Positions 1 through 64,000 of a stretch of 64,000 nucleotides of DNA are shown here, in pieces. The notes below the pieces were generated by a model. It saw only the letters and a list, made by a program, of their open reading frames with translations. It had not been told where the DNA came from and did no database searches. The DNA is taken from assembly GCA_016748015.1 (NCBI GenBank), contig JAAOMT010000276.1:248001-312000 (forward strand), written 5' to 3'. How positions within the stretch are numbered: the stretch's first letter is position 1; every line of letters starts with the position of its first letter. The position numbers were made by a program, and so were the translations under genes. This stretch comes from Geosiphon pyriformis uo1. Taxonomy: Eukaryota > Fungi > Glomeromycota.

Positions 1-679
1 TATCATCGTCACCCCAAATGAATTAATGGAGATTAGAAGCCGGAGTGTTGCCTGACATAAAGGTGTATTCCCAGAGGATAAATTTTGATGTATTATCTTC
101 ATATATTGTCGCGTGATATTGCGAGCGATGAGAGTACCAGTCGGCCGGCTCTTGGAATTTTTTAATGAATCCAATAACTTGCTCAATAGATCAGGAATAG
201 CAACTTGTAGTCGCGTGATAAAATGCTAGGGTTCGATTGACCAATTAAAAAACTAGGTTTTTATATTTATTCAGGAACTAAGTCCCATTTAATGGAAAAA
301 AATTATATTCCAATCTTAAATATACCCACTGCTTGCTGAAGGTCCCATATCTTGAAAACTTCCGTGCATTCTGGCGAAATTTGAAGGTAATCATAAAAAA
401 TTTGAAGTCTTTTTTCTACTTCTTTATTGAAAGTTGAATCTTTGTTGGAAGGGAAGTTAAAATGTTGTCTAAAACGGGATACTCCTGTAGTAATTAGTGT
501 AGGAAATTATAAAAGCTCAGGTGGTTCCAGTCATCTGGGTGCTTATTAGTATCACCCATACCTTCCACTATTGTTTCTATGTCTGTAGAATCAAGAAATT
601 TCTGTAATTCTCGGGCACTAGTAAAAGGTTGCCAATTGGCGCGATTTTGAAAGTAGTGAATTTGCGACTCAGGCTCCAT
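1..679 (-). CDS. URB1: Nucleolar pre-ribosomal-associated protein Urb1/Npa1, 5' exons (continues past window start)
   Basis: ATG at 679. Spliced exons give ...YDYLQISPECTEVFKIWDLQQA / HFITRLQVAIPDLLSKLL...GTLIARNITRQYMKIIHQNLSSGNTPLCQATLRLLISINSF, which resembles the Npa1 N-terminal domain. Confidence 0.65.
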
Positions 680-959
680 TTTAAAATTTGGTTGGTAACG
701 AGTTCAAAAGTGTACAAAAGATTGACTCCATCAGATTTTTCACTTGATAATCCAATGATTATGACTCGTTGAGATCTTTATAAATGTCAATAATTTTAAA
801 ACTTGAGATAATAAAATCCTCGAAAAATCGCCCTATTCGCGGAATAATTATGTTGGAATAATAATTAAAATTCCCAAGCTCGAAATTTCGAAAATAAACT
901 AGAATCCTAAATAAAGACGTTTTTACACCACCTATCTTGTTTCGATAATTGATAATATA

Positions 960-2126
960 ATGCCTAGCGCTAACCTTTTAATAAAGCCTGATAATAGCAC
1001 GCTTTCGTTTGATTTCGAAGAATTTGTGAAAGTGGAACTTGGTCTTGGCCTGACTAGTAATAAAGGTAGGTAAAATTGAAAAAAAAAGGGAGAAAACACA
1101 TAAAAAAAACAATCTTTGTTAATGCTCATTTTATTTTTTAGCACACAAAATTTGTCAAAACTACCTGAAAGGTCAATGTTATAAAGGTCCAAGATGTGAA
1201 TACAAACATGCACCAAATAGACGAGACAAAGCGGTGGTGTGTAAACATTGGTTGCGTGGTTTATGCAAAAAGGGAGATCAATGCGAGTTTCTTCACGAGT
1301 TTAATGAACGCAAGATGCCCGAATGTTGGTTTTATACACGATTTGGGGAATGCAGCAATGAAGATTGTTTATATTTGCATATTGATCCAGAGAGTTTAAT
1401 GAAAGAATGCCCATGGTATGCCAGAGGGTTTTGTAAGCACGGTGAGTGCAGAAGGTGAACAAGCAAGCGAGTCAAAAATAGGCTGATTGTTTAACATGCA
1501 AGTGTACTGAATTTCTCTTTATGTTTGAGGACCGGATTGTCGCGACAAACACGTGCGTAAAGTTCTCTGCCCATTATACATGACCGGGTTCTGCCCACAA
1601 GGAGAAAATTGTCCCAATGGACAGTAAGTTTTGTATTTTGTTATATTTCATTTCGTTTTCTCAATACATCAACAAAAGTTTGTTTGATCCCATAGTCCAA
1701 AATATGAATTATCGAGCGTGCAACGTGTACACAATACTGCATTAGAATACGATGCCAAAACTCATCACGAAGTTGATGAGGTAAGTAAACTGCTAGCTAT
1801 TTTATTAAAAGTGGATTGTTTCAAAAATGAATGCTTCTATCGAAAAACAGCATAACACAAAGTATGGTGGCTATCGACCACTTTCGGAAGTTACCTGTTT
1901 TAAGGTATGTTATATATTATTGGGCCAATAACATTTATTTTCGATTTCTCGCCTGCAGAAAAGACATTTATCAATTTACTTTTAAAAGTGTAATCAAAAG
2001 GGTCACTTTGCCAACAGATGTCCCAGTAGCGGTAGCGGATACCGTGGTCGTTATAGGAACTACAGTAGTAGTGACATGAGCAGAAGCCATTCCCGCTATA
2101 GTGAACAAGAACAAAAGCGAGATTAA
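960..2126 (+). CDS. YTH1: CPSF30/Yth1 cleavage-polyadenylation factor (CCCH zinc fingers plus C-terminal CCHC knuckle), multi-exon
   Basis: [55 protein letters not shown] and a terminal [14 protein letters not shown] knuckle; GT-AG introns. Confidence 0.93.
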
Positions 2127-2352
2127 TCCCTCCAATTTAAGATAGTGACTTAAATAGTACTTTACAGTTGTCTTGAAAGCCTTTTATTAGGATCGTTAAC
2201 GATTTTCAAGTTATCAGTATTGGATAAATTTATAATCAATAAGGAAAACCCTATAGTCTAGCTTTTAATAATCCTGGAGAATAAAGTTGAATTTTCCTTG
2301 TTTAAGGCTCAATTTTAGTAGGGATTGAGCTTCTTTCATTTGATTCTTTTTC

Positions 2353-3366
2353 TCAAATTTCTCCAGAACTGGCATCTTCGTATTCACTCTCGTCTCCCTC
2401 GGTTTCTTCAGAACTGGAACCTTCGTATTCACTCTCGCCTGCCTCAGTTTCTTCATCGCTAGGTCTTTCCGTGTCTCTTTTGTCAAAGCAGGTAGATGCC
2501 TTAGACTTTGTCTTTTTGAAGGGGTTTTTTATCGGAGCTTTTCTCTTAGGTATTTCGATCTTTTTAAAATTCTCTTCATATTCTTGGACGTTGAGATTTT
2601 CCTTTTGTTCATGAACATTATCGCTATCATCTCCATCGGTATAAATCAATTCGTTAACTTCTGATTCATCACTTTCTTCACGATCGAAATCATTTCTTGC
2701 ACTTTTTGTAGCAGCGAGATACTCCTTTGCGTTTGAGTACCCATGCTCCACTGCGGTATAATACAAGATTCCTGTAGCTGCAAGCCCTTTCTTACCGAGA
2801 CAATTGGAGCAATTGCAAATGCCACGACATTTAGGACACTCCCAACACCCTGAATGTTTTGCTTCTTTGACTGATTCACCATATCTTGCAGAAAGACATC
2901 GATTATCCATCATTAATGTGCATTGTTTGCCATTTTCGAGTATTCGAGTACATCGTACTTTCTCTTCAACTGTTTTTTGACGGCATTGATGGCAGCTGGA
3001 TCCTTCGACAGAGTCATAAATCCGACCACCTTGAATCCTTCTCCCAGGATTAGAGGTTCGAAGGCCACTATTATTTTTTACTTTTGGAAGTCGTCGTCGT
3101 CGCAGCATTGTGGTATGGCCTACTCCAAAATCGTTTTCATTGGGCTCGGCATAGTTTACGGCTTTTCGTTCGCGTAAACTTCGGCGTGTTGGGCCCAAAA
3201 TTTTGTTTGGGTTTTGCTTTTTTGGTTTTAATGTTCTCGGTAGAGCTTCGATGACAGTTTCTTTGAACTGGAGCCCAGCCAAACCTATCCTTTCTAAGGT
3301 TAGACGGTTTTCTTCCAGGTTTTGAAGCCGTCTAAGTTCGTATTCGTTGACCTTAGCGGCAGTCAT
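2353..3366 (-). CDS. CDCA7-like protein (zf-4CXXC_R1 domain)
   Basis: N-terminal YELRRLQNLEENRLTL; RIYDSVEGSSCHQCRQKT...CLSARYGE...WECPKCRGICNCSNCLGKKGLAATGIL; acidic tail. Confidence 0.88.
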   Translation of the reverse strand: MTAAKVNEYELRRLQNLEENRLTLERIGLAGLQFKETVIEALPRTLKPKKQNPNKILGPTRRSLRERKAVNYAEPNENDFGVGHTTMLRRRRLPKVKNNSGLRTSNPGRRIQGGRIYDSVEGSSCHQCRQKTVEEKVRCTRILENGKQCTLMMDNRCLSARYGESVKEAKHSGCWECPKCRGICNCSNCLGKKGLAATGILYYTAVEHGYSNAKEYLAATKSARNDFDREESDESEVNELIYTDGDDSDNVHEQKENLNVQEYEENFKKIEIPKRKAPIKNPFKKTKSKASTCFDKRDTERPSDEETEAGESEYEGSSSEETEGDESEYEDASSGEI

Positions 3367-3710
3367 GTTTTTAGGCTTCTTGAATCTAATATTTCTTGCA
3401 GCTGTTAAGACTTGGGGATTTTATGCATGTCGCGAAAAAATTAAGCGCGTCAGCGCGTCCAATCCCATGACTTATTTCTGATTGGAGGCAATGTATTTTT
3501 GTGAAACATCTATTTTTATATATAATTATTTAAAGATAATAATAATTTGTTAAAAAAAATAACAAATTTTATAATTATATTAAAATATAATAAAATTTAA
3601 AACAAAAAAATTAATTTTATTTAATACATTTATTAAAAGCTTAAAATATTTAATAAAATATTTTAAAATAATAATAATAATTTAAGTTTTATTACTTTAA
3701 ACTTTAGTGT

Positions 3711-3791
3711 CTGGTCACGTCTAATTTAGGTCACTTAGTTTGACGTATTGTATTAGTTAGTGATTGTGCTTGCACGTTAAGAAAAAAAAAA
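3711..3791 (+). mobile_element. 3' end relic (with poly-A) of the same LINE family as 21163-28400
   Basis: ctggtcacgt..taatttaggt..tgtattagttagtgattgtgcttgcac plus an A-run aligns by eye to the minus-strand 3' end at about 21180-21275 (ctggtcacgt..taatttaggt..tgtacttaggtagtggttgggctgcac plus an A-run). Confidence 0.6.
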
Positions 3792-5744
3792 TTTTACTGA
3801 ATTTTTATTATTTTAATGGTTTTTTAAATTTGATTTAAATAATTTAATTTTAACAACTTTTAATGTACATAATTTAATGATATTAATAAATATTATACGA
3901 ATTAGGTATTGGTAGAATACAATTAATCAAAACATAATAAATAAATAAATATATATATATATATATTATAAATCAAAATAATAATTAAACAAATCTGTAA
4001 ATTGATATAATAATTTAATAAGTAATAAATGTTAAAATAACTTAAATTTTAAATTTTAATTAATAAAAATAATTATTATTATTATTATTATTATTAATTA
4101 ACGAATGAAGAAAATATATGTTTTAAGTTTTTTAAAAATTAAACAGATTTTATTTGATTTTTAAATATTATTTAAATTAGTGAATTTTATTTTATTTTTT
4201 GTAAACCTATTTTAGTTTTTATTAAAAATTTTAATACTTAAAATAAATATTATTTAATTAAAGCAATTTTTTTTTGGTTTAAATAATTAATAAAAATTAA
4301 AATTATTTTTGTAATTTGTTTTTTTAATTGAAATTGTTAATTTTCAAATAATTTAGTTTAAATATTTTTTAAGTTTAAAAAAAAACATGGTTTAATTTGT
4401 TTTGAAATTAATTGTCAATAATTTATTAATTTTATTTTATAAAACAAAATAAGATGAATAATTGAAAAATAAATAGTTTTAATTAAAAAAAAAATTATTT
4501 TATAATTTAATAAAGTAAAAAAATAAAATTAATGTACATTACAATAAAAAAATCAATTTTAAAAACAATACACATAATTATTTAATTTAATAATTGTTTT
4601 GAATAAAACTGGCAAAAAAAATTCATAACCATTTTATTTTGTGTAATATTATAATAAATTTTAATAAGTTTGATAATCATTAATCTGGTGGTTGGTAGAA
4701 AGCGTGTGAGCTGCTCCTAATATGTAATATTCCCTTTTAGTTAACACATTCAAATAATTAATGTTTTTTTAAATTGTCTACTTTTAAAAAAAAAACAATT
4801 CTTTTACAATGGGTTTTTTAGTCTTTAAACCGAAAAGGTCTTATTCTGAACCTAAAAAATTACGTCACTGGAACTAAGCTAAAAACATGTTATTTTTATA
4901 GTGAGAGCAATAGCAAAAGATTTTTTATTCAACGCGACACGAGAATAATAAATGATAGTATGTTGTCGTGATAATAAAAAGAAAGCCCTGGCATACATAA
5001 TACAAAGAAAAGAACAATAAAAAAGATACATCAAGAAAATATATAGTATGTGAGGAAAAACGTCATATGATTAAGTATGAAAATAATTTTACCAAAGCTA
5101 TCGATTAATAATAGTGGTAGGGAAGTAGGTGAAGCAATATTAGTGAATAAAGAAATCTACAAAATTGTGAATAATGCGAATGTTTGTGTGCGTTTTCTAT
5201 ATATACCAGAGTGTCAATAAGAAAAAAAGGTGTAATGTGAAAAGTGTCGGGTACAAAAACTGGCTATTACAAACTATTTCCAAGTGATGTTTAATAAAAT
5301 AAAACAAAAAGAAAATACGGAAACATTTATGTGTTAAGATATATATATATATATAAAAAAGGATAATAGAAAAATTATTAGCATTATTAACAAATAGGGA
5401 AATTATAATGGGTGAACCGCACTCGAAAGGTGGCTCAAATCAATGTTCATACTACTTTTGTTGTAATAGTTGTTGTCTAAATAGAAGAAAAAAAAATGAT
5501 AAAATAATAAAAATAGATCAACACAAAATCTGAACCAAATGTTTGCACGCCTGTTTCGGCTTTTTCTATAATAAAAATTAACCATCTCTTTTCCTGTCTC
5601 TCAATTCCCCACCCAAGCCAAAGCAAGCAAACATCCAACTTCCCATTTGCTCTAACCAATACTGAACCACCCCAATTGTTGATAATGTTGTTCCCGCATT
5701 TTCTCATTAAGAATGATGATGTCGTTGCGTGTGCAGGTGATTAT

Positions 5745-8733
<2,989 letters not shown>

Positions 8734-10106
8734 AATTGAGACGGATCACTTTTTTTTTCTAAAATAAAATAAGGTCGTAAACGACAGAGAATATTTTTCG
8801 AACAGATAAGAAAAAGAATTTTTTGGGGTTTATATAAATAGAGAAAAGGTAAGCAAACTGATAAGAAAAGGGATGTGAAAAAAAAATTAAAGCCAGCAGT
8901 GGCACTCCCAATAATATAGGAAACTATGCAGGCCACAGTCGGATGTATTGGGTATGTACGGGTCAAAGCTTTTTCTTAACTTTGATAAAGTAAGAAACGA
9001 CTTTCCTTGAATACTAACCTTTTAATATACTGAGCTTTATTTCCGATGAAAAATGCTGTACAACCAAAAAAATTATTTAGAAAATCTCAATTTCTACTAC
9101 AGTTATTTTAAAATAGATTTTATTAGGTCTTTGTGACAAAAGGTTCATCGCCCTCCCACTTTGATTACGAAACTATTACCACATGGCCATGTATCGGTGA
9201 AAGTGATAGATTGAAATTATGGCACCTAATTTTTCAAAATTATTTTACCCGAAAATTCCGAAACCACAAATTTAGGTCATCATGGTGACATAATAACTAT
9301 TTATGATTTCTACGGTAAAAAGCTCAAAGTGAATCTGAGCTCGTTAAAAAAGGTCGGGAGGAGAATACAAAATAATGGCAAAACGAGCTCCTAATTCCCT
9401 TTTTTCACTTCTATTTATTCCAAGTAGAGAAATGAGTACCCACTTTAACTATTATACAAGAGTAAAAGTCACGTTAATAATCCAAGGAATAAACTAAATT
9501 GGGAAAATTATATGATGAAATGCTATTTATTGACTTTCAAAATTCTTTTTTAATAATTTTATGCAGCACAGTTGCAGCGCGTACAACCACTGAAGGACAA
9601 AAGATTCATAGAATAATGGAGTCCCTGTTAATCGGCTGAGGAATTATAAATGATCAGGTATTTTATGGAATGCAAGTTTCGGTTCTAACATGATCCAATG
9701 AGAAACTTTTTTTTGGACGAAACAATAGAAGCTGCGTTTCACTTTGTTTTTGTATCCGGACCTTGGATGCTTTAGCGTTATATATTAGCTTAATATCGCA
9801 GCGAGAAATGGTATCAACTAACCAGAAAAAAGTAAATACTAAAATTCAATGACTATTCGCATATTTAGTTGTTGCTTTTATAATTATTTATTTGGGACGA
9901 AAAATATTAATGATGAACCTATCTATTGGGTAATTTTTATTTTGTTGAATCTCGGTCATTTTCAAAATTAGCCAAAGTAAGATGAAAAGAGTCCATTTTT
10001 GGATTGGCCAATTAATTTCATTCTGAATTGTTTTAATGCTATTGAGCTCTGCTTATTGCTCTTAATAGTAGATCGTTATTAATTGATTTTGATCTTCTTT
10101 TGAGAC

Positions 10107-11098
10107 TCAAACGAGTTGCATTAATTGTTTCATTTCGCCATGTTGAGAAAGCTCTCTATGTACAAAAAAATGTAGTTTTGAGCGTACCTGTTTCCCAGAG
10201 GATTTAGAGACGGAAACGACATAAGGGATGTACTGGGTTTTAACTTTAAAAGTTGTAAATACACGCGCAGAACTTCCTAGAAAGGATATAGGAATTGTGG
10301 TTAGGTGAGGGCGGGTAAACAATGAAAGAGTTTCGAACGTTATTTCTGTTCGATTGGTTAGGACTTGTGGTGGATATGTAGATTTAGGAGTAGATGACAA
10401 AGATGAAGATTCGGACTTTATGGGGAGAGATGGAATAGGAATGGAGGAATCAGGTTTTCGAAGATAGATTTTTGCTACGTATGGTGTAAATAAAAAACTT
10501 ATCAGTCCTGTTGAGAGTGCACTTGTTCCAATCGCTAAAATAATTCAAAATGGATTGTGTTAGTTATACTGAGGGAATTTGATGAAAAACATTAACAGTA
10601 AAAGAGATATAATTCCAAAGGAAAATTAAATGACATCCATAAGCACAAAAAAGTATACAAGTAATTAGAAAAATTGATGCGTTGAAATTTGAGAGCAATT
10701 AAGTTCAAATGAAGCATGTAACTCTGTGATTTCGGAAATATCTCACCAAGTGAAATGAAAATCCACCTCGGTAGCATTGGAATTGGGCTTTCCGCCATAT
10801 AAATCAATGGTGTTGCCAGCATGGTGGCGGTCAAAGATGATAGAGAGAAAAATTTTAAATGTTTGGAAACTCTTGATAAAGGGCCTGTATATATTAATAG
10901 ATGGTCAGATTCTTTGAATGGTGTCGTCTGTGTCGTCTGTGCCGTTTGAGAGGAAAGAAAAGAATAGAGCTTAGCCGTTTTAACAGGTAGGACATTAGTG
11001 TAGAGATGGGGAATTAAGAAGGGTTTTGAAAGAATATGTTTTGAAGATAATAAAGATGAGGAGCAGCGTGAATAGGTGAAGCGAAGAGCCGAGATCAT
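10107..11098 (-). CDS. TMEM70-family mitochondrial membrane protein (ATP synthase assembly-like), 2 exons
   Basis: Presequence-like N-terminus; LIYTGPLSRVSKHLKFFSLSS; two hydrophobic segments; PYVAKIYL and TFETLSLF motifs. Confidence 0.7.
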
Positions 11099-11204
11099 TT
11101 TCGCGAAGGTTGGGAAAACTTTTTGATTGAATTCCTCGATCAACACAATTAAAAAATTAATTGAAGTATCACATGATTTCCATGATCTAATCTAATTTAA
11201 TAAC

Positions 11205-12177
11205 ATGTCGAGTTTAAGCAAGAGTACAAGTTTGCGCTGAAACTGGAGAACGAATAATATTGAATGTTGGGGGGGGGGGTATCAAGATGAACTTTCAAAA
11301 GAATCCATAATCAAATATAATGAGGTTTTCATTGGGAAAATTCTGAATTTTTCGAGTTTTGGCAAAATGATATCTATATAATCGTGAATTATTGCATCCA
11401 ACTAACGACAATGAATATTTTATTGACCTTGATGGTCGGTACATATTGCAATATTATCGTACCGGAAAAATAATTTTCCCATCAACTTCAACATCCCTAA
11501 TACCCTCTTCAAAACTTGGAGGTCATGGGGTGACAAACCAAATTTCAACTTCAATATCCGTAAAGGCAAATAAAATCATCGCTACTCCCATTTCCCGTTT
11601 ACCCGTGAAGAATTTGAAGAAGAATTTCAATACTTTATGATACCTCAACCTACCGACATCTCGAAACCATGTCTGATTCGTCAAGTTGCGGCTAAAAAAA
11701 TTGACGAATTTGTAGATTGTCTCAGGCAAGTTATTCTTTACGCTGTCTCAGAATTTTGTACTGAACTGGATCTTTATCTTGAAACGTACCTTTGGCCTGG
11801 TGAAACCATTCTCGTGTATCAGGCCACAGTGAATCCAAACAAGATGGCCAAATATTTACATCAATGTACCCAGATTCGTGGACGATGAAGTGTCGAAGAA
11901 GCACCGAATACCGAGCATATTTTTTGATGCTCGTATGATGGACATGTTAAAACCATTTCGATATTCTGGATTCTCCTTGATTTCAATGGTGTTGCCCGAG
12001 TTGGAGATATTTTTTAAGTCTGAGATGCCAGATCTAGTGTTTCATCCTTATAGTGATTATGGATTTGAAGGAATTTGTTTAATCTTTGGACTAGCAACAA
12101 AAAAACCGGAGGCCATTAAAGAATCTCGATTAGGAAAACGGTTTTCCACGAGGTTTAAATCGGAACGAGAAACCTAA
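11205..12177 (+). pseudogene. BTB/POZ (KCTD-type) gene, frameshifted
   Basis: ERIILNVGG, HPTNDNEYFIDLDGRYILQYYRTGKI and AAKKIDEFVDCLRQVI are split over several frames; paralog of the two downstream BTB genes. Confidence 0.75.
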
Positions 12178-12486
12178 AAGCAAATCGGTTGATGTAATGA
12201 GTTAAAAGTTTTTAGAAATGTACAGTAAAATATTTGTATTTTCAAATTTTATTTAGAATCATACACTAGTTAAAAACTTTTAAATGACATCGTTTACAAA
12301 ATTATCAGTTTCAAAAGACTAAAAATACTTTTTATTGAAAAGGATAGAGGGATTTTAATGAATCGGACAATATATTAATATGATAACTAGCAGCCTAGAA
12401 ACTTTTTTTCGATAAATACATATTATAATCGGTTGCCGAATTTCTATTTAATTTTTCAAAAGTTCTGATTTTACTGACAAGACGAT

Positions 12487-12538
<52 letters not shown>

Positions 12539-13491
12539 GTACGAGACAAATTGTGACGGTAATTAATTATTTTGTTTATTGCAACCTCATTCATAGAGAG
12601 GTTATGAAGATCAATTTTAAGCTTTAAAACTCTGATCACTATTCTTTCGTGAAAGATACCGAATATAAAAAAGAAAAGGAAAATGACCATCTAAAATCAT
12701 TCAAATTAAGAATTGCGTTAAATTTAACCTTACCCTTTCGAAAGTTTATAATGAAACGTCTCTGTACTCATTAAAAGGCTTGTTCCAAGATGGATGATCT
12801 TATCCATAATTCCCGGTAACAGGATTTTGAATTAAATTGCATCGTTCAAATAAACAGTCTTCTTTGTCTTTGATTTCTACATTTGCGTGAACATTGGTTG
12901 CCTTCTTTTCAAAGGGAAAATGATAAATTCAAGGACTACTTGAAAAGCTAAAAATTTTATGATAAAAACCATAATACTCTCGTCCTCATACTTGCATATC
13001 AAGTTTTCAGGAATACTGCTGAGTAATAGAAGCTTAAACGTCTATGGGACACTTGGTAGCTAATAAGAGATTCCAAAAAATAAAAAATAAAAAATAAAAA
13101 TTTATAGTGGTGAAATAGAGTTAAAGATTTCGTATTCTTTGTGGTTGAACAAATGAGATCATTACTGCTAGAATATTGAGATTTATATAGTAATCTAATT
13201 TCAAAGATTCAAAATTGAATTTATAGTTTTACCTGAAAAACAAAAAAAAACATCAACAATGGTTTAAGAAATACTTTGATACCTTCTTTCAAGTGTTCTA
13301 ATTATAAAAAGTTTTAGGAGGTGAGAATTTTTATGTAAATCTATCTCTTTTTACATCTGGAGTCTAATAAAAATTGATAATCTATCTTCTAAGCTCTGAA
13401 GAAATTTTAAAAATTTTGAATCCACAATGGCGGGGAGTCTAATCTTAAAATCTGACTATTAATTATCATATTTTCCATCTCTGAATTAGCC

Positions 13492-14570
13492 TTACTCCGC
13501 CCTACATAAGCCTGACTTTCCAAGGCTTGAATTCTTTAAAACTTCATCATCCCCAAACATGCCATTAACCAACATCCGAACACTTCTCGAATTCAAATTG
13601 GCGTAATCTTCATATTTCCACTTCAAACCCGGCTGATCATGTTCTAGAAATGAACCAATTTCACCACCAAATTTTCCCAAAATTGTATAACCGACACTTC
13701 CGAATGGATTAATTATCATTTTAACGGTATCAGAGATGGCTGCATCGTGATCGGTAGAATGACCGAAATAGAAATAAGGTGGACCACGATTTTTTTGAAA
13801 AGTGATTCGAATACTGGTTTCAAAAATGGCCAATAGTTCGTAAATAATCTCACGTAATGCAGCAACGAATGAGTCTAGTTTAATGACGGCTGGATGTTGT
13901 GCGGCGCTACGTAATGAGATTGTGGTGAATGACATGTTTTCTGTATCACGTGGTGTACCTGGGATTTGAAAGTAATCCATTTCGTCTTCTAATGCTTCGC
14001 GAGAGATTGGAAGAAGGTTGTGATTTGAAGAGTTTGAATTTGAAGAAGATCTTTCATCCGGCCAATAAATTTTTCCTGTACGATAGAATTGAAGAATGTA
14101 CCAAAAGAGATGGCCATCGCGATCTATGAAATGTTCGTTTCCATTAACTGGATGAAGAAGCGCACTATTACGTTCATGAAACATTATTCCGAGTAGAGTG
14201 GTCGGATAAGCTGTAAATGTGGATCTATATGTTTCGTACTAGCGACCAAAAAAATTAAGAGGTAAATAAATAAAAAATACATTAATTTTTATTAATATTG
14301 GATATGATTATTGATGATATTTGACATAATGCCTATTTCTTCCTTTAAAAAAGAACTTACCTTTACACCACCAACATTCACCACTATTCGTTCTTCACCG
14401 ATCATTATTGGAATCCCATTATTAGTATTGATAATAGTAGCATCGCTGTTGTTATTACAAACTGCACTAACACCATTGCTATATACGTTCATAATATTAT
14501 TGGTATGAGCAGTATGGTGGTAATGGGGTTGTTCTTGGAAGAGGCTATTGACGTGCCTTAATGTCGCCAT
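13492..14570 (-). CDS. BTB/POZ (KCTD-type) protein, 2 exons
   Basis: ERIVVNVGGVK / YETYRSTFTAYPTTLLGIMF...EHFIDRDGHLFWYILQFYRTGKI...EDEMDYFQIP. Confidence 0.88.
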
Positions 14571-15431
14571 AAACAAGAATAAAAGTTAAAAATTTTCACA
14601 CTACAATAGAGGAAGGCGGTTGTTATAAGTTCTTTTAATCAAGTCGGTTTCTAGCAATAGAATTTGATTAAAGCTAGATTCTGAATGGGGCTTGATACGC
14701 AGTGAAGGTTCCTAAATCTGGTTTTCACTAAAAGGTTTGAGTGCCGTTAAATTTTTAACTTTTTTCAACACGTTTCAAAGAAACTGCTAATATAATACTC
14801 AAAGTTCATAAACTTTTATTTTTATTAAAAATACAGGCAATTAAACAAACTACTGACGACAAGAGACTTCGAAACCGGGAAAGATCTCAAAAGTCAGGAA
14901 GAGAGCTTCTTTTTCCAATTGATCGTCTTTGCCAAAAATTATAAAAAATAAATTTCTGAAATACACACGACTTCAAAACTTTAGTTAGTGAGAGCCGATA
15001 TGACTCCAAATTAGTGTTAGATATGAATCCTCGTGATACCAACTGCAAAGCAACGGCGACAACGACGACGACGACGACGACGACAATGCAACGGATTTTT
15101 GATGGCAAGATAAATTTAACAAAATTTTCCACTACATATACTTTTTTTCGTCAGAGGCTAACTTTAACGACTATACCTCTACCATTTAAATCTGTCTAAT
15201 TTGCAGATATGCAGAAATTCGTCTCATGTTAAAGATTTATTGTTCATATATGGAGATAAAAAATCTTTCAATGTTGTACAAAAGTTCGATATACGAAAAC
15301 AATACACATCCGTGAAATGTTGAACCTGATGCGTTTTCAATTTATCAAAGTTGACGATTTAAAAGAAACCTCCAAATTACGTTTTGTCCTGATCTCGCAT
15401 GGATTGTAATAGATAATGCTAAGCATTGCTA

Positions 15432-15850
15432 CTATTTCTGGAGAAAAATTCCTCGAGCACCATTTTCATTTCTATCCACTACAGTCTTACAATTTCGGCA
15501 TTTATATATCTCAGATCCCAGATGTTTTGGATGTTTCCAAGTCTTGTATATATAACCTTCATTTTGGATAAGAACATGAACTCCTAATTCCTCTGCTTTG
15601 GCTATTAAACGTTGTCGAAATCGATAATGTGCCCAGCCAAGCATCTTTTGATACCTCAAAAGGAGGAATAATAATAATATTAAATTCATGAGTAAAAAAA
15701 AGCAATAAACTCTGTAAATCTCATTTTGCAAGTGTTTAATTTTTCTTTTTGCATTTAAAAGTTGGTTCTTTTTTTGGTGATATTAAATTGTCCAAATACA
15801 AGCAATTTGTCCAATATTTTTGTTAACCAATTTTACTTATTTTTTTTTTA
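15432..15850 (-). mobile_element. Fanzor2/IS607-type TnpB relic (C-terminal RuvC/zinc ribbon), degraded
   Basis: MLGWAHYRFRQRLIAKAEELGVHVLIQNEGY..KT..LGSEIYKCRNCKTVVDRNENGARGIFL. Upstream shifted frames give KIKHLQNEI and HEFNIIIIPPFEVS. Confidence 0.8.
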
Positions 15851-16434
15851 GTAGAAGACTATTATGTAAAAAATATATAAATATTGGAATTAATAAAAAC
15901 TGCATAAATAAAGCTATTTAATTAGTTTTTCAAAAATTTATATAATTTTGTATAAAAAAAACCATTGGTTGTTTTTGTATTATGTTTCAAATAAGCTTGT
16001 ATTAATATGTATATTTATATATTAATAAAGTATGAAAATAAAAAACATTAAAAAAATTTAAAAAATTTTTGAACATAAATTATAATTATTTAATATAATA
16101 TTTTATAAAAACCAAAAAATAAATAAATATATTAATATATATTTTGTTATTATTTTATGCAACTAATATTTAATTAATTATTTTATTTGTAATATTAACA
16201 AAAATTAAGTTTAAACAACTTTATAAAAAATATGTTTAATTAAATTTAATTTTAAATAATTGAATTATTATGGTATTTATTATAAAATTATTATTGGTTT
16301 TTTTGTTTTGTTTTGTTTTTTTAATTTCTATGTTTTTATTTGTATTTTGTCGTTTATTATTTTTGTATTTTACAAATAAAAATAATATTAATAACAAAAA
16401 TAATTTTGGTTAATTCATCTTTATTTAAAAACGG

Positions 16435-16468
<34 letters not shown>

Positions 16469-16488
16469 AAATTCCCTTTTTGCTTGAA

Positions 16489-16519
<31 letters not shown>

Positions 16520-17036
16520 GTCAAAAAAATTGGAAATAATGAAAATAAATTTAATAAAATTATAAAATTATCAAGAAATTTTGGTGGAAATTTTTTTTAA
16601 TTACAGGTAATTAGAAATCTAACAATAGTACTTTAAAAGTATTTTTTGAACAAGACAATTTATGACAATTGAATTTATCTTTCTCAATTGTGAGTTAACA
16701 AAACTAATCCATACTAACATTAACTTTGGAGTCTAATTAATGACTTTCCTTGATAGAGTTACACTTGCTTGATTTGTCGACACTTGAATAAAGACTTTTC
16801 ATTAGATGATGAAACAGAATATTTTGCGCCACATTCCAAGTTATTTGAATTGTATCCCCCCGATTTATCATAACACAATAATAGTAATTACATGCAGTGC
16901 TAACTAAGACCATTAATTTCTGCATGAGCCTTTAATAGAGGATCAAACAATCCATCCGACGATAATGGCCTCTAATGAGCAAGTCTAATTCTAAAATCTC
17001 ATCAAAATATTTTATTTCATCTTATTTTTGATATCA

Positions 17037-18093
17037 ATGGCGAGACCGGAGGAAGAAAAGATCGATTTCGAACATGTGAAATCAGAGATTGTCGTATTAA
17101 ACGTTGGTGGTATTAAGGTAAATTTCTTAAATGGGAGAATGAATAGAGGTGCCCTTATAAATGATCTATATCTTTTATAAAATTTTCCATATTGTTTAAT
17201 CTCGTATATGTACAGATGGATTTTTATTTGTTTTTTTTTATTTCGAATCAATCAATCAATAAATGTTTTTCTAATTTCTTTAAATTACTTTTTTTCTCAA
17301 AAAGTATGAAACCTACAGGTCGACATTAACTCATTACCCGGACACTTTACTTGGAACCATGTTCTCTGATCGTAATCGCCATCTTAACCGTCCGACCAAT
17401 GCTACCTCCAATGAATATTTTATAGATCGTGATGGTCATTTATTTCGTTATATACTTCAATTCTATCGCACCGGAACAATTTATCCTCTCGATCCAGCCA
17501 ACTCTGAACCTTCTATGACGACGCTTACAACCATAAACTCATTATCTGGTGTTCATTCTCAAGCCTTACTTAAAGAAATCTATGCGGAAATTGATTTTTT
17601 TCAAATCCCATTTCCGCCTATTGAATCCAACACAGTTCTTGTTCTACCCGAAACCGAACGTCTCAAAAAAATACATTCCCTAACCGCTCAAAAAGTCGAC
17701 TTATTCGTGTACGCGTTACGCGATGTACTCTATGAAGCCATCTCGCATTTCGAATTCTCGATTTCATTCAGTTTTAATCGAGGTGAACTTGATGAGAATA
17801 CTTATTGGAATCAATACCTTGCACGAAAACCTTTTATCCAAATTATAAGACCATTCGCTTGGTGTGGATACGTGATTCTTGATCAATTTGGCCAGGAGAT
17901 TGGAAAATGGTTAGAAAGGGAAGTGCCGGGATTAAAGTTTCATATAGAGAAGCATCAACCTAGTGCCAGCCATGTGATGTTAAGTGATACCAGGCAATCT
18001 TATCGAGTGATATTGAGCGTTCCGGATGACTGGTATCGAGATGAATTGTTGGCGATGTCGTGTTTGTTACAATATGATAAAACTGAAAAATAA
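17037..18093 (+). CDS. BTB/POZ (KCTD-type) protein, 2 exons
   Basis: IVVLNVGGIK / YETYRSTLTHYPDTLLGTMF...EYFIDRDGHLFRYILQFYRTG...EIDFFQIP. Confidence 0.88.
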
Positions 18094-18431
18094 TAAATTT
18101 ATTAAATAAACGTCAAGATTTTTATTTATTTATAATAAATTAAATTTAATATTTATTGTGTAAAAAAAGTTTTTTGGTATTAAATTTAAAATTATTTAAT
18201 AGTATTAATGTTAAAAAATTAGTTGAATTGTATTATTTATATTAATTTTTACATATTTTATATATAAAAATAGTGTTATGTTCAATAAGAGTTTAATTAT
18301 TATTATTTAATATCGTATTATAACAAGACCTCATTATTGTGAGCCAAGTTATTATTGTAATCACAGATAGAATGAAAATAAACGCCCTTGCTTCATTTCA
18401 TGTTAGAAAGTATAACGGAATAAATCATGCC

Positions 18432-20892
18432 CTAAAATAATCTGGGTTTCTTTTGTGGAGTATCCATGTTCGAGGGAAAATACATCCTTGCCGGTGGAGA
18501 AGATTCGCAGGAACCTTGCAGAAGTCGCAGCTGTTCCTCCTCATCTTTACTGTCTACTTCATCTTGCTCAACCAGACGGATCACATTGGTAACAATCATC
18601 TGCGAAAATAACATTTTAGGCACAAGTATGGTGACTGCGAATTATAAATGATCAATACGAATATTTACTTTTGCCTTCCATGCCATTAAAATAACGGGAA
18701 GCATCTTCGAGCCAAACTCCGCGACATCCGAAGGGATGCTCAGAGATTTCGTCCGCGAGATACGGCTTACAAATCCAGCTGGGGAATCAAGCCGTAACAA
18801 CACTGTTGTGAGCCCTAGAAAAAACGCAGTTAAGAAACAAATAATCAACCGAAATCAACCAAGAGCTTTCAGTATTGTAATTAATATACCTGAATGTATA
18901 AATCCAATTGTTTCGAGTTTTCTAATCTTTTCCTCTTTCATCTTCACAAGTGCACAAAGATGACTGAAAATATCTTTCATCATTTTCGGTGTTTTTTTAC
19001 CCCTTTCCTTCAAATATTTTGTTCCATGTTCTTCAAAAGTTTACCGGCTTCTGCACATCCATACTCAGTAAAAAATTTGCGGATAACAAGGTCTCCACGT
19101 CTTCCCATAATCTTCCTTTTGAGCGAGGTAATGGCGGAAATAGCTCGTTTACGATTCTTTCTTGTTGAAGAAGCCAAACTGCACGACTCCCCCCTGATGC
19201 AAAAATTTAATTATGATTTTTAAAAAAAGCACATAACAATATAAAAGGAAAATTTTCACGCCTCACAGCTTCCACTCCATCGATACCTTCAAATCCTCGG
19301 TCTATGAAACTCCACACATGCACCAAGAACCATAATTCGAAATGATCTTTTTGTAGATTATTTGCTACATATTCACGTACCCTATAAATTAAACATTTAA
19401 GGGTCAAAGTTCACATGTTCATTGTGATTTCACAGAACTTAATACCTACAAGCTGTACACAGTGTGCCGAATCCAGTCATGATCGAAATGTGTGTGTCGA
19501 TTGTAAGGTGAATCCCACTCCCTTGGTTGCCGCACAGATTTTCTGAGATCTGAGATAGCAGACTATTATAAAACAAACATAAGTTAACTTATTGAATCGT
19601 CCAATAATCATTCAAAAATCAAAATAAGAACCGGTCGAAAACTATTGAGGTATGTCAATAATTCTCTAGGCATTTCTGGCATTGAGTTTATTTTATATCC
19701 ACGAATTTCGCTGACCTCCGCTTCCGTGAAAATCTTTTCTTTTACGAGGTTTTTATCATCAGGATCAACAATGAACGAGTGGCAAAGACTTTAAAACGAC
19801 AAAATATTAAGTATCAAAGTAAACCAAGGTCTCATGCAAAGTGTAATAGATACTTACTGTTCATGTGTACATTTGATACCAAAATGGAAAAGTCCATCTT
19901 CTACAATAGTTCCAGTACTAAGCGTCTACTTTTTTGACACTGTCATTTTCAAGAATGTATCCGTGAATTCGTCAAGATCCCATTGGGTTATCTCTTTTGC
20001 ATCATCATTGATCGTGTCTTCCTCGATAGTTTCCTCTTCCTGCTCTATTGTTTCTTCTTGCTCATTGAGCTCCAGGTTGAGCTCAGAAACCTCGTCCTTG
20101 GTAACGCGAACAGTAGACGACATTAGATATCGATTCATCTGTCCAGATGTCTCAGTGGCCACGGTCAAGTGGTCATTTTCCTATTCGTGACAAAATTCAG
20201 TAGTGGGCTTGGTCCATTGAACTACTGAAGAATATTTACCTCGATATCCAGGGTTTCCTTTTTGATAATCGAAACATGTAAAGTTTTTTAATAATTATAA
20301 ATGCAACCGTTCCTTGCCACATCAATCTACAAAACATAAAGGTTACATATATTTAGGAAATCCACTAACCAACACTCCCAAGTCATCAAAGACCAGATAG
20401 CGACAGTCACTTAGGCAAATGGATAGCACTGCTAGGGACTGTCATCATACTGCCTTAGCTCCCCTCCAACACTTTATGCATGGAAGAGACTACAGCAGAC
20501 AATCAGTCATGACGGTGCACGGGCATCAGTATATCGAAACAGCAGAACGCCGGGTAGAACCGTAGTCCCCCAGAGTCCCTGCACGACTGCCACTGTTTAC
20601 CTTAGGAAACCCAATAAACAACACTCCCTAGTCATCAAAGACCAGATAGCGATAGTCACTTAGGAAACCTAAATATAATTACCTCAAATTTCTTTAAGTT
20701 CTTCGTTGCGGTCTTCTTCTCCTTCTTAGAACCGTTCGATTTGATCCACTCCAGCTGCATTCGGAAGACTTGGGTTATCATTCCTTTATTTATTGGAAGG
20801 CCGGCTTCTTTCCATGCCTTATGATATTGTAAGGAATCCCAGTGATTGGGAGGCGTGCTTGTCCAGTACGTAGATCCTAGCTTGTTTTCCAT
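18432..20892 (-). pseudogene. Multi-exon Mucoromycota-type gene with a C-terminal PD-(D/E)xK-like region, frameshifted
   Basis: Exons MENKLGSTYWTSTPP..., HFELWFLVHVWSFIDRGFEGIDGVEAVR and ESCSLASSTRKNRKR...MGRRGDLVIRK..EYGCAEAGK, followed by frameshifts and stops. Confidence 0.65.
20353..20664. repeat. Two 63-bp direct repeats (58/63 identical) flanking a 186-bp GC-rich core, inside intron 1
   Basis: ttaggaaa.cca.taa.caacactccc.agtcatcaaagaccagatagcga.agtcacttagg at 20353-20415 and 20602-20664. Confidence 0.85.
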
Positions 20893-21162
20893 TTACTATT
20901 CAAGATTCAAGTCTTACCGAGAGGAGTTATGCGGTATCAAGATTGCGGCGAAGAAGACATATTGGCGTGTTGGTCGTGGGGGTTGTGAGAAGATGGGTGT
21001 GCCGGTGAGCATGGTGACTATAAAAATCACAGCATTTAATTAATCAAATATAGGTCGACCGATGATGATCATTCCAGCGTTACGCGTTCCAAGTCAGAAT
21101 TACTCATTTCTATATAACCACAAATTATGTTAGAAAACCAATTTGTTATTTTTACCTTTCAC

Positions 21163-23016
21163 TTTTTTTTTTTTAAAAGCTTTTTTTACGAGTGCAGCCC
21201 AACCACTACCTAAGTACATAGATCAAAATTAACCTAAATTAAGCATGGCTTATGCCTTGTCTACACGTGACCAGCCATTCGGGCCAATCAAGACAGCACT
21301 ACACATCTAAACACCCCATTATAGGGATGCCACAGAGAAAACCAAAATCCAAACTGGTTAAACATGAATGCAATCCAAAACACACATAAATACCTAGCTT
21401 GAAACCAAAATCCCAGATCATTCTAGCTGTCCACAAAAAAGCTAAACCAAACACTGAAGAAATAGGCAATCCATTACTTGGCAAGAAATTATGTTTCTTA
21501 TAATAGAGTTTCAACTTAGCTGTAGACAGCCAGATGGCAGATCTGTGATTCTCAGCAAAATGATGAATGAAATTGATAACCAATGTATTCCTATCAGAGC
21601 CAGCACCCAACCGGCTTACCATGTCAACTATTTAACTCTTCAGCATGAAACCTTTAGTCAGCAATGTGTATAAGTCCACAGAAGAAGCAGCCTTTTTTAG
21701 CAAACCAGCAATTGCATTCCCATCAGCAGAAGCATTTAGCAACACATTCCACTCCAAATTAGCATCAGATAACAAGATATTTCTAACATCTACATCATGA
21801 TCACAAGAGAAAACATGATCAGAGTCCTCCACCAAATCACACTGAATGTAGACAATACTTGGATAACTCGGATTATACATCTTTTTCTTCTTGGCCACAG
21901 GCAAGCAATAGTAAAGTGCCTTCATAAAGTATGACTGAAGTGTTACCAATGCAGTGCACATGTAATCAGATTTGATCCCATCATCAGGATGTCAAACACA
22001 AAATGTCCTGGCCTTATCAAAATGATCATTAAGACCCACACCAATAACACTATCAACACATCTGGCTTCCCAACCAACAGTGTAAACAGCATTGAATAAT
22101 TTTTTGGCAAAATAACAAGTGTTCCCAAAGACAGATCTGCCTTCAACAATGAGAAATCGATAAGGTATTGCAATAGGTAGGAAGGACTTAAAGATGACAG
22201 CTATATTAGCATAGAAATCAGCACACTCATTTTCAATCACACCAGAATGGCCTTTAACTTTATTCCACATAACTGACAAATTTTTTCTTGCAATGACATG
22301 GTGAATATGTTCTTTTTCAATCCAGCATTTGTTATGGAAGTCGGGACCAGATATACTACTGGTAGATATACATATGTTCAGCAAAGCTTGGCTGTCTGTG
22401 TATAAATCAACCAAATGAGAAATGGGCACACACTCCAAAGCAAGTGCAATGGCCTGCATCTCTGTCAAAGTTAATGACAGCAACCCATCCATCTTAATCT
22501 CAACACCAGTGTCCACATTTGGAAAATAGGTGGCAGCACTACCACAAGCACATAATAAACCCAAATTCTTTATAGAATCATCAGTGTAGACAGGTATAGA
22601 ATCCAACCTGGAATTCAGTAGATGCTCACCAATATAACTAAAGTCACAAGGAAAGCCAGTGGAATCAGAATAAGGAGACAACAACTCACTATTTGACAAG
22701 CCACCACCAATGATAAATTTGACCAAAGAAGCAAACCAGGCAGGAACCAGGCCTCTAGGATCCAGCTTCTTCTACCTGCGAAAAGTGTTCCACGTAAAAC
22801 ACTTGCCATAGCAATCCAGAAGCTGGTTCACAAACACCATACTATATCTTTTAAGAGACTTTACTATGTCTAACTTTTATTTATCCAACAATAAAAACTT
22901 ATTTATGAAAACCAAAATCTTTTTAATAAAATTATTATTGATCTTTAATTTTGACCAGTTTAATAATTAATTTTAAAAATTTAGGTTTTAATAATTTAGG
23001 ATAATCATTAATTAAG

Positions 23017-23052
<36 letters not shown>

Positions 23053-26000
23053 GAATTAGAATTCAAGAATATTACTTATTGTAATAAAAAGTTATTGTAT
23101 ATATAAGAATTTGTAATATAAAATATATTTTAACAAAATCAATATTTTATAATAATTAATAAAACTAAAATACTAATTATATAATTAATGTAAAAAAATA
23201 ATTTTTTTATTTATTTATTTAAAATTTTAAATGTTTTTATTTTAAATTAATCATTTATAACTATTAATATTTTAATAATAAAAAGTAATTTTATAATAAT
23301 TAAATTCAAAAAAAATTGTAAAATATTTTTTAAAATTTATTAATACATAAAATTAATATTTTGTTATAATATATTTTAAAAATATAACATAAAATTAATA
23401 TATAATTTTTTTAAGTATAATTTTATTTAAAAAATTTTAATAATAATAAAATTTTTGAATATTTTTTTATTATTAAACAATAAATTAAATATTTTTGATA
23501 TTTTTAATAATATAAATATTAATTGTGAACATATTAAATAATTAATATTAATAATAAAAACAAAGTTTTTTTAAATTTAAAACAAATATTTATAAAATAA
23601 AAAAATAATATTAATAAATTAAAAGTACTGTTTTTAAATACAATTAATTATAATATTATTACAAAAAAAATAAATATTAACTAAGTTTTAAACAAATATT
23701 TTGGTTTTAAAATATAGTTTTTCTATTTATATAATAATAATTAATTTAAATAACCAAGCTATTTTAAATATCTGTATAAAAAAAATAAATTTGATAATAT
23801 TTAACTTTTATAATTATTGTTAAATTAAGTATTATAGTATTAAAAACATTATTTACAAAAAAATTTTAAAAATTATCTGATCAAAAGTCAAAAATTATTC
23901 AAGTTTATATAAAAATAATTATAATAACAATTTAATAAATATAGTAATCTTGTATTATCTTATATTATTAATTATAATTAATAAATATTTTGTTATAACA
24001 AATCATAAAATAATATTTAATACACAATATATAAAGTGTTTAAAATTATTAACCAAGTTTATTAGAAGGCTAATTTTAATACTTAAATTATAAATTAATA
24101 TTTATTTAAAAAAATAATTTAAATTTAATCTTTATTAATTTGGTATTCTAATTTATATATAACTATTGACTTTATAAACATATTTTTAATTAATTTATGT
24201 ATTTATATTATAAAAACTATACACAAAAAACTTTTGGTAATTATTTAAAAAAACTATATTTTATGTTTTATTTTAGTATTTTATTTATATATTATAATAA
24301 AATTAAGTTTTTAGATTATATTTTTTCATGTATTATAAGCTTAAGTATTTGTAAAAATTTGTTTAAATTACAAATTATTATATAGATATCTTTTTTAAAT
24401 AATATTAATATATTATATATTATTTTATATAAAAACTTAATTTTTAAAAAATAGTTGTTAAAAATTAAATTTTTTTTTAATAATAATAAAATAACTGTTT
24501 TTAAAATAATTGAATTTATAAAAAGTATTGTTATTTGTTATTAATATTTAGTTAATAATAAATAATTACAAATAAATATTAAAAAAACATAATATATTAA
24601 TAAATAATAGATTTGTTTTTCTGTAATAATAATATTTATTTTGTTAAATAAAATTGTTTATTTACTTAACATTAGTAAAGCTTTGAAAGTTTTTTTTAAT
24701 ATATATATTTTATGTTTATTTTATGTTAATATAACTAGTATTATAAATAGATTTTTTAGATAGATTAGTTGTTGTTATTGTTTTTTTTTATTAAAGTTTA
24801 ATGAGCAAAGCCCAACTATTATCTAATACAATATGACCATATAGAGTCTTAAATTAGATGTGGTTCATGTGTTTTTTACATGTAACTAGCTACTCAAGCC
24901 AGTTCAGACTATACTACATTAATGCACTAAAAGAAAACTTACTCAAAGATGACATCTTTTGAATAACAAGAAACAAAGTTGCACTGCAAAAAACCAATCC
25001 AACCAGCCATTTGGCTGTTTTCAAGACATCAACTTTAACATTAATAGTCTTATGTTCCCAAAAAAACATTAAGTTAGAAAACATTTCATTATCCAAACCA
25101 ATTGGGTGCTCTGAATTACCAGACATATCAATATCCTCCATGCAACACTCTTTTTTTAAAGAAACCACTTCTCTTTGCAACTTACCAACAACTTTATTAA
25201 AAGAACCCAAATGTATCATAACTTTATTAATCTTAAGGCCAAGTTTACTGCTTGAAATCAAATTCCCATTAATAAATTGTTCGAACAATTTGACCAAGAA
25301 ACCAACTAGTTTAACAATAGACTCAACCAAAACAGAAAACTTAATCAAATCAGACTTTACAGAAACCAATCAAGAAGACACTATGGGATTACTAACAATC
25401 ATAAAAAGAAAAGTAGGAGCCACCAAGGGAGGAAACTCAGAAGAATCCAAGGAAATAAAAGCTTTTGTGTAAGAAACACCATTCACAAAATATTATTTAA
25501 ATACCTTGGAAGTCTTGGAAAGGGGAGGTGAAAAAACTTTGCAGTCTACAGCCAAATGGTCTATTTTTTGATATCTAAAACAGCACCGACAACCAAAAGT
25601 TTCCCACCAAATACAGCATTTTCTTAAGGTACCAGTTTTGACAACTATAGAGTTTAAATCAACTTGAGAACCAAATGTTACTAGAACAAACCAGGAATGA
25701 TGACCAGAATTAGGCAAATAAGGAATGAAACAAGTCCGGTCATCAACCTGAAAGATTATACCATTAATTTCAAAGACAATACAGCCAGAAGGGAGATTAA
25801 CCAACTTGGCCTTAAACTAATCACAAAACAAAATTGTCTTATTTTGATTGATAAGAGAAAAAATACAAATACTATCTTTGTCCACCAAAATTGACCAGTG
25901 AGTAAAAGCAGAGACAGCAGCATCCAATTCTTTAAAATAAACAACCACATATTGCCAAATACTAGCAGACTTTAATATAACACAAAAAACTTCACCAAAA

Positions 26001-28400
26001 ACCCTAAGAGCCAACTTAATATTGGCAGCAGATACATCCAAAGACATATTACACAGTGCAACAACAACAAGAGAAAAACCAAACTCAGAAACCACCAAAA
26101 ACTTGGCAATTTTAAGAGTGGTAAGGCAAACAGAGCTTGTAAGCTCAACCAAAAATGCAGCATCTAGAGAACTTTGGGAGGCAAACTCAACACAGAAAAG
26201 TTTCATATTGTCCTTAGAAACAGATTTTGCACCCAAAAAACCATCTATAGACTGAAAAGCAGCCTTAACATAAGCCAATTTGATCTTGAAAGTAGCACCA
26301 AGCACCAGAGTAGAGACTATTTATCCAGCAAATTTTTGACGACTAGTAATAGTTTCTTAAGCATCACCAATAACAGCACCAGAAACTAGAGGAAAAAATA
26401 ATTCAGTTTCTATCTGGTCAGTCCAGTTTTCAAAAACAGGTAATCCAACAGAAAGAGATTGCTTTGCTTCTAAAACTGGCAATAATTTACCAAAAGACAC
26501 CACATTTGGCAATACAGCCAGTAGTTAATTTTGGTCTATCTTGAACAACATGCTAGATGATACTATGGAGATCTTATTTAAGATCTTGTTGGAAACCACA
26601 AAGAGTTTCAGTGTAACAATAGCAAAGACAAGTAACTGCTTCCATTTTTCTGAACTTTTGGTCTTTTTGACCATATTTTTTGAAGAAATGGTATTAGTAA
26701 CACCAGATGTTGAAGCAAGAGAAAGGAAGACCAGCTTGTTTACAGATCTATTATTAAAAACTTTTGGGCTCTTAGTTAAGATGGAGACAACACTAAGATT
26801 AACACAAGTATATCTTTTTGAAGGAACTTTGACTGAAAAAAAACCAGCCAAAGATAAAAAAGTTGTTTCAATAGTCACCAAAGACAGCTTTTTACAATTA
26901 TTGGGTAAAGGGAAGACTTCTAAAATGTTCTGCTTAGTTGCTTTTACCACAAAGAAAGCTTCTCTGATTGAAATTTTATTAGATATCTTAGGAAAGATAT
27001 TAGGTACAGCTTTCTTACTTTTTGCTTTGGTCATGGTCATAAAAATAAGGAAACAAAGAGCTTTTAATATTTTGTTTTATAACTTAGTATTCTAATAAAG
27101 TTTTATTGTAATTTAAAAGTTTTTTAAAGATTTTAGTAATAAAATTTTTTATAAAATAAACAAAAATTTAATATAATTATAGGTAATTTTTAGTGTATTT
27201 TTTTTGGCTTAATAATTAATTTATTTTAATATTTATATTTTTTTAATAAGTAATCTTAGTTTTTATAATTATAATTATATTTTTTTTTGGAATTTTTTAC
27301 TAAACAATTTTAATCTTGTAATTTTAATGCTTTTTTTTAATTAATTAATAAAACAAAAGAAACAACAAAAAAACAAATAAATAAAATAGAAGTTAATATC
27401 TTATTAATTATAATTAAAAACTATTATTGTAATATTAATAAATTAATATATTTAATATTAATAACATCAATATAAATATAATTAGATTAATATAGTTATT
27501 AAATTGATTATAGATTTATTAAATAATAATAAAAACTAGATTGATTTTAAAATAAGCTTGTCTGATTTTAAATTGTCTGTTTTTTTGGTTTTTAATACTT
27601 TTAATATATATATAAATTTTTATAATATGAAATTTCTGAAATTTTTATAATTTCTTTGTATTATTACTAAAATTTTTGAAATTTCTACTGGTATTTTTAG
27701 AATTTTTAATATTATATATTCTAATAATTTTTTATTTTGTTATTAATTATTTTATATTATTATTATTTTTTGTTTTTTACATAAATAATAATATATTTTT
27801 TTTAATATTAAGTTTTAATAAATTTTTAAGTTTTTTTTTTGAATAAATTTGAGTATTTTTATTATTATTATTATACTTTTAGAAACTTTTATTTTTAGTT
27901 TTTTGAATTATAAGTTGGTTATTTTTTTTATTTGATTACTGTTAAGCTTTTTATGACTAAAAATAATAGTATTTTTTGTATTTATAAAAGATTATATATA
28001 ATTAATAAATTGTTTTAAGTAAGTTAATAAGTTGTTTTTTCCAATAAAATAATTTATTTGTTGTACTGTTTTTTTGTTAAATATTTTTTTAAAACTATTT
28101 ATGTATAAAATTTGAATATTTAGTTATTTTCTTAAATAATAATAACAATATATAATTAAAAACTGTTTTTTCCAATTTTTTTAGTTTTTTTTTGTTAATT
28201 TTCTTGATTAAACAAATATTATTGGGTTTTTAAACGTTTTTTTTTACTTTTTTAACAATATTTTTCACATAATTATTTATTTATTATTGTAATTTGTTGT
28301 ATAAAATTTTTTTATTTGTTTTTTTTTCAAAAATCTAAATCTAATAATAGAATTAATAATAAAAATATTTAAAAAAATAGCAAAAAAAATAGCAAAAAAA
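21163..28400 (-). mobile_element. Degenerate non-LTR retrotransposon (LINE with RNase H); 5' boundary approximate
   Basis: Poly-A at 21163-21187 (T-runs on +). C-terminal CDLVEDSDHVFSC. RNase H remnant at 21992-22726 (VYTDDS, EMQAIALAL, LYTDSQ, KVKGHSGVIENECAD). ORF1 remnants at 24914-27040 with an eroded knuckle CFRYQKIDHLAVDC. Confidence 0.85.
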
Positions 28401-28499
28401 GTAAAAACCATAGCATAAATTTTATTATTAACAAAAAATAATACAAAAAGCCTATAGATAATAATAAACTTAGAAAACAGCTTAAAAAAAAAATAAAAA

Positions 28500-30050
28500 C
28501 ACTTTGTAATTAGTAAATAAACAATCCAAATTTTAATATTTATAATAATAGTAGTATCTAAAAGTTTTTTATTAAATACAACATTTGTGTAAAGTATTAG
28601 TCTTAGTTACAATAAGCTTTAGTATTTTATAAGACTTAAAAATAATGACAATAAAACATTAATAATAATAAAAATTAGAAAAATAAGAAATATAATAAGT
28701 ATAATTATCAATATAAAAAATTATATTATTAATTTTAAAAACAGTACAACCAAAAAAAAAATTGTCTAATTTGGTTTTAAATAAATCTTTAAAAGTAATA
28801 ATCTCTTTTTAATAATAAAAAAATTTGAACACTATTTTTTTTATTAATACAAATTAGTTATTAAAAACAATAGTAGCAAAAAAAAAGTTCATAAAATTAA
28901 CAATAGTATATTGTTATAAATCAACAGACTTTAATTTAATAAAGATAATAATACCAAAAATATCAAATATATATTAAAAAAGACAATACAAAATACAAAA
29001 AATATGAAAAAAAAGAAACCAAAAGTCACTACAGAAGATTTTGCAATTTTAAATATAATTAAAAAAAAAATCATTAATAACAACATTGATAATAACAATT
29101 AAAAAAGTCTTAAAAGCAAAATTTATATAGAAAAACTTAATATTGTTTTTAAAAATTAATTTAAATTCAATAAAGCCAAACAACAGATAAAACAAAAAAT
29201 TAACTAAAACTAATTTAATTTTAAAAATAAAATTAGACATCAAAGTAAAGACTACTTATTTAAAGAAATTTTAATGATTAAAAATTGTTTTTTAAGTACT
29301 ATTAAAGATTATATCAAAAAACAAAGAAACAAAGATTAATTTAATTTCTATTTGATTAGTTTAATTCTTAAAATTAGATAACTTAATAAATTGTTTTACT
29401 TTTAGAATCAGTAATAATTTGCTAAAAAACATCATATTTAATAATACAACCAGTAATTAATTTTGGCTTATCTTGAAAAATATGTCATTATTATTGTTAT
29501 TTATATTAGAAAAAAGATTAATTGTTATTGGAAAGATTTTATTCAAAATTTCATTTAAAGCCACAAAAGAATTTGGTATAATAATAATAAATATAAGCAA
29601 CTGTTGCTGTTTTTTTGATTCTTTGGTCTTTTTGGCCATTTGCAAAGAAATAATAATAATATTAATAGTAAAAACAAAGAAAACTAGCTTGTTAACTAGT
29701 CTATTTTTGAAAACTTTAAGGCTCTTAGAAAGAATAAAAACAACACTAAGACTAATTTAAATGTGTTTTTTAAAAAAAAATTTTAACTAAAAAAGAACCA
29801 CCAGCCAAAGATAAAAAAAATGCTTTAGAAGCTGTCAAAAGCAGCTTTTCATTATTAATATTTAAGAAAAACATAGCCAGAACATTCTGTTTAATTGGTT
29901 TAATAATAGAAAAATGCTCTTTTGTTGAAACTTTATTAGTTTTTATAGGAAAAATAACTTTTGAAACTATTTTATTTTTTGCTCTGATCGTAATCATAAA
30001 AATAGGAAAGAGAAAAAGTATTTTATTTTTTGCTTTTTATAGATTATTTT
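28500..30050 (-). mobile_element. Second, more eroded fragment of the same LINE ORF1 region
   Basis: ORFs at 29770-29997, 29457-29645 and 29049-29243 are collinear paralogs of 26525-27040 and 25817-26305 (e.g. MITIRAKNKIVSKVIFP vs MTMTKAKSKKAVPNIFP; FKIKLVLV vs FKIKLAYV). Confidence 0.75.
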
Positions 30051-30697
30051 TTTGTAATTTATTATTATATACAAAATTCAGATGTTTACTTTGGTTTTGT
30101 TGCAGCATGTTTTATTTTATTTTTATTATTTATTTGAAAAAAATGCAATTTAAAAGTATTTTTTAAATTAATAATAATGATAATTAATTAATATTAAATC
30201 AATTATTTTTATAATCACTTTTAATCATTAAATAAATTATTTTTAATTTTTAATTATTATAATTTATTTGTAGTTTTCAACGTTATTTTGCATTAATGTT
30301 TTTTTTTGAATTGATTTTAAATTACTAATAAAAGAATGTATTATATCATAGATAAAATTTTATTTATAGAAGATTATTTACATTAGATGAAAAATTATAT
30401 TTTAAAAGTACAAGTATATCAGTTAAAAATATTATAAAGTGTATAAATTTGATAAATGGGTGTTTTTTAATAGTGGTCCGAATTATGACGTATAAAATTT
30501 TTGATTCGATGAAAAATATTTAAAACTTCCGTTCCCCAACCATTGGGGGCTCCATAAACTTAACGTATCTAAAGAATTTCTGTTTACCGTGGAAGGTATC
30601 GAAACTGGATTTTTAATATTATTCTGATGATGTATTAGGCAAGAATTATTTGATGACCTTGAATGAACTTACAATTATTCCTATGACATCCTGAAAG

Positions 30698-32429
30698 ATG
30701 GTGTTAAAAGTATTTCGAATGATGCAAATTTGTCCCTCAAGATTATTCGTTAATTCTCGTCGGTATGCCTCGACGATTGTGTCAGAGATACCGGGGGCAT
30801 TTATTGTATTTGATCGTGTAGCAAAAACACGTCAAAAAAATCGTGCTGCTTTAGATATGGAATCTAGTCGACAAGTAGATTATTTGAAGGATGAAGTTGC
30901 ATACCGGATTGTTGATAGGCTTTTGGTGAGAATATAAAAACAAAGTCGCTTTCAAATTAGGTCTATGACATCTATTTTCTAGATGGTTAAAATCAAATTA
31001 GGACATCAAACGCGAATTTAAAACCGTCGTGGATTTAGGGAGCGGATCTGGCCACATTATTAAACACCTTGATCAGGACATCGTAAAAGAATTGATCATG
31101 TGTGATATGTCAGGTCTTATGCCAAAATTTTTTGATTACTGTATTTTTTCTTATTTTACCTTGTTAATTTATTCCTATTTTACGAACAGAAAAAGCGTTA
31201 GAGAGAGATAAAGATATTGGCTATAAAGGTAAAGGGAATTTCTATTCGGATTTTTGGTCACATGAGTGCTCCTATTTAAAACTTATCCCGATGACACATG
31301 AGGGCAGTGGAAGTTGAGAGAAAAGTTGTTGATGAAGAATCACTTCCTTTCGAAGAAAATTCATTGGATGCCGTTATTAGCAGTTTATCACTTCATTGGG
31401 TTAATGATTTACCAGGTTCGCCAAAAATTTTCATAAAAATTATTTTATCACATAGATTTTGCTTTTAATTGATCAAAATTTCAAGGAGCATTTATACAAA
31501 TCCGACGTTCATTAAAACCGGATGGAGTGTTCATCGGGGCGCTGTTTGGCGGCGATACATTATTTGAACTACGGCAAGTAGAATAATTCCAATTTTTAAA
31601 CACAAAATATTTTTAGTTTTGCTAATTTATGTGTGATTCTTAATACTTAAAGAACCTCTTTACAACTTGCAGAAACAGAACGTGAAGGGGGTATTTCCCC
31701 ACGGGTATCCCCTATGACAGGTTTGATCATAAAAAATTAATATTTAATTAGTGAACTCATTTGTTCTGATGGCTCGAGTTGATTTCAGATGTACGTGACC
31801 TGGGTAGTTTGCTCTCTCGTGCTGGATTCACGTTGACTACGGTTGATCTGGATGATATAGTTGTAAATTATCCTAGCATGTTTGAACTAATGCAAGACTT
31901 ACGGGCTATGGGCGAGAGCAATGCAGTGTTGACAAGGTATATTCTATCGAATTTATGTCCACGAAGGCAATTCATAATTCTCTTTATCTTTTAGACGCCC
32001 ATTTTTGAAAAGAGATACAATGTTGGCAGCCGCCGCTATATATAAAGGTAGGCTTTTTGAATATTTCATCCAAATTACTCGTATCCTCTTATAACGCTGC
32101 TTTTAATCGATTTACTTTTAAAGAATTATACGGAAATCCTGAAGGAACAATTCCGGCTACCTTTCAGGTTCATATATCTATTTCATGTAAACTTTTTTGT
32201 GGCAATTCCCCTAATTCAATATTTTCTTTTTTGAAATTCAGATTCTTTATGTGGTAAATATCCTTTATTTTATGCATGTGAGTTTCTGGAATTTCCATCT
32301 TTATAATTTTCATTGTTATCAAAGATTGGGTGGAAACCAGATGTCTCTCAACCAAAGCCCAAACCACGGGGGTCTGCTCAGACATCTTTGAAGGAGATCT
32401 TAGAAAAGAGTGGTTCGGAAGAGCAATAG
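30698..32429 (+). CDS. NDUFAF5: NDUFAF5-like SAM-dependent complex I assembly factor, multi-exon
   Basis: [101 protein letters not shown]. Confidence 0.92.
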
Positions 32430-33793
32430 GAAATTGGAAGTCAATTCAGATCACCACAATTCCTAATTTGATCCTTTCAGAAGATCTCCCAAGTTCAAGG
32501 ACCAGAATTTTAGATCATTGGCGAACTCATGGAAAACGTTCCCCGAATCAGTGCTCTAATTTCTAGCTGAGAGGGCGATTACATACTTGATTTTTGCCAA
32601 CAGGCAGTCTATGTTGGTGGGTCTCATCTAACTATTGTATCTCTAGCGGGAAGACAGCTTTGTATTTTGTCTATTCCTCGGGTGTCAATATTCTCCCCCG
32701 ATGATCAAATGTAATAAATGAGGGTCGTGTGTCGATTTTCTCAATCGTTCTTAAGAAAGAATTCATTAAGTATATCGAAAGATGATGAAAAGCCAGAAAA
32801 AAAATCTAGACATACTGTTTTGCCATTTCTGTCTTCATGAGAATTTCCTTTAATGGGCTCGCAAGCAATACAATACCTATCGAAAATATAGCAACAGAAA
32901 CTAAAGTCTCGATCGTCACCTGTTTTAGCCGCAAAAATGTACAAGCAAAATCACTAAACTGTTATCGCGTTTCAAAAACGGTTAAAAAGAAAGACTCACA
33001 TCTAAAGGTAGATCTTTTTCTACTTTTTCTACCACCTTCAGATACGAGAGATCTAAAATTAATTAAGAAACAATAGGAATCAAATGTCTAAATGAAAAAA
33101 GAATTTCTAAAGTCTGGGGAGAGATTCTCACGTTCATATGTTGAATAGGAAGAGTGGATCAAGAGGAGAAAGCCAAGTGTGCATAGTATTCGACCTAGTG
33201 TCGGTGAACTTGAAGACATTAGAGGTTATTTCAATGTGGATATGCGTATCTTGATTAAAAGGTCAACGAGAAATCTTGAGAATTTACAATTTGGTAGATC
33301 ATTGTAAAAACCTTATTTCTGATAATAGACTCCTCGAACTCGGGTTTCTATAAGTTTTACTACGTTAATTTTTAAATTCATTTAAATGAATATTTTCATT
33401 ATAAAATTTTAAGATTTTAATTTAAAATTAAAAAAAAGATTTAAATATCAAACTTGTTGAACATTAATATTTAAAAATTAAAAATACATGTTATTTTTGC
33501 TTAATTAATGTAAAACGCTGTATAATGCTTTAGCAAATGTAATATGTTATATAATATAAAAAGTTTATTAAATATTAAAAAACGAAAATTTAATTCAATG
33601 GTTTCATATTTTTCAAAATTTTATTATAATATAATAATAAAATATATTTTTAAATGCATATATTTTAATAAAAAGCCAAAAATTTATAAAAATGGTACAG
33701 TGAAATCTTTTGTAATTTATAGAATAAAATCATGTGATCATCACAATTTAAAGACGATGATTCCTGATAAGAGGCATTTCACTTTTTGTTGTC

Positions 33794-34930
33794 ATGTCTA
33801 CGTCCTGGAAATTTCGACTCATAGTTTCGGCATTGATCCTGATTTTTTTATCACTCTTCTTTATACCCCCAGCAAGAGCTTGGGATCAAGGTAATTTCTC
33901 AACTTCTTAGCGTCATGAAATATATGCAAAGAAAAATATACTTCTCGATTGAAACATTCTCTTCCGCACACTCATCTTTGCTTTTAGAGGACTATGAAAT
34001 ATTTGATTTGGTTGACGAGTTAGAAAATGCTGAAGGGAGCCATGAAACTTTTTACTCGTGGATAGGTCTTGAGGAGTCGGCGACCGAGAAAGAAATTGGG
34101 AAAGCATATCGGAAAAAGTCCTTGACGTTACAGTAAGTCAGAAGTTATATAACCTCTATCTGCCCAGCGAAAAATTATTTTTTTATTTTGAACATATTGC
34201 TAAAAATCTTACTACTTGATTTAGTCCCGATAAAAATCCTGACGAAAGGACACAAGAAAAATTTGCGCGTCTCGGCAAAATAACTGCCATTTTGCGTAGC
34301 CCAGAATCACGAAAACGCTACAACTTCTTCCTAAAGAATGGTGTACCACGATGGCGTGGTACTGGCTATTATTACCGTCGCCATCGTCCGGGTGTCTTAA
34401 ATGTACTCGCTTTCTTATTGATACTAGCTTCCCTATTACATTATCTTGTGATGTGGATCAACTTTTATCAGGAGCGTAAACGAATTCGATTTTACATCCA
34501 AGAGGCACGTGAATTAGCATGGGGTAAACGGATGAAAAAGCAAGATACACGGAAAAGAATAAATGTGAATGAATTACAATTTATCGTGGAAGGTGAATAT
34601 GTCGCGTTCATAACTGATGATGGTGACGAGTTTCCTTTGGATGAGGAAGAGATCATGGCACCTCGAGTGTTAAACTCCTTTATGTTTGCTGCACCAAAAT
34701 GGGCTTATAATTTTGTTTTGGAAAAATTTACTAGAGAAAAGGAAGCTTCTCATTTGGGGAATGGGGTGAAGGATTCGAAGAACAAGGTAGAACATGGGTC
34801 AGCCGATGATAAGAGTTCTTTCTCTAGTGATGACGAGCAAAGTATGCAGAGTGAAGCTGGAGGGAATGTAACACCTCGACAAAGAAGAGCAAGAAATAAA
34901 GATAGACGAGGAAATAAAAATAGAAGATAA
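33794..34930 (+). CDS. ER membrane J-domain protein (Erj5/DNAJC1-like), 3 exons
   Basis: Signal peptide then WDQEDYEIFDLVDELE; J-domain with the PDKN motif following an intron; YNFFLKNGVPRWRGTGYYYRRHRPG; transmembrane segment. Confidence 0.88.
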
Positions 34931-35679
34931 CTATTGGGGATCGTGTTACGTGAAAAACTTTATGGATGGGCTCGGATCCAAAAGACATTTATGCCGCAAG
35001 ATTATCTATTCAAATCAAACATTTTTCATAGAACATCGCATAACCTGGACACTTTCATATTATTTTTAGAAATAGTCATCAAATCACCAATAGATTTTGA
35101 CACATTAATTATTTTTTGGTACAAATTATTATTAGATTCTAATAGTTAAGGTATCAATGTGATGTTCCGCAAACTTAGATAAAACAATGTTGGAATTTTT
35201 TTCGTAAAATAATTACTTCATACTCTAGCGCATTCCCGAGAAATGGCGTCATAAATTATAGTAACTTGACAAAAAATTACCCAAAGGATTTTCGACAGAA
35301 ATCGGAAAATCCCATTAAAGTCTAGTCAAATCATATTTTTTTGTGGCAATTGTTGAATGATCTATTATTTCAACTTTGGATCGGTGATTTGTCTCCAACC
35401 CTCTTTCTCTTGATGCACGTTCCTCCATATCAAAGCGTTTTTCCCTGATTCATATTATACAGAAATTTTTTAATGAAAAAGTTTTGTGCGAATTATGCAA
35501 TACAAAAATAGGCTAAGAAATTGATTAAGAGAAGTAAAGTGGTAGATTCATCGCATAGCTCTTGTAGTCTCACAGCAGCAGTAGGAGGCACTGTTGTGAA
35601 CGGGTATAGATGGGGATTGAGAGGCGATTGTGATGAATGGGTTGTTATTGGTTTCTTCATTATCGTAAAAATCAAGGGA

Positions 35680-36350
35680 AATATCATCCGATAGAGTTTT
35701 CAATTTTTATCTCCTTTTCTAATTTAATATGATTCGTCTTTCCGACAATCATTTATTTTCAATTTGTGAGACATGTTGATATACTTGGTATCTAAAATAT
35801 TTTATCCTCCGGTAGAACAAGAACCTTGATCAGGGTAGAAATTCGTTCATTTTGTCGGAAGCCTCCAGCATCTGGTCACCAGTAAATTTGATTTCTAATG
35901 CATATCGCTTTTTTATAGTTGACCCGCCATCAGGACGAAATTCTTGATATTCTTTGATGCCAACCGTAAGCTTTTTGAGATAAACTCTTGGCTTATGAAA
36001 GATTAGACGTAAATGAATAAAAATCGTTCCTCCTGGTCAAAAAGTTGTTTTCTCAAACCCTACATCATATCCTACTCGCTTTCCTATAGCGCGTTGATTA
36101 CCCAGATTTTGAAGGACCAAGGTTTCCTATGGGGGAGTTTACAGTCAAAACTTTTAGCACTGATAGTATTATGACAACTTCGTAAGAGGATTGAACAGTG
36201 CTATTTGGTCTCCAAGGTACAATCATCTCATCCAAAAAGTTTAATTCAGCAAGATCCGAAGAAAAAAGGGTTTGGATGCTAGATCGAGCGAGTAAATACT
36301 CTACTTGACCACACAATGTAAATCTCTTACTCTGCATTAGATTCTATCAC
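35680..36350 (-). pseudogene. Arrestin-like pseudogene fragment, paralog of 42600-44090
   Basis: KRVGYDVGFEKTTF*PGGTIFIHLRLIFHKPRVYLKKLTVGIKEYQE matches KGVGYDVSLPFSSY...VKLIFYKPLVYLKSINVAIKEYRE; contains stops and frameshifts. Confidence 0.7.
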
Positions 36351-36642
36351 ACATCTTTGTCTCGAGATCTTTTAATTTTAGTAAAAATGGCTATCGACTC
36401 TATCAACATTTTTACTCATGCTAGAGTGAAGGTGCCAATTTAACGAGAAATTATTAATAAAATTATTTCGGCAAAGGTTTTTAGGAACTTTACTGATTGA
36501 CTTTATTTCAGAAATAAAAAACAGATAATTATCCATTAAAATCAAATTGAAAACCAAAATTTGCGATAAAAAGAATAGTCGCATCACGAGTTCAATCACA
36601 AAATCATAAATATCTGTTTTTCACTTTATTCACCGATTAAGC

Positions 36643-37499
36643 CTAAACTTTAACATCATAGTCCGTTTCCATAACTGTCGTTAACATCCCATAATGAACT
36701 CGATCAGGCCTGGTTATGATAGGCACTCTCCCAAAGCGTGAAAACGGCCAAAGAATATGCGTCACTTTAGCATTAATTAATCCCAGCGGAACCTAGGTTC
36801 ATGAAGCGGAAATCTTGTTTGAAGTTATTGAATTTAAGCAGATCTTGGGGGTAAAGCTTTGAAAACTTACCGGACCAAACGTATTACTATCTTTGCTGTG
36901 AAAATTTTCGTCACCTTCCACCCAACAATGACCCCTTGGTACGTAAACCAAACGATTTGGATTCGGTGGAAGTGTGATCACCGTGTCACCTTCTAATGCG
37001 ATTATGCGTTTTGTTATCAATAGGTCCGGATCGTATGGTGACCTTGAGTCAATTGGTGTTTTGGAGGGTATTTGAGTAAACCTTTATTATAAAATTATGA
37101 TATGCAAAATAATGTAAACACCTAGTACGAACCAGAGAGTGACTACATCTCCAACTTCATATTTACGCCATGCAACCGTCCAACGATTGAGTAAAACGAC
37201 GTCATGACGAAGTTTATTCGTGTCTGGATTAAAAGTTGGCTGGTGGTTTAGTGCATGCATACATATTAATAGAATTTGGAGGACTTGTGCCTTTCACTTT
37301 ATTTACTTACCGTGTTTAACAAAGAAATTCACAACTTTGGAATTGAAAGGAAAACATGCTTAACTAATTATACCTGCATGGAGCGCCCGTTCACTGACGC
37401 TACACTATACACATGTTCAATAAAAAACGCGGCTACCGGCACCCACCCTAGTTGCCGAATCATTTGTTGAGTTTTAGGGTTAAAAAAAAACTTTGACAT
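36643..37499 (-). CDS. IMP2: Mitochondrial inner membrane protease subunit Imp2 (S26 peptidase), multi-exon
   Basis: [75 protein letters not shown]. Confidence 0.92.
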
Positions 37500-37675
37500 G
37501 GAGAATCTTGCTTTTTACGTTTAGCTAAAAAAAGATTTTGCGAGGACCAGTAGATAAAAAATAATTGATAAAAGCACTAACCATTACTGGGCCTGCAGCA
37601 GTAGTAGAAGATCACTGATCGATTAGATCATTAAAGTCGAAAGACACGTCAAAATATTTTGAGCTTTAGACCTTA

Positions 37676-38464
37676 ATGGCACGGCGGTTTTCCGTACGAC
37701 CAAAAATGATGGCATTTCTATATAGAAATACTTTTCATGATCCATTTCGCCTTTCATTAGTAAATAGGCAGAATATTTTGATTTTAACGACCCTGGCAAA
37801 GCCCTTGGTACTTTCCTTCACAATGTCTTCACAGCCACTTGATGAATCAAAGGGCGAAGAGTTATCCCTGACAATATCTCTACCGCCAAACATTCTATAT
37901 ATCAAAAACCACTTACTTGCGGCTTCCAAAAATCTTGTCTACATTTCCGAGAGTGACGAGCCATTTGAATTTGTTTTCTTCCCTAGTGCGGAACTTTCAC
38001 AACTTCCAGAAACTGGGGAAGAATTCGCGTCCCTCGTCTTAGGCCGTGACCTCAGCACCCTTCGTAAGCATCGTTCTTTAATGACAATTGAAGACGATGT
38101 TTATGATGATTCGCCACGACCTCGAGTTCTCGATTTTGACGAGTTTTTTACAGCCTTAAGTGGTGATAGGGTTGGTGAGGCTGCAAATGAGACACCTTTA
38201 CAAGAGGACGACCCATACACTCAAACTCTAGGCTATGGTGAATTGAAACGTGCATTTAAACGTTCTTTCACGGATGGTGGTAACAGTGTTACGCTTAACG
38301 AGGACGGGGTCATCGAACGTCCCCCGACTCCTGATTTGAATTCGAGTCAAGATTTTAGAATTTATCGTGTGCCATTGGATAAAACTAGAATTGAAATTTT
38401 TATTGTTGGATTGGTTAAGGGTGTTGGCGTCGTTGGGGTTAAAACCTTGAGTATTGAGACATAA
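37676..38464 (+). CDS. Nuclease A inhibitor (NuiA)-like protein, intronless
   Basis: LLAASKNLVYISESDEPFEFV, DFDEFFTAL and IYRV...IEIFIVGL..GVVGVKTLSIET* match the NuiA pattern (L.F.SESE.PFE...VYR.G....VYV.G......G.ST..VET*). Confidence 0.8.
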   Translation: MARRFSVRPKMMAFLYRNTFHDPFRLSLVNRQNILILTTLAKPLVLSFTMSSQPLDESKGEELSLTISLPPNILYIKNHLLAASKNLVYISESDEPFEFVFFPSAELSQLPETGEEFASLVLGRDLSTLRKHRSLMTIEDDVYDDSPRPRVLDFDEFFTALSGDRVGEAANETPLQEDDPYTQTLGYGELKRAFKRSFTDGGNSVTLNEDGVIERPPTPDLNSSQDFRIYRVPLDKTRIEIFIVGLVKGVGVVGVKTLSIET

Positions 38465-38944
38465 TTGTCTATGGAAATGGGGCATGCTTATGACTATGTT
38501 GAAAATTGGACGAAGATTTTGGTTGGTGTAATAATGTGATTTGAGATATGGATGCTCTTCTACTTTGCCGCCATTCTAGTTGGTTGTCAATTTCTCCTTG
38601 TAATGAAGAACACGTTAGGGGGTTGGTCACCATCTTTATTTTCATAATTTTAATACTTTTTAATTATTAATAACGGTATACTGTTGTCAACAGTATAACA
38701 ATTTTTCTCAAAGCAGATATTTTTTTTTCTAAAATTTGCTTCCATTAAAGCCCAAAAAACACTAGGTCATGATATAAATTTAAAATCTGAAATTAATTAG
38801 TATTCCGTTGACAAGTGCATTTTGTAGAGAAATCTCAAAATTATATGGTTAAAATTAATCTTTGATTACTTTTAGGTTCTATTTATTTTTCATGAAGTTC
38901 AGTCACCCCGATCTTACACTACCTTTTCCATTCACGAGGTCATC

Positions 38945-40467
38945 TCACACAAACACATATCCCCCTCCCCCCCAGCTTTGTAAATCAACCCACCTGCTTT
39001 CCATTCGAAAAAACATCCATAACCATCGTCTTCCCACTTCCAAACACTCCATTAAAAATACACCAGCCTCTAACTCAGCAACAACATGTAAATGCGAGGA
39101 AAGCTTCAAAGACCAGGTGAATCGAAGCAAGAAATCAATAATAATTGCGATATAATAAATAAAAGGAAATTTAAAATGTAAAGTCGAACGAAGCTGAAAG
39201 CTTGGAATACGCCAAATACGACTAGCGGAGGCAGTTAGGACTGTAGGTGTTGTTGGTATGCTATTTACATCAGTTGAAAAAATTTCAAGATTCCAATCTT
39301 TTGTCACATCCCAATAGAAAGAATACAATGAATTAACAGCTACGGATGCAATCCTATAAATAAAAGTTCATTGAATCCATAAAATATTTAAAAATTGTAA
39401 AATAGATCGTGCCAATGGGTCGAGATATACCATAACTTATATAAAGTCGCTTGACCAAGGGTGACATCCTCCGAATCCAATGTGCCATAATCATATCGTT
39501 TTTGTAAAGCCGAGAAAAATATTACAGGAAACGCAGAAGCATATTTTAGTGCATTATATAAGTGTCGTCTATTGATAAAATTTGAACTCCAATATTCCGA
39601 CATACATAGACGAAAACGAATAAAATAAGGCAAACTTTTGTCGTCGTCGTCGTCGTCGTTCAAAGTTCGCCCAAGATAGAATGGAGAGAGAGAGACACAT
39701 ATTATTTTTCTGGATCTTGGGATTACAAAAAAAAATGGTAAATTTCTTACCCAGTGAGAAAAGGTGCGACCACATAACTCCAACATCGGTTCTCTGAAAA
39801 AATTCCGGCCTCTTCGAAATTGTGAAAAATTAAAATACATCCGGTCACGTACAAATCTCCCAACACCTTAGCAAAGCTGGTCAAGATGTCGGCCATCACA
39901 GTATCGGCGAACCGCACTTCTGAACCAAATTTAAAAAACATAATTCGACAAAAACATCTAGTAATCAAAACAGAAATATTAATTCAAAATCAATTTCAGA
40001 ATCGACTATCTTGAAATATAAACTCTGAATTCTTACACCTTTTACCTCATAAATCGAATCCGATCTCGTCGTCTGAATATGTTGAAGGGGCAAATTATGA
40101 CCAATAGTATAACGACGTAGCAAATCAAAGGTACACATGTCCACTCTGCTATTTTATCCGGTTGACCGTCACTCAATCGCCAAAATAGCAGTATATTGAA
40201 GCCTACCCAAGTGGACAACATGGCCGCTATTATGTACACGGATTTGTATGGATTTGTTGAAATTTTCTCAGGGTAATGATTTTGCGGGTAAAAGGAAAAG
40301 AGTGCAAAAACATCTACCCCAACACAAGAGAGTAATTGCAAGTTAGAGCCCCAAGCCCAAAGTCCTATGCACAGAACAATTAACACTCGAAATGGTAGGG
40401 GAAAACTATGGGAGAACGTCCACACTCTCGCGGCAGTGTCGTCTATGACGGGTATCGTCACATCCAT
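38945..40467 (-). CDS. ERD1: Erd1/EXS-family membrane protein, multi-exon
   Basis: FPLPFRVL, VRFADTVMADILTSFAKVLGD, LPYFIRFRLC, HLYNALKYASAFP, YSFYWDVTKDW, DFLLRFTWSLKLS, EVGRRWLWMFFRME. Confidence 0.88.
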
Positions 40468-40844
40468 CGCGAACCCAAAAACGATAATCTTGAAATAAAA
40501 AGGAGTTAAAGTCACAATTTTAGTCTGCACTGCTGACTAAGGGGTGAGACGACGACACTGTTCCGTGAGTGGACGATGAACTTAAAATAGATGTTAGAAA
40601 TCCAGATTGAAAATAAGAGAATGTAACTTCTAGTGGAAGAGTGGCTTTCTTGGAGAAATGATTTATGATTAGCTGAAACTTAAAATTTGTTGCTCGTTTT
40701 AAAGTAGTTTTTTCCGACCTAGTACTGTTACATCATTGGTTCACTATTGGTTATTAAATACATGTGGCAAATTCGTCACGGGATTCACGATCAAAGTGAA
40801 TCAAGTGGCCAATCTAAAAGTCCAAATTCATTTCATCTTTTGTC

Positions 40845-42352
40845 ATGACCGCAGGAGCTCTTTTGGAAAGCGACTGTCCCGACCTACAACTTGTGGCACG
40901 TGGTAAAGTAAGAGATTTGTATCGAATCGACGAAAATACTTTGCTTTTCGTCGCGACGGATAGGATAAGTGCATTCGATGTGATAATGAAAAATGTATAA
41001 TCAATTATCAAAAAATTCAAAGAAATAAAATATCAAAAATTACGACCAAGTTTTGAATCTATCCGGATTATTAATATGTAATTTTAAGGGGATCCCTGGT
41101 AAAGGGAAAGTTTTAACACAAATAAGCGTGTTCTGGTTTGCTTATCTTGCCGATATCATACCAAACCATTTGATCACGACGGATTTCGATAAAATGCCGG
41201 AAAAGGTGAAAAAGTATAAGAAACAGTTGGAGCATCGATCTTTGTTAGTCAAAAATTTACAAGTATTTAAATTGGAGGCGATCGTGCGAGGATATATTAC
41301 CGGTATTTCTGACACGATAAAAGAATTAATCAGTTCGAAAGTGTGGTAGATTTGCGTGTTATTCAGGGTTTGATTTCCAGGTTTATTTCCAATCATCAGG
41401 CTCTGCGTGGTCAGAATATAAGCAAAGCGGTACTATATGTGGGATACCGTTGCCGGAGGATCTTGAAGAAAGTCAACAATTTCCCGATGTTCTATTCACA
41501 CCCAGTACAAAGGCTGATATCGGACAACATGGTTAGGTGATGACATTTTGTCGCATTATCACATGACTATATGTTAATACGCTTTTTCAAAATTCTGGGA
41601 TTCGAATCTATTCCATGCAAAATTTCTTTTTTTGGTCTTAAAAAGATGAAAATATTCATCCTAGTAAAGGTAAACTTTTGGAAATTGCGTAAATTTTTTA
41701 TTTCTCGCGATTAATGAATTCTAATATTTGCAATGACTAAAAGTGGCAGAAATCGTTGGGACAAAATATGCCAAGGAAATTTCGGAAACCTCAATAAAAC
41801 TTTATAACAAGGTACCAAAATCTAGACATCAAACGTATACCTTGAATCTCATAATTACTATTTATATAATATTTATGGCATACAGGCGAAAGATTATGCG
41901 TTAACCAAGGGTATTATCATCGCAGACACAAAATTTGAATTTGGAGTCGACTCAGAAGGAACCTTGTATATAGTGGACGAAGTCTTAACACCAGGTTTGT
42001 TCCCGATTTCTTGTGATTTTCCACTTTGATTTTCTTTAAAATAATTTATTCGTAATTACCAAGATTCTTCGAGATTCTGGCCCGCTTCAAAATATAAAAT
42101 CGGGCAGAGTCAGAAAAGGTATACTAATATTCAAATAATCTTTTTGCTGAATGCTTCCTGTGATATCCAAATCTTACCAGTGGTCCCGTGATATTTAGTT
42201 TTGACAAACAGAGCCTTAGAGATTACCTGACGAGCATTAAGCACGACAGAAAAACGAGTATCTTACTGCCCGACGAAATTGTTAAACAAATAATGGAGAA
42301 ATACATGGAAGTCTATACACTGTTGACCGGAGCTGCACCAAACTTTTTATAA
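40845..42352 (+). CDS. ADE1: SAICAR synthetase, multi-exon
   Basis: [76 protein letters not shown]. Confidence 0.96.
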
Positions 42353-42599
42353 AAAATAAATGCGATACCCTTGTGGTTTTTTTGTCTTTATTATTATGAT
42401 TATTATCATTTAATGTTGATACAAAAATATACAATATATTATGAGCATCAGAAACCAATCACAAATCTCGAGATCGATTTGGAACCAATTATTTGTTTCT
42501 ACTTGGCTCTGTTCTCATCGCTGCCCCTTTCATAATGTTTATTAATCATTCAAGAATTCATTAGCCCAATAATCCAGATGAGCTTGACTCGCCCTTGCA

Positions 42600-44090
42600 T
42601 TATGTGATAATATTTATCGCCGGTGAAGTATATGAATAAGGAGGCAAAAACTCCTCGTTCAATGATTGATTTCGGGACGGTAAAGATGGAGCTGGCCGAG
42701 TTTGAACATCTGATAACGAATAAGATGACCCAGGTTGCGAATGTGCTGGACGTGAAGGTAAAGTTGGAGGGGTTTGTCGTCGTGTTGGTGACAAAAAAAA
42801 ATCAGGCTCCAAATCTGATGATGATGGTGCTGATGGAATACATTCGGGCGATTGTGGTAATAGGATCGGACTAGGTATAAAAGGAGGTGAACTTAACGTA
42901 TGATTGTTTGTAAACTCGACAAGTGAAGGATTAGTTGAATGAGAATAAATTGGGAGGTTCAATATTGAAAGAGATGACGGTAATAAAGTCTGTATAGTTT
43001 GTGGCTGTTCTAATTGATTTGTTTCGCTCCAAGTCAAATTTAGTGATGATTGACTGTAAAGTCGTGCAGCTTGGTCAATACATTCTTGGGGAATAATGTT
43101 CGTAATGATTTCCTCACTCAGCAAATTTTCAATTTTAATTTCTTTCGCCAAATTTACATTTGATGCCCGGCCAAACATAATTTTCACTTTTAATTTATGA
43201 GATATCGTGATATTATTAGAATTTAACGAATTGAATATTTTTCCTTCTTCCGGAACCATCAATTTAACTATAGTTGAACACACATTTGCAGAAGAATCGG
43301 ACAAAGCCGGTACTTGTTTTCCAGCAAGCCTCGTTCGAGCCACATACTTCTTTTGTAACCACTTTTTATTGCCCTGTCGAATTTCACGATATTCTTTAAT
43401 TGCCACATTAATGCTCTTCAAATATACAAGTGGTTTATAAAAGATTAACTTGACTGGAACCGAAATTTCAGAGCTTCGAGAATACGAAGAGAATGGCAAC
43501 GAAACATCATAGCCAACTCCTTTGAGCTTAGCATCCTCCCATTCAATCCATCGTGTCAAATCTGGTGAATGTGGAGAGGCGTATCGTGTGATTAAACAAC
43601 AAGCTTCAACATGTTTGTGGTCCGATTGTAAAAGATTCGGATGACGTAAAATGCTTGCTTTCAACTTATAATAAATCTTTCCCCTTTGGTGTGGCAGTTC
43701 TATCGATGAAGGAAGATTTTCTGGAATCGGAATATCAAACGGTAAATCTAAATGTGTTATTTTCTCGAACTGGTTGTTTGAACCACGCCATATTTCAACA
43801 GAAAACGAGCATAAATTTTTGTTTGCACCTCGAGGTTTGTTAGATTGGGTATCCCTGTTTTCCCAAAATACATCTTCGTGCCCTTCAAAAACAATCCAAA
43901 TATTTTTTGCGTGCAAAGGTTCTCGCGCGGAATAACGCAAATGAAACCTTCCAGATATTGAGGCTTGCTCTACGCCTAGAAAACCTTTCTGAAAAGTATT
44001 TTGATTTGGTAAAAATGAGAAGAATGCTTTTTCGCTATGCTTTGTGTAGTGGGAACGGGGTGGGCCGTTCTCTGCCAGGTTTGATACCAT
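42600..44090 (-). CDS. Alpha-arrestin-like protein, intronless
   Basis: FQKGFLG, DLPFDIPIPENLPSS, GKIYYKLKA, ISHKLKVKI; Pro/Ser-rich tail ending in LPPYSY (PY-like motif). Confidence 0.75.
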   Translation of the reverse strand: MVSNLAENGPPRSHYTKHSEKAFFSFLPNQNTFQKGFLGVEQASISGRFHLRYSAREPLHAKNIWIVFEGHEDVFWENRDTQSNKPRGANKNLCSFSVEIWRGSNNQFEKITHLDLPFDIPIPENLPSSIELPHQRGKIYYKLKASILRHPNLLQSDHKHVEACCLITRYASPHSPDLTRWIEWEDAKLKGVGYDVSLPFSSYSRSSEISVPVKLIFYKPLVYLKSINVAIKEYREIRQGNKKWLQKKYVARTRLAGKQVPALSDSSANVCSTIVKLMVPEEGKIFNSLNSNNITISHKLKVKIMFGRASNVNLAKEIKIENLLSEEIITNIIPQECIDQAARLYSQSSLNLTWSETNQLEQPQTIQTLLPSSLSILNLPIYSHSTNPSLVEFTNNHTLSSPPFIPSPILLPQSPECIPSAPSSSDLEPDFFLSPTRRQTPPTLPSRPAHSQPGSSYSLSDVQTRPAPSLPSRNQSLNEEFLPPYSYTSPAINIIT

Positions 44091-44482
44091 TTGTTTCCGC
44101 GTAGTATTATTAATTTTTATCGATAAGTAAAGAGAGCCGAGTTCAAAAAAGAAAAGGTAAATCACCAGAGCGAATTATAAAAGGTCGGAGAGAACCAAAA
44201 AGTTTCCCGTTTAGATATCTAAATTTTGATAAAATTAAGAATTCTTACAGGGAACAGCATAAATTTTGTTGTCGGAATTAGAATTCCAATTAAAGGTATC
44301 AAGATAATAATTCTCCGAGATTTGTGTGTATATCCCATCTTATAAAGGATTTATAATTTTTTAAATGAAATTTTTATTTCTCCAAAGAATCGTGTGATAT
44401 CAGTATTTTAGGAAAAATCTGGATAATTGCAACTTGCTATAATCCTAAAGAAATCAAAAGCGAGATAATTATTTCCATTTAT

Positions 44483-44833
44483 TCAACTAAAAAAACTTTT
44501 AACCTTTTCACCAAGAGGATCTTTTGGATACTGTATCTGATACTGGGTACTTGCATCCAATTCTTTAGCACGTCTTTCCTGCAATTTTACAAAATAATCA
44601 CCTCCCTCCCCATCATTTCCCGGTCCAAAGTTACTTTTACGGACCTGGGGCCCAGCTTGGACTGTTTTCAAAGGGATACCTTCCCCCGTAGCGACCTTTT
44701 CTTCTTTACTGGGAACAGAGATACTAGGTTCCTTGTCCGAATAGGTCCCGATTCTTTTTTCTTCGGGAGGCTGATTTAAGCCGGTTTCTTGATAACGGGC
44801 GCTGTCATCTTGAGACCCGGGAGTATCACCCAT
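44483..44833 (-). CDS. Hypothetical hydrophilic protein (116 aa)
   Basis: Clean ATG-to-stop ORF with elevated GC and protein-like composition; no motif recognised. Confidence 0.55.
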   Translation of the reverse strand: MGDTPGSQDDSARYQETGLNQPPEEKRIGTYSDKEPSISVPSKEEKVATGEGIPLKTVQAGPQVRKSNFGPGNDGEGGDYFVKLQERRAKELDASTQYQIQYPKDPLGEKVKSFFS

Positions 44834-44909
44834 TTTTACCAGATTAGGATTTCAGGAAGTTTGAGGTTGAAGCGTGGGGTTTCTTTAGTTGATTCAATAA
44901 ATTTCTATT

Positions 44910-45527
44910 TCACATCAATTTATCAACCATAAAATGAAATAAAATTCCTATCATTCCTGACATCATCATTACTACACCTCTGGCGACATCATCGACCATC
45001 CTCACCACTAACAAAATCAAATCCACCAATCGACCCATATAAATTACAAAAATTGTCATCAAGAACAATTCCCACGCTAAAAATAACCACCTTAAGGCGG
45101 GAGGTTGTGATTCTAAAAATCGAATATGGTCCTTTAATAGAGAGGCAACTGCGTTTGTAATTAATCCTAAGCCAAAAATGTCTGTTGGTTGGATGTGGAT
45201 TGTGAATTTTATATTCCATAATGAAAATTGGTTATTTGTGGTGTTTATGATAGAAGGATTGCTGTGGGAAAGTGAGGAAGAGCCGAGTGAAGAATAAGAT
45301 GATTTAGGTTCTTTGTGTTTAAATTTAAAAAAGGTTATCTTGGGAAACTTTAATTTGAATGAGAACCATCTTGATTTCAATGGTTTTTTCATATAATTTT
45401 TATGGTTTGAGGTAAAAACTTTAGACTTGTGTGGTTTCTTTAAAGAGAATGAGATACCATTATTTCCGTCACTAATGTTGCTTTTGTTAAATGCGTTAAT
45501 AGTTTCTGAATTTTTTGGTAAAAGCAT
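44910..45527 (-). CDS. Hypothetical membrane protein
   Basis: About 205-aa ORF with a basic N-terminus and C-terminal hydrophobic helices. Confidence 0.45.
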   Translation of the reverse strand: MLLPKNSETINAFNKSNISDGNNGISFSLKKPHKSKVFTSNHKNYMKKPLKSRWFSFKLKFPKITFFKFKHKEPKSSYSSLGSSSLSHSNPSIINTTNNQFSLWNIKFTIHIQPTDIFGLGLITNAVASLLKDHIRFLESQPPALRWLFLAWELFLMTIFVIYMGRLVDLILLVVRMVDDVARGVVMMMSGMIGILFHFMVDKLM

Positions 45528-45663
45528 TATTACTAACGAAAGAATTTGAATACAGATACACAAATATAGAAAAATAAAAAGATTGTTTATAAGAGTTGGC
45601 TTCTAAATTTAGATTCGTTACCTATTTTTGTTGTCTGACCTATATATAGGTTTTTTGATATTT

Positions 45664-45718
45664 GGGGCGTGCTGCAACAAAACCAGACAAAGTGAACATT
45701 TGACGTCATTTGGGCATC
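45664..45718 (+). repeat. Left TIR (45 bp perfect, 52/55 extended)
   Basis: ggggcgtgctgcaacaaaaccagacaaagtgaacatttgacgtca(tttgggcatc); preceded by attt. Confidence 0.97.
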
Positions 45719-46079
45719 GGGCCCGAAAATTTTATTTTCGCTGTTGCTTTGTCCGTAGCTTTTTAATAATTCAATATTCACCATATAAAATAGTTACAGT
45801 AAGTAGGCCAAAAATATAACCCACAGTCCTTTGCTTTTATATTTCGCTATTTTTTTTTTTTTTTTTTGTTAACTTAATCTGATGCTTTGTTTTATGTTCC
45901 TGAGCAGCTTTGACCGTGACAAAGTCATTGTTTTTTTAAATCACTGACATTAGTATTAACGCAATAACGATAAATATTAGGTCCAGTTACTTTCTATTGC
46001 ATTTTAGCACAAATGCTTTCGCTATACGAACTTGCTTCTTAAGAGCCAGAGAACTAGAATAACGAATAAATTATCATTT

Positions 46080-46600
46080 ACCTATATGTCAAAATCAGGA
46101 TACTAGTCTCGCAGGATTTCTCGAAGATGCGGAAATCAACGCCCACGTATTTAGCATTTGGAAGCTTACCAAATGTTCCATTAAATTTGGCGGTTTTCCT
46201 TGGAGGATATGAACTTTTTGCTTAAGAAATAATAATTAGTTCACTGATTAAACTTTCCTTAAAGCTAATAATAACTCTTTGGTGGGAGATAGAAAAGGAG
46301 TAATATTATGCTACTATAAATGGTGGTGTTAACATAAGACATACTTTTTTCAGCGCCGTTTTCCTTCCTCACTTCTTTACAAAGGTTTTCATAGTGTTGC
46401 GCTTTTTCTCCAAGCTTTTATTTACGCCTGAACTAGTGTCTTCTAATTCTGCGTTTCCCAAGATTCCGTTAAAAACTCGGGGAAAAGAGTTTTCCTTTTC
46501 AGATAACTCGTAGTAAATCATTAGTCTCTGGGGTTGTAAATATTCTAACAATTTACTGCATACCGATATAGTACTCTCATTTTCTTTTTCCTGTGAATTT
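46080..46600 (-). pseudogene. Possible degraded, intron-containing coding remnant inside the transposon
   Basis: Two open stretches (..LLEYLQPQRLMIYYELSEKENSFPRVF.. and AKSSYPPRKTAKFNGTFGKLPNAKYVGVDFRIF) separated by GTATGT...AG intron-like sequence; no family recognised. Confidence 0.3.
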
Positions 46601-47015
46601 AATTAATTACATGTATATTCGAACAAACGACAGAGTAAACAAGCGGTGGCTTAGCGTGGGTGACGTAACATGAAAATTTTTCACATCATACATCAGCCGC
46701 TATGTATCAACAACGCGTCTTCTCCAGACCTCATCTTGTCCCCATGCACCTGCCGCACCAACCCGTGTTATAAACGCAAGTTGCCCATTATCAGTTTCTT
46801 TGGTCCATTCTATTCTCTTCACCATCGCAAAAGTTTTCTACATTCTACACGTAAGTTCGACATAGGCCGCGTTGATTACCTCTTTGCGCACGCGTGGTGA
46901 AATTTTGCTCATTTGCTGACAATTTACAGTTTGCCTGGTTGCCCGCGCCATTTTAAATATTAGGCATTTCTCAAGTTGAGTGCTCTTCTAGTTTATGCTT
47001 TTACTAGCATCCATG

Positions 47016-47403
47016 GTATCCTACGCTCGTATGGTTAGCCCTGGACCGATGTTTGGATTAGAGGTCGCAGGATAATCATTATAACTCGCTCTCTGTGGCT
47101 TATAATGCCTACTCCTGGATGCTCTCTTCCAGTATACCAAACAACTAAGTATCCTACGCTCGTATGGTTAGCCCTGGACCGATGTTTGGATTAGAGGTCG
47201 CAGGATAATCATTATAACTCGCTCTCTGTGGCTTATAATGCCTACTCCTGGATGCTCTCTTCCAGTATACCAAACAACTAAGTATCCTACGCTCGTATGG
47301 TTAGCCCTGGACCGATGTTTGGATTAGAGGTCGCAGGATAATCATTATAACTCGCTCTCTGTGGCTTATAATGCCTACTCCTGGATGCTCTCTTCCAGTA
47401 TAC
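47016..47403. repeat. Perfect tandem repeat, 133-bp unit x 2.9
   Basis: Units start at 47016, 47149 and 47282 (gtatcctacgctcgtatgg...); no mismatches seen. Confidence 0.96.
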
Positions 47404-47498
47404 TAGCTTGTTAACGGATGCTATTGCTTTGTTTTCATTGCGATAAATATCTACTAGCAGCAATACTCATAAGGCTTTTTTCCAGACTAAACAATAAT

Positions 47499-49960
47499 AT
47501 GGATTTCGACCATTATGTTGCCGATTACCAAATGATCTCTGATCCAAAAAATTGGAGCGCTCTGGATTGTCTACATTATCTCAAAGAACGCGTAGATTTT
47601 AGCTCTGATAGCAAAAATGACATCCTTAAGGCGTTTAGAAGAAGATTTAAGAATGTCAGTCAATCTACAGCAATACTAGCTGGACCCAAAAAGAAGGCAT
47701 GCGACCGCCAAAGAAAGTTTCAAGAGAAGGGAAATCATCGACTTCTTTGAAAAGCAGGACCAAGCATTCGCGATTGTATGTAATTGCCCGTTTGCAGGAT
47801 TGGTTTGTTACACTATATTTCAATAACAACTATTGTTTATAGCGAAAAAATGACAGGGATGTTTTCCAAGCCGTTGATAGCGCAAAAGCAGCGATCGCAA
47901 AGTCCGCAAAAACGCAAATTATGAGAGTGAGCACCACTTCGTTTTGTTTTTCAGTAGGATGAGTGTACTTTGGCTTTTCATATCGATATTGACATGATTT
48001 AAGACGTTAGACGGGCCTATAATAGAAGGCCACATCAGTGTTGCTGGGCATAAGCGTGTAAGTCAATTGTTCTTATTAATTCATTTGCTCCTATGAAATG
48101 GTGCTAAATATATTGTATTGGCATAGCAACGAGATCCTGCAGAAGATGATACAGATGACGATACCGAGGATGATACGGAGGGCAAAAACAAGATACTGAA
48201 AAAAGTGAGTATTAAGCATGTTATTATTCTGGAAAAGTCCTTCCATTATTACGCTCTAAGAAGATTCCGTTACAGAATACGCTCCCAAGGCTTCAGCGAA
48301 AAACCAACACTATTACATGAAGATACAGTCACCCATTCCGCTGAGCATGACGATTGCAACGCTGAGGGCGAAACCCACAGAAATGTGGCAGAGGATGAAA
48401 ACGTAACGGTAAGAGTTTAAGGTTCCGTAGCTTTAGTTGGGCCCATTTGGATTTTTCGACAAAAGGAGAAATTAACATTAAGGTACTTACTTTACACCCG
48501 ATTTAAAGGAGGATATCGACGATCAAGCCCTCTTGGCGAGGAATCTTTTAGACGAAGCGCAAGAAATTCCATTAGAGTTAAAAAACCTTCTTGACGCCTT
48601 TCAAACATATTGTCAGGGATCAGAGAACTTGTTGACGAGCAACGGTATAATAGACCTTAGGCCGTCGTCAGAATTTGTCCTCTCCTATACGGACGAATGT
48701 GATTACAACGAGTTGCTTGAACGTACCTTCAATCCCATTGATGAGATATTCCCCGAAGCAGCTTTCACTTTTCTCCTTGAATTTTTTTCCAAGGTACGAA
48801 TTATCATAAAAGAAATAGTAATAATGATTATCGTAAATCCGACTTATCACTCTTCATTTTCTTAATAGAGTCTAACTTGTCAGCATTGGTATGACGAGAT
48901 CGAGAGATTGCTGGATCCAGAACATGATCCATTTATTAAAAATATGAAGAGGTTCATGTTTGAGGTTCTTCCTATCTTGTAGGTAACTGCACTGCATTTC
49001 TCTTAAGAAGATATTCTAATGTGGTTTTTCTTTGCTTCAGTCTTGATGCGTTTGCTATGGGATCTGAAAACCCAATGAAGGAAAGGAATATGGGAGAAGA
49101 GGAGTACATGACAGCATTCATCCATCCCATGTTGAAGAAAGCGCTTGGAAGATTTGCGAACCTGCGATATAAGCCGTAAGTGAAAATCGTTTCCGATTGC
49201 ATTTGTACCTAAACAACTTACTCTTTTGTACTCTGCTAGTGGTGATAAAGCGATAGAGGCGTCTGCATACCGAAAATCAATTACAGCGCAATCGGGAAAT
49301 CCGGATAGAGCAGACGGTATCGCCTACACGTCAAACAAGAAGCCTTACGAAATATGTGTGGTCGAAGGGAGCAAACCTTACGATACTGAGAACGGAAAAG
49401 AAACACAAGATTTCATCCAAAACACCCGTGCCGCAAAAGATATGATTAATTTTCTAGTAACTCAAGAAGTCAAGCAGAAAAGGGCTCTGCCAACATTCTT
49501 TCGAACCTTCATGGTCCAAAGTTTCGAGACAAGTCTGCGCTTCTATTTTATGGATTACCTGAGTAAGTACTGTATACGTATATATATTATATATTGCATT
49601 GTTTACTGAGTTTACGGAAACTTTTTTTAGGTTTTTACAGAATATTTGAGATTGAAGCCTGTGAGCTCCCAGTAGATCTGGCGGAAATAAATTTGTTTCC
49701 TTTTCTTTTCCGTGCGGTCATTACATGGGCGGTAAGTCCAAGAACCTTAGGCCGACGCAGAATTAGTTTTTAGTAATTACTTTTAACTCCTATTCTAGAT
49801 CCTGGCAGGAAATACTGATAAAGAGTTTCAAACATTTCGGAATTCCAAGCGAAGCTCAAGAGTCAGTAATGCACATAATTTGAGAGTGCTTGCTCGATTG
49901 CAGCATAACAAGGCACGTCCAGGCAACAAAAAAAGCTTAAAAATGAAAAATATAATTTAG
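47499..49960 (+). pseudogene. Spliced fungal cargo gene with a C-terminal PD-(D/E)xK nuclease-like region; frameshift in exon 1
   Basis: Many GT-AG introns. Exons include MDFDHYVADY..., EEEYMTAFIHPMLKKAL and GDKAIEASAYRK..NPDRADGIAY...YEICVVEGSKP. Frame change near 47700. Confidence 0.7.
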
Positions 49961-50698
49961 ATTCATAGTAGCTTATTCATTTAATATGTAGTGACCATAG
50001 CGGAAGCATAATCTGTTGTGATAATCGACTCTTTGCATATAGTAGCCCCCGGGATTAAGACTGAACGTGTATTTGTATTTATGAGACGCGCATTATGAAG
50101 GGTTGACTGTATTGGATATATATACATAAATGTTATTTCGTAATAATAACTTGCGTCAGGGGAGTACAAACAGTTTGTAATATATGGATATCTCCAAACT
50201 ACGTTGAAATTACCAAAGCTGGTAGACATAGTAAACACCATAAACTGTACTATTGATTTATGATTCAAGCTTTGATACCGTAGTATAGTGTACGGTTGTT
50301 CTCTATAATCGCTATTTCATTTCTTGCGAGAACGAGAATTTTCTGGGCTTAGATTCAACAGACAGAATTCCGATGTGCGCAAACTCCGATATTTATTATT
50401 GTTACCATTTCATGAAAATGAAGGGTTTAGATACGTGTTTCGAGATCAGACTTAATAAAAGAAACGCAAGTAATTTGGATCAATTATAAAGGCATACAGG
50501 GTTATCCCTCCATGTAACGACCCTCTTATTCCTCTATTTTTCTTTTTTTCCTTGGTTCTTGAAATGATTCTGCCAACATCCGTTTAAGAGCTTTTATATA
50601 CACGGCTACCCTATGTATAGTACATAATGAATGCACAATATTATTAAAATTTTACAAAACCAGACAAACTGACATAAAATATATATATATATATATAT

Positions 50699-52479
50699 GT
50701 GGTAGACGACACAATTATTATGAACGAATATGAGAAAGCTCTCCGGTTTTTAGAACTAGGCTGTGGATGCGGTTGCTCGGCTAAGCTGCCCAAAGAAGAA
50801 TTTGCTGAATTGCGAGAAGACTTTCAAGCGCTAACAAAATCCGAACAAGACATTTTCTTAATGGCCCAACTCAGGCCCATGGATGGGGGAGCGATCAGTA
50901 CTAGCCGACGTCTCAAGAACAAGACTCGCATCAACAAGAGAACTATTTACTGCTGAAGTCGTAATACCCCTATTTGTCAAAAAACCTACCTCAATATGCT
51001 TGGTATTGGTCGCAATTATTTTGAAAATATCAGAAATCATCTGCTAAAGAATGGTCTTCTACCACGGGTCCATGGTAATGTAAAAAGAATGCCACGGTGA
51101 AAAACCAGGATGGTCATCAATATTGACGTGGCTACCGCGGTCAAGAATTTTTTGCTAAATTATGCTGAAGTTCATGGTTTGCCCAGCCCGGTAAGAAACG
51201 TCAACCGAGTTACCCAATCAATCATCTTTTTACCAGCGGAAATGAGCTATAAGTCTGTTCACCGTGACTTTTTGGCTGGTCTAGAAGAAGATAGTAAATT
51301 GCGTGCCCTCAAATATGATGCATTTCGCAAATTATGGCATCAGCTTACCCCGTACATTCAAATTATGAGTCCTCGAACTGATTTATGCGATACCTGTCAA
51401 CAGTTGCGGAATGACATGCAGTTCAAAGCCCGTAAAGAGGAAGAGGCCCAAGACTTATTGAAGAAGTATAAAGAACATCTAGCCAAAGCCAAGTTAGAAC
51501 GAAACTATTATAACAAAAATACCAAGTTGGCGGAAGAACACAGAAAGCTTGTCGACCAGAATTATTCTGTTGTTTCAGTGAAAGGCAAAATACCATACTG
51601 CAGCATGGACGCTATTGCTCACTACAGTTACGACTGAGCCCAAAATGTCCATGTACCCCATTCGGATCAACAGATTGGCAAGGTGTATTACCTTAGTGCT
51701 CGCAAGGTACACTTGTTTGGTGTCCAAGATGAAGCGGTGCGCGAGCAAATTAATTATGTACTGGATGAGAACGAACTTCTTGGAAAAGGTCCGAATGGTA
51801 CGCTAAGCCTGGTCTTTGATGGAATCAAACAATTGAATAAAGGCGAGAAGCACTTGAAGGTTACTTGCGACAATGCGGGAGGGCAAAACAAAAACAATAC
51901 GACTATTTGGTTTTATCTGTACTTGGTAATTGTTGGCTATTACGAAAGTATTGAGTTAAATTTTATGGTTCCCGGTCATACCAAATTCAAATGTGATGGA
52001 AGCTTTGGTCTAATTAAAAGACTTTACCGTAAGACCACGGTAGATTGTGTAGATCATGTGGTAGAGGTAGTAAAAAGGTCCAGTATTGCCGGACTAAACA
52101 AAGCTCGGCGTTATAATGGTAAAGAGGGTTTCCAATATCTAGATATTTTAAGTAGTTTGGCGGTCTATTTCAAGAAGCTGCCGGGCATGCAGAAGTTTCA
52201 ACATTTCCTCTTTACTAGTGCTAATCCCGGTGTAGTCAAAGCCCAAGAAACCGCTAATGTCCCTTCCAGGAATTCAAGCTACTGAAAACCAGTAAACTCG
52301 AGGCTTCAAAGATCATACAAAAAACCAAGGCCTTATCATTTCCAATGCTGACCCCTTCTCCAATGAAACATGAGCGGCAAGAATATCTTTATAATTATAT
52401 TCGTCCTTTTGTCCGCGATGAATTCAAAGATATTACATGCCCAAGACCAACCTATACTGGTAATGAACAAAACATTTAA
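50699..52479 (+). CDS. Sola-type DDD transposase in genetic code 4 (TGA=Trp); one frameshift at about 52259
   Basis: ORFs 50699, 51110 and 51683 share one frame, broken only by TGA at 50954, 51098 and 51635. Motifs: CGCGC, CQKTYL, PRVHGN, PRTDLCDTC, SYDWAQ..P..QIGKVYY, CDNAGGQNKN, FMVPGHTKFKCDGSFG. The shifted frame gives RQEYLYNYIRPFV..DITCPRP. Confidence 0.9.
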
Positions 52480-52595
52480 CCAGTTTTGCACGTCACTGTA
52501 TCCTTGCTGCCATTAAGCTTAATAAGTTTAATCTCTCAACTTTTCAAAGCAAAAAAATACTAAAATAATTTATAACTTAATATAAATAAAATTTT

Positions 52596-53569
52596 ATGAC
52601 AAACATAATCAATGAACTCCAAGAGAGAAACAAAAGTCTAGCAGAAGAAAATAATCAATTAAAAGAAAAATTTGGTGTTAATCAAGATAATAATCTAACT
52701 CTAACAGAAATTAGACAACAGTTAGTTGAAGCATTGAGAGATATGCGTTATACTAACAATGCTGATGAAGAATTACTGGATGACATTATGACCTATTATC
52801 CTGGGCAAAACTGACCAAAATTTTGTGAAAATTTCCCAGTTAAGTTAGGTCGACAAATTCATATTGAATGCTTATACAAATTCATTATGTATTGAAAAAA
52901 TTCCTTTAAACGCCACCAAGAAATTAAGGAGTTAAAGCATGAAAAGAACCAGTTGACCTTAAAAAGTGAGGTGCTTGAAAGGGAACTTGAACATTCTGAG
53001 AAGCAAGCTAAACACTTTAAAAAAATCATCACAGAAATCTTACAAGAACATTATGAATATTTCATCTCAACAGATGAAAATGATAAGCTTTCTTTTACCA
53101 TAGACACTGAAAAAAATGAAAATTGACTTCAAGAATTAATAGACAAAATTAGCAACAAAGAGCATGAAGGCCTTATTGCTGAAATTATTGAAAGTTGATT
53201 AAAGAGGCTCTTGAAACTAGTAAAAAATGAAATGATGCTCAAAAAGCAGAGTTAAGAGAAGAAATTAGAGATAAGTCTGAAGTCATTCGAGAGAATCGTG
53301 TGATAATCGAAAACCAAGAAAAAGAAATCCAAAAATTATGGGAGGAAGCACGGGATAATTCAGAATTGGTGAGAGAAGCTCGGAAGATAATTCAAAGGCA
53401 AGAAATGTTACTTAATTTATCTAATAAACCTTTACCTTTCTTACCTAAGAAGTCAAACAAATTTAAACGAATAGGAGTGGCAATAAAAAGAAAGTTTTCC
53501 CAATTAGCAGAAAATGTTAAGTTTCAAAGACGAGAAATGGTTGCTCAGATAGAAGTTAAAGTCAAGTAG
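52596..53569 (+). CDS. Mollicutes-endobacterium-like coiled-coil protein (code 4); one frameshift at about 53200
   Basis: TGA at 52812, 52893, 53124, 53196 and 53228 read as Trp. No introns. Ends KPLPFLPKKSNKFK...MVAQIEVKVK*. Confidence 0.75.
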
Positions 53570-53571
53570 CG

Positions 53572-54185
53572 ATGAGAGAATTGCTTTATACAATCTTGGA
53601 GTTAGAGGAGTGAGGCAAAGACACAACGTGTGATTTTTGCCCTAACTTTAACAAAAGAAACAAGGCAGTTTGTCAAATCAGAACTCGTAATAAAGTGAGC
53701 CATAGGATAGTTAGTAACGCTTGTGCCTGTGAGGAGGGTAAGGAAAAATTTGAAAGTGGTGAATTGCCTAAATGCGAAAGATGCGGAGAGCTAAAAACTA
53801 GGATGGGTTTTCACTATAATTGTTCTGAGAGCAACGAAAAAGAACTTCCTTCTTTACCCAACGAGGAAAGATCTTCCACAAGATACGAACGCCAAATAAA
53901 CTCCTTACAAGAACAATTAAATGAAGCCGAATGAACCATGAGAATTTTATGGAGAAGTCCGAGGAATGAAGTAAAAGGCAAAAACAGGAGTTATTGGATC
54001 GAATAAAAGAGCTAGAAACGGAAGTAGAAAGATTAAAAAAGCAAACTCCCCAAGAAGTGGTTAATGAAGTAGAATCTTATAAAGAAGAAGTGGCTCGATT
54101 AAAAACTCTGTTAGAAAAATTGAATTCTCAACAGAAGACTCAAATTGAGGTTAAAAGGTGACCTTGATTGAAAATAAAGAAGTAA
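53572..54185 (+). CDS. Mollicutes-endobacterium-like CxxC plus coiled-coil protein (code 4); one frameshift at about 53935
   Basis: ATG 2 bp after the previous stop; CDFC and CERC motifs; TGA at 53611, 53932, 53967, 54159 and 54165; ends TQIEVKRWPWLKIKK*. Confidence 0.75.
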
Positions 54186-54200
54186 TTAAAAAAATTAGAA

Positions 54201-54255
54201 GATACCCGAGTGACGTCAAATGTTCACTTTGTCTGGTTTTGTTGCAGCACGCCCC
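54201..54255 (-). repeat. Right TIR
   Basis: 54211-54255 is the exact reverse complement of 45664-45708; followed by attt. Confidence 0.97.
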
Positions 54256-54624
54256 ATTTAATAGATTAAAAAATCTGCGAATTAAATTTGAACATTAATT
54301 TTAATGATGATGATGATGATGATGAGATGTTAACCTATCATTCACAAAAATTCACGAAAAAAATATTTGACAAAGCTTCCTTCCTTTCAGGTTACTAAAA
54401 TACTCAGTTTAAAATAAAATACTTGTTCCCTAAACCAAATTTTTTACCTGTCCTGTAAAAAAGTCAAAAATTCAACTATTTCCTCACATTAATTTTGTTT
54501 ATGCCCTCGGTGAATTCACAACTAATTTTAGGGCTTTTTGGCAAATGGTCGAATCCTTCAAATTTCCGCGCAAGAGTGCCGAGCAAGGGGAAAAAAGTTT
54601 TTTCATCACTTTTGTAAGTTTAAA

Positions 54625-55517
54625 ATGATGAAACTATTCATGGCATGCTTTAAATACACAAATTGGACTAATTTATTTTTCACAAAAACTCAGAATTTTC
54701 ATAAACCATTTCCCTCCAAGACAGTGCTTGACGGGTCAACCCGTTCATTCGCTTCGTTGGACTTCTCTGACGAACAAATTACACGAATATTCTTACTACA
54801 ACATTTTACTGCGGCGTTTACCAGTTCTTTTTCACCTGACATTGACATATGGCAAGAGGAATTGTTCCAGGCCTTTAGTGAAATTATAACAAAAATAACC
54901 AGTTTTGTCGCAGTGGAAGAACAAGAATACTTTAGTCATGATGGTACCTTTCTAGATTTTATCTTGGATATAATTGAAAACGAGAAGATATTTCCGGCAA
55001 AACAAAAAGCAATTGAAACTATCCGAGAAGCCTTTTCCTCGCTTAATACATCAAAACTACATTTTACCACTGAGCTCTTGGAGACTATATCTCCGGATGT
55101 ATTTCATTACTGTTGTTTATGTGGCCGGTTTGTCGAAGTAAATTCTGATCAATTATGGTACAATATTTCAACTCTATTTTGTCACTTGGAGACAGCTTGG
55201 GGTGAGTGTCAGGATTATCTCGAAGAGATATGGGAAGAAATGGAAGAAGCCAAATCCAAAAACACATGCAAATATTGGTCCCGTAGATCAATTTTGATTT
55301 GGACTTTGAAAACTGCCTGCAATCAATACTGAACAATCAAATAGGCAAGAGTGATCATAAAGTTTCCAGCGGATTCACATGTGGTTTTTTTTTTTGGGAA
55401 GAAGATCCCTTTTGGGACCTTGATAGACATTTTTCATATGAAGTGGAGAAACGTTATGAACAAATTAATTCTCATGGGGTGAAAGGAATATTTAATAAGT
55501 TTCGTCAAAGTTCTTGA
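54625..55517 (+). CDS. Hypothetical protein (CxxC motif), probably frameshifted near 55290
   Basis: Long open frame with CCLCGR, continued by the overlapping frame 55299-55517; no family recognised. Confidence 0.4.
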
Positions 55518-56900
55518 AAAAAAAAAGTTTTTTTTTACAATGCTATTTCAAAGGTTGGATTATCTGGATGATTGAGAATTTTAGTTAATTTCTAATAGTT
55601 ATTGAGTAACTAGAACTTTTTTTGTAAATAGTTAAAATTTAGAATCATGGGTGCTCAGTGTTTTGGCGTTTATTAGTATTGAAAATTCAGTGAAATTTTT
55701 GATATCTCACATTTTATCAAAGGATAGTTTGTCCGATTCACTACAATCATTAATCATTTAATCATTTAATCATTTAATTATAGAAGCATTACAAGTTTCA
55801 ACATTTTCTAAGGATTACACGTTGAATGTAAAAATTTTGTTTAAAAATTTTTTTTATTTAATTTTTTATACAAATTCAAGTACAAAGGTTAGTTAGTACT
55901 ATTACAAAGTTTCATTTTTTTTCAAAAATTTCCACAAAAATTCGGAAATATTTGTTATTTGCAAACGATTTACAGAAGAAAGTTGAGATTTTTTTACAAT
56001 AAAAAGCGAAGGAAAAACCAAACCAAACCAAACCAAAAAAAAAACAAGCAATAGAATTAAAGGAACTTGAAAAAAAAAACAAAAAAAAACATTCAATTTT
56101 AGTGTTCAAAAATTTGAAAATCTGATCGTCATCGTACATTGTTCTTTTTAGGAAACAAAAAAGAAAAAAAGAAAAAGGAAACGAAGGGCAAAGACGCGTT
56201 CAATCGTTGTCAAAGCATATAAAAACGTAGACGCGATGCAATACCAAAAATAAGGAAAATGTAATTATTAAAAGGAGTAGAAAGAAAAATTTTTTTGCTT
56301 GTGATGGTGAAGTTGATTTTCTGGGTATTTTACAATTACACAAGTTTTCGGGTGTTATTTACATTGGTAGGGAAGAAGTTTTGTCAATTATGAAGGAAAA
56401 ATTAGAAACGAGAATTTTGAAGATGAGTATGAATCTCTGATCAAATAAAAAATCGTTGATTCATGTAATTAGATAGTGTAATTAAAAAATAATATTGTTC
56501 ACCCACGCGTGCACATAAAAGAAACCAGTAAAGGCACCAAATTAAATTACCCATTTTAGTAGTAGAAGTAGTAGTAGTAAAAGTAAAAGTAAAAGTAAAA
56601 GTAAAAGAAAAAGAAATATACAAGATTATATTTAAATTAATTATTAGTCGAGTAAAAAGAAACCTGTATCCATGAAACACCATTCAGAACCAAGAGGAAA
56701 TGTATATGAAAAGAAAAAAGGGGGGAATTTTTGAAAAATGAACAAGAAACGGAAAAAAAAGGACAAGAGAGTCGAATTTGTTATGGTAATGAGTGGTAAT
56801 ATATGAAGGTTTCTAAAAAAAAACGGCATTGAAAATGTCCGTGATATTAATGTATTATTATTATTATTACTATTATTATTATTATTATTATTATTAGGGG

Positions 56901-56944
<44 letters not shown>

Positions 56945-57125
56945 ATGAGTCTATTCGACTTTTTCAATGTTTAGAATTTGTATTGTCCGAGAATCGAGCA
57001 TCATTAGATTATGTTTGGTTGAAGAATATAATCATATTAAATTTTTACCTGTTCAGAATAGGTTACTTGTTTGATAGATTATTTTCTTTGACATCAATAT
57101 TAAAGGCAGACAACCGAAGTTATGC

Positions 57126-58573
57126 TTATTCATAGATGAATTGGTCGTTTGGCGAGATCAATACAGCCCAACCTAAAGCATCAACGTTAAGATAATCAAA
57201 AGATTCGGTTGTATTGGGATCAAGGGCGGAAGAGAAAGAGTTTTCATAATAACCCATGTCAACAAAATTATCGATTTGATTCGCAGTCACATCAGGATCA
57301 ACGGCAGAATTACAAGGAGTGAGACCTTCATTCAGCATACTTGATGATAATGTATAGGGGTCAAACAATGTCTCAAGGTGCACTTGACTATCATCTTTGA
57401 TCGCGTTACCAAGACATTCAAAAGGTGAAATCTCGTATTGAGAAACAGATTCCAATGAAGGTGTCAATTCTAATGGAGTTAAAAAGATATTATTCGTATC
57501 ATCATCATAACTACTGATGGTGGTGTTGGGGTAGACAGAGAAATATTCCTCATCATCAGTTGAAGAAAACTCCATAGATTCTGAAATGCTGAGTGTTGAT
57601 TCGATGGATGGACGTCTTGATTGATCGATAAACAAATCAGAAGGATTGTTGTTGAACAAATCAGAAGAATTGTTGAACAAATCGCAAGGATCGTTAAACA
57701 AATCAGAAGAAGGGTTTAAAGACATGGAGGGAGAAGGAGAGGGAGATGAAGTTGGTGGTAATGAGGTCGGAGTAGATGAAATTGTCGTGTTTGATCGTTT
57801 AGCACGACGACGTTTCTCATGAGGTCTTCGTGGACGATATTTATATTCCGGAAATTTCTTTGCATGTTCCGATTTGGCCAAATCAGCCAAATTTTGATAA
57901 TGTAATTTCTCCACAGGAGAAATTTTATGCCACATCTCTCCTACTTTCTTTGATACTTCATTATTAGAGATTCCTTCGTTCTCTCGAACGATTTCCGGGT
58001 GTTTGGTCCGACGATATAAAATAAAGGCATTTGGAGGTCGTGGAGTTTTCTTTGGCTTGGGAGCTTTAGGAACAGACCCGCGCTGCGGTGAAGGTTTCTT
58101 TGCTTCAGCAAGCACTAAAGAAGGGAACTTTAAGTCAGAGGCATTTGTTGTAGTAACGACGTCGGAGGTAGAAGTAGTCGAGAATTCATTAAACGTTAAA
58201 GGTTCAAATTTTGAGAATTGTTGTTGTTGTTGTTGAAGTAGCAGCTGTTGTTGCAATTGAAGATGTTGCTGATATTGGATCAACTGCTTTTGTTGTTGTT
58301 GCTGTTGTTGTTTATTAATAACAACAGCGGGTGGGGTGTTGGTTCGACTACTTTTTTTAGAACTTTTCTTTGTGTCGTTTTTTAAAAGATTTGCCGCGTG
58401 TGATTTGCCTTTTTTAGTATCGAGGGAGGAAGAGGAGTTTGCGGGGATCAAAACCGGTTCGAATCCTTCAGGAATGAAGTATGATGCCCCTTTTCCTTGT
58501 TCATAGAGGCTATGTAATTTTTCAGTTGATATTACTTGAAAAGTTGATACCAACCTCTTTGTATTACTATTAC

Positions 58574-58618
<45 letters not shown>

Positions 58619-58676
58619 TACTATCAGACGATTTACTCGTCGATGACGTATTAGTAGTAGTAATGGTAGAATTCAT
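57126..58676 (-). CDS. MATA-HMG box transcription factor
   Basis: KKTPRPPNAFILYRR..HPEI...ISNNEVSKKVGEMW......KLHYQNLA..AKSEHAKKFPEYKYRPRR; poly-N and poly-Q tracts; acidic C-terminus. Confidence 0.92.
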
Positions 58677-59663
58677 GATTTTATGATATTAAATGATAAT
58701 ATGGTCAACTATATTATCATGAAAAATAAAATCGAATAGGAAAAGGGATTTTTGTAAAGAAGTAAAGAAGGAAGATGGAAAGAATAGTGGTTCCGCTTAA
58801 TTTGATGAAATGCGGAGTTTGCCAGAGACAAAGCTAAAGTTTTTACAAAGAAAGGGAAAGAAAGGAATTTTATAGGAAATTTTTTTCATCTGTTGTAATA
58901 GGATTATTTGGTTACAGAGAATATTATAATTTTTTTTTTTCGCGTCAACGAGATACAAAGGGGAAAATTGTGTAATGTCACATTTGTCGCGGCGTATTCT
59001 ATATGAGGAACTTATGATACAGTTGTGTGTGAGAGTGAGTGAATTAATGAGTGAATTAGTGAATTAGTGAATTAGTGAGAGAGAGAGAGTGAGAGAGTGA
59101 GAGAGAGTGAGAAAGATAGACAGAAAAGATATACAGAAAAGATAGACAGAAAAGATAGACAGAAAGGGAGTAAGCAAAGCAAAACAAGAGAATAAAGTTT
59201 CTGCAAAAAACTTTTTGTGCAAGGTTTGACCTTATAAATGTTGTATGACATGTAAAAAAAATGTGACTCTTTACTCCATTAAGACGTGTTTTACTATTTA
59301 ACATGAAAATCAAATTTCTTTTGAAGTGATCGCTAAAGTTCAATGAATGTTAGACAAACATCGATTGGCGTCCAAACTTGATACGTTCAGACAATGCACA
59401 GAAAGCTATTTCAAGGAACAATAGCATAGATGATAAATTTTTAGTCATTATCTTGGGTTATTTGAGTGCTCTCTTACACTTTTTCCTTTGAATGGATTGG
59501 TAGGGTGACAGATAGGGTGTTTTATCTATCATTTTTAATTAACATTTACACAAAAAAAAAATGCATGAATATTATCACGGGTTCTTATTCAAGGTTTTTT
59601 TTTGAAGTTACATTTTAGTAAATCTTATTTATTATTATTATTAATATTAATATTAATATATAT

Positions 59664-59714
<51 letters not shown>
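59664..59714. repeat. (GATA)n microsatellite
   Basis: Direct reading. Confidence 0.9.
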
Positions 59715-59875
59715 TTTAAATTTTGGTGTTTGACGCGTTACCTAGTTTAAATATCTTTTGAGACGCGATTTTAATTATTTTTTAAATGGATACTCCTAAA
59801 AAATTTGACAATGTTAATTTCTGTTGAGACCGAGTAATCTTGCATTGTTCATTGAAATTATTTCCAGGTTGGTTG

Positions 59876-59907
<32 letters not shown>

Positions 59908-60290
59908 ATAGTTAAACTTTCCAAAATAAAAATCTTACACGTGCACGGGCCTAAGTAAAACCTAGATATGGGATTATGTTTTAATTATGGGAAAAATTTA
60001 ACGAATGAACTCTGATGAATTTTTTTTTGAAAAACTTGAATTTAAAGTTGTAATTTGTAAAATGATTCAAAATTAGGAATCACCCGTTTTTGAAACACCT
60101 TTCATTACCCGCCCAGGTACCAAATTTCAAATTTAAAGCAAAATCAAATCAAATAAACTTTCGCTGCAGGTAACTCAAAGAAAAGGATGTAAAGATATGT
60201 ATGTGCTTTGCATCAAGCTTTTTTTTTGTTTTTTTTTGTTTTGTTTAATAAAAGAATAGAATATTATCTAATTAACAACAATCCCAAAGA

Positions 60291-60348
<58 letters not shown>

Positions 60349-60788
60349 AATTGTTCATAAAGAAACTCTGTTGTCATATATTTTTTTTTACAAATCTTTT
60401 TTAAAAAATTATTTTTCAAAAAATTTAAAATTTTCATCCTCTTTCTTTCATCTAATTTTTTTATTGGTTTTTTGTAACGCGTCACAGAATCAATTTTAAT
60501 TTTTTTTTTAACTTTTGATACCAATTTTTTTGAAATACCAATTTTTTTTTTTTAGACAATAATTTTGTTTCTAGATTTATTATTATTCTCATTGAACTTC
60601 AAATAAAGATTGGGTTGGTTTCTCAATCTATGAGTTTAATATTAAAGGTAACATTTAAAGTAAATTTATTGGTGTTTCCAAAGCTTAAAAAAAAAAAAGA
60701 AAAAGCTTCTAGAAGCAATAAAAAAAATTTTACTTCAACTCTAAAAAAGATCCGGCAATCATTAATAGGAGTTTAAAAAAAAAATAGA

Positions 60789-60826
<38 letters not shown>

Positions 60827-61871
60827 TTTTTTTTTTGAAAAAATAAAAATAAAAAAAAAGGAAAATAGGAAACATCACACAAAACTGCTTGTATTAATTG
60901 TTTGAGCTTTTTTCGCGAATGTACGAAAAGGGCTTTTAAGGGTCCACATCATCTGCTGATGATCACAATGATATTTATTTAGTACCACAAAAGAATGATA
61001 AAATCGGAGTAGCGGATTGTGTGGGGGTAAAATTGGTAAGACTGGTTTTTTTTTTTTTCTTTTTACGGGATTGAGTAAATTGTCTCATTGCCCGTGATTA
61101 ATAAACCCTATTGCATAATTTATGATTTATTATTTATTATTTATTATTATTTAAAATTTTGCTTTTTTGGCAATTATTACAAATCCCTATTAAAAATTAT
61201 TATTATTATTATTATTATTATTATAATAATTATTATTAAAAATCGTAAAAAAAAAAAATCGTAGAGAAAATAAAAATATAAATATATCAGCAAAAATAAA
61301 AAAAAAGTTATCCACAACACTATTGAAAGTTTCACAATTAATCGCGCCACAACATTTTTTGCCTTAATTTGTAATTGATTAAAAAAAAAATTTTTGAACC
61401 TCCAAAAATGGTATCTTTTACAAAAATAAAAATGAACCTTATATATAAATAATTTTTTTTTAATGTAAGATTGGGACGGATTAGTCGTCAAAATGAACCA
61501 TAAAAGTATAAAATATTGGTGAAAAAATGTTAATCTACATGTATTTCATTTCCATAAATGTTTTAACTATCACACAAAGGTTTTCTAGCGAATTCGATGT
61601 CAAAAAAAATTTTCATGCAAGAAAATGTTAATTTAACCAAAATCAGGTCTGATATATAGTAGGTCTGCGGCTGTCCCACCTTTGAAACAAACAATTAAAA
61701 TTCTTTACTGTAAATTTTGAAACTAATCCACTATTTTAGCTATATTGAGGGCTCTAATTAAACAATACTAACAGGTTTCCACTCAATTACCCTTTTTCTT
61801 TAAATTTTTTAGCTTTTTTAATTAAGAACACCATGGATTTCAAAAAACAAGAAAACCATTTCGTTCTGGGT

Positions 61872-61923
<52 letters not shown>

Positions 61924-61924
61924 A
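61872..61924. repeat. (AAAG)n microsatellite
   Basis: Direct reading. Confidence 0.9.
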
Positions 61925-62789
61925 AAGGATTGATAATTGAAAGTGTTCAACTATCCTACTAATTTGCTCTAAAAAGTTATATTTCCTAATTTTGAAACGT
62001 TGATCGCTTCACAAAGATTTCCCATGCAGAAATTTATCATTATTTTTTTTATACAGATCCATCAAAAATAATAGATAAATTAGTAAAAATAATGATTTCA
62101 AATTAAGAATTCCAAAATAAATTCGAAACCTTATGCAAATATTTTACTCTGATTTTTATGTATTGAAAAGTTATGTGAAATATAAAAGTATATATATAAT
62201 ATATATATGTATATACAAGTACAGTTGCATTTGTAAGTGCATCCTTTGGGCTCGCTCGCTCGCTCACTTGGTTGCTAATTTAGTTAGATGAATTTAAGGT
62301 TGATCTCAGATTAGGAGTTAAAGGTAGGGTTTAGGAATAATGACTATGTTAAGAGGGTGTATCTACAGTATTCGATATGAAAGTGTAGACTTGAAAAATA
62401 AAAAAGTGACTATTTTTTTTTTTTTAAATAAAAGATAAAAAGTTTTGATAATAGTTAATGATAATGGTAAATTCTACAACGGATTTTTTGGGGAATAAGA
62501 GGATTTTTCTTAAGAAAAAGAAAACGTTCCAGAAAAAAATATCCATTATTTATACTTCCCATGATAATAAATGTGGGTAAGAAATGTTGTTGTTGTTGTT
62601 GTTGCTGCTGCTGTTGTTGCTTCTAAAAATACGAAGAAAGAAAAAGATAAATGAAAATTTTGGGCCTTCACACAAGCTAAACGTTTATATTTTTGAATAC
62701 TAGAGATTTTGACGGGTAAATTTGAATGCTGTTTAATTGTTTACGTTTTTATGAAATAAAAAAGTTGGGGTTATATTTATTGATTGGTT

Positions 62790-62873
62790 GATGGATGGAT
62801 GGATGGACGAATGGACGAATGGATGGATGGATGGACGGATGGACGGACGGATGGATGGATGAATGGATGGATG
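62790..62873. repeat. Imperfect (GGAT/GGAC)n microsatellite
   Basis: Direct reading. Confidence 0.85.
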
Positions 62874-63061
62874 AAAAAAACATAGAAACTCTCTTGGATT
62901 GCTGAATCTCATCCTCAACATGAAAGCAAAAACAAAATCCGACATCTGCAAAGCTATCACAGGAACATTGCGCAAAACCCATATTAAACTAGACGTACTT
63001 TTCCATACATCTGACCTCTCCAGGTACGCTAGACGATCGATCCTTGAATATCTCATCCCAC

Positions 63062-64000
63062 CTATATATAATTTGCTTTGAATTTTCCGTTAATTATTTC
63101 GCCATTATTTTGGTTGCTAGTAGGTAAGGCTTTAGTTGATGCTTGGGGATCTGTCATTGCTTGCATATGAGCTTCCATCTCGCGATGTTGCTCAGAGAAG
63201 ACTTCATACATAGAATCACGTTGTGAAAAATTCCTCACTGTCAATCGTCGTTGTTTACGTGCGTCTAATTCATCAAAATCGCCCAATTTTTCTTGTTGGT
63301 ATGAAATTTCATGATAGCTATCAAGCGATCTTTGTGATGATAAACTTTGAAGGTTTCGTGTAGGTTGAAGACCCATGGGAACAGAGTTTGACCGCATTGA
63401 AGAACTTTGTGGTTGGGAATGAGTTGGTGTTGGTGATCGTCGTGGGCTACTTGTGAATTGTATTGTATCCTCATTAGATTCAGTGGATTCAGTTTCGAGG
63501 TCATCCTCTTCTACATGAAGTTCCAAGTCATTGACCTCTTCATCTTCATCATCTTCATCATGGTTACGACGGATTGATTTAACTGCGAAATTTGAAGATC
63601 ATTATCAATATTAATAGCTTTCTTAATCACAAGAAGAAGATCTCTAGTCACTTTTAATCCACTCACCAGTCAACTTTCTTTCTAACCCAACGACAGCTTC
63701 AGGCGCATTATCAAGATAATGAACACTGTTTCGATTACTCCTTCCGCCAATTTCTTCACGTATATCCGTCCGTCGCATGGCGGTTTTCGGTGATAAAGAA
63801 GAACTATTGTCATTATCAGGAGAAGCTGGATCTCCTGATGGGTCTGAAGAATTCGAGTCTAAATGATAGTTTCCTTCCGGTTCCTCAAGAGCTTTTGGAG
63901 CTGCGATGCCGTCTTGATCGATGAAGAAGATATATTCAAATTCAGCCATAAATAGACTGAAAACACCGGCAGGAATCCCTAAGCTTGGTGAGAATACGAT
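63062..64000 (-). CDS. 3' part of a Bem3-like RhoGAP (starts beyond the window)
   Basis: The window begins in frame with IVFSPSLGIPAGVFSLFMAEFEYIF (end of a RhoGAP domain), then NRNSVHY, an intron and a low-complexity tail. Confidence 0.7.

Follow-up and report, generated by a model that had tools for sequence, protein, structure and literature searches.

The 64,000-nucleotide stretch of Geosiphon pyriformis DNA analysed here (hereafter the window) contains an element of about 8.6 kb (45660-54259, both target-site duplications included), bounded by two terminal inverted repeats (TIRs) with ATTT on each side, whose three core genes probably follow a private code, in which UGA stands for tryptophan (Trp), whereas in the cargo and in the genes of the host UGA is a stop. 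Such a code would be served either by conditional or message-specific decoding in the cytoplasm or by an obligate phase of expression in an endobacterium. The narrower reading, to which an even chance is given, is that of a nuclear Sola1-like transposon with core genes that depend on the fungal cell to decode UGA as Trp. The use of TGA and TGG as synonyms under selection, beside linked genes that avoid TGA, points to a new decoding route.

The element and its family

Both copies of the ATTT duplication (45660-45663 and 54256-54259, unstranded) were read from the sequence. The left TIR (45664-45718, forward strand) begins 5'-GGGGCGTGCTGCAAC, and the right one (54201-54255, reverse strand) was returned by a repeat search, whose arms (45663-45718 and 54201-54256) span 56 nt at 95% identity; their outer 45 nt are identical (45664-45708 and 54211-54255), which confirms the perfect 45-bp TIRs and the ATTT duplication of the original prediction. 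Next to the left TIR, a subterminal region (45719-45862, forward strand) resembles the inverted right subterminal region of another copy, L062 (73% over 203 nt).

The genome holds at least 40 similar TIR ends, and its transposase-like matches number at least 104; both lie on large nuclear contigs of up to 2 Mb, and 18 soil contigs bear TIR ends with 95-100% identity over 21-48 nt. Some of the genome matches seemed to adjoin long ORFs (1000-1180 aa), which proved to be runs of N. The duplications of the family follow a 4-bp AWWT pattern, mostly ATAT: matching pairs are found in copies L061 and L063 and in a 420-bp MITE (ATAT/ATAT), as well as at the element of the window (ATTT/ATTT), and ATAT, ATTT or AAAT adjoins nearly all single ends. 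A genome search for further copies with 4-bp duplications, proposed as a check, thus returned them, L061, L063 and the MITE included, and the idea of a TIR transposon that behaves like Sola1, with a 4-bp AWWT duplication, is borne out across the family. DNA depth over the unique parts of the element (about 80-90) is the same as over its flanks. The element is a member of a multicopy nuclear family with MITEs, and these MITEs, together with the consistent duplications, show that the family transposase acts on nuclear DNA. Less likely is a reading in which two independent ends flank a host gene: the ATTT on one side matches that on the other, and copies L061 and L063 share this build, yet the strong target preference of the family weakens the argument from the duplications for a single element.

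A conserved, intronless core, composed of the transposase gene, ORF2 and ORF3, adjoins the right end. The module, on the forward strand throughout, begins with a leader common to copy L061 (50488-50719), followed by the gene of a DUF7869 DDE transposase (50720-52285; Pfam PF25273, E 3.7e-17), by means of which the family moves by cut-and-paste, giving 4-bp AWWT duplications. In-frame TGAs lie at 50954, 51098 and 51635, and the TGA at 52283 is probably the true stop, since four relatives have TAA there; read in code 4, frame +2 as a whole (50678-52513) counts 612 codons with 6 TGA and no TAA or TAG. ORF2 (52596-53566; frames 52590-53252 and 53153-53566) is TGA-rich, with a predicted coiled coil, and ORF3 (53560-54182; frames 53560-54003 and 53820-54182) has a predicted zinc ribbon and coiled coil. 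The claim that this right part is intronless, with ORFs that need TGA as Trp, holds in that the stops of the ORF2 frame (52590-53566) and of the ORF3 frame (53560-54182) are all TGA, but has to be amended, for each of the two ORFs carries one frameshift against the intact ORFs of relatives (312 and 223 codons, respectively, in L061); the window copy may therefore depend on other copies. Transcription of the core is seen in RNA-derived contigs colinear with the DNA over 52039-52451 and 53169-54139. Homology searches used the pieces between TGAs, read-through proteins serving only for in-script computation. Pfam matches to the pieces of ORF2 and ORF3, to the cargo exons and to the large ORFs upstream did not rise above weak noise of the coiled-coil or zinc-ribbon kind, apart from Lon_C in the soil element L137 and weak hints of a kinase and an AAA-ATPase; a PDB sequence search with ORF0 gave no match.

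Behind the left end lies a variable cargo bay, occupied in the window copy by an expressed, spliced, standard-code gene (48488-49957, forward strand, its start being that of the first exon stretch and not a mapped 5' end), which ends in TAG and contains no TGA. The six exon stretches (48488-48790, 48869-48976, 49042-49173, 49241-49561, 49633-49728 and 49799-49957) are separated by five GT-AG introns (48791-48867, 48978-49041, 49175-49240, 49562-49631 and 49730-49798), all five confirmed by spliced contigs of RNA runs X2 and X3, so that the spliced gene expected in the left part does lie between the TIRs. Likewise, the notion of a composite of two codes stands, the core needing TGA as Trp and the spliced cargo gene using the standard code. 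Searches with this gene were run exon by exon, the joined model serving only for exon frames; they returned no Pfam family and some 10 weak genomic paralogues, the best at 64%. The cargo region also includes tandem repeats of 3 x 133 bp (47016-47414, unstranded; 100%, 100% and 95%), and in copy L224 the cargo likewise follows the left TIR and precedes the transposase.

TGA and TGG in the core and in linked genes

Across 23 genomic copies, most of them with 2-5 TGA and no TAA or TAG (some carry TAA or TAG), each of the five transposase columns for Trp is mixed TGA/TGG. At least 13 switches between the two codons, in both directions, are placed on the copy tree, and dN/dS of the transposase is 0.06-0.15 (median 0.10). 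At the TGA columns, the residue in distant homologues is W or F/Y, and the share of TGA at the Trp columns (0.59) falls just below that of A in the other A/G-ending codon pairs (0.60-0.80). In the transposase frame of the best 80 soil-metagenome relatives there are 198 TGA, 124 TGG, 6 TAA and 1 TAG, the matched frame being free of TAA and TAG in 76 of the 80; each full-length copy, whether among the 23 genomic or the 80 soil ones, has at least one TGA, with a maximum per gene of 5 in one transposase and 9 in one ORF2. The TGA at 50954 occurs in 17 of 18 copies, in both main clades, and also in Ambispora and L137, a distribution that marks it as ancestral. In ORF3, the conserved Trp of the motif EEwSKRQKQ is TGA in the window copy and TGG in L061. 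These patterns of substitution indicate that TGA in the core genes behaves as a synonym of TGG, for Trp, under strong purifying selection, and they speak against the TGAs being a product of decay. An origin of the TGAs by hypermutation or a RIP-like process was considered and rejected, given the switches both ways, the omega of about 0.1 and the clean cargo.

The linked genes differ. In-frame TGA is absent (0 vs 19 TGG) from those host ORFs and cargo exons of the window that were counted, an absence which, together with the position of the core TGAs on Trp or aromatic columns of distant homologues, excludes chance. When linked genes were compared, the transposase had 195 TGA vs 126 TGG and ORF2/3 of the soil copies 236 vs 51 (core total, 431 vs 177), as against 39 TGA vs 194 TGG in the upstream cargo ORFs, the long ones having 0-2 TGA each. 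Avoidance of in-frame TGA is common to cargo and host genes. Between L153 and L174, dS is 0.8-1.4 and omega 0.2-0.4 for syntenic upstream genes (which could be flanks and not cargo, for no left TIR was found on contigs L174, L159 and L153), and dS is 1.39 and omega 0.08 for the transposase. GC3 of the transposase, which spans 0.16 to 0.41, tracks the GC of the upstream sequence (r=0.93, n=28).

In the transposase tree, the TGA-type clade is nested inside the fungal clade (support 100/98), and the lineage that uses TGA forms a single clade within the fungal part of the family; a copy from Gigaspora rosea nests among those of Geosiphon. The alternative set against the original prediction, namely standard-code fungal copies with TGG and no homologues in Mollicutes-related endobacteria, was found in part, in that sister fungal subfamilies use TGG. 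Relatives of the transposase occur in Rhizophagus, Gigaspora and Ambispora, the last with an intact copy that has 5 TGA and sits in a eukaryotic context, in an assembly which we take to have been made from sorted nuclei. Named relatives of the cargo come from Ambispora, Endogone and Entrophospora, and a 31-kb contig with a related copy carries genes for a CP2 factor, a kinase and a Crinkler. Bacterial relatives of the transposase amount to 68 loci, all at most 43% identical, among them a 2.07-kb insertion sequence (IS) of the same transposase family, with a 4-bp duplication, in the Desulfobacterium chromosome OY764894.2. In the soil element L137 all genes have TGA (3 in an HExxH ORF, 8 in a 796-codon Lon_C ORF). 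No relatives were found among viral contigs, no Mollicutes homologue in 185,579 species genomes (collections that may not include this host's endobacteria), and no close full-length homologue in 1.84 billion representative proteins.

Candidate routes of decoding

In the fungal cell, the core proteins would be made through a decoding of UGA as Trp that spares ordinary genes. Such decoding may be conditional or message-specific, for instance by way of a suppressor or an altered tRNA-Trp present in some state, in which case the core TGAs would gate transposition at the level of translation. ARAGORN returned no tRNA, whether in the window, across 60 loci or over 647 kb of DNA that carries the elements, and Rfam no match, SECIS included, at E up to 1 in 45600-54320; TGA alternates with TGG and not with Cys codons, contrary to what recoding of the selenoprotein type would give. 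The RNA contigs over 52039-52451 and 53169-54139, which may hide minor variants, show no differences from the DNA, and at the three transposase TGAs no A-to-G difference is listed in RNA contigs of unspecified tissue and stage. Leaky contexts (+4 C or CUAG) were not found at the TGAs, where +4 is mostly G, T or A.

The original prediction located the transposon in the genome of a Mollicutes-related endobacterium, from which it would shuttle to the nucleus. In this form, the core would be kept and expressed in code-4 endobacteria, the nuclear copies being either arrivals or one phase of a two-compartment cycle, with nuclear selection on the cargo and bacterial selection on the core. Geosiphon, Ambispora, Gigaspora and Endogone, which carry TGA-type copies, all belong to groups reported to harbour such endobacteria. 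The identity of these hosts and the nesting of the Gigaspora rosea copy among those of Geosiphon are consistent with a shuttle, as are an intronless, same-strand core that uses TGA as freely as code 4 does, the soil element with TGA in every gene and, as evidence that the family works in bacteria, the Desulfobacterium IS with its 4-bp duplication. Against it, neither the species genomes nor the representative proteins searched hold a Mollicutes match or a close full-length bacterial protein, and none of the 68 bacterial loci is from Mollicutes. Moreover, a genome in which TGA means Trp would let cargo drift to TGA, yet the linked cargo stayed TGG-based and essentially TGA-free over a dS of about 1, which counts against a prolonged stay in a code-4 genome; so do the co-divergence of this standard-code cargo with the TGA-using core, in synteny, and the core GC3 that follows linked sequence of nuclear type. 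The cargo has spliceosomal introns, copies lie in eukaryotic contexts in other Glomeromycotina (in Ambispora, presumably in sorted nuclei), and the MITEs with their consistent duplications bespeak transposase activity on nuclear DNA. Endobacterial residence is thus not supported, and a shuttle is considered unlikely.

A leaky stop that throttles transposition is just as doubtful. Among stops UGA leaks most, and eukaryotes misread it as Trp; TGA could thus be an ordinary stop, rare readthrough by near-cognate tRNA-Trp keeping transposition low, in agreement with its avoidance in host and cargo genes and with an mRNA that is present and unedited in the RNA contigs. With up to five TGAs in a transposase and nine in an ORF2, however, readthrough yields would multiply to vanishing; the TGA share, close to that of the A/G pairs, gives no sign of selection against additional TGAs, and the contexts described above are not leaky ones.

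It is quite improbable that the copies are relics, with the TGAs as real nonsense and the signal of selection stemming from unsampled, TGG-only masters or from a TGG-to-TGA bias. The frameshifts in ORF2 and ORF3 of the window copy and the TAA or TAG of some copies would fit such relics; an ancestral TGA at 50954, the presence of TGA in every full-length copy and the changes both ways on the tree do not, and hypermutation would have raised dN and affected the cargo. Lastly, translation of the core in, or its derivation from, mitochondria is hardly credible. Fungal mitochondria do read UGA as Trp, and the core is intronless, but the copies examined are all found, with their duplications, on large contigs of nuclear type, the depth of the element equals that of its flanks, cargo TGA avoidance and GC3 tracking count here as they do for endobacteria, and to our knowledge there is no route for nuclear mRNA into mitochondrial ribosomes.

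Relation to known systems and significance

The nuclear transposon with UGA-to-Trp decoding in the fungal cell, as preferred here, resembles several known systems and coincides with none. The signature of Sola1 is a 4-bp AWWT duplication. The Sola superfamily, which includes the Sola1 DNA transposons, was reportedly presented by Bao et al. 2009. With Sola1 the family of the window shares TIRs, cut-and-paste movement, the AWWT duplication, a DDE transposase, occurrence in Glomeromycotina and bacterial relatives; unlike Sola1, it has a core in which TGA reads as Trp, two extra core ORFs and a variable cargo bay. The name Sola1 is applied to the family provisionally, on the basis of behaviour and of Pfam DUF7869, its only family match. 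Sola1 has been reported in Rhizophagus (PMC5751038). Bacterial DUF7869 insertion sequences are similar in their transposase (35-43% identical), in 5'-GGSGGG termini and in 4-bp duplications (ATAT, TTAT, AGAT), but consist of a single standard-code ORF of 641 aa, with neither cargo nor ORF2 and ORF3.

In phages with recoded stop codons, some genes are compatible with the code of the host and others need the reassigned stop, usually with suppressor tRNAs. The element of the window likewise combines two gene sets and two decoding regimes in a standard-code host, the recoding being a possible gate on expression; unlike these phages, it resides in a eukaryotic nucleus, and no tRNA encoded by the element was found. 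As in Pack-MULEs, host-like genes that differ from copy to copy lie between the TIRs; unlike there, the cargo of the family includes whole, selected and expressed genes, and the element is potentially autonomous. Sequence in which UGA reads as Trp also enters fungal cells or nuclei with mitoviruses and with mitochondrial DNA copied to the nucleus, but the present family is a multicopy TIR transposon, selected and linked to standard-code genes. The use of a stop as a sense codon in particular gene sets is known from some phages and organelles; no report of it in a eukaryotic nuclear transposon was found in the papers searched, nor anything relevant on in-frame stops or readthrough in mycorrhizal transposons or on DUF7869.

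For annotation, these results carry a warning, as standard pipelines fragment the core genes, which can be seen from the public proteins of Geosiphon, Ambispora and Gigaspora. More generally, the apparent synonymy of TGA and TGG in about 100 copies, from one genome and many soils, implicates a major group of plant symbionts, and it bears on two questions, how a single cell may keep genetic codes apart and how transposons may restrain themselves.

TGA codons in the transposon core

If TGA is taken as a sense codon, frame +2 stays open for 612 codons (50678-52513) with six TGA and no TAA or TAG, and 52590-54182 is filled by further frames whose only stops are TGA, which bears out the original observation that the right part of the 8.6-kb element (45660-54259) requires TGA to be read as tryptophan. 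A piece of the long frame (51638-52282) matches the Pfam family DUF7869 (E 3.7e-17). The TGA at 52283 is shared with three other copies; to judge by the aligned sequences it is probably the true stop of the transposase, for five copies have TAA there. In relatives, the transposase is followed, before the right end, by two more same-strand ORFs, represented in the genomic copy L061 by ORF2 (coiled coil, 312 codons, 5 TGA) and ORF3 (zinc ribbon and coiled coil, 223 codons, 3 TGA). Both are broken in the window copy by one frameshift each; a conserved tryptophan of ORF3 is TGA in the window copy and in another genomic copy, L063, and TGG in L061.

Among 23 aligned genomic transposase copies (DNA identity 66-89%), all five tryptophan columns are mixed, the counts of TGA and TGG being 17 and 1 at 50954, 6 and 12 at 51098, 5 and 16 at 51335, 15 and 6 at 51635, and 17 and 6 at 51908. 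The majority of copies have 2-5 TGA and no TAA or TAG per ~530 codons, and the copy tree requires at least 13 switches between TGA and TGG. The TGA share, 0.59, compares with 0.60-0.80 for the A-ending member of the other A/G-ending codon pairs of the same gene. dN/dS between the window copy and its relatives is 0.06-0.15, at dS from 0.57 to saturation, and its median over all copy pairs is 0.10. In distant standard-code homologues, column 51335 is mostly W, and column 51635 is F or Y, within the motif SFDFAQQ. Window ORFs of the host with 524, 520, 269, 264 and 248 codons are free of in-frame TGA, and the count over host ORFs and cargo exons of the window is 0 TGA versus 19 TGG.

The transposase TGAs are therefore sense codons under selection, and the observation is confirmed by evidence stronger than was visible from the sequence alone. 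Decay, hypermutation or hidden masters with TGG only are at odds with two facts: at 50954 TGA is the ancestral state of both main clades, found also in Ambispora and in a soil element, and no full-length copy is without TGA.

A multicopy nuclear family and its relatives

The arms of the element, 56 nt each (45663-45718 and 54201-54256), are 95% complementary; the outer 45 nt are identical and ATTT stands on both sides (45660-45663 and 54256-54259), these two features just as first described. The search for further copies with 4-bp duplications, proposed at the same time, was successful: the 128-Mb assembly (792 contigs) holds at least 40 matches to the terminal inverted repeat (TIR) and at least 104 to the transposase piece, on contigs of up to 2 Mb, and the same 4 bp stand at the paired ends of L061, L063, a ~420 bp MITE (a miniature TIR element) and the window element. 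The 4 bp next to family ends are mostly ATAT, otherwise ATTT or AAAT, a target preference so strong that agreement between the two duplications says less for a single insertion than it might seem to. Against this doubt, L061 (7.9 kb) and L063 (7.2 kb) repeat the overall build of the window element. That the transposase acts on nuclear DNA is shown by the ends, the duplications and the MITEs. Open frames of more than 1000 aa from a six-frame search (L066-L068, contigs C692 and C604) were false, consisting of ~3 kb N runs adjoining transposase remnants.

Among named proteins the closest come from Geosiphon pyriformis (82%), Gigaspora rosea, Ambispora leptoticha and Rhizophagus, so that the host is almost certainly Geosiphon pyriformis itself or a species very near to it. 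In Ambispora, one copy runs for 505 codons without any stop other than five TGA, four of which fall on the same tryptophan columns; Gigaspora rosea has a decayed copy whose 51908 column is TGA. Standard-code fungal copies with TGG, which the original prediction had named as evidence against itself, do occur in the more distant subfamilies of Gigaspora margarita, Rhizophagus irregularis and R. clarus. JGI metagenomes gave 179 relatives, the best 80 of which (protein identity 74-94%) were analysed: 76 of these 80 have no TAA or TAG in the matched frame, the totals being 198 TGA, 124 TGG, 6 TAA and 1 TAG, and 18 soil contigs carry a TIR-like end 95-100% identical to that of the window over 21-48 nt. 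On two soil contigs with differing cargo (L178:5466-5877 and L202:6707-7118), a right TIR is followed ~350 bp on by a left TIR; possible explanations are tandem elements, a nested site that recurs, and a form with joined ends.

The protein tree places bacteria on one side and fungi on the other and, among fungi, the TGG-type copies as sister to a single TGA-type clade (support 100/98). One Gigaspora rosea copy (L143, QKWP01000665.1), 67-75% identical to the Geosiphon transposase, falls among Geosiphon and soil copies (support 99/97) although the host orders are distant, a placement that suggests horizontal transposon transfer among these fungi. The bacterial counterpart of the fungal family is a 2.07-kb insertion sequence of a Desulfobacterium sp. 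chromosome (OY764894.2; L073-L076 and L109), in at least five near-identical copies, with a single 641-aa ORF for a DUF7869 transposase, termini beginning 5'-GGSGGG and, as in the fungi, 4-bp duplications (ATAT, TTAT, AGAT). This behaviour of ends and duplications in both groups is that described for Sola1. Of the Sola assignment made originally, the Sola1-like duplication behaviour stands, and the endobacterial history is not supported; this cargo-carrying nuclear transposon is Sola1-like and belongs to a clade in whose core genes TGA serves as a tryptophan codon.

Core and cargo

The stretch between left TIR and transposase varies from copy to copy. In the window it holds the expected GT-AG spliced gene: contigs of two sequencing runs of the same organism (X2 and X3) skip five GT-AG introns from 48791 to 49798 and hence derive from RNA. 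Once spliced, the gene reads through ~390 codons to a terminal TAG without meeting a TGA; searched exon by exon, it matched no Pfam family and had only ~10 weak paralogues. Still within the cargo region, just upstream of this expressed gene, a 133-bp unit occurs three times head to tail (47016-47414; 100%, 100% and 95%). An unspliced contig of a 2025 run from another organism or sample (X4, organism B), aligned over 48572-50590, matches the cargo gene and the opening 100 nt of the core leader at ~98% identity, with a 250-bp gap at 50166-50417 and divergence from 50590, and indicates a close relative with the same cargo-core junction plus indels.

In soil elements the region upstream of the transposase carries long ORFs that lack introns. 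One family of 724-939 aa (L159:390-2696, L174:6756-8927, L202:1-2817 and L006:2733-3050) has Walker A (STSGKS) and Walker B (FAFDEA) motifs and a PD-(D/E)xK-like, nuclease-like tail, without a match in Pfam or PDB; it immediately precedes the transposase in several elements and lies behind the left TIR in L006 of Geosiphon. Others have kinase-like or AAA-ATPase-like genes. Soil contig L224 has upstream cargo of this general sort placed between left TIR and transposase. One such cargo gene has named relatives in Ambispora, Endogone and Entrophospora, and a 31-kb contig with a decayed copy also bears a CP2 transcription factor, a kinase and a Crinkler gene.

Core and cargo fall under two decoding regimes within one element, and codon use separates them cleanly: over the 80 contigs, TGA and TGG number 195 and 126 in transposases, 236 and 51 in ORF2/3, and 39 and 194 in upstream ORFs, the long ones having 0-2 TGA apiece. 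Soil contigs L153 and L174 have four syntenic upstream genes in common (dS 0.8-1.4, omega 0.2-0.4), their adjoining transposases being at dS 1.39 and omega 0.08. Transposase GC3 (0.16-0.41) follows the GC of upstream sequence (r=0.93, n=28, the contigs not all being independent).

What reads the TGAs

Residence in, or shuttling from, a code-4 endobacterium of the host, as originally proposed, would account for a soil element such as L137:631-7049 (ERZ27256897 k141_45343; 6.4 kb, different 41-bp TIRs, transposase 63% identical), in which all genes have TGA, among them a HExxH metalloprotease-like ORF (3 TGA) and a 796-codon ORF with a Lon_C protease domain (8 TGA, no TAA or TAG); moreover, host endobacteria may be unsampled. 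Yet a genome reading TGA as tryptophan would leave every resident gene free to drift towards TGA, whereas the cargo is undrifted over synonymous distances near saturation beside a drifted core, whose silent-site composition tracks the linked eukaryote-type sequence, and the transposase works on nuclear DNA. Nor was a Mollicutes relative found in 185,579 species genomes or in viral contigs, or a close full-length bacterial protein among 1.84 billion representative proteins. Endobacterial residence is thus not supported, and the evidence points elsewhere.

There is no tRNA gene in the window, no tRNA carried by an element anywhere in 647 kb of DNA that holds such elements, and no match to any Rfam family, SECIS included; a tRNA-Gly(GCC) gene ~170 bp from the TIR end of another copy (L011:1717-1787, L055:3233-3303, contig C618) is the only tRNA detected close to any element. 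X2 and X3 RNA contigs also cover 52039-52451, 52886-53181 and 53169-54139, colinear with the DNA; at contig level, from which minor editing could escape, they reveal no RNA editing, no A-to-G change and no listed difference at the three transposase TGAs. A leaky stop context was not found either, the base after TGA being G 51, T 40, A 32 and C 18 times, with no CUAG. Chance readthrough, with up to five TGA per transposase and nine per ORF2, would give vanishing yields. The preferred reading, with roughly an even chance of being right, is hence that UGA is really decoded as tryptophan inside the fungal cell, that ordinary messages escape this decoding, and that the element exploits it as a gate.

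Follow-up and report, generated by a model that had tools for sequence, protein, structure and literature searches.

The window, the whole 64,000-nt stretch of Geosiphon pyriformis DNA that was analysed (contig JAAOMT010000276.1, positions 248,001 to 312,000), contains a transposon at 45664-54255. The 56-nt arms of its TIRs are 95% complementary, and the element is flanked by a 4-bp ATTT duplication. Between the TIRs lie a variable cargo region, a transposase gene and two accessory ORFs (Table 1).

Table 1. Features of the transposon in the window (window coordinates).
Feature	Position	Strand	Remark
Left target-site duplication ATTT	45660..45663	.	Identical ATTT at 54256-54259
Outer left TIR (starts GGGGCGTGC)	45664..45718	+	Same termini in further genomic and soil copies
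Variable cargo, decayed standard-code ORF fragments (e.g. 47418-47750, 48533-48865, 49226-49609)	45719..50640	+	Absent from other element copies
Internal TIR-like motif, ~25 to 45 nt upstream of transposase start	50654..50672	+	19 nt, 95% complementary to right TIR
Transposase pseudogene (DUF7869, DDD)	50697..52479	+	TGA at 50954/51098/51635; TGG at 51335/51908; TAA stop at 52477
Catalytic Asp codons (predicted)	51632, 51869, 51995	+	DDD triad
Accessory ORF2 (coiled-coil)	52596..53569	+	TGA at Trp-like positions; one frameshift near 53170-53250
Accessory ORF3 (Cys-rich N-terminus, coiled-coil, ends ..QIEVKR-TGA-P-TGA-LK)	53573..54190	+	One frameshift near 53930-53990
Outer right TIR	54201..54255	-	Pairs with left TIR
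Right target-site duplication ATTT	54256..54259	.	Pairs with 45660..45663

The transposase gene was earlier proposed, in a sequence-only reading of this DNA, to consist of three ORF fragments that join if TGA is read as Trp, with TGG used as well. Both points hold. A single reading frame over 50699-52285 is interrupted by exactly three stops, all TGA, in the contexts YC-TGA-SR (50954-56), PR-TGA-KT (51098-100) and SYD-TGA-AQ (51635-37), and the same gene has TGG at 51335 and 51908. The last 70 codons sit in another frame. The paralogs L002 and L003 read ..ANGPFQEFKLL.. unbroken at this place, so one G is missing after 52258 in the window copy; a second, independent set of contigs from this organism has the identical sequence at the frame break. 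A 38-nt intron at 52232-52269 (GT..CTAAT..CAG) was considered as the cause of the frame change and rejected, because L002 and L003 are uninterrupted there and carry the extra G. Compared with L002, the window copy has 2 extra bases that put the upstream ATG at 50697 out of frame; the in-frame ATG is at 50720. The sequencing runs that contain the stretch are DNA only, and one run marked 'RNA?' behaves as DNA contigs. The transposase and both accessory ORFs have one frameshift each, and the window copy is dead whatever the code, code 4 included.

The CDN..GQNKN and GHTKF..D..FG motifs are unbroken in the translation, as had been stated, and their columns are conserved. The piece at 51638-52282 matches the Pfam family DUF7869 (PF25273) with 63 bits (E 3.7e-17; cut-off 26), and relatives carry the same domain. 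In an alignment of 49 sequences D432 is invariant and D311 and D390 are nearly invariant. The AF2 model of P0166, the full-length translation of soil copy L132 as given by the metagenome pipeline and 83%-identical to the window transposase, has a pLDDT of 87.7 and an RNase H-like core, in which the catalytic Asp residues lie on strand 1, after strand 4 and on the helix that comes next. Its fold matches (IstA, TnsB, integrases, Mos1) are weak.

The Sola superfamily of DNA transposons is said to go back to Bao et al. in 2009. Sola elements have been reported from Rhizophagus (PMC5751038). The DDD motif, the TIRs, the 4-bp target-site duplication (TSD) and the bacterial relatives fit the proposed name 'Sola-type', an assignment made by features and not against the Sola1/Sola2/Sola3 references. 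Sola and the present element share a DDD transposase with an RNase H-like core, TIRs, a 4-bp TSD and members in bacteria and eukaryotes. The element differs from Sola in that TGA stands for Trp in a standard-code host, at least two extra ORFs follow the transposase on the same strand, and fungal cargo lies within the TIRs.

The Geosiphon pyriformis assembly (128 Mb, 792 contigs) contains more than 100 matches to the window transposase. The 112 copies studied comprise 32 Geosiphon loci (31 paralogs and the window locus) and 80 soil-metagenome copies. The complete copies L013 and L015 are flanked by ATAT/ATAT, and each element copy with readable flanks sits in fungal nuclear-type DNA; the copies are thus shown to be true transposition products in nuclear DNA. 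When TGA is read as sense, intact copies encode a transposase of ~585-610 codons, ORF2 and ORF3, all in the same orientation. Intact ORF2 has 239-312 codons, with 5-6 TGA and 0 TGG in L013 and L163 and with 6 TGA and 3 TGG in L155. Intact ORF3 has 188-223 codons and begins 6-9 nt past the ORF2 stop in L013 and L163; neither ORF has introns. L013, L015 and L132 likewise keep the internal TIR-like 19-mer ahead of their transposase. In several lineages another TGA-bearing ORF, with a near-start DxDx(C/T) motif, replaces ORF2 (L003:2320-3297, L014:8223-9200, L138:10787-11734, others); its pieces gave no Pfam match and no named relatives, nor did the 21-kb loci of Mollicutes-related endobacteria (MRE) contain a match. 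In one soil contig two family elements stand ~350 bp apart, right TIR then left TIR (L160:5466-5877 and L163:6707-7118).

Upstream of the transposase the elements carry different genes. In soil copies this cargo ORF1 has 724-939 codons with 0 TGA and 9-11 TGG, and it is just 23-30% identical between elements whose transposases are >90% alike. Its nearest atlas clusters are eukaryote-only; a Pfam search of the family gave no match, with a weak Crinkler hint only. It looks like swapped fungal cargo. Fast-evolving examples are found at L138:6711-8882, L155:390-2696 and L163:1-2817, and fragments of such ORFs occur in the window at 47418-49609. ORF1 was also considered as a 'recoding factor' and rejected, being variable and swapped between elements with near-identical transposases.

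The neighbourhood of the element in the window is ordinary fungal nuclear DNA, with genes for a DED1-like helicase (with a GT-AG intron), HMG-box, BTB and arrestin proteins. The helicase gene and three other host ORFs terminate in TGA, and tubulin has no TGA-only pattern. The nuclear code of Geosiphon is therefore standard, and TGA is a stop in the host. On this basis the family genes would be untranslatable in the fungal cytosol.

Comparison of the copies reveals how the TGAs are used. In twelve copies of 70-89% DNA identity, the window's three TGA and two TGG columns alternate between TGA and TGG only. No stop besides TGA at these five W columns is present in 13 of the 32 Geosiphon loci, and 59 of the 80 soil copies have no stop outside them. 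Over the whole soil set the W columns hold 170 TGA and 110 TGG, and the other codons hold 9 stops in 35,559, a pattern that chance would not give by a wide margin. Not one of the 112 copies is a TGA-free member of the TGA clade. The frames read through each TGA to TAA or TAG (code-4 ORF scan of L013, L015, L132, L138, L155, L160 and L163). Among the twelve copies, pairs have a dN/dS of 0.05-0.16, and their dS reaches from 0.26 up to saturation. Because column 86 is TGA in nearly all copies (23 of 27 readable Geosiphon copies), purifying selection acted on the TGA-containing frames themselves. The A-ending fraction is 0.59-0.60 at W columns vs 0.69-0.89 at conserved K/E/Q columns, and the per-column heterozygosity is 0.35-0.41 vs 0.17-0.27 at conserved Lys/Glu/Gln columns. 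The A-ending share at W columns thus resembles that at K/E/Q columns, so TGA and TGG behave as synonyms.

The residues of the relatives agree with Trp. Within the family the alternative to TGA is TGG, and in outgroups the residue is W/F/Y or hydrophobic, not Arg: column 213 is almost invariantly W, column 404 is often W, and column 86 is F/I/V/L/W. The third TGA had been said to adjoin the first catalytic Asp, where an aromatic residue is expected, and the outgroups indeed show F, Y or W at this column 313. There are two exceptions: the indel-region column 134, where the sister clade has N, and CGA variants, which are rare. Since the core genes are under strong purifying selection and TGA and TGG are interchangeable, TGA is read as Trp wherever these genes work. 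TGA is thereby shown to be a sense (Trp) codon for the transposon family, and the recoding claimed by the sequence-only reading is supported by the purifying selection, by the synonym-like behaviour of TGA and TGG and by a homolog, described below, that shares the TGA columns and lies on an MRE chromosome.

These data bear directly on one alternative, an ordinary decaying pseudogene in which each TGA arose on its own as a nonsense mutation, TGG-to-TGA or CGA-to-TGA. In favour of it, the window copy does have frameshifts, and older Geosiphon copies additionally contain TAA, TAG and CGA-derived TGA stops. However, even copies whose dS is saturated share the TGA columns, omega is 0.05-0.16, and TAG never takes the place of TGG in clean copies. 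The nonsense-mutation reading is refuted for the family, and we give it practically no chance.

Translation in mitochondria has to be weighed as well. TGA is read as Trp in fungal mitochondria, so the genes might be expressed there under code 4, or the copies might be inserts of mitochondrial DNA. However, the contigs around all copies found are of nuclear type, with TIRs and TSDs; no way is known in which mitochondria could translate nuclear transcripts; and the homolog mentioned above is in an MRE chromosome, not in mtDNA. A mitochondrial explanation is very improbable.

Relatives of the transposase were found in bacteria, in AM fungi and in endobacteria. The bacterial relatives are 34-39% identical and belong to simple 2.1-kb IS with 39-nt TIRs and one ORF. 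In a scan of GTDB genomes they occurred in Desulfobacterota, Stappiaceae and others and in no Mollicutes, but the latter means little because the two homolog-carrying MRE MAGs are not in that collection. Five IS copies in the chromosome of a Desulfobacterium MAG (L021-L024, L056) are like the element in their 34-39% identical transposase, in TIRs ending in a G/C run and in having one long ORF. They differ in being ~2.1 kb long with a single code-11 ORF, whereas the fungal element is 7-8.6 kb long, has accessory ORFs and cargo, and branches with eukaryotic clades. AM fungi also carry standard-code DUF7869 clades that are ~40% identical to the TGA clade, such as P0175 of R. irregularis, a 660-aa single-exon ORF with 4 TGG and 0 TGA. 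In the endobacterium-free R. irregularis DAOM 197198, standard-code clades only were present among the named matches. P0192 and P0220 (NCBI, labelled Nitrososphaeraceae archaeon MAG) are DUF7869 transposases that branch within a clade containing an R. irregularis protein too; their contigs are just ~2.5 kb long, so mis-binned fungal DNA seems likely.

The endobacterial homolog, P0304 of Candidatus Moeniiplasma glomeromycotorum, was found by a single-sequence search with P0166; an MRE protein was not among the proteins listed by the first profile search (A2). P0304 spans aa 10-583 and is 52-59% identical to the nuclear copies. It has TGA at columns 86, 213, 313 and 404, CGA at column 134 and one frameshift. 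Its locus, on 124.8-kb contigs in two MAGs with 30% GC, has type III restriction-modification genes on one side and type I on the other, and no TIRs and no accessory ORFs were found there. MRE genes at this locus use TGA and TGG in a ratio of 46:15, and MRE genes on L212 terminate in TAA or TAG. The homologs whose search had been suggested were thus found in part: intact standard-code homologs exist in other AM fungi (R. irregularis), and a code-4 homolog exists in MRE but is frameshifted and so not intact. A eukaryotic-type LRR and protein-kinase gene with 16 TGA and 5 TGG lies at L212:18923-20944, on a Ca. Moeniiplasma contig; it is a host-like gene at home in code 4. MRE are known to evolve fast, to be rich in transposases and host-derived genes, and to take part in gene exchange with their hosts (PMC4916391).

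A quick ML tree places the MRE copy as the sister of the nuclear TGA-clade copies as a whole, with a support of 99. The two in turn form the sister group of the standard-code clades of AM fungi, and the bacteria lie outside. Sub-lineages of the TGA clade are common to several genera: Geosiphon copies share 94% with Ambispora and 86% with Diversispora, and two Geosiphon copies differ by 24%. No near-identical copies were found in the Geosiphon genome, where the nearest paralog has 89% DNA identity (omega 0.05).

The Arg codons separate the genes of the element. The AGR:CGN counts are 71:15 in the accessory ORFs, 85:37 in neighbouring MRE genes, 49:78 (intermediate) in the transposase, 43:102 in cargo ORF1 and 22:88 in host genes. 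The accessory ORFs differ from the host genes with Fisher p = 4e-19; their Arg codons are MRE-like, not host-like.

It is conceivable that the family is nuclear only, that its mRNAs are translated in the cytosol with UGA suppressed to Trp, and that the MRE homolog stems from a host-to-endobacterium transfer. A conditional suppressor tRNA, a near-cognate tRNA-Trp or an mRNA-specific recoding signal might do so, and might serve self-limitation of transposase dosage. This agrees with several observations: all flanked copies are nuclear with TSDs, the cargo was taken from fungal-type genes, many of the nuclear copies have intact frames when read in code 4, and the TGA clade falls with the standard-code clades of AM fungi instead of the bacterial IS. 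Moreover, transfer of genes from host to MRE is documented (PMC4916391), and the MRE contig holds the fungal-type kinase-LRR gene. On the other hand, TGA is used freely as a synonymous codon, for up to 5/5 W in the transposase and 6/6 in ORF2, which release-factor competition should penalise. The codons after TGA at the five columns are AGT/GAC, AAA, CAT, GCC and TTT, and they vary in ORF2 and ORF3, so the following base may be A, G, C or T; a fixed leaky read-through context such as UGA-CUAG is absent from the transposase, ORF2 and ORF3. TGA is a terminator in host genes, a polycistron whose ORFs are spaced by 6-9 nt cannot be translated in a eukaryote, and the Arg codons of the accessory ORFs are MRE-like. 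The element itself brings no tRNA or known RNA family: neither the window nor any of ten element copies contained a tRNA, and six elements had no Rfam families. A pattern search of the genome for UCA-anticodon tRNA gave control-level matches only, and no such tRNA was present in the 30 loci examined. The same kind of search gave no match for tRNA-Trp, possibly due to introns, and the Rfam tRNA scan of the genome covered 63 of ~7,500 candidates. In view of the freely used TGAs, their varied contexts, the close spacing of the ORFs and the codon usage, we consider cytosolic suppression unlikely, though it is the main rival of an endobacterial origin. If the fungus does decode these UGAs, it has an unknown recoding mechanism.

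We regard it as fairly probable that the element is a Sola-like transposon that has adapted to a code-4 endobacterium and has repeatedly inserted into host nuclei. A fungal Sola-like transposon would have entered endobacteria, adapted there to code 4 and to an operon-like gene order, and persisted and diversified in endobacterial populations. From these it would have inserted repeatedly into the nuclei of fungal hosts, where its genes would not be translatable and the copies would decay. Such an endobacterial origin fits the lack of near-identical genomic copies, the operon-like order of the genes and a codon usage like that of MRE. Against it stand the nuclear surroundings of every element copy with readable flanks and the intermediate Arg codon usage of the transposase. 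Moreover, the lone MRE homolog is frameshifted, has neither TIRs nor accessory ORFs and is at most 59% identical to nuclear copies, so that no active endobacterial source is seen; the bacterium could also have received this gene from its host. No bacterial 16S was found in the Geosiphon assembly.

TSD-flanked insertions, including composites with TGA-free standard-code cargo, show transposition inside the nucleus, and a transposase is needed there. The composites argue for some activity within the nucleus. One source of such a transposase would be a standard-code fungal paralog that catalyses nuclear transposition of the TGA elements in trans, which is compatible with either origin. Intact standard-code DUF7869 transposases, such as the P0175 mentioned above, do exist in AM fungi. 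However, at ~40% identity to the TGA clade a common recognition of the TIRs is doubtful, the absence of a TGA-free member among the 112 copies speaks against it, and mobilisation in trans leaves the purifying selection on TGA-bearing frames unexplained. We consider it rather improbable. The endobacterial origin may extend to an active inter-domain shuttle, which we put forward tentatively, as a possibility short of an even chance. The element would replicate like an IS and be expressed under code 4 in MRE, its transposase or transpososome would enter nuclei, fungal genes would be picked up between the outer TIRs, and horizontally transmitted endobacteria would spread it among AM lineages.

No described counterpart of a selected transposon family in a code unreadable by its nuclear host was found in the literature searched. 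The case resembles the known gene transfer between AM fungi and MRE (Naito et al. 2015; PMC4916391) in that genes are common to both, the MRE contig having the transposase homolog and the kinase-LRR gene. Those known transfers, however, concern single genes in the bacterium, whereas here a bacterial-code mobile element has >100 TSD-flanked nuclear copies in several fungal genera. Programmed read-through (retroviral gag-pol, UGA-CUA peroxisomal isoforms) likewise involves in-frame stops within a functional frame, but it has one stop in a fixed context and yields a minor product. The element has 2-6 TGAs per ORF in any context, and these exchange freely with TGG. If the endobacterial reading is true, the family is a concrete and testable vehicle of DNA traffic between MRE and Glomeromycotina nuclei, possibly also between fungal lineages. 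If the shuttle is true as well, genes would travel with it between bacterial and eukaryotic nuclear DNA and among fungal species.

In annotated Geosiphon, Ambispora, Gigaspora and Rhizophagus gene models the family genes are cut to fragments or given invented introns around the TGAs. In the models P0035, P0069, P0101 and P0052 (Rhizophagus, Ambispora, Gigaspora) the segments with Trp columns are partly or wholly skipped, apparently by invented introns, or the models end at TGAs. Standard gene callers fragment TGA genes, and the family is therefore mis-annotated in public genomes.

A 29-nt sequence, TTCATTAAAGCAGAGTAGTTGTTCAAGTC, occurs with close variants in at least 17 places in G000 (e.g. 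C531:406383, C535:3033, C565:19269) as part of a repeat family, with no tRNA by ARAGORN. Finally, a small contig (G000:C202:239-10491) carries a dense cluster of tRNA genes that repeats at ~9.8-kb spacing and may be organellar or bacterial DNA.
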